The notes under the pieces: model-generated
Databases searched by the model: none
Told to the model about the DNA's origin: nothing
Seen by the model: only the letters and a program-made list of their open reading frames with translations
Program-made: the position numbers and the translations under genes
Part shown: positions 1 through 25,106 of the stretch, piece after piece
Position numbering within the stretch: position 1 is the stretch's first letter
How the letters are laid out: every line of letters begins with the position of its first letter
Virus record (IMG/VR): IMGVR_UViG_3300030673_000044
Coordinates: 1-25,106 of that record
Length of the DNA stretch: 25,106 bases
Strand: one strand, 5' to 3'
Source: a virus
Taxonomy: Duplodnaviria; Caudoviricetes

Positions 1-31
1 TTGTCGCTGACCTTTTGAAAGCGCATTTAAG

Positions 32-501
32 ATGACCATTGACTTTGATACCGCGTTCACCCGCCTGCTTGGACATGAAGGTGGCTACACCAACAATCCA
101 GCCGATCCTGGTGGTGAAACGAACTGGGGCATCTGCAAGCGCAGCTACCCGCTGCTGGACATTAAGAACTTAACACGGGAACAGGCGGCGGGCATTTACT
201 ACAAAGACTTCTGGCAGCCCTTGGCCGATGCACATCCTGCCATTCGATTCCAAGTGTTTGACTTTGCGGCATTCAGACGGCCATTAGAAAACTGCAGCAG
301 GTTGTCAAAGTCGCTGACGATGGCCATTGGGGGCCAGTCAGCGCGGCGGCTCTGGCCGCCAGGGATGTCAATGACGTACTGATGCTGTTTGTCGCCATCA
401 GGATCAGATTTTGGGCATCACTGAGCACTTGGTCAACCTTTGGCAAAGGCTGGGCAATCCGAGCCGCCTCCGACCTCGAATACGCAGCACAGGATAACTA
501 A
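32..501 (+). pseudogene. Endolysin, glycoside hydrolase family 108 with C-terminal peptidoglycan-binding region; frameshifted at ~268
   Basis: HEGGYTNNPADPGGETNWGI (GH108 motif) in the frame from 32; from 268 another frame reads GIQTAIRKLQQVVKVADDGHWGPVS...WSTFGKGWAIR...AQDN, stop TAA 499-501; the usual AVNSG motif is missing at the junction. Confidence 0.85.
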
Positions 502-504
502 ACC

Positions 505-684
505 ATGAGCATCCTAGAACACCGCACGCACGAACGCCTGGCACATACCATGCAGGACCAACTGGCTGCCAAGCTGCCACAGCCGACAACCAACCGGCGC
601 CAGCATTCCCAGCCCGTGAAAGTGGAGCGCCGGGGGCTGATTGGCCGGGGCTTTGACCTGTATCTGGACGAGAAGGAGGACTGA
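505..684 (+). CDS. Small hypothetical protein (59 aa, MSILEHRTHERL...DEKED)
   Basis: ATG 505 to TGA 684 fills the gap between endolysin stop (501) and holin-like start (688) exactly; below ORF-track cutoff. Confidence 0.55.
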   Translation: MSILEHRTHERLAHTMQDQLAAKLPQPTTNRRQHSQPVKVERRGLIGRGFDLYLDEKED

Positions 685-687
685 GCC

Positions 688-1221
688 ATGGACTTCACCT
701 CGATTGTTAAAGCTGTTGCCCCCTGGATTGGGTCAGCGCTTACAGGTGGGCCTCTGGTCGGTATGGCCGTCAGCGCTGCAGCGGACGCTCTGGGCCTATC
801 AGACAAGACGGTTGAGTCTGTCAAGCAGGCTATCTCCGGCGCTACTCCCGACCAGCTGCTGGCGCTGAAGAAAGCTGATCAAGACTTCGCGTTGCAAATG
901 CAGGCACTTGGTTTCAAAAACCTGGCCGATATGGAAGCCATCGCCGCTGGTGATCGTGATAGCGCGCGCAAGATGCAGACAGCAAAGCCTAGCTTTGTGC
1001 CTGCGCTACTGACGTGCTTTGTTGTGGGGGCATTCACAGCAACTCTCATACTGCTACTGAAATATGATGTTCCTGGAACAAACCGGGATATTGTGGTGTA
1101 CATGATTGGCCAACTAAGTGGGGGGTTCACCAGCGCACTGGCTTTCTGGCTGGGCACCACACGAGAGTCAAGCCGGAAAACTGAACTGCTGGCGCAAAGC
1201 TCCCCAACAGACCAAAAGTAA
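688..1221 (+). CDS. Holin-like membrane protein (lysis cassette)
   Basis: RBS AAGGAGG upstream; N-terminal hydrophobic/glycine-rich helix, DRDSARKMQ motif, two C-terminal TM segments ending ...AFWLGT; follows endolysin. Confidence 0.7.
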   Translation: MDFTSIVKAVAPWIGSALTGGPLVGMAVSAAADALGLSDKTVESVKQAISGATPDQLLALKKADQDFALQMQALGFKNLADMEAIAAGDRDSARKMQTAKPSFVPALLTCFVVGAFTATLILLLKYDVPGTNRDIVVYMIGQLSGGFTSALAFWLGTTRESSRKTELLAQSSPTDQK

Positions 1222-1222
1222 A

Positions 1223-1483
1223 GTGAGTAAAAGCAACTGCCTGATATTCGCTTTTCGCCTATTCTTTCGGCGGAGCGCCGTCGGCTACGTCACATGCAGA
1301 AAATCAAAGTGGGGGAACTTCCCCCACTTTTTCTACGCCGAGCGGCACCATATCATCCAGTACGTTCCTGTTGCACCAAAACCCCAAGCCTTGCCTCCGC
1401 CCGTATTCGCCGGGCGGGTAAAGTGGGGTGGCGAGCTTGTTGGCCACTCTGGTTTTTTACCGCCCGAGGGCTGGATTGACTAG
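1223..1483 (+). CDS. Hypothetical phage protein (SNCLIFA...SKWGNFPHF...FAGRVKWG)
   Basis: GTG 1223 directly after holin stop; same frame as track ORF 1118..1483. Confidence 0.55.
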   Translation: MSKSNCLIFAFRLFFRRSAVGYVTCRKSKWGNFPHFFYAERHHIIQYVPVAPKPQALPPPVFAGRVKWGGELVGHSGFLPPEGWID

Positions 1484-1672
1484 GCGTCGCAAGTGGCCCT
1501 ACTGATCCTGGCAACCAGCACAGCACCAGCGTACACCGTCGCCCACCAGGTCATCGCAGCGGGGATTCAGGCAACGCCCTGTAGGTGCTGGGCCTTCAGG
1601 CTTGCGCGCACGTAGCGCTTCGTCTTGCATGTGCTCCACAACGATCTGGGCGCGGTCAATGTCGTCGCTCAT
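1457..1672 (-). pseudogene. TraR/DksA-like C4 zinc-finger small protein, probably truncated by TAG at 1499-1501
   Basis: MSDDIDRAQ...GRCLNPRC...WCCAGCQDQ; ATGA overlap with upstream gene at 1669-1672; frame stays open after the TAG (GHLRRLVNPALGR) to TAA 1457-1459. Confidence 0.6.
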
Positions 1673-2397
1673 GCTTTCCACCTGTCGTCAAGCTCTACGC
1701 GGTGCTCAAGCCCCAGCAGGAACATGCAGCAGCACATAGCGTGGGCTATGTGTGACAGCCCGCTCTCTGGGTCGGTATCCTCGCCCCGAAGGTAGGCAAA
1801 GATGTGACGCAATCCCGCCGCGATTAGCCGGGACTTTGGAAGCCCTTGGCGCCAGTTGTGCGCCGCATATTTTTCCGCCCCGAAGGTCAGAACTTTGGCC
1901 AGTTGTTCGATGGCGTAGGTATCAAGCAGGTCCATTCGGGGCTTGCCGCTGTCGTACTTAGTACCCCCTTCGGTTGGTGGTGTGGGGGTGGCGAGAACGG
2001 AGTCAAGAACGGCAGCGTTTATCCGTGCGCTTATCTCCTCCAAAGGCTCTGCTACATTTTTAGGAGCTGCCAGCCCTTTATATTCAGGGGCTAGAACACG
2101 GTAGGCAACAATGTCGCTTGATCCCCCTGTGTGCTTCCACCGCAACGAGCTGGCTGGGTGGTGGGCGGTACCAAGGCCATTACGCAGCCGGTAGTTAACC
2201 CTTGCGTTGCCTGGCACCAGGCAATCCCCGCCTTTCCACTCAACCCACGGGCCGCCTGCTACTGAATCTGTAGCTGCCAGCCCTTTATCTTCGAGGGCTA
2301 GAACGAATTTTGTTTTGTGATTCGGGCAATCGTCGTAATAATGTTCGCCATATTGCTCGCCGCAGTTACCACACTTGGCATTAAACCCAATACTCAT
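1669..2397 (-). CDS. DUF5664 / dATP-dGTP diphosphohydrolase-N-terminal-like domain protein with modular N-terminus
   Basis: C-terminal GTKYDSGKPRMDLL...VLTFGAEKYAAHNW...RH...GEDTDPESGLSHIAHA; N-terminal CxxC...H...C and a WVEWKGG..DIVAYRV module. Confidence 0.8.
   Translation of the reverse strand: MSIGFNAKCGNCGEQYGEHYYDDCPNHKTKFVLALEDKGLAATDSVAGGPWVEWKGGDCLVPGNARVNYRLRNGLGTAHHPASSLRWKHTGGSSDIVAYRVLAPEYKGLAAPKNVAEPLEEISARINAAVLDSVLATPTPPTEGGTKYDSGKPRMDLLDTYAIEQLAKVLTFGAEKYAAHNWRQGLPKSRLIAAGLRHIFAYLRGEDTDPESGLSHIAHAMCCCMFLLGLEHRVELDDRWKA
2051..2092 (-). repeat. 42-bp double-hairpin repeat, copy C (32/42 identical to copies A/B), in frame (APEYKGLAAPKNVA)
   Basis: Minus strand AGCCCCTGAATATAAAGGGCTGGCAGCTCCTAAAAATGTAGC. 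Confidence 0.85.
2258..2299 (-). repeat. 42-bp double-hairpin repeat, copy A, in frame (ALEDKGLAATDSVA)
   Basis: Minus strand AGCCCTCGAAGATAAAGGGCTGGCAGCTACAGATTCAGTAGC, identical to + strand 15945-15986. Confidence 0.95.
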
Positions 2398-3809
2398 GAT
2401 ATGTTTCCTTTCATATACGTCATCAAGGCGTCTTGCACACTTCGCTTGCCGTCGCGCCGGGCGAGGACCACCTGGTCCACAGTGCCCCGCGCGACGATGT
2501 AATGGACAAAGACATTCCGGTCTTTGCCCGCCTGCATCTGGCGCATCGGTCCAATGCGCTCGATGATCTGGTCGTGGAGGTCAATCCTCCATGTTTGGCC
2601 GAAGAACACAATCGTGTTGCAGTATTCCTGTAGCCCATCAATTCCTTCACCAATACTGGCCGGGTGGCCGAACCACACTTTACCCTTGCCTGCCTTGGCC
2701 TTGGCCAAACCGTCTGGTGTAGCTAGGTCCAGCGCGCCGGGCCACTCACACACGATGCGGTCACGGTCAGACTTGAACTCGTAGGCTACCAGCAGGGGGT
2801 CGTCACCTGTGGAGTCGATCAGTTCCTGCAAGGCGTCCAACTTCTCACGGTGCACCTCAACCCAAGTACCTTTGCCGTACTTGTCCGCATCCAAGTACGC
2901 CGCGCCGTTGGCAAACTGTAGGCACTTGTTGCTCAAGGCGGCGGCGTTGAACACCTCAACCTCTTGGCCACCAATCATGGTGAACAGCTCGCGCTCCAGC
3001 TCACGGTACTTGGTGCGTGCGGCCTTGGGCAGATCGACCTCGATCACATTGACGATTGGCTCCTTCAGGTCGAACCAGTCACGGGGGTCCAGTGTGAGGC
3101 ACAGGTCCGCAAGACGTGCATGAATCTCTTCGTGCGCGTTGGGTAGGATCACCGGCACAATGCCGGGCTTGTGGCTGATCGCGTCGATCACGCGCTTGTA
3201 AGCGAACCACCGGTTCTCGAACGCAGAGTAAGTGCGCCCCAGGCGCTGGCCCTCGTCCAAGAACCAAGCTTGTCCCCACAGATCCTTGAGCCCGTTGCTG
3301 GCCGGGGTGCCGGTCAGTTGAATGAATCGCTTCACCTTCTTGTGCGCCACCTCGCCCAGGGCCTGTGAGCGCTGGGTGCCTTGCTTGAGCCTGAAGCCCT
3401 TGAGGCGCACTGCTTCGTCGGCCACCACCGTGGAAAAAGGCCACTTGGCGCCCAGTGTTTCAACCAACCAAGGCAGCTGCTCGTAGTTGGTCACGTAGAC
3501 AGGTGCCGACTTGCGCAGGGCGGCCTTGCGCGCGTCTACGTTACCCACCACCGGCACCACGTCAAGCCCGCGCAGGTGCTGCCACCGGCCAGCCTCCGTG
3601 GCCCAGGTGTCGCGCGCAACGCGCAGAGGCGCCAGCACCAGCGTAGGCTTGTCTTCGCCCCAGACGTTGTGTAGGATATCTAGGTGGGTGAGGGTGAGCA
3701 AGGTCTTACCAACGCCGGGTTTTCCCCAGAACGCACAACGCGGAACATCCGCGTAGTGACCCATAACCATCTGGGCGAAAGGGCGGGGGTTGTATATGCG
3801 CAGGGTCAA
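2394..3809 (-). CDS. SNF2-family (SF2) DEAD-like helicase
   Basis: GKPGVGKT Walker A, VVADEA Walker B, LTGTPASNG motif III, GEGIDGLQ, QIIERIG; likely start TTG 3809 (GGGGGAG RBS, overlaps upstream TGA) rather than 4037. Confidence 0.9.
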   Translation of the reverse strand: MTLRIYNPRPFAQMVMGHYADVPRCAFWGKPGVGKTLLTLTHLDILHNVWGEDKPTLVLAPLRVARDTWATEAGRWQHLRGLDVVPVVGNVDARKAALRKSAPVYVTNYEQLPWLVETLGAKWPFSTVVADEAVRLKGFRLKQGTQRSQALGEVAHKKVKRFIQLTGTPASNGLKDLWGQAWFLDEGQRLGRTYSAFENRWFAYKRVIDAISHKPGIVPVILPNAHEEIHARLADLCLTLDPRDWFDLKEPIVNVIEVDLPKAARTKYRELERELFTMIGGQEVEVFNAAALSNKCLQFANGAAYLDADKYGKGTWVEVHREKLDALQELIDSTGDDPLLVAYEFKSDRDRIVCEWPGALDLATPDGLAKAKAGKGKVWFGHPASIGEGIDGLQEYCNTIVFFGQTWRIDLHDQIIERIGPMRQMQAGKDRNVFVHYIVARGTVDQVVLARRDGKRSVQDALMTYMKGNIS

Positions 3810-3997
3810 GACTCCCCCTTCACAAGTGTCAATAAATCCTGCGCCACCTCGGCGGCGGGCAGTTGGATCTGTTTGGCCAGGCACTCCACGACCATGCTCA
3901 GGCATTCCATCATGAACGTCATGTCGGCTGGCAAGTCTATGCGCCCCCGGATGCAGTCGGCTACCTGGTTCAGATCGACGTGGACACCAGTGTTCAT
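3806..3997 (-). CDS. Hypothetical protein (63 aa)
   Basis: ATG 3997 in ATGA overlap with upstream ORF; stop overlaps helicase start. Confidence 0.6.
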   Translation of the reverse strand: MNTGVHVDLNQVADCIRGRIDLPADMTFMMECLSMVVECLAKQIQLPAAEVAQDLLTLVKGES

Positions 3998-4128
3998 AGC
4001 GGCGCTTCCGGGCATTCGCGCCGCTGGCGCGCAGCAATCTGGCGCTCCAGCTTTTTCATTTGCTCGGGCATCAGGCGGGTGAACGGCCATGTTGGCCACT
4101 CGGGTGGGGGTTTTGGTTGGGAGGTCAT
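3994..4128 (-). CDS. Small hypothetical protein (44 aa, MTSQPKPPPEWPTWPFTRL...CPEAPL)
   Basis: GGAGG RBS, ATG 4128, TGA 3994-3996 coupled to next ATG; below ORF-track cutoff. Confidence 0.6.
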   Translation of the reverse strand: MTSQPKPPPEWPTWPFTRLMPEQMKKLERQIAARQRRECPEAPL

Positions 4129-4130
4129 TG

Positions 4131-4634
4131 CTACCCTCCGATGTTGTGGGCTGCTTCTATAGCACGGGCCATTTGGTAGTCTGATGGGCTGAGGGACGGG
4201 AGGGTGTACTTACCTTGATCATATTTCTTAAACCCAAGCCGCGACAACTTACGTTCACGCACTGCTTTTGTAACGATCTCTTGAATCTGCTCATCCGTCA
4301 GCGGCTTGGCTGGTGCTTATGGTGTTTCCTTAAGGTGCTTTATCCAGTCGGCTTCATAGTGCTCATCTTTCCCGTTTATACAAATGACCAAGTCGGTATA
4401 GTGGGCGTGTTTGCAGCGTTCGATAAGCCTCCTGATAGAGTTGACTTGTAGCGAGTTGAGGTCTTCTCCGGTCACAAGCCACGCCACAGACTCCAGCTCC
4501 GGCTGGTCAATGGTCGCTTGCATGGATGCGAGGGCTGCATTCACAATTTCAGTTTGCCGTTTGTTCCAGCGTGCAACTGGCAGGCTGAGTGCATCTTTCC
4601 GCTGGGTCAGAAGTTCTTTTGGTACTGCGGTCAT
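4131..4634 (-). pseudogene. Modular phage early protein with in-frame TAA at 4317-4319
   Basis: After ...LKETP* the same frame continues APAKPLTDEQIQE...YQMARAIEAAHNIGG to TAG 4131-4133, a common phage C-terminal module. Confidence 0.7.
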
Positions 4635-4840
4635 ACTGGTTCCTGTTCTGCAAGCCATCTTGCATTTTCTTCTTCAATCAGCTGGGCAAGCGACTTCTTT
4701 GACCTTGGCTCGGGATAAGCTCTACCTGCGGCTTCCATCAAAGCAAATACGTCACCTCTCATAACGTCACTCGCGGCGTAGGCTTTCGGATACCCCGTCT
4801 GGGCAAATGTCATCAGTCTTGAAATGAATGCGGGTGTCAT
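4631..4840 (-). CDS. Hypothetical protein
   Basis: ATGA-coupled at both ends. Confidence 0.6.
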   Translation of the reverse strand: MTPAFISRLMTFAQTGYPKAYAASDVMRGDVFALMEAAGRAYPEPRSKKSLAQLIEEENARWLAEQEPV

Positions 4841-5232
4841 GATTCACTTCCTTGGTGCTGCCACCCTTCTGGCACGGGTGCTGCGCCTGCTGCGGCGTAG
4901 AGCTTGCGTGCTTTTGCTCCTTCTTTCCATTGGCGGTCGTTATCGCTGCCTTTTGCGCCAAAGTTTGTCGTGCCGTTGTACCCAGCTTGCCATGCTGATC
5001 CCGGTGAGCCTTCTGGGTAAGGGTTGATAGGTTCCTTCCCCTTCAGCACCGTGAGCTTGGCTTGAAGTTCGTCTCGCTGGCCACGCATGACTATATAAGC
5101 GTCTTTGTCGATCAGCTTACACTTGGCTAGGGCATCACGCTCCTGCTCAGCTTTCGCAAGGGCTGCGCGGAGGTTTTTACACTCATCGCATAAGTCTGAG
5201 ATAACACAACGAAGTTGTTCTGTTGTACTCAT
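4837..5232 (-). CDS. Hypothetical coiled-coil phage early protein
   Basis: Coiled-coil ALAKAEQERDAL, NPYP...W..GY motif, LYAAAGAAPVPEGW; ATGA-coupled. Confidence 0.65.
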   Translation of the reverse strand: MSTTEQLRCVISDLCDECKNLRAALAKAEQERDALAKCKLIDKDAYIVMRGQRDELQAKLTVLKGKEPINPYPEGSPGSAWQAGYNGTTNFGAKGSDNDRQWKEGAKARKLYAAAGAAPVPEGWQHQGSES

Positions 5233-5242
5233 GGCTGGCCTT

Positions 5243-5491
5243 TCATTGTTTGCCTTTTTTGTACGCGGATAGCAGTTTGTGGGCCTGCTTGTCGGTCAAG
5301 ACGTTCTCTTGGCGCATGCTGTACAGCGCTGAGGTAGACAGCTCGGAAACCTTTAGCGCTTTGGCCTCACTGCCCAAGCGGTTGGCAAGGGCTTCAAACA
5401 GCTTGACGAACGCCGGGACTTTGTTTGACGGCACGTAGTTGATGCGCCGCCGACCGTAGATGGGGGTGAAACCCACAGGTTGGATGCTCAT
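5243..5491 (-). CDS. Hypothetical protein, possible HTH
   Basis: Tight packing in operon; LGSEAKALKVSELSTSALYSMR is HTH-like. Confidence 0.6.
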   Translation of the reverse strand: MSIQPVGFTPIYGRRRINYVPSNKVPAFVKLFEALANRLGSEAKALKVSELSTSALYSMRQENVLTDKQAHKLLSAYKKGKQ

Positions 5492-5492
5492 T

Positions 5493-5876
5493 TCAGTACC
5501 TCGTGCTTACTGTTAGCTGGGGTGTGGCAAGCCAATCAACCAGTTGTTGAAGCTGGCTAAGCCAATCGGGTGCCATATCAGTTCGATTAGCAAGCTCTGC
5601 GGTGATAGCGGCGACGGCGTCAAGCATGTACTTTTTGGTGTAAAAAGGCCCGAATGAGTATAGATTGCCAGGAAGACGACACATAGCAGGCATCGTGTTA
5701 TTCCAGATCATACGTAGAGTGAAAAATAGATGGCGGGTTTCCATACCCGCAACAGGGTGGAACACGCCGTTACCGTCGCGCCATTTGAACGGCTCCGCAG
5801 GTAGGTTGTCGTAGCGGGGAACGACGGCGCCAGTCATGTTCCGACAAAAGGGAGTTGCGCACCGTTTAGTAGTCAT
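5493..5876 (-). CDS. Hypothetical phage protein
   Basis: ATGA overlap with VRR-NUC gene; WRD..G......METRHLF..LRM motif. Confidence 0.65.
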   Translation of the reverse strand: MTTKRCATPFCRNMTGAVVPRYDNLPAEPFKWRDGNGVFHPVAGMETRHLFFTLRMIWNNTMPAMCRLPGNLYSFGPFYTKKYMLDAVAAITAELANRTDMAPDWLSQLQQLVDWLATPQLTVSTRY

Positions 5877-6196
5877 TTCAGTACCTCGTCAACTTGTTCA
5901 TAGGTACCAACAACCGCGATCCGCTGGCCCAGGGCGCGCATGCGCTCGTGCTCACGGGCTTGGGCGCGCTCGTGGGTGTTGGCTGGGAAGGTCAGGATGG
6001 TGTCGGGGTTTTTGACTTCGACCCAAGTGGTGCGGTGCTTGCGGCACTTGAAGTTTTTCGTATCAACTTCGAGCGGAGGCAGCATCACCACCCTGTCAGG
6101 AGCATTCTTGCGGCCAGGCCAAACCACTTTGTTGCAGGCGCCGCCCAGTTCCTTCACGCGCTTTACGAGGTAGCGCTCAATGTCGCGTTCTTTCAT
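5873..6196 (-). CDS. VRR-NUC domain nuclease
   Basis: MKERDIERYLVKRVKELGG..K...PG...PDR...WVEVK...Q.REH..M...G; start ATG 6196. Confidence 0.88.
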   Translation of the reverse strand: MKERDIERYLVKRVKELGGACNKVVWPGRKNAPDRVVMLPPLEVDTKNFKCRKHRTTWVEVKNPDTILTFPANTHERAQAREHERMRALGQRIAVVGTYEQVDEVLK

Positions 6197-6333
6197 AGCT
6201 GCCCCCTCACGACCACCAGCAGGCACATGGTACAGTTAAACGCCGCCAAGAGGGCCGCGTACTTAATGGGCACCAGCTTCGCCAGGTAGATGTTGGTGAC
6301 AACGGAAAAATAGAGTGTAGTGTTATCGCTCAT
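6193..6333 (-). CDS. Small hydrophobic (membrane) protein, 46 aa
   Basis: ATGA-coupled on both sides; hydrophobic. Confidence 0.5.
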   Translation of the reverse strand: MSDNTTLYFSVVTNIYLAKLVPIKYAALLAAFNCTMCLLVVVRGQL

Positions 6334-6512
6334 GATTGCACCACGACAAAATACGCCGCAACGATAGCCAGGACGATGATGGCAAACCACCAGCCGCGCG
6401 GCTCGCTGGTGCGTTTGCGCTCGATGCTGGAGGCGTACTCGGCCATAGACTGGTCAAGGCGTGGGGTGCGTGTGTAGCGCACGGGTTGGTCGGTGAATGT
6501 TGGCTTTGACAT
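6330..6512 (-). CDS. Small protein with C-terminal TM helix
   Basis: GGAG RBS; RTPRL..S...YASSIER motif then WWFAIIVLAIVAAYFVVV. Confidence 0.65.
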   Translation of the reverse strand: MSKPTFTDQPVRYTRTPRLDQSMAEYASSIERKRTSEPRGWWFAIIVLAIVAAYFVVVQS

Positions 6513-6526
6513 GTTGCTCTCCGGTT

Positions 6527-6568
6527 GTTACAGAAGTTATAGCTTTCGGTCCTTACTGCGCATGGGCT
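6527..6568 (-). repeat. Degenerate intergenic copy D of the 42-bp repeat (26/42 by manual alignment)
   Basis: Minus strand (CT)AGCCCATGCGCAGTAAGGACCGAAAGCTATAACTTCTGTAAC, same length and register as copies A-C. Confidence 0.55.
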
Positions 6569-6662
6569 AGAGGATGGTTTTAGCTGCGGGCGTTGATGAA
6601 TTGACGTGCGGCGTTGTAGCTGCGTACGATCTTGGGCTCTCCTGTTGGTTGTTGATGGGAGA

Positions 6663-6704
6663 ATTGTAGCACATGCTAATACTTCGCAACTAGGGAAAAC
6701 CCTA
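6663..6704 (-). promoter_or_regulatory. Leftward extended -10 promoter (TGcTACAAT) overlapped by operator 6665-6680; TAGGG-AAAA-CCCTA palindrome 6691-6704
   Basis: TGTAGCACATGCTAAT matches the operator at 13093; downstream AGGAG RBS. Confidence 0.7.
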
Positions 6705-6872
6705 ATCTTTGCCGGGGTGGCTCTTCGGAGGCACCCGGTAGCCCGCCGGGTTGTAGAACCCAGGGGTAGTAGGGGCGTGCAGTGTATGCTTGCGCGACGG
6801 GCAGTCAATGTGGCTGCATCCATCCTTTGGGGGCTTGTTGCACAGGGGGCAAGGTTCCGGTTTCTTTTTCAT
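6702..6872 (-). CDS. Small Cys-rich (possible Zn-binding) protein, 56 aa
   Basis: ATG 6872 after polymerase stop, AAGGA RBS; CPLC...CSHIDC. Confidence 0.55.
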   Translation of the reverse strand: MKKKPEPCPLCNKPPKDGCSHIDCPSRKHTLHAPTTPGFYNPAGYRVPPKSHPGKD

Positions 6873-6873
6873 G

Positions 6874-8961
6874 TCAGTCCTTTCTGTAGCGGTAAGTCTC
6901 AAACCCCGCAGCAGCGAGCGGGATTCCCTTGGCCCAGCTCGGAGCGGTGGCCATCATTCCGGCCAGGGCTTCGGTGTTGTAGTCGTCGGTGTCGGGGGTT
7001 TCTGTGATTGCTTCATCGTGGATTTTTACCAAGATCCCGTACCCCGCTTTTTCGATAGCTGGGGTGTTGTAAAAAAACAAATCACGGGCAAAGCCCTGAT
7101 TGGCGTTTTCGATAATTTTGCCCCCGTATGTCTTGATAGCGCCCCACTGCCTCGTGTATTGGTTGACCCCAAAATAGGTGATCTGCCCGTCGTCAGCCAC
7201 GCTCGGGTTGATGTAGCAGAGGTAGCGGCCACTAGGCAGACGGATGCGCAACCACGCACCATCGCGGCGGGCCTTGAGGTGCTCGCCGATGGTGAAGCTC
7301 TGGCCCGGGTTGGCTATGGCGGCGCGCACTGAGTCGCCTGCGGCTTTCCAAAGTGCTTTGGTGTTGGGGTGAGCTTCACGCCAGCCCAGCACCAGAACCT
7401 CACAGGCAACCCACACCTTTTCCGGCAGGCCCAAGGTGCTGCGCCGTTGCTTCTTAAACCAGGCGTACATACCCTGGGCTTGCTTGATGGCCTCTGGGCT
7501 GGCTGCTTCCCACACAGCGGTGGCCAGCTCTTCAAGGTCCATACCGTACACAATGGCGAACGTGATGAACGCAGCGACACCCCCCTCGTACCCTAGACCC
7601 AACTCCATGACCTTGCCAATCTGGCGCATGGGCTTGGTGACCTCTTCAGGGGTGATGTTGAACGCGGCGGCGTAGGCGCGCTTATACAGGTCGGCACCGA
7701 TGCCCTGATCAAACTCGGCGAACGCCTTCAACTTCCATTGTTCACTCGCCAAGAATGCAAGCCCACGGCCTTCAATGTTGGACAAGTCAGCGACGACCAG
7801 CTTCTTGCCGGGCGGGGCGATGATGCAGCCACGGATAGCGTTGGCTGTCTGCTGCATCACGTTGGTGTAGACCAAATCAGCGCAGCCAATTTTGAGAGCT
7901 TCGACCACCAGCTCCTGGGCTTCGCCGTCGAATCCCAGCTCTGGGCGAGGCAAGTTGCCCGGCTGGAATAGCCGGTGTGCGTCACGCCCAGTGCGTGAGG
8001 CCCCGCAGAACTGGGTGGTATTGCGCAGGCGGCCATCACTACTTACAGAGTTCGTCAACGCCTTGTACTTGGCGGTGCTGGTCTTGGTGGCCTCAAGACG
8101 GATGGCCAGCAGCAGCTTGACCGCTTCGGGCAGTTCTGGGTCTTCCATCCGACGGCGCAGGGTATCGGCCTTCATGTCTGGCAAGGTGACACCGTACTCA
8201 GCGCAGATGAATGCCAGCAGGTTGTCGCGCTGGCTGACGTTGGTCACGAGCCCGTTTGTTTGCTCGGTGACCTCAGCTTTCATTCGCTTTTGTTCGATGG
8301 CAACAGCCTGAATCGCGGCATTTGCCAGGTGTAAGTCAACCGCCACCCCCCGATCATTAATTCGCTGGTCAAGGTGCCAGAGGACCAGTTCAGGGTGCCC
8401 AGCACGATAATTCCAGGTTGGAAGACGTTTGCTGCTTGCACGCATGGCGATGATGTCTTGTCTGCTGTACTCAAGGAATTCGGCCCACTGTTCGGGATGT
8501 GTTTTACGGGTAGCCCTCCTGAGAGTTGAGTTCTTTGGGCGCGGCTTGCACAGAAGCATGATCAACTCCCTGCCGCGCTTGTCTTTGGCCAGGTCAGCCT
8601 CGAGACCAACGATCTGGCCAACCTTGTCCAGGCTGCCTGGCAAACCGTGCGCCATCGCCTGGATCATGGTGTCCGTGAACCGCTCAACGGGGATATCTAG
8701 ACCCCAGCAGTGACGCATCAACGTGCGGTCAAAAACCGCGTTGTGAAATACCAACACCGTGTTCGGGTCGTTCAGGTGTTTGAGAGATGCAGCGCTTGGC
8801 TGCTTGCGCCCAGTCAGATCCTCAACAACGGGCTCGCCGTCGTTCAGCGCCCACTGCCAAACAATAATTTCCGTGGACTCATGCTCGGCGTATCTGTGGG
8901 TGCCTGCGCTCCTGAGGTCGCATTCGGAGAATGTTTCGGTATCCCCCCAGAGGATGTTCAT
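6874..8961 (-). CDS. polA: Family A DNA polymerase with 3'-5' exonuclease (APSE/BPP-1 type)
   Basis: Exo I DTETFS, Exo II HNAVFDR, Exo III YSRQD; motif A VADLSNIEGR, motif B RQIGKVMELGLGY, motif C IHDE; ATG 8961 in ATGA overlap. Confidence 0.95.
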   Translation of the reverse strand: MNILWGDTETFSECDLRSAGTHRYAEHESTEIIVWQWALNDGEPVVEDLTGRKQPSAASLKHLNDPNTVLVFHNAVFDRTLMRHCWGLDIPVERFTDTMIQAMAHGLPGSLDKVGQIVGLEADLAKDKRGRELIMLLCKPRPKNSTLRRATRKTHPEQWAEFLEYSRQDIIAMRASSKRLPTWNYRAGHPELVLWHLDQRINDRGVAVDLHLANAAIQAVAIEQKRMKAEVTEQTNGLVTNVSQRDNLLAFICAEYGVTLPDMKADTLRRRMEDPELPEAVKLLLAIRLEATKTSTAKYKALTNSVSSDGRLRNTTQFCGASRTGRDAHRLFQPGNLPRPELGFDGEAQELVVEALKIGCADLVYTNVMQQTANAIRGCIIAPPGKKLVVADLSNIEGRGLAFLASEQWKLKAFAEFDQGIGADLYKRAYAAAFNITPEEVTKPMRQIGKVMELGLGYEGGVAAFITFAIVYGMDLEELATAVWEAASPEAIKQAQGMYAWFKKQRRSTLGLPEKVWVACEVLVLGWREAHPNTKALWKAAGDSVRAAIANPGQSFTIGEHLKARRDGAWLRIRLPSGRYLCYINPSVADDGQITYFGVNQYTRQWGAIKTYGGKIIENANQGFARDLFFYNTPAIEKAGYGILVKIHDEAITETPDTDDYNTEALAGMMATAPSWAKGIPLAAAGFETYRYRKD

Positions 8962-9170
8962 ACGGTCCACCCTGCAGCTGTCTTGGCGCGCACCCGCTCA
9001 CCCCGTGCGGCTTGGGTAATTGAGGTGTAAGTCTTGCCGCGCGCCAGGCGAGGGTATTCTCTCCCAGCTTTGGACACCGCGCGCATGTAGCGGTCAACGC
9101 TTCGCACGTTGCCCAGGTCGCTGACTTGGTAGCGGCCTTCGTAGCCGGGTATGTCTTTCCAAATTTCCAT
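8958..9170 (-). pseudogene. NUMOD4-motif homing endonuclease remnant lacking the HNH domain
   Basis: MEIWKDIPGYEGRYQVSDLGNVRS (NUMOD4) joined directly to GKTYTSITQAAR (NUMOD1-like); no HNH motif; 70 aa. Confidence 0.75.
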
Positions 9171-9349
9171 CTTGGTCTTTCAAAAAATTAGGTTGACCCG
9201 TCAAAGTGATTACCCGCTTCAGAATTATGGCCTCGCGGTCATGGTCAGATTCACCTAGCTGAAATGTCCGGCGCGGGACCAGGTAAACCTCAATCACTTA
9301 TTTGTTGCCCGGTGGAGTCGTACCGTCGCATCAAGGAGAGAGCGCCCCC

Positions 9350-9477
9350 GCTGTTTGGTGAGTAGCTGCAGACTTGGCAGTGGCTTATCCGACTCGCCGA
9401 CTGTTCCCATTACTGGGTGTTCTGCCTCTGAACTAACTGCTGGCCCGACTAGGCCCTGCAGCCACTCACCAAACAGC
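9350..9477 (-). ncRNA. Structured RNA: 22-bp closing stem around a small hairpin and a tRNA-like cloverleaf (9375-9440)
   Basis: Arms 9350-9371 / 9456-9477 pair fully on the minus strand with one G-U; internal GTTC/GAAC, CCCA-GTAA-TGGG, GGC/GCC and GCAGT/ACTGC stems. Confidence 0.65.
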
Positions 9478-9493
9478 CCTGTTGCCAGGGCTG
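9470..9493 (-). terminator. Terminator-like hairpin after DUF2815 gene
   Basis: CAGCCCTG-GCAA-CAGGGCTG followed by a short TTT; weak U tract. Confidence 0.45.
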
Positions 9494-9499
9494 CGCTCG

Positions 9500-10114
9500 T
9501 TATGCGAAGTCGTCGGCCCCTGCGCCTTCCTCGACGCTCTCGAACTCGTCGGCATCGGCTGGGCGGCCTGCGCTGAAGCTGTCACCGTCAGCAAAGAACT
9601 GGATGCCGCGCAACCGGGCGTTCACGCGCTGGCCAAAGTTGTTGTCTTGCGCCCACAGTTCAATCGCCGCATTCACGTAGCACCCAGAGTACGGGCGGCC
9701 CAACTTAGCCGACAGGAGGGAGCGATCAAGGTCAATCACTGTTGGCGCGGCGTTTTCCAATGCACTTGGCGACAGAAAGAAGTTGCCCGGGTAGCCGTCG
9801 TAGCTCGGTTTAGCGTCACCATCGTGCACGGCCAGGCGGTCCTTTTTTTCAAGGGCGAGGTACACGCCTTCCCACAGCGGCTTACCCGCCTTGTCTTTGC
9901 CCGTCCACTTTTCACGAGCAACCGCTTTTTGCTTTTCAATCAAAGCGTTGTACTGGGGGTGGTCTGGCGGAACAATAAGACCACAGTTATATTTTGGCTT
10001 TGCTGTGGCGTCAGCGCCAGGGATAACCGTTGCTTCAAACAGACCTTGGGCAAATGAAAGGCGCACGTTCTTGAGCAAGATGCGACCAATTGGGGTGGGT
10101 TGAGTAGTTGCCAT
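9500..10114 (-). CDS. DUF2815 family ssDNA-binding protein
   Basis: KNVRLSF..LF, DGD, YSGCYVNA.I..WAQDN..G..VNA.L.GIQF..DGD.F, acidic tail; AAGGA RBS. Confidence 0.9.
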   Translation of the reverse strand: MATTQPTPIGRILLKNVRLSFAQGLFEATVIPGADATAKPKYNCGLIVPPDHPQYNALIEKQKAVAREKWTGKDKAGKPLWEGVYLALEKKDRLAVHDGDAKPSYDGYPGNFFLSPSALENAAPTVIDLDRSLLSAKLGRPYSGCYVNAAIELWAQDNNFGQRVNARLRGIQFFADGDSFSAGRPADADEFESVEEGAGADDFA

Positions 10115-10134
10115 GGTAGGGTTCCTTTAAAAAG

Positions 10135-11469
10135 TTAAGCAAGATCGTCAAGTGGGGCCACATCAGTGAAGTCATCTACAACCGGCGTGACCTCCAATGC
10201 CGGGCGAGAATCGGAAACAGGCGCCACGTGGGGCTTGGCTGGCGCTCTGGTAATGAGGGCTTCGACCTTGGGCCACTGGCGGGGGCCAATGACAGGGGGT
10301 GTCGCACCTGGTTTGATAGCTTTGGGTTTGCCGTCTTTGTCAAGGGCAGGGCCGAGCTTGGCTATCTGCGTGGGGCTCTTGATGCTGAAGTCGTACATGT
10401 CGGCCTCTTTCAACCGCATCGACTTCAGCGTGGCCTCGGCAACCTTGGCGTCGGCCCATGCACGATTACTTTGCTTGCCCTGCACCAGCTTGTAGCCCGG
10501 CACGCTGTCACCAGCCAGCAGACGACGCTCGACCTCGGCACGCACGGCCTTGCACCAGTCTTCGATCAGGTTGGCTTTGTCTAGGCACACTGACAGCCAC
10601 AAGCTTGTCTCGTCCAATGTTTCGACAGCCTCTGACACAGGCACAACGTTGGCGTCTGCGAACTCGTCAGGACTGGCCGGGGTGTACCCAACGTCCAGCA
10701 TGGTGGCGGCCACCTCAGCCCGCAATTGTGGGCAAGTCGCCTTTGCCTTGCAAAACTTACATTGCTTTTCACCGGGGCGCAAAAACGTTTCATTGAACTG
10801 CGGGTGCTCGGTGAGCGTTTCAGCGTGCAGGCAGGCAACCACGGCGGCCTTGGCTGTGTTGTGACCCCACACTTCCAGTGCTTCGACGCTCATGTCGTAC
10901 TCGCTGGGCACGGCTTTGATGCGTGGTTGGCTGATGGCGATGCGCACCATGTCAAAGTCAGCCACCAGACCGTTGTATGCCTGCAACGCACCGAGGGCGT
11001 AGAGCATCATCTGCGGGTTCTTTTCGGCACTGACCTCAACACCCATGCCATATTTGAAGTCCACAACAATCAGCTCACTGCCCCGAGCAAGGATCACGTC
11101 GGCGGTGCCCCAAGCGGCGTCGAACTCAACGTCGAGGTAGGTAGAGTAGTTGACACGGATGTCAGCAAACACCACACCGTCGCTGCCAGCCAGGGCGTGC
11201 ACATAGTCGATAGTCGTCTGCACGTGGCCCGCCATGTCCGCGTCGACCACAAACACAAAGCCCTCGGCCTCTATGTCAATTCCAATGAACGAGTGCGCTA
11301 TGCGCCCCTGTTGCAGCGCCCAAGTTAGTACCTGGTGCGCAGCCGTGCCTTCAGCGGCGTACTTGCTGGTGCTGTTGGGCTTGCCAGCTTCGAGCACATG
11401 CTTGCCTGGGCAAAGCATGATGGACTCGAATTTGCTGGCACCCCAGGCGGAGTGTTGGGCTTCAGCCAT
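10135..11469 (-). CDS. DUF2800 family PD-(D/E)XK (Cas4-like) exonuclease
   Basis: HS..GAS.....CPG, AAEGTAAH, WGTADVI, VVDFKYGMG, NPQMMLYALGA, PGEKQCKFCKAK..CP. Confidence 0.9.
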   Translation of the reverse strand: MAEAQHSAWGASKFESIMLCPGKHVLEAGKPNSTSKYAAEGTAAHQVLTWALQQGRIAHSFIGIDIEAEGFVFVVDADMAGHVQTTIDYVHALAGSDGVVFADIRVNYSTYLDVEFDAAWGTADVILARGSELIVVDFKYGMGVEVSAEKNPQMMLYALGALQAYNGLVADFDMVRIAISQPRIKAVPSEYDMSVEALEVWGHNTAKAAVVACLHAETLTEHPQFNETFLRPGEKQCKFCKAKATCPQLRAEVAATMLDVGYTPASPDEFADANVVPVSEAVETLDETSLWLSVCLDKANLIEDWCKAVRAEVERRLLAGDSVPGYKLVQGKQSNRAWADAKVAEATLKSMRLKEADMYDFSIKSPTQIAKLGPALDKDGKPKAIKPGATPPVIGPRQWPKVEALITRAPAKPHVAPVSDSRPALEVTPVVDDFTDVAPLDDLA

Positions 11470-11626
11470 AGACCCTCCACGCGAGCTTACCGGGCTTAAA
11501 GCTGTTGTCTTTTGGCGTCAGCAACAGTTCAGCCTGCTTTGTGGTTGGGGCGAATGCTGGGTCAGCTCTGAGCCTGGCCCCAAGTTGGCGGCGCAGCTTG
11601 CGCACCGGAAAGTTGCGGGGCTTCAT
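11462..11626 (-). CDS. Small basic hypothetical protein, 54 aa
   Basis: TGATG coupling at 11624-11628, GAGG RBS. Confidence 0.55.
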   Translation of the reverse strand: MKPRNFPVRKLRRQLGARLRADPAFAPTTKQAELLLTPKDNSFKPGKLAWRVYG

Positions 11627-12111
11627 CACGCCACCTCTTCCAGCGCGGCATTCACAGCGGTCAACGCGGCGAACCACTTGTCTTCAGACAGTTCCTTGAA
11701 GGTCTTGACGCCGAAGCTGGCGGCCACGGCGGCGGCCTTTTCGCGGCTCTTACTGGCCAGGGTGAACACCGCTTTTTGCAAGACAGGATATTCGACTGAT
11801 TCGGAGGGCTTCTCCGAAGAGGTCGTAACCTCCGACTTTGGGGCGGGCTTGTCCTCCAGCACGCCAGCAGTGCCCGCGCTGGTGATCTGGCTCTTGTCGT
11901 CCGGATGGTTGGGCTGGCGCACCTGCTTGCCCGCTGGGATCTTGTCGGCGGGGATGAACTCGCCGCTTTCAAGGGCGATGCTGGGGACTATTTTCTTGGC
12001 CTCCTTTTTAGGGGCAACATCTTCCCCGCCGACCAGCGAAGAGCTTGGAATTTCCAGCAGTGCGGCGCGGGCTGCCTCGATGGATTTGAATGTAAGGGTG
12101 ACTGTTAACAC
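11626..12111 (-). CDS. Hypothetical replication-module protein (typical upstream of DUF2800)
   Basis: GTG with GAAAGGA RBS; low-complexity middle, C-terminal ..FGVKTFKELSEDKW domain. Confidence 0.75.
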   Translation of the reverse strand: MLTVTLTFKSIEAARAALLEIPSSSLVGGEDVAPKKEAKKIVPSIALESGEFIPADKIPAGKQVRQPNHPDDKSQITSAGTAGVLEDKPAPKSEVTTSSEKPSESVEYPVLQKAVFTLASKSREKAAAVAASFGVKTFKELSEDKWFAALTAVNAALEEVA

Positions 12112-12141
12112 GGTGAGTTCCTTTCAGGGTTGGTAAAACAT

Positions 12142-12171
12142 AGTGTAGCGGATGCTAAAGCGGTTTGGAAA
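12142..12171 (-). promoter_or_regulatory. Leftward promoter (-35 TTTCCA, 18 nt, -10 TACACT) overlapped by operator 12144-12159
   Basis: TGTAGCGGATGCTAAA; lies in the intergenic gap heading the replication genes. Confidence 0.65.
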
Positions 12172-12175
12172 CTTT

Positions 12176-12763
12176 TTATGCACAAATGCGACGAAATTCA
12201 GCTTCTTGCGCGGCCCGTGTGGCAGCCTGTGCAGCCTGTGCGGCGGCCCATGTGGCAGCCCGTGCGGCAGCCCGTGCGGCAGCCTGTGTGGCAGCCTGTG
12301 CGTCCCGTGCGGCAGCCCGTGCGGCAGCCCGTGCGGCGTCCCGTGCGGCGTCCCGTGCGGCCCATGCTGCGTCCCGTGCGGCGTCCCGTGCGGCCCATGC
12401 TGCGTCCTGTGCCTCCTGTGCTGCGTCCTGTGCTGCGTCCTGTGCTGCGGCTAGTTCCGCGTGCGAGGCTTCCCCCTTTGCGTATCGCTCCACCACGTCC
12501 AACGCGGTAATGCTACGGGGGTCGGTCATCAGGTGTTGCACCTGACGTGCACACCAAACAACAAACAGCCTGATCTCTTTGTCGTGACCTTCAACAGCCT
12601 GAAGGCACCACAAGGCATCATCAAGGCCGTTGCTGTCAAGAATTTGAATCAGGGTTACAGGCTCGTCGTCGGCCTTGGTTTTGCCCAAAGTGCCGAGCAA
12701 CTGCTTCCAGCCTTCGGTGCAGGGGGAGTGTTTGCGTATTTTGTTCAATGTGGTTTGCATCAT
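12176..12763 (-). CDS. Phage protein with C-terminal Ala-rich tetrapeptide repeats (AARD/AARA/AAW)
   Basis: AAGGAG RBS, ATG 12763; TTLNKIR.HSPC..GW..LL..LGKTKADDEP...NGLDDALWCL family-like N-terminus. Confidence 0.8.
   Translation of the reverse strand: MMQTTLNKIRKHSPCTEGWKQLLGTLGKTKADDEPVTLIQILDSNGLDDALWCLQAVEGHDKEIRLFVVWCARQVQHLMTDPRSITALDVVERYAKGEASHAELAAAQDAAQDAAQEAQDAAWAARDAARDAAWAARDAARDAARAAARAAARDAQAATQAAARAAARAATWAAAQAAQAATRAAQEAEFRRICA
12205..12450. repeat. Imperfect 12-bp tandem repeats (e.g. GCCCGTGCGGCA, GTCCCGTGCGGC, TGCGTCCTGTGC)
   Basis: Directly visible; encode the Ala-rich tail of 12176..12763. Confidence 0.9.
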
Positions 12764-12782
12764 GGTGAGTTCTCCTTGGTGG

Positions 12783-13058
12783 CTAAGTTGTTGCCTTGTC
12801 GATAGCGGCTTGGGCCTGCGCAAACGCGGTGTCAAGCTGTTCGCCGTGCGCGGTCATCACGAACTGCAGCGCCACCAGCAAGTCCTTGGCTGCCGAGATC
12901 AGCTTCGCGTTGTCATGCATGAAGGGGCTGTATGCCACCTCGGCCACCGTGCGGGTGTGATCCCCATCCAGTGAAATGACGACCGGGCGCGGCCAGACGT
13001 GTGCATCGAGGGACGGTGTGAGCGCCCAGGTGCCGGGCGTGAATTGTGGGGTGGGCAT
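12783..13058 (-). CDS. Phage early protein, 'TPGPW...NA.LIAAA.DLL.AL' type
   Basis: AGGAG RBS, ATG 13058; FTPGTW...NAKLISAAKDLLVAL...AQAAIDKA. Confidence 0.8.
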   Translation of the reverse strand: MPTPQFTPGTWALTPSLDAHVWPRPVVISLDGDHTRTVAEVAYSPFMHDNAKLISAAKDLLVALQFVMTAHGEQLDTAFAQAQAAIDKATT

Positions 13059-13090
13059 GTCGTTCTCCTGGTTGCGTTGTTGATGGCTTA

Positions 13091-13200
13091 AATGTAGCAC
13101 ATGCTAAAAACACAATGCAATAGATTCCCGACTTAAGCGTGGGGTTTTTAGCGATCTGTTGCTTTTTTTATGCTGCGATAGCTTTACAGCGTGCTAAAAT
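13091..13200. promoter_or_regulatory. Divergent control region: leftward promoter (TTGCAT-18-TACATT), rightward extended -10 (TGcTAAAAT), operators 13093-13108 and 13183-13198
   Basis: AT-rich gap between divergent genes; each -10 is overlapped by a TTTAGCA-NN-TGCTAAA-type site. Confidence 0.75.
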
Positions 13201-13206
13201 TGGCGC

Positions 13207-13536
13207 ATGAAAACACTACACCCAATGACAGTCTGGATGTCGGCGGCCACCGTCGAAGAACAGATTCTTCTCGCGTCCAAGGCTGGCACCAGTCGGGGGC
13301 ATCTGTATCAGCTGTCTGGCGGCCACCGGCAGGCTAGCGCCATCATGGCGGGCAAGATTGAAGCTGCCACTGCTGAAATGAACAAGGCCAGCAAAGGCCG
13401 ATTGCCCAAGGTGGTGCGTACTGACCTCTGCGAAGCGTGCCAGGTCTGCCAGTACGCGGCCAAGTGCCTGGGCTCACGGGCGGTGGTCAGCGAATTTCCA
13501 ATTGTCGATTCACGTCAACTGGAGTTGCAGCTATGA
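13207..13536 (+). CDS. Cro/CI-like HTH regulator with C-terminal CxxCxxCx5C cluster
   Basis: QILLASKAGTSRGHLYQLSGGHRQAS HTH; first gene after divergent promoters. Confidence 0.8.
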   Translation: MKTLHPMTVWMSAATVEEQILLASKAGTSRGHLYQLSGGHRQASAIMAGKIEAATAEMNKASKGRLPKVVRTDLCEACQVCQYAAKCLGSRAVVSEFPIVDSRQLELQL

Positions 13537-13723
13537 GGTTTGAAAAAGTTTCCAAAGCGATTGCTGAGGCCAAAAGATTTATTGAGGCCGCCGAAAGGGT
13601 TAATCCTGCCCAGGGGATACTGTCATATATCCGTGGTGCGAAAACGGCAAACAATCGGCGTCGGCTAAACGCGCATCGCTGGATTTGACCCGCGCTTTGG
13701 CCGAAATGCGGAGCCGAGCATGA
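13533..13723 (+). pseudogene. Small phage protein, frameshifted near GGGG 13613-13616
   Basis: N-half AIAEAKRFIEAA; -1 frame gives ...SASAKRASLDLTRALAEMRSRA* (TGA 13721-13723), the expected C-terminus of this family as I recall it. Confidence 0.6.
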
Positions 13724-13767
13724 CCTTCGGTTCCTCCCCCCCCGGCTGCCCTGTTCTCTGCAAATAA

Positions 13768-13956
13768 ATGACCCCCAAACTTCGCACCGGCATGCGTCTG
13801 GCGTTGCCCAGTGGCAACACCCTAGTGCTGAAGTCTCGTGTGCGTGAGCTGTGGGTGTGTGAGCTGTGGGTGTGTGAGTTCCTGCCTGGGTGCAAGGCCC
13901 GTGGCGAGGTGGAATTCACAGGTGCCTACTTGCGCAAGTGGGGCACACAAATTTAG
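13768..13956 (+). CDS. Hypothetical protein containing a 15-bp tandem duplication (ELWVC x2)
   Basis: ORF track; GTGAGCTGTGGGTGT at 13844-13858 and 13859-13873. Confidence 0.6.
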   Translation: MTPKLRTGMRLALPSGNTLVLKSRVRELWVCELWVCEFLPGCKARGEVEFTGAYLRKWGTQI

Positions 13957-13981
13957 CAAATAGTAAAAATGGTGGTACAGT
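13952..13981 (+). promoter_or_regulatory. Rightward promoter (TTAGCA-17-TACAGT, extended TG) with operator 13952-13967
   Basis: TTTAGCAAATAGTAAA is 2 mismatches from the operator consensus; precedes structured leader. Confidence 0.6.
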
Positions 13982-15015
13982 CCGAGTGCCAAACCATTAC
14001 TGTCCCGCCATGGGTGGGGGTTCCGACCCGTGGACAGCGGGTAGGGTTTGGCGACTTCGGAACCCCCACCCATGACGATTTTGAAAGCGCAAAAATGTCA
14101 TGCCAGCCTATTACAACGAGATCGATCCCTACGCCGCCCAGTGGATCAGAAACCTTATCGCAGCAGGGCACATCGCTGACGGGGTTGTCGATGAACGCAG
14201 TATCGAAGACGTTCACCCCATCGAACTCCAAGAATTCACGCAGTGCCACTTCTTTGCTGGAGTCGGCGTCTGGTCCCGAGCTTTGCGCTGTGCGGGATGG
14301 CCTGACGACCGAAGAGTTTGGACAGGCTCTTGCCCATGTCAGCCTTTCAGCACGGCAGGCAAAGGCGCTGGGTTTGCTGACGAGCGGCACTTGTGGCCAG
14401 CTTTCTATCACCTCATCGAACAGTGCCGCCCTGAATGCGTCTTTGGTGAGCAGGTTGCAAGCAAGGACGCAAACCCTTGGATCGACCTTGTACACACTGG
14501 CTTGGAAGCCTTGGGTTACGCCTTCGGGGCGGTCCCGTTTCCGGCTGCGAGCGTCGGTGCGCCGCACATCCGAGACAGACTTTACTGGGTGGCCAACGCC
14601 TCGGGTACAGGACTCCAAATATGCAGAGGCCACACCATGGGAAGTGGAGAACCGCAAGGCTGATTACTTGCTGCACACGTCGGCGAGTTTAGCGTCGTGG
14701 GCAACCCCCACGACGCGCGGCTACAAGGACTCGAATCTAGCGGGGTGGCCTACGGCAACCTGCAACACCAAGGATCAGCCGACCACGCAACGCGGATTGG
14801 AAACTTTGGCGGGAATGGCCAAGATAGCAGGCCCGGCCCGACTAACGGCCACTGGCGAGATGCTGACTGGCTCTACTGCCGGGATGACAAGTTCAGGTCC
14901 GTTGAACCCGGCACATTCCCGCTGGCTCATAGGGCTCCCGCCCGAGTGGGACGCCTGCGCGCCTATGGAAACGCGGTCAACGCTATCCAAGCGCAAAGCT
15001 TTATCCAAGCCGTGA
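13969..15015 (+). CDS. Overlapping-frame methyltransferase beta-like polypeptide (true start probably internal, 14095 or later)
   Basis: 348 open codons in a second frame across the MTase; WPTP/WATP/WPTA repeats and [16 protein letters not shown] (motif IX-like). Confidence 0.65.
14009..14074 (+). ncRNA. P4 CI / P1 C4-like antisense regulatory RNA candidate
   Basis: Perfect 18-bp inverted repeat 14009-14026 / 14057-14074, inner CCCG/CGGG hairpin; exposed GGACAG and GGTTTGGC are complementary to 14000-14005 and 13988-13995. Confidence 0.65.
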
Positions 15016-15080
15016 TGGAGACCTTGCATGACCGCCGTCACCCACATCAAACCCCACGTGTCGAACATCGTCGCACCTGA
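14100..15080 (+). pseudogene. C5 cytosine DNA methyltransferase, alpha frame, interrupted by in-frame TGA 14661-14663
   Basis: FFAGVG (motif I), GSCPCQPFS (IV), GEQV (VI), [10 protein letters not shown] (VIII); same frame resumes to [12 protein letters not shown] (X). Confidence 0.85.
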
Positions 15081-17004
15081 TGAAATGCGCAACCTGCCCG
15101 CCTGGTTGGTATGGCGGTTCGAGTATCACGAGGGTGAGGCCAAGCCCCGCAAGATTCCCTACTACACGACGGGCGCCAAGCGCCACGGCAAGCAGGGGGA
15201 ACCAGAGGACCGCCAGCAGCTCACCACATTCGACGCAGCGCGCACAGCTGCAGCCCGGCGGGGCTTCGACGGCGTGGGCTTTGTGCCCATGCCTAAGTTC
15301 AACATCTGTGCGCTGGACTTCGACAAGTGCATCACCAACGGGGTGCTGCACCCAGACCTTGAGCCCATAGTCACCAACACCTACGCCGAATATTCACCCA
15401 GCGGGGTTGGCGTCCGCGCTTTTGTGAAGGGTCAATATGGCAACTCAAAATCACATGGGGAGCCCTACGGATTTGAAGTCTTCAGCTCCAAGGGCTTCGT
15501 CACCTTCACCGGAAATCGACTCGACATCACTGACATCCTCGGCAACGAGAACAATATCGCAACCGTCGACGACGCCGTGCGTGGACTTTGCACACAGCGT
15601 TTTGCGCGTCCCCCTGGGGAGATTCACGTCAGCGCTGGTGAACCAGTGGGTCTTAGTACCCAGCAAATAGAAAGCCTGCTGGTAGCTCTCAACCCAGACA
15701 TGGGCCACGACGAGTGGCTGGCCGTCGGCATGGGCCTGCACCACGAGACCCGGGGCGAGGGATTCGACTACTGGTGTGATTGGTCAGAGCTCGGGGGCAA
15801 GTTCCCGGGGCGCGATGTCTTGCTTCAGCGCTGGTCGTCCTTTGGTAAGAACCACGAGCGCACAGTCACCATCCGCACAGCCATGAAAATGGCAGGCATG
15901 GCGGTCAATGGCCCCGCCTTAATGGAAGAGTTTGATGCGCTGCCAGCCCTCGAAGATAAAGGGCTGGCAGCTACAGATTCAGTAGCGCCTACTCTCAGAT
16001 TCCCAGTGCTCACCGCCAGCGAGTTCGCCAACAAGCCCGCGCCCAGCTGGATCATCAAGCACGTGTTGCCCGAGGCTGAACTGGTCGTGCTCTACGGCGC
16101 CAGCGGGTCGGGCAAGACATTCATGGCGTTGGACATGGCCGGGTGCATCGCTCGGGGGCTGCCGTGGCGGGGCAAGAAGACCAAGCAAGGCCGGGTTGTC
16201 TACATCGCCGCCGAAGGCGCCGGGGGCTTCAGGAACCGAATGCAAGCCTACGCTCAACACAACGTCATTGACCTCGACGCCTTGAACATCGGGGTCATCA
16301 ACGCGGCGCCCAACTTCTTAGAAAAGATAGACGCCCTGGATGTGGCCAGGTCCATCAAGGCCAGTGGCGGTGCTGACGTGGTGGTCGTGGACACGTTCGC
16401 CCAGGTCATGCCAGGGGGGAACGAGAACGCAGGTGAGGACATGGGCAAGGCCATGGCCCACTGCAAGGGCATCCACCGGGCCACAGGCGCTGTGGTGATC
16501 TTGATCCATCACGCGGGCAAGGACAGCAGCAAAGGTGCTCGAGGGTGGTCAGGGCTGCGCGCTGCAGCGGATGCAGAGCTGGAGGCCATTCGCACGCCTA
16601 CAGGGCGCATGCTGCGCTTGTCCAAGCAAAAGGACGGCGAGGACGAGCTAGAGTGGGGTTTTGACCTGGACATCGTACGTATTGGCGTCGATGAAGACCT
16701 GGAGCCCATCACCTCGTGCGTTGTGATCGAGGCGGCCATACCAGCGGTGGGGGGCATTGCCAGCCGCAAGCTGGGGGTGGTTGAGGCTGTCGTCAATGCC
16801 GTGATTCAAGAGTTCGCCAAGGCCCAGACTGAAGGCATTGAAGTTGGCCCAGTGCTGGCTGATTCAATCAAGCGCATGGACCCTCCAGCCGATGGCAAGC
16901 GGGACACCCGGCGCATGCGGGCACGCAAGGCTTTGGAGTCGCTGTGTAGTGGCGACGAGGCACCGTATTGGCTTGGTGATGATGGTTGTATTGCAATTTG
17001 CTGA
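15028..17004 (+). CDS. Primase-helicase: N-terminal primase/prim-pol, PriCT-2, C-terminal AAA_25/RecA-like helicase
   Basis: WLVW...KIPY, ALDFD, EYSPSG.G; DEWLAVGMGLH...W.DWS...KF; GASGSGKT, YIAAEG, VVVDT, HHAGKD, RGWS. Confidence 0.92.
   Translation: MTAVTHIKPHVSNIVAPDEMRNLPAWLVWRFEYHEGEAKPRKIPYYTTGAKRHGKQGEPEDRQQLTTFDAARTAAARRGFDGVGFVPMPKFNICALDFDKCITNGVLHPDLEPIVTNTYAEYSPSGVGVRAFVKGQYGNSKSHGEPYGFEVFSSKGFVTFTGNRLDITDILGNENNIATVDDAVRGLCTQRFARPPGEIHVSAGEPVGLSTQQIESLLVALNPDMGHDEWLAVGMGLHHETRGEGFDYWCDWSELGGKFPGRDVLLQRWSSFGKNHERTVTIRTAMKMAGMAVNGPALMEEFDALPALEDKGLAATDSVAPTLRFPVLTASEFANKPAPSWIIKHVLPEAELVVLYGASGSGKTFMALDMAGCIARGLPWRGKKTKQGRVVYIAAEGAGGFRNRMQAYAQHNVIDLDALNIGVINAAPNFLEKIDALDVARSIKASGGADVVVVDTFAQVMPGGNENAGEDMGKAMAHCKGIHRATGAVVILIHHAGKDSSKGARGWSGLRAAADAELEAIRTPTGRMLRLSKQKDGEDELEWGFDLDIVRIGVDEDLEPITSCVVIEAAIPAVGGIASRKLGVVEAVVNAVIQEFAKAQTEGIEVGPVLADSIKRMDPPADGKRDTRRMRARKALESLCSGDEAPYWLGDDGCIAIC
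15945..15986 (+). repeat. 42-bp double-hairpin repeat, copy B, in frame in the primase-helicase linker
   Basis: Exact reverse complement of 2258-2299; encodes ALEDKGLAATDSVA. Confidence 0.95.
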
Positions 17005-17016
17005 AAGGGGTTTGCT

Positions 17017-17222
17017 ATGAAACTTATTCACATGCCGAGCGCGGAAAGCGATGAAGAAAAGTACCTGTATGAGCAAATCAGAATGCTTCAGGAGGCGTAT
17101 TACCTGCCACAAAACCCCTTGTTGACCGCCTTGTTGCCATTAAAAACATGGGGCAACCTCGCTACTATTTGGAGTTTGAACCGGGTTATGCGCCGTTTGT
17201 GCCGGGCAATGTGCCTCACTGA
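17017..17222 (+). pseudogene. Small phage protein, probable frameshift at ~17104
   Basis: EEKYLYEQIRMLQEAYY then -1 frame ATKPLVDRLVAIKNMGQPRYYLEF...PH* (TGA 17220-17222), ending just before the iteron region. Confidence 0.55.
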
Positions 17223-17400
17223 ACGCGCAGTTTCGTGCGGATTGGACGATGCAACACGCAACTTTTCATGCAACTTGCAATTTATTACCGTGTTGCGCAG
17301 CTACAAAAATCGCAATGCAATGCAACACCACCCTTTGGGGTGTTGCATTTGTTGCGTGTAGCGGGGCAAATTACGTGGCGAACGTGCAAACTTTTACACA
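17223..17400. other. Putative replication origin: GCAA(C)/(G)TTGC iterons converging on an 11-bp inverted repeat
   Basis: AATGCAACACC 17319-17329 / GGTGTTGCATT 17339-17349; many (T)GCAAC copies; lies just downstream of primase-helicase. Confidence 0.6.
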
Positions 17401-17412
17401 CTGGAGGGGTGT

Positions 17413-17649
17413 ATGCAGAAACTGGTAGCACTCAACGAAAACGGCAACCGCATCGGTGAAAACCATCCACGAGCCAAACTGCTGGACGTTGAGATCGATC
17501 AGGTGCACGCACTGCGTGACGCTGGTCTGACGCTCACCGAGATTGGCAACAAGATGGACATGAGCAAGGGTGGCATCTGGAAAATACTGAACGGGTACCG
17601 GCGCAGCCAAACGGTGGTGCGCATGGTTCGGGTGTCCGTACTTGGTTGA
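17413..17649 (+). CDS. Small HTH DNA-binding protein (candidate late activator)
   Basis: GGAGG RBS; GENHPRAKL then LRDAGLTLTEIGNKMDMSKGGIWKIL HTH. Confidence 0.75.
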   Translation: MQKLVALNENGNRIGENHPRAKLLDVEIDQVHALRDAGLTLTEIGNKMDMSKGGIWKILNGYRRSQTVVRMVRVSVLG

Positions 17650-17663
17650 TCTGCCTGTATCTT
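17632..17663 (+). promoter_or_regulatory. Candidate late promoter 1 (GTGTCCGT...TATCTT)
   Basis: Motif starts 26 nt before the -10-like hexamer; terS ATG 6 nt after it. Confidence 0.6.
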
Positions 17664-17669
17664 CACCCC

Positions 17670-18212
17670 ATGGCCGATAAACACTACCCCTGGCGCACCG
17701 CCTACCTGAACGCTCTGCGCGAGCTTCCGGTGATCAAGCACGCTTGCGAAGCGGCTGGGGTGGACCGCTCAACCGCTTGGCGTGCCCGTGAGGCAGACCC
17801 AGAGTTCGCAGACGCCGAGCGCGAGGCAATGGAAGAAGGCATTGATAAAGCCGAAGCGGAGGCCTTCAGGCGGGGCGTGGTGGGTTTTGAAGAGCCCGTT
17901 GTGGACAAGGGCCGCCTAGCCTACCGCTATGAGCGCTACGTTGATCCTGAGGGTGCCGAGCACTATCGCCCGATGCTGGGCGACAACGGCCAGCCTATCC
18001 CCCTCACGATCCGAAAGCACAGCGACACCATGCTGGTGCTGGTGCTCAAAGGACGGCGCAAGAAGGTCTACGCAGACCGCACAGAACTGACTGGCGCAGA
18101 GGGTGCGCCAGTGCAGTTCGATGAAACGACGCGCAGTGCGCGCGTGGCCCAGCTCCTGGCCCTCGCAGCACAGCGCAAGACGCAACAAGATGACTTTGGG
18201 GATTTGGCATGA
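17670..18212 (+). CDS. terS: Terminase small subunit
   Basis: L.ALRE......ACEAAGVDRSTAW..R..DPEFA...EA.RRGV.G...RKHSD.ML...LKG; upstream of terL; start ATG 17670. Confidence 0.85.
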   Translation: MADKHYPWRTAYLNALRELPVIKHACEAAGVDRSTAWRAREADPEFADAEREAMEEGIDKAEAEAFRRGVVGFEEPVVDKGRLAYRYERYVDPEGAEHYRPMLGDNGQPIPLTIRKHSDTMLVLVLKGRRKKVYADRTELTGAEGAPVQFDETTRSARVAQLLALAAQRKTQQDDFGDLA

Positions 18213-18397
18213 GTAAACTGCCTGACAGACGGTTATTTATTGACGAGCAAGCGGGGTCCGACTTGGCATGCAACATACTGGCTGAAGGGCATACCTGGGA
18301 AGCTATGCGTGATGCCGCAGCGCGTGTAAGTATGTTTTGGCCAGAAGCTGTGGGGGTAATGGCCGCACCTTCAAACAGTGGGATATCACTATCATGA
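18209..18397 (+). CDS. Hypothetical protein between terS and terL
   Basis: ATGA-coupled on both sides. Confidence 0.55.
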   Translation: MSKLPDRRLFIDEQAGSDLACNILAEGHTWEAMRDAAARVSMFWPEAVGVMAAPSNSGISLS

Positions 18398-18492
18398 AAA
18401 ACTTCTACGAACGCTACCAAATTGATATCAACATCACTATTGGCCTAGCCTCCTGCTGGGTGTTCTTTGCTTTGATTCTTGTTGCTTTGTGA
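18394..18492 (+). CDS. 32-aa membrane peptide (MKNFYERYQIDINITIGLASCWVFFALILVAL)
   Basis: ATGA overlap at start, GTGA overlap with terL start; one TM helix. Confidence 0.55.
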   Translation: MKNFYERYQIDINITIGLASCWVFFALILVAL

Positions 18493-20099
18493 CCCCCCAA
18501 GAAGTCCGTGCACTTGAGCGCTACCTGACACCGGCTGAACGTGAAGAGCTGAACGCCTTGGTGTCAGCCGACATCAAAGCGCGCGTATGGCGCCCACTGC
18601 CAGGCCCGCAGACCATGGCCTACGAGTCCTTGGCTGATGTCATTGGGTTTGGTGGTGCAGCAGGTGGGGGCAAGACTGACTTGGCCATTGGCCTAGCGCT
18701 TACCGAGCATTACCGCACGCAGTTCTTCCGCCGCGAAGGCCCACAACTCACTGGGGTAATTGATCGCCTGGCCGAGATCGTAGGCTCCCGCGACGACATC
18801 AACGGCAAGCCCACCGTATACCGCGACAGTGACGACAGGCTGATCGAGTTTAACTCCATGCCCAACTTGGGTGATGAAACCAAGTACCAAGGACGGCCCA
18901 AAGACCTGCTTGTCATTGATGAGGCCGCCAACTTCCTTGAGGCGCAGGTGCGCTTCGTCAAGGGTTGGGTGCGTACCACACGCCCTGGTCAACGCACACG
19001 CACGCTGCTGACCTTCAACCCACCGACCAACGCCGAAGGCCGATGGGTGATCAGCTTCTTTGCGCCTTGGCTGGATAAGCGCCACCCCATGTACCCAACA
19101 GGGCCGGGCGAGCTGCGCTACGTCTACGTGGACCCTGAGTCAGGCAAAGACGCGTGGATCACAGACCACAACCCCAGGTCGTTCGTGCTGGTGGCCGGGG
19201 AGCGCGTCTACGACTTCGACCCACTGGCGTACCGCCCTGAAGAGATCGTTCAGCCTGAATCCCGCACGTTTATCCCGTCGCGTATCACCGATAATCCGTT
19301 CCTTGTGTCAACAGGCTACATGGCGCAACTGCAGGCCCTGCCCGAGCCACTGCGCAGCCAGATGCTGAACGGCAACTTCGAGGCGGGCATGGAGGACGGC
19401 CCGTGGCAGGTGACCCCAACCTCGTGGGTTGAGATCGCCATGGCGCGGTGGAAAGAGCGCAGCCCGCGTGGCGAAATGTTGTCGATGGGGGTTGACGTGG
19501 CGCGCGGGGGCAAAGACAACACCGCGCTGTCAACCCGGCACAAGACGCCAGAGACTGACCTGTGGTTCGACAAACTCAAGTTGCACCCAGGCAGCGAGAC
19601 ACCAAACGGCAACATCGTCGCGGGCCTGGTAATCGGTGAGCGCAGGGACTACGCACCCATCATGATCGACGTGATTGGTGTCGGCGCCAGCCCTTACGAC
19701 GTGCTCAACAGCTCAGGGCAGGATGTGTACGGCATCAACGTCAGCGAGAAGGCCACCTCGCGCGACAAGTCGGGGCGCCTGAGCTTCATGAACCTGCGCA
19801 GCCAGCTCTGGTGGCAGATGCGCGAGGCGCTGGACCCCACGGCGGACAATGGTATAGCGCTTCCCCCTGACAAGGACTTACTGGCCGAGCTGTGCGCCCC
19901 CCGCTGGGAACTGTCGGGCATGATGATCAAGGTTGAGAGCCGGGACGAGGTGGTCAAACGTGTGGGCCGAAGTCCTGACCGCGCCAGCGCCGTCATCCTG
20001 GCCTTGATCGACATGCCCAAGGTGCGCGCCATCCAGGCGTTGCGCGAACCAGACAGGCCGAGCATGAACTACGACCCATACGCTAACCTGCACAGGTAG
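18489..20099 (+). CDS. terL: Terminase large subunit
   Basis: GGAAGGGKT Walker A, LLVIDEA Walker B, TFNPP, nuclease GVDVARGGKD, SPDRASA. Confidence 0.95.
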   Translation: MTPQEVRALERYLTPAEREELNALVSADIKARVWRPLPGPQTMAYESLADVIGFGGAAGGGKTDLAIGLALTEHYRTQFFRREGPQLTGVIDRLAEIVGSRDDINGKPTVYRDSDDRLIEFNSMPNLGDETKYQGRPKDLLVIDEAANFLEAQVRFVKGWVRTTRPGQRTRTLLTFNPPTNAEGRWVISFFAPWLDKRHPMYPTGPGELRYVYVDPESGKDAWITDHNPRSFVLVAGERVYDFDPLAYRPEEIVQPESRTFIPSRITDNPFLVSTGYMAQLQALPEPLRSQMLNGNFEAGMEDGPWQVTPTSWVEIAMARWKERSPRGEMLSMGVDVARGGKDNTALSTRHKTPETDLWFDKLKLHPGSETPNGNIVAGLVIGERRDYAPIMIDVIGVGASPYDVLNSSGQDVYGINVSEKATSRDKSGRLSFMNLRSQLWWQMREALDPTADNGIALPPDKDLLAELCAPRWELSGMMIKVESRDEVVKRVGRSPDRASAVILALIDMPKVRAIQALREPDRPSMNYDPYANLHR

Positions 20100-20101
20100 C
20101 T

Positions 20102-20133
20102 GTGTCCGTAACCCCCACCCCCATCTGCACAAT
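20102..20133 (+). promoter_or_regulatory. Candidate late promoter 2 (GTGTCCGT...CACAAT)
   Basis: Same 26-nt spacing; intergenic between terL and head genes. Confidence 0.6.
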
Positions 20134-20159
20134 GCGCGAAACTGCATAGGATCACGCAC

Positions 20160-20357
20160 ATGTGTCTATCAACGTCAACCCCAAGCGTCTCCACGCCCGC
20201 TGCCGCACAGGATGTCAAACAGCCTGAGACAACAGTATTGACCGACAAAGCCAAGATGAACCGCACGAACGGTGCCGTCGGTGGGAGCACCTTGCTTACC
20301 GGGCCGAGCGGCGTAGCCACGGCCACCACTGGTAAAACCTCCTTGCTGGGCGGGTAA
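20160..20357 (+). CDS. Small virion-associated protein preceding portal
   Basis: MC start, STLLTGPSG...KTSLLG C-terminus typical of podovirus pre-portal genes; TAATG coupling. Confidence 0.75.
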   Translation: MCLSTSTPSVSTPAAAQDVKQPETTVLTDKAKMNRTNGAVGGSTLLTGPSGVATATTGKTSLLGG

Positions 20358-22051
20358 TGGACGAGCCAATCAACCGCAGACAGCGCATGCTGGCGCGCAA
20401 GTCTGCGCTGACCACAGAACGCTCAAGCTGGATTCCACACTGGCGAGAGATCAGCGACTACCAGCAGCCCCGCGCTGGCCGGTACTTCGTCACTGACCGC
20501 AACCGGGGCGACAAGCGCAGCAACAACATCCTTGACAACACTGCAGTGTTCGGCATCCGCACACTGGCGGCGGGCATGATGTCGGGCATGACCAGCCCAG
20601 CGCGCCCGTGGTTTCGTATGGAGATCGAGGACAAAGACTTGATGGAGTCCGCTGCTGTCAAGACCTGGCTACACGAATCCGCTGGCGTCCTACGTACTAT
20701 CTTTTCCGCGAGCAACACCTACCGCGCGTTGCACATGATGTACGAGGAGTTGGGGCTGTTCGGCACGGCGGCCAGCATCGTGCTGCCTGACTTCGACAAC
20801 GTGATCCACCACTACCCGCTGACCGTGGGGGAGTACATGCTGGCCACCAACAGCAAGGGGGTAGTGGATACCCTATGCCGTGAGTTTCAGATGACCGTCG
20901 GCCAGATGGTCGAACAGTTTGGACTTGAGAAGTGCAGCATCAGTGTGCAGAACCTGTACGACCGCAAGGCGCTGGATACCTGGGTTGATGTGGTGCACAT
21001 GATCGAGCCCCGGCGCGACCGCGACGTGCGCAAGAAAGACGGTAAGAACAAGAAGTTCGCATCGATCTACATGGAGCCCGGCAAGGACAATTACGACAAG
21101 TTCCTGGGCGAGTCTGGCTTCGACCACTTTCCAGCACTGGCCCCGCGCTGGGCGGTCACTGGCAACGATGTGTATGGTTCAAGCCCTGGCATGGACTGTC
21201 TAGGCGATGTAAAGCAGTTGCAGCACCAGCAGTTGCGCAAGGGTCAAGCCATTGACTACCAAGTCAACCCACCCCTGGCCGTGCCCGTTGGGTACAAGGA
21301 GGCCAAGGGCTCCCGGCTACCGGGCGGGGTCATGTACGTGGATAATGTGGGAACCACTGGGGGTATCAAGAGCGCATTCGAGGTCAACCTGAACCTGCAG
21401 CACTTGAACCTCGACATCAACGATGTGCGCGAGCGCATCCGTCAGGCGTATTACGCCGACTTGTTCCTGATGATCAGCAGCGATACCCGGTCTGGCACCA
21501 CGGCCACTGAGATCGCACAGCGCCAAGAGGAAAAGCTGTTGATGCTTGGACCAGTGCTGGAGCGCTTGCAGAACGAGCTGTTGTCTCCGCTGATCGATAC
21601 CGCGTTCCGCTACGCCAGCGATGCAGGTATATTGCCGCCACCTCCTGACGAGTTGCAAGGCATGGAGCTGAAGGTAGAGTTCATCAGCGTGCTGGCGCAA
21701 GCGCAGCGCGCGGTGGCCAGCCAGGGTATCGACCGCTGGCTGGGCACCGTTGGCCAGCTCGCCAGGCTCAAGTCCGATATTCTGGACAAGGTGGATTTTG
21801 ATCAAGCCATAGATGACTACGGCGACATGTTTGGGGTAAACCCCAAGCTGATCGTGCCAGACGACGCAGTGTCCAAGGTCCGCGCAGCTCGCGCTCAAGC
21901 GCAACAAGCAGCCCAGACAGCAGCCTCTATGCCCGCCGCCGCCGCCGCCGTGAAGACCGTGGGTGACACCAACCTAGGCAACGTGTCCGAAGCCAAGGAT
22001 CTGATGTCTAGCCTCATGGGTTACGGCGCACCTAGCGCTTCGTCCGTGTAG
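20357..22051 (+). CDS. Portal (head-to-tail connector), T7 gp8/BPP-1 type
   Basis: LAAGMMSGMTSPARPWF, FGTA, RW....DVYG.SPG, TATEI..R.EEKL..LGPVLERL..E.L.PLI. Confidence 0.95.
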   Translation: MDEPINRRQRMLARKSALTTERSSWIPHWREISDYQQPRAGRYFVTDRNRGDKRSNNILDNTAVFGIRTLAAGMMSGMTSPARPWFRMEIEDKDLMESAAVKTWLHESAGVLRTIFSASNTYRALHMMYEELGLFGTAASIVLPDFDNVIHHYPLTVGEYMLATNSKGVVDTLCREFQMTVGQMVEQFGLEKCSISVQNLYDRKALDTWVDVVHMIEPRRDRDVRKKDGKNKKFASIYMEPGKDNYDKFLGESGFDHFPALAPRWAVTGNDVYGSSPGMDCLGDVKQLQHQQLRKGQAIDYQVNPPLAVPVGYKEAKGSRLPGGVMYVDNVGTTGGIKSAFEVNLNLQHLNLDINDVRERIRQAYYADLFLMISSDTRSGTTATEIAQRQEEKLLMLGPVLERLQNELLSPLIDTAFRYASDAGILPPPPDELQGMELKVEFISVLAQAQRAVASQGIDRWLGTVGQLARLKSDILDKVDFDQAIDDYGDMFGVNPKLIVPDDAVSKVRAARAQAQQAAQTAASMPAAAAAVKTVGDTNLGNVSEAKDLMSSLMGYGAPSASSV

Positions 22052-22052
22052 C

Positions 22053-22084
22053 GTGTCCGTGTGACGTGTAGCGCGCAATACGAT
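22053..22084 (+). promoter_or_regulatory. Candidate late promoter 3 (GTGTCCGT...TACGAT)
   Basis: Same 26-nt spacing; ATG 22092 7 nt after the -10. Confidence 0.6.
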
Positions 22085-22091
22085 GCGCCGC

Positions 22092-22409
22092 ATGTCAATC
22101 ACCCGTGACCCAACCGATACCGCCTCGCAAGAGCGCGAAGCCGTGCTCGAAGAGCAAAAGGCGCGTGAAATCCGCAGGCGGGAAGTTGGCGATCTGACGT
22201 GGTTGATGGCGAACGCCCAAGGCCGTCGCATTGTTTGGCGACTGCTGCAGCGCGCAGGCGTGTACATGTCATCCTTCAACCATAGCGGCAGCGTTATGGC
22301 GTTCAACGAAGGACGGCGCGACATGGGCCTGTTCCTGCTTGCAGAAACCAGCGATGCCTCCCCAAATGGGCTCCTGAAGATGATTACCGAAAACCAGGGC
22401 CAAAAATGA
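22092..22409 (+). CDS. Bbp19-like head-module protein
   Basis: D..WLM....GRRIVWRLL..AGV...SF......MAFNEGRR.MGL; between portal and scaffold. Confidence 0.8.
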   Translation: MSITRDPTDTASQEREAVLEEQKAREIRRREVGDLTWLMANAQGRRIVWRLLQRAGVYMSSFNHSGSVMAFNEGRRDMGLFLLAETSDASPNGLLKMITENQGQK

Positions 22410-23011
22410 CTGATACAACGACAGCGGAAGCCAGCACAAGTACCACCAACGCTGGGGACCAGACAACGACTGAAACCACGACCGTCGACCCGACGGCAGC
22501 CGAGGTGGCACAAACCACGGAAGACAAGACTGCGGAAACTGCAAAGTCCGCCGAGCCTGTCGTCCCTGAGAAGTACGACCTGCAGATGCCGGAGGGTGTT
22601 GAGCTTGACAGCGTAGCCGCTGACGAGTTCACAACGATTGCCAAGGACTTAAAACTCACACAGGACCAGGCGCAAAAGCTGGCGGGCGTTGCTGCTTCGA
22701 TGCAACAACGGCAAGCCGAAGCCCACGCCAAAACTGTTGAGACTTGGGTTGAGAGCGTCAAAACCGACAAAGAGATCGGCGGCGACAAGCTCAATGAGAA
22801 CTTGGCTGTTGCACGTAAAGCGATGGAAACCTTTGGCTCGCCCGAACTCAAGGACGTGCTGAATATGACGGGCTTTGGGAACCACCCGGCCATCATCAAA
22901 GCGTTTTACAAGATTGGTCAAGCGATCAGTCAAGACCAAATCGTTGTCGGCAAACCCAACCAGGGAACCGTTGACGATGTGGCCAAGAAAATGTTCCCCA
23001 ACATGAATTAA
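22406..23011 (+). CDS. Capsid scaffolding/assembly protein
   Basis: Acidic/Thr-rich N-terminus, PEKYD, LTQ.QAQKL, G.GNHP.IIK.F.KIG..IS.D; directly upstream of MCP. Confidence 0.85.
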   Translation: MTDTTTAEASTSTTNAGDQTTTETTTVDPTAAEVAQTTEDKTAETAKSAEPVVPEKYDLQMPEGVELDSVAADEFTTIAKDLKLTQDQAQKLAGVAASMQQRQAEAHAKTVETWVESVKTDKEIGGDKLNENLAVARKAMETFGSPELKDVLNMTGFGNHPAIIKAFYKIGQAISQDQIVVGKPNQGTVDDVAKKMFPNMN

Positions 23012-23027
23012 CTGAAAGGTACTTACC

Positions 23028-24020
23028 ATGGCTGCTCTCGCTGCTCAAAATCCCACCCTGCTCGACGTTGCACGTCGGACGGACCCCAACGGATCTATCG
23101 CGGACATTGTTGAACTGCTCAACCAAACAAACGATGTCTTGACTGATATGACCTGGATTGAGGGCAACCTCGAAACCGGCAATAAGACGACCGTTCGCAC
23201 CGGCCTGCCTGTCCCCACCTGGCGCAAGCTGTACGGCGGTGTTCAGCCCGCCAAGTCCACGACCGCGCAAGTGCAAGATGCTTGCGGTATGCTGGAAGCC
23301 TATGCCGAGATTGACAAGGCCCTGGCCGATTTGAACGGCAACACTGCGGCGTTCCGCCTGTCTGAAGACAGTGCCTTCATCGAGGGTATGTCCCAGACCC
23401 AAGCAACCACCCTGTTCTACGGCAACGAAGGCACCACGCCCGAAGCGTTCACCGGCCTGGCCCCACGCTACAACTCGCTGTCCGCGCAAAACGCCGACAA
23501 CATTGTGAACGCCGGGGGTATTGGTTCGGACAATACGTCCATTTGGCTGTGTGTCTGGGGTCCACAGACTGGCTTCGGCATCTACCCGAAGGGATCGCGT
23601 GGCGGATTGCAAATGCAGGACAAGGGCCAGGTAACCATTGAAAATGTGGATGGCAACGGTGGCCGGATGGAAGCCTACCGCACCCACTACCGTTGGGACG
23701 CTGGCTTGACAATCCGTGACTGGCGCTACTTTGTTCGTATCCCGAACATTGATGTGTCCGACCTGAACACCGTGGCCAACACGAAGAACTTGATCAACTG
23801 GATGGTGGCTGCTTCCGAGCGCATTCCTTCCTTTGGCAAGGGCCGCGCTTGCTGGTACGTGAATCGCACTATCCGCGAAAAACTACGTATCGGCATCCTG
23901 GAAAAGATAAGCAACAACCTGTCATGGGAAACCGTGGAAGGCAAGCGCGTGATGACGTTTGACGATATTCCCGTACGCCGCACCGACGCGCTGATCAATG
24001 CTGAAGCGCTCGTGTCCTAA
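23028..24020 (+). CDS. Major capsid protein (BPP-1 Bbp17-like)
   Basis: 330 aa; PTLLD....DP.G.I..IVELL.QTN, RTGLP..TWRKLYGGV, F.GL..RY, F..IPVR.TDAL; GAAAGG RBS. Confidence 0.93.
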   Translation: MAALAAQNPTLLDVARRTDPNGSIADIVELLNQTNDVLTDMTWIEGNLETGNKTTVRTGLPVPTWRKLYGGVQPAKSTTAQVQDACGMLEAYAEIDKALADLNGNTAAFRLSEDSAFIEGMSQTQATTLFYGNEGTTPEAFTGLAPRYNSLSAQNADNIVNAGGIGSDNTSIWLCVWGPQTGFGIYPKGSRGGLQMQDKGQVTIENVDGNGGRMEAYRTHYRWDAGLTIRDWRYFVRIPNIDVSDLNTVANTKNLINWMVAASERIPSFGKGRACWYVNRTIREKLRIGILEKISNNLSWETVEGKRVMTFDDIPVRRTDALINAEALVS

Positions 24021-24051
24021 TCACATCCTGAACTTAGAAAGGAACCCCATC

Positions 24052-24540
24052 ATGATTTTTGATTCCCGCAATGAGTTTGCCGATGCAGTGGCGCTCAACA
24101 CTGGTGCCGCTGGCACCTACCTGATCGGTTCGCAGATCGACGTATCGCTGGCCGGGGTGGCTCTTGCCCCTGGCAACATCGGTACTATCGATGACATGTA
24201 CCTTGTCATCAGCGTGGACACTGGTATCGCTGCGGCTTCGGCCGGCACGGTGCAGTTCAAGCTGGTGTCCGACGACTCAGCGGCCATCGCGGTCAACGGT
24301 ACGGCAACTGAGCACTTGACAACCCCCGCGTTTGTCACCGGCTCTGGCACCAGCACCGGTACGCTGAAGGCAGGCACCACCCTGTACGTGGCCGAGTTGC
24401 CCAAGGCGTTCAACTACGAGCGCTACCTGGGCCTCCTGCAATTGACTGGCACGACCGCTATCTCTGCGGGTAAGGTGAACGCATTCATCACAGGCGACCC
24501 TGCTGTGTGGGCCGCGTTTGATTCTCCTGCTCAAGCCTAA
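24052..24540 (+). CDS. Capsid cement/decoration protein (Bbp16-like)
   Basis: MIFD....F, ERYLGL, AGKVNAF; follows MCP; GAAAGGA RBS, ATG 24052. Confidence 0.8.
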   Translation: MIFDSRNEFADAVALNTGAAGTYLIGSQIDVSLAGVALAPGNIGTIDDMYLVISVDTGIAAASAGTVQFKLVSDDSAAIAVNGTATEHLTTPAFVTGSGTSTGTLKAGTTLYVAELPKAFNYERYLGLLQLTGTTAISAGKVNAFITGDPAVWAAFDSPAQA

Positions 24541-24553
24541 CTGAGGTAAGCCC

Positions 24554-24790
24554 ATGCAAGTCGTAGCACTCAAAGTGGGCTTCTTCGGTGGCACCTTGCG
24601 TCAGCCTGGCACCGTTTTTGATGTCCCGGAAGGCTCCAAGGCCAAGTGGTTTGCCCCGGCAACCACTGCAGCCAGTGAAGCAGCGAAACCCAAAGCCGCA
24701 CCAAAGCAACAACCCAAGGCCCTGTCCGAACTTCAGGGCCAGGCCAAGAGCTTTATTGCGGTGCACAGCGAAAAGTCTGATTTGGCTTAA
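24554..24790 (+). CDS. Small virion-module hypothetical protein
   Basis: GAGG RBS; V.A...GF.GG.LR.PG..FDV......KWF. Confidence 0.7.
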   Translation: MQVVALKVGFFGGTLRQPGTVFDVPEGSKAKWFAPATTAASEAAKPKAAPKQQPKALSELQGQAKSFIAVHSEKSDLA

Positions 24791-24793
24791 CCC

Positions 24794-25106
24794 ATGTCAG
24801 TTGCCTCGGTAACTACCTTCCCTTTTGAAACGTCCACCGACGTTGCGGTCACGACCTGGGCGCCCCTTCATCAGGATGACGACGGAGAAGCTGTAAGGCT
24901 CGCCGTCTATTCCGACAGATCAGTTCAAGTCTCCGGCACCTTTGGTGGGGCCAGCGTCACGATTGGCGGTAGCAACGACGGCGAGACATACCACGCATTG
25001 ACAGACACGCAGGGCAACGCCCTGACGCTGACTGGTGCTGCGCTCAAGGCCGTTATCGAGCTGCCCATATTCCTCAAGCCCCGCGTGTTTGGGGGCGATG
25101 GCACCA
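24794..25106 (+). CDS. Putative virion structural beta-sandwich protein, partial (runs off window)
   Basis: ATG 24794, open to the end: ...DRSVQVSGTFGGASVTIGGSNDGETY..LTD..G. Confidence 0.7.
   Translation, partial: MSVASVTTFPFETSTDVAVTTWAPLHQDDDGEAVRLAVYSDRSVQVSGTFGGASVTIGGSNDGETYHALTDTQGNALTLTGAALKAVIELPIFLKPRVFGGDGT

What the first reader, a model, noticed from the sequence alone, without database searches (positions are those of the whole stretch)
13952..15062. P4-CI/C4-like antisense RNA switch apparently wired to the primase-helicase gene
Seen: an operator-overlapped promoter (13952-13981) is followed by a perfect 18-bp stem (14009-14026 / 14057-14074). The stem encloses a minor hairpin whose loop exposes GGACAG (14032-14037) and a single-stranded GGTTTGGC (14045-14052). 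Both are complementary, in the correct antiparallel order, to the predicted transcript 5' end GCCAAACC-ATTA-CTGTCC (13988-14005). A second bipartite match with identical spacing, CAAACC-N5-TGTC (15048-15062), lies in the first codons of the primase-helicase. Established: P4 CI RNA and P1 C4 RNA use this upstream-target / RNA / downstream-target layout, and P4 CI controls the operon encoding its alpha primase-helicase. Inference: this is an RNA-based immunity or replication control in a BPP-1-like podovirus, and the MTase is inserted between the RNA and its downstream target. No large CI repressor gene is visible in the window, which would fit. The downstream match is short and could be chance.
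Basis: partly seen in the sequence, partly recalled or inferred. Interest (0 to 1): 0.82.

Follow-up and report, generated by a model that had tools for sequence, protein, structure and literature searches.

The report
Mirror-image antisense switch for phage replication
A conserved, uncatalogued cloverleaf RNA sits at the start of replication operons in several phage groups, and its loops change together with matching sites on the same message, so it likely works as a self-targeting antisense switch that times and then shuts off phage replication genes.

Summary
The RNA element is real. I found 78 distinct homologs and no Rfam match, although Rfam detects the P4 and N15 RNAs. It is a cloverleaf: a ~20-bp stem plus two hairpins, with compensatory changes in 28 of 30 pairs. 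Both loops covary with targets at the predicted transcript 5' end; 21 of 26 loop alleles pair at least 5 bp with their own target, against 46 of 650 swapped pairs.

The conserved downstream target lies just before the next start codon (57 of 78 homologs) and is decayed in this window. In BPP-1-like podoviruses that start codon usually opens a leader peptide or cargo gene overlapping the primase-helicase. In Bcep22-like phages, including cultured JC1, a U-tract follows and antirepressor or replication-initiator genes lie downstream.

Folding predicts an early target-loop fold that gives way to the cloverleaf. Best reading: a C4/CI-like trans-acting antisense repressor whose recognition core is mirrored relative to C4. 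Expression, processing and direction of control are untested.

The parts
13207..13536 (+). Cro-like small protein; candidate binder of the operator palindrome (inferred)
   Evidence: phrog_10248, function unknown; homologs 280-990 nt upstream of the element in many loci; palindrome at 13183-13198 just upstream
13952..13967 (.). 16-bp operator-like palindrome over the presumed -35 region
   Evidence: 5 sites in the window; same motif at -24 to -36 from the 5' target in homologs
13973..13981 (+). Extended -10 element (TG-n-TACAGT); transcript start predicted at about 13987-13988
   Evidence: -10-like hexamer 4-9 nt upstream of a1 in 76 of 78 homologs (65 at 6-8 nt), TG extension in 50
13988..13995 (+). 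Upstream target a1
   Evidence: pairs with a'; cognate 8.2 vs swapped 6.6 bp over 47 alleles, 0 of 100000 permutations
14000..14005 (+). Upstream target b1, abutting the outer stem
   Evidence: 5 of 5 pairs with compensatory changes; 21 of 26 alleles pair at least 5 bp with their own loop
14006..14026 (+). Outer stem P1, 5' arm
   Evidence: 20 of 20 pairs with compensatory change
14027..14041 (+). Hairpin P2 presenting the specificity loop b' (14032-14037)
14044..14057 (+). Hairpin P3 with UGGC loop; carries a' (14045-14056)
14057..14077 (+). Outer stem P1, 3' arm; followed by a short T tract at 14079-14082
14083..14094 (+). Downstream target a2 in the ribosome-binding position; decayed in this phage
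   Evidence: 57 of 78 homologs pair at least 6 bp with a'; duplex -7.7 kcal/mol here against a median of -16.3 in group I
14095..15015 (+). First ORF after the switch: 306-aa +1-frame chain of a dual-frame C5 methyltransferase locus (cargo)
   Evidence: phrog_1008 and phrog_31772 on the same frame
14100..14663 (+). C5 methyltransferase catalytic frame, cut short by an in-frame TGA at 14661-14663
   Evidence: PF00145; the C-terminal motif continues in the same frame after the stop, and most homologs are uninterrupted
15028..17004 (+). Primase-helicase (PriCT_2 + AAA_25), the likely regulated replication gene; own GGAG at 15017-15020
15048..15062 (+).

Best explanation
This is a conserved cloverleaf RNA in the leader of a phage replication operon, whose two loops covary with targets on the same transcript, and it likely acts as a self-targeting antisense repressor that would allow an early burst of replication-gene expression and then shut it off. 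Shown by sequence comparison: the three stems, the a1:a', b1:b' and a':a2 complementarities, the position ahead of replication genes, and overlap of the first ORF with the primase-helicase gene. Predicted by folding: the nascent RNA first pairs a1 with a' and only later relaxes into the more stable cloverleaf. Inferred: cloverleaf RNA accumulates by termination or processing and binds new transcripts in trans. Binding at a1/b1 would prevent the early fold, so the stem and U-tract form at once and attenuate transcription (mainly group II). Binding at a2 would block the start codon whose ORF is coupled to the primase-helicase (group I). Phages with the same loop allele would repress each other. 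In this window the a2 arm is decayed and the primase has its own ribosome-binding site, so control here would rest mostly on the a1/b1 arm.
For: Structure: 97.6% of cells paired, 28 of 30 pairs with compensatory change over 78 sequences, 0 of 500 shuffles (on the MAFFT alignment gives 89.1% and 23 of 30). G-U 50 against A-C 6 in P1 points to the + strand as RNA. Target pairing: 95.9% paired, 77 compensatory cells; cognate against swapped alleles 0 of 100000 permutations for b1, a1 and a2. Early fold in 77 of 78 and final cloverleaf in 77 of 78. In cis the a':a2 fold is about 10 kcal/mol weaker than the cloverleaf in group I (medians -48.0 vs -58.0), and the P1 3' arm is made before a2, so a selected a2 is easiest to explain by trans pairing. 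Context: first ORF overlaps the next long ORF in 40 of 58 group I loci, and in 2 more the first ORF is itself over 600 aa. The RNA precedes at least five replication modules (AAA_25/PriCT_2, PriCT_1, D5, VapE-like, initiator plus DnaC-like). In group II, 10 of 12 first ORFs tested carry antirepressor-type domains. P4 CI acts through upstream and downstream targets (PMC4825925, passage); P1 c4 blocks ant translation at the ribosome-binding site (PMC12197685, passage).
Against: No expression, processing or reporter data. Covariation alone does not separate cis from trans pairing, and a1/b1 can pair in cis. Folding predicts the start region is more open in the cloverleaf than in the early fold in 45 of 56 group I members, which would also fit an activating logic. 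19 of 22 group I genomes have no tyrosine integrase and none of the 22 has a resolvase, S24 repressor or ParA match, so a lysogenic state in which immunity would matter is not shown. The downstream target is single, not bipartite, is absent in 20 of 78 members and is decayed in this window. Early and cloverleaf folds are nearly equal in energy here (-52.5 vs -52.8).
Confidence: 0.6

Rival explanations
1. Purely cis-acting folding timer or attenuator: the a1:a', cloverleaf and a':a2 folds are successive states of one transcript, and transcription speed or ribosome loading sets the output. No free RNA acts on other molecules.
For: All three pairings can be drawn in cis; metastable early fold in 77 of 78; P1 sequence drifts as freely as the loops, so allele diversity does not need selection for immunity; most group I genomes show no lysogeny genes.
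Against: The cis a':a2 fold is about 10 kcal/mol weaker and later than P1; b1 abuts the base of a 20-bp stem and cannot reach its loop once P1 has formed (inference from geometry); both recognition sequences are kept in hairpin loops.
Confidence: 0.2
2. IsrK-like activator: the read-through transcript is trapped in the early fold with its start region buried, and the short RNA in trans frees it, giving delayed positive feedback on replication.
For: Start region predicted more accessible in the cloverleaf in 45 of 56 group I members; in the window a hairpin buries both start codons in the early fold; IsrK works this way (PMC4825925, abstract and passages).
Against: A trans RNA that also matches a2 would cover the ribosome-binding position; in group II the cloverleaf is followed by a longer U tract (mean 6.1 vs 4.4 T in 9 nt), which fits termination; accessibility differences are small (medians 0.45 vs 0.58).
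Confidence: 0.1
3. Decoy or cross-talk device: the a' loop has the same sequence as targets of canonical C4 RNAs and could trap C4-type RNAs of resident prophages or of the mirror-image sister family, in addition to or instead of self-control.
For: The 11-mer of a' occurs 38 times in the stored part of the alignment supplement of PMC2864571; the two passages shown are target positions flanking C4 RNAs; Bcep22-type phages hold the complementary core at the same genomic place.
Against: b1, a1 and a2 covary with the element's own loops, which a decoy does not need.
Confidence: 0.06
4. DNA-level structure (cruciform or single-strand origin) next to the primase gene.
For: Long inverted repeat near a primase gene; one copy per genome.
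Against: Strand asymmetry G-U 50 vs A-C 6; fixed spacing behind a -10 element and ahead of a start codon; stays at the promoter when 0.2-1.8 kb of cargo is inserted; retained ahead of unrelated replication modules.
Confidence: 0.03

Closest known systems
C4 antisense RNA (Rfam RF01695), including P1/P7 c4, P4 CI and N15 CA
   Same: Three-stem RNA in the leader of the operon it precedes; targets on the same transcript; antirepressor or replication genes downstream; shared GCCAA/UUGGC recognition core (Rfam consensus; flanks).
   Different: No Rfam match while P4 and N15 score 75-79 bits, and my model gives no significant match in those two loci (best 14.7 bits). The core is mirrored: C4 carries GCCAA in an unpaired junction and its targets carry UUGGC in hairpin loops; here the RNA carries UUGGC in a hairpin loop and the targets carry GCCAA. 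The specificity hairpin comes first, and there is no tetraloop first hairpin. Targets directly abut the RNA. The downstream target is single or absent.
IsrK / seqA (RF01394) and c4-a1b1 (RF03163)
   Same: Promoter-proximal RNA with a UUGGC-loop hairpin, a U tract and alternative folds.
   Different: No match. IsrK is an open row of hairpins upstream of a separate C4 RNA; here the hairpins are enclosed in one long stem and no separate C4 RNA was detected nearby.
Plasmid antisense copy control through a leader peptide coupled to rep (R1 CopA/tap/repA type; recalled, not checked in a paper here)
   Same: Short leader ORF overlapping the replication gene, with a regulatory site at the leader's start.
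   Different: Those RNAs come from the opposite strand and are fully complementary; this one lies on the same strand and matches through short loops.
Bcep22-type sister element (unnamed; Bcep22, BcepIL02, DC1, BcepMigl, CSP3)
   Same: Same genomic position, same a1-b1-stem-loop order, b1/b' covariation by inspection.
   Different: Core polarity as in C4; not detected by my model or by Rfam.

Membership tests
C4 antisense RNA (RF01695) | Scores above the family's gathering threshold | tested here: not met
   No match in the window at E up to 1 or 10, in 20 homolog loci at gathering or in 12 cultured-phage loci; P4 and N15 controls pass
C4 antisense RNA (RF01695) | Three-stem junction closed by a long outer stem | tested here: met
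C4 antisense RNA (RF01695) | Order: tetraloop hairpin, specificity hairpin, unpaired GCCAA-type junction | tested here: not met
   Here: specificity hairpin, then UUGGC hairpin (against the consensus)
C4/CI-type systems | Bipartite upstream target complementary to two exposed parts of the RNA | tested here: met
C4/CI-type systems | Downstream target at a translation start | tested here: inconclusive
   a2 in 57 of 78, single-part; absent in 20; decayed in the window
C4/CI-type systems | Antirepressor or replication genes downstream in the same operon | tested here: met
   (gene order; co-transcription not shown)
C4/CI-type systems | Small stable RNA released by RNase P processing | not testable with these tools
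   No RNA holder was listed for the one stretch searched; RNase P processing of C4/CI is recalled
C4/CI-type systems | Repression in trans, giving allele-specific immunity | not testable with these tools
   26 loop alleles fit this but no functional data
IsrK (RF01394) / c4-a1b1 (RF03163) | Covariance-model match | tested here: not met
   controls

The most novel reading that the evidence does not exclude
A widespread group of podoviruses without integrase, partition or S24-repressor genes keeps a quiet, plasmid-like state by an RNA-only circuit: a mirror-image C4-like RNA sets primase-helicase dosage through a coupled leader peptide, its 26 or more loop alleles define incompatibility groups, and mirror-image sister RNAs of related phages can bind and cancel each other.
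Probability: 0.2. Interest if true: 0.85.

Novelty: new variant of a known kind. Interest (0 to 1): 0.66.

Why it matters
It adds an unannotated RNA control layer to the replication operons of two unrelated podovirus groups, including cultured Burkholderia and Ralstonia phages whose lysis-lysogeny control has so far been read from protein genes only (the JC1 paper has no occurrence of 'antisense' or 'non-coding'). It shows that the C4 recognition logic exists in both polarities and with two apparent outputs, a translation block and attenuation. The natural allele series makes cis against trans action directly testable, and it may explain how integrase-less phages limit their own replication or exclude relatives.

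Tried and rejected
Rfam scans: no family; one search gave only generic microRNA hairpin matches far below threshold. blastn of the window element against cultured phages: no match; cultured members were reached through divergent homologs. BPP-1 itself has no match to my model. Link to the methyltransferase rejected (0 of 79). The 15048 site rejected as a family feature; a private role in this phage is not excluded (about 10%), since this is also the one member with neither a good a2 nor a Shine-Dalgarno-like site after the stem. The 348-aa ORF starting at 13969 and running through the RNA was not treated as a gene; the start at 14095 matches the family's conserved start position. No further strong bipartite target on the sense strands of four genomes by inspection. 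Genus-wide search around one Burkholderia genome: 1 of 95, but only about 33 of roughly 900 candidates per genome were scored, so it says little. GTDB pattern scan: 1 of 10 hits real. Expression: no RNA holder listed; the single run laid is a long contig, probably DNA. PMC176756 is not held. The supplement of PMC5737381, which describes c4-2, could not be read; c4-2 was tested only as part of the whole Rfam scan. In PMC10690425, 6 supplementary files had none of four short motifs, but files 1, 2 and 4 were not searched and may list this motif. Rows dropped: pattern hits without an outer stem of at least 12 Watson-Crick pairs (32 of the 97 new loci; the non-matching loci), one duplicate register and identical rows (81 to 78).

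Full report
1. Setting. The window is part of a BPP-1-like podovirus: head-tail connector, Bbp16, Bbp19, GP7 capsid, family A polymerase, SNF2 helicase and an AAA_25/PriCT_2 primase-helicase at 15028-17004. A 39.9-kb record carries the same methyltransferase and primase proteins at 100% identity. The finding lies between a Cro-like gene (13207-13536) and a methyltransferase locus that precedes the primase.

2. Observation. The stem, both loop sequences and both 5' complements are at the stated coordinates. Rfam gave no family for the window. The operator-like palindrome is real and recurs. Only an extended -10 element is visible.

3. Homologs. I fetched 80 methyltransferase loci and 78 primase loci and ran pattern scans. 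A descriptor requiring the inner hairpin, the UUGGC core and an outer stem of at least 12 Watson-Crick pairs gave 49 distinct sequences, which were aligned and modelled. The model found the element in 0 of 79 other methyltransferase loci and 24 of 78 primase loci. It also found members in cultured phages reached by blastn: Burkholderia phage JC1 and Ralstonia phages Gerry, NK-7, RPZH6, Heva, Gervaise, Darius, UAM5, PY045S1, YL4 and, weakly, YL1. The final set has 78 distinct sequences. There is one full-length copy per genome in 24 of 24 records. Bias: the outer stem was required, so its presence is by construction. One search required one target allele, which counts once in the allele tests. 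The other scans did not require targets, and the model has no target-loop pairs.

4. Structure. The RNA is a cloverleaf: outer stem P1, hairpin P2 with a variable loop b', and hairpin P3 with a UGGC loop inside a'. On the model-fitted alignment 97.6% of cells pair and 28 of 30 pairs show compensatory change; slid controls reach at most 54%. On the unfitted MAFFT alignment the values are 89.1% and 23 of 30. G-U pairs outnumber A-C mismatches 50 to 6 in P1, which points to the + strand as RNA.

5. Target-loop covariation. On the MAFFT alignment a1:a' and b1:b' are 95.9% paired with 77 compensatory cells. Of 26 distinct b' alleles, 21 pair at least 5 bp with their own b1, against 46 of 650 swapped pairs; no permutation of 100000 reached the observed sum. 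The same holds for a1 (8.2 vs 6.6 bp) and a2 (7.5 vs 6.1 bp) over 47 a' alleles. Weak cases are L133, L359, L349, L294 and L310 (3-4 bp). Related sequences are not independent, but 26 alleles need at least 25 changes on any tree.

6. The downstream target. The site at 15048-15062 passes a bipartite test in 1 of 35 primase starts, the window's own. The hexamer occurs in 6 other starts whose RNA has the non-matching allele. The conserved target, a2, lies 0-6 nt before the first ATG after the stem. The family splits cleanly: 57 members have a2 and no Shine-Dalgarno-like motif (group I), 20 have such a motif, a longer U tract and no a2 (group II), and the window has neither. Its a':a2 duplex is -7.7 kcal/mol against a group I median of -16.3.

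7. What lies downstream. Group I: a 9-24 aa leader peptide or a cargo gene overlaps the next long ORF in 40 of 58 loci; 4 more have a 1-nt gap by that count, and in 2 the first ORF is itself over 600 aa. The long ORFs tested are primase-helicases of four domain types. Group II: 10 of 12 first ORFs tested carry ANT, AntA, KilA-N, Bro-N or Rha domains and 2 are winged-helix proteins, followed by a replication initiator and often a DnaC-like gene. In the window the first ORF ends 12 nt before the primase, which has its own GGAG.

8. Lifestyle. JC1 forms stable, superinfection-resistant lysogens and has a repressor and a recombinase (PMC9144972, passages); one group II record is a provirus. In group I, 19 of 22 genomes lack a tyrosine integrase and none of 22 matches resolvase, S24 or ParA families. 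These negatives are limited: Gerry also matched neither recombinase family. A small HTH repressor-like gene is present in 34 of 78 loci but not in the window's phage.

9. Mechanism. Folding predicts a1:a' pairing in 77 of 78 nascent transcripts that end at P3, and the cloverleaf in 77 of 78 once P1 is complete. With downstream sequence, the group I medians are -48.8 (early fold), -58.0 (cloverleaf) and -48.0 (a':a2 in cis) kcal/mol. I infer a kinetic window in which the leader delays the cloverleaf, followed by accumulation of a stable RNA that binds new transcripts at a1/b1 and a2. This parallels P4, where processed CI RNA pairs with seqA upstream and seqC downstream to terminate transcription of replication genes (PMC4825925, passage), and P1 c4, which blocks ant translation and underlies P1/P7 heteroimmunity (PMC12197685, passage). 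I put 0.6 on trans repression, 0.2 on a purely cis timer, 0.1 on IsrK-like activation, 0.06 on a decoy role and 0.03 on a DNA structure. None of these steps was tested experimentally.

10. Relation to known families. Rfam C4, isrK and c4-a1b1 detect P4 and N15 but none of 20 homolog loci or 12 cultured-phage loci; my model does not detect P4, N15 or BPP-1. The C4 consensus has GCCAA in its junction and UUGGC in its target loops, and the a' 11-mer appears as the target in C4 flanks (PMC2864571 supplement, two passages of 38 occurrences). This family reverses that polarity. Bcep22-type phages hold a sister element with C4 polarity at the same position. So it works like C4/CI as far as sequence can show, and it is not a member of those Rfam families. 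PMC3632133 (passages) equates CI with C4 and seqA with IsrK.

11. Novelty and limits. Paper searches and this scan's notes returned no description of this family. The library lacks most subscription journals, and unread supplements of PMC5737381 and PMC10690425 could list the motif. Verdict: new variant of a known kind, interest 0.66.

Noticed in passing
L354-L358, L375-L381, L383 (Bcep22, BcepIL02, DC1, BcepMigl, CSP3 and four uncultured phages): A sister cloverleaf with the opposite core polarity sits at the same place ahead of the replication operon; its loop and adjacent target change together by inspection; 8 of 9 pattern hits look real; no Rfam match in the five cultured loci scanned.
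   Followed up: partly
window 14095-15015 and 14100-14663: Dual-frame C5 methyltransferase locus: the +1-frame protein has tblastn matches in the +1 frame in 79 of 80 homolog loci; in this phage the catalytic frame has a premature stop. Earlier scan notes describe the dual-frame layout.
   Followed up: partly
window 6665, 12144, 13093, 13183, 13952: A 16-bp palindrome marks several intergenic sites and is conserved at matching places in relatives; likely the operator of the Cro-like or repressor-like protein.
   Followed up: partly
window 13100-13207; G004: This phage lacks the ~140-aa HTH repressor-like gene (phrog_12107) that 34 of 78 homolog loci carry next to the Cro-like gene.
   Followed up: partly
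L104, L094, L220, L306, L105, L309, L329, L334, L083, L160, L173, L302: The slot behind the RNA is a cargo hotspot; by N-terminal sequence several unrelated methyltransferase types and small ORFs are inserted there, nearly always keeping a 4-nt overlap with the primase gene.
   Followed up: partly
L346:7109-7253 and 7947-8091 (Ralstonia phage RPZH6): Two identical copies of the element 838 nt apart, each followed by an ORF with the same N-terminus.
   Followed up: no
L242, L246, L259 (G117-G119): The three group I genomes with a tyrosine integrase; in L242 and L259 no ATG follows a2 within 40 nt.
   Followed up: no
window 13840-13869: 15-nt tandem duplication in the small ORF just upstream of the promoter.
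   Followed up: no
window 8958-9170: 70-aa NUMOD4/HNH-like fragment ahead of the DNA polymerase gene.
   Followed up: no
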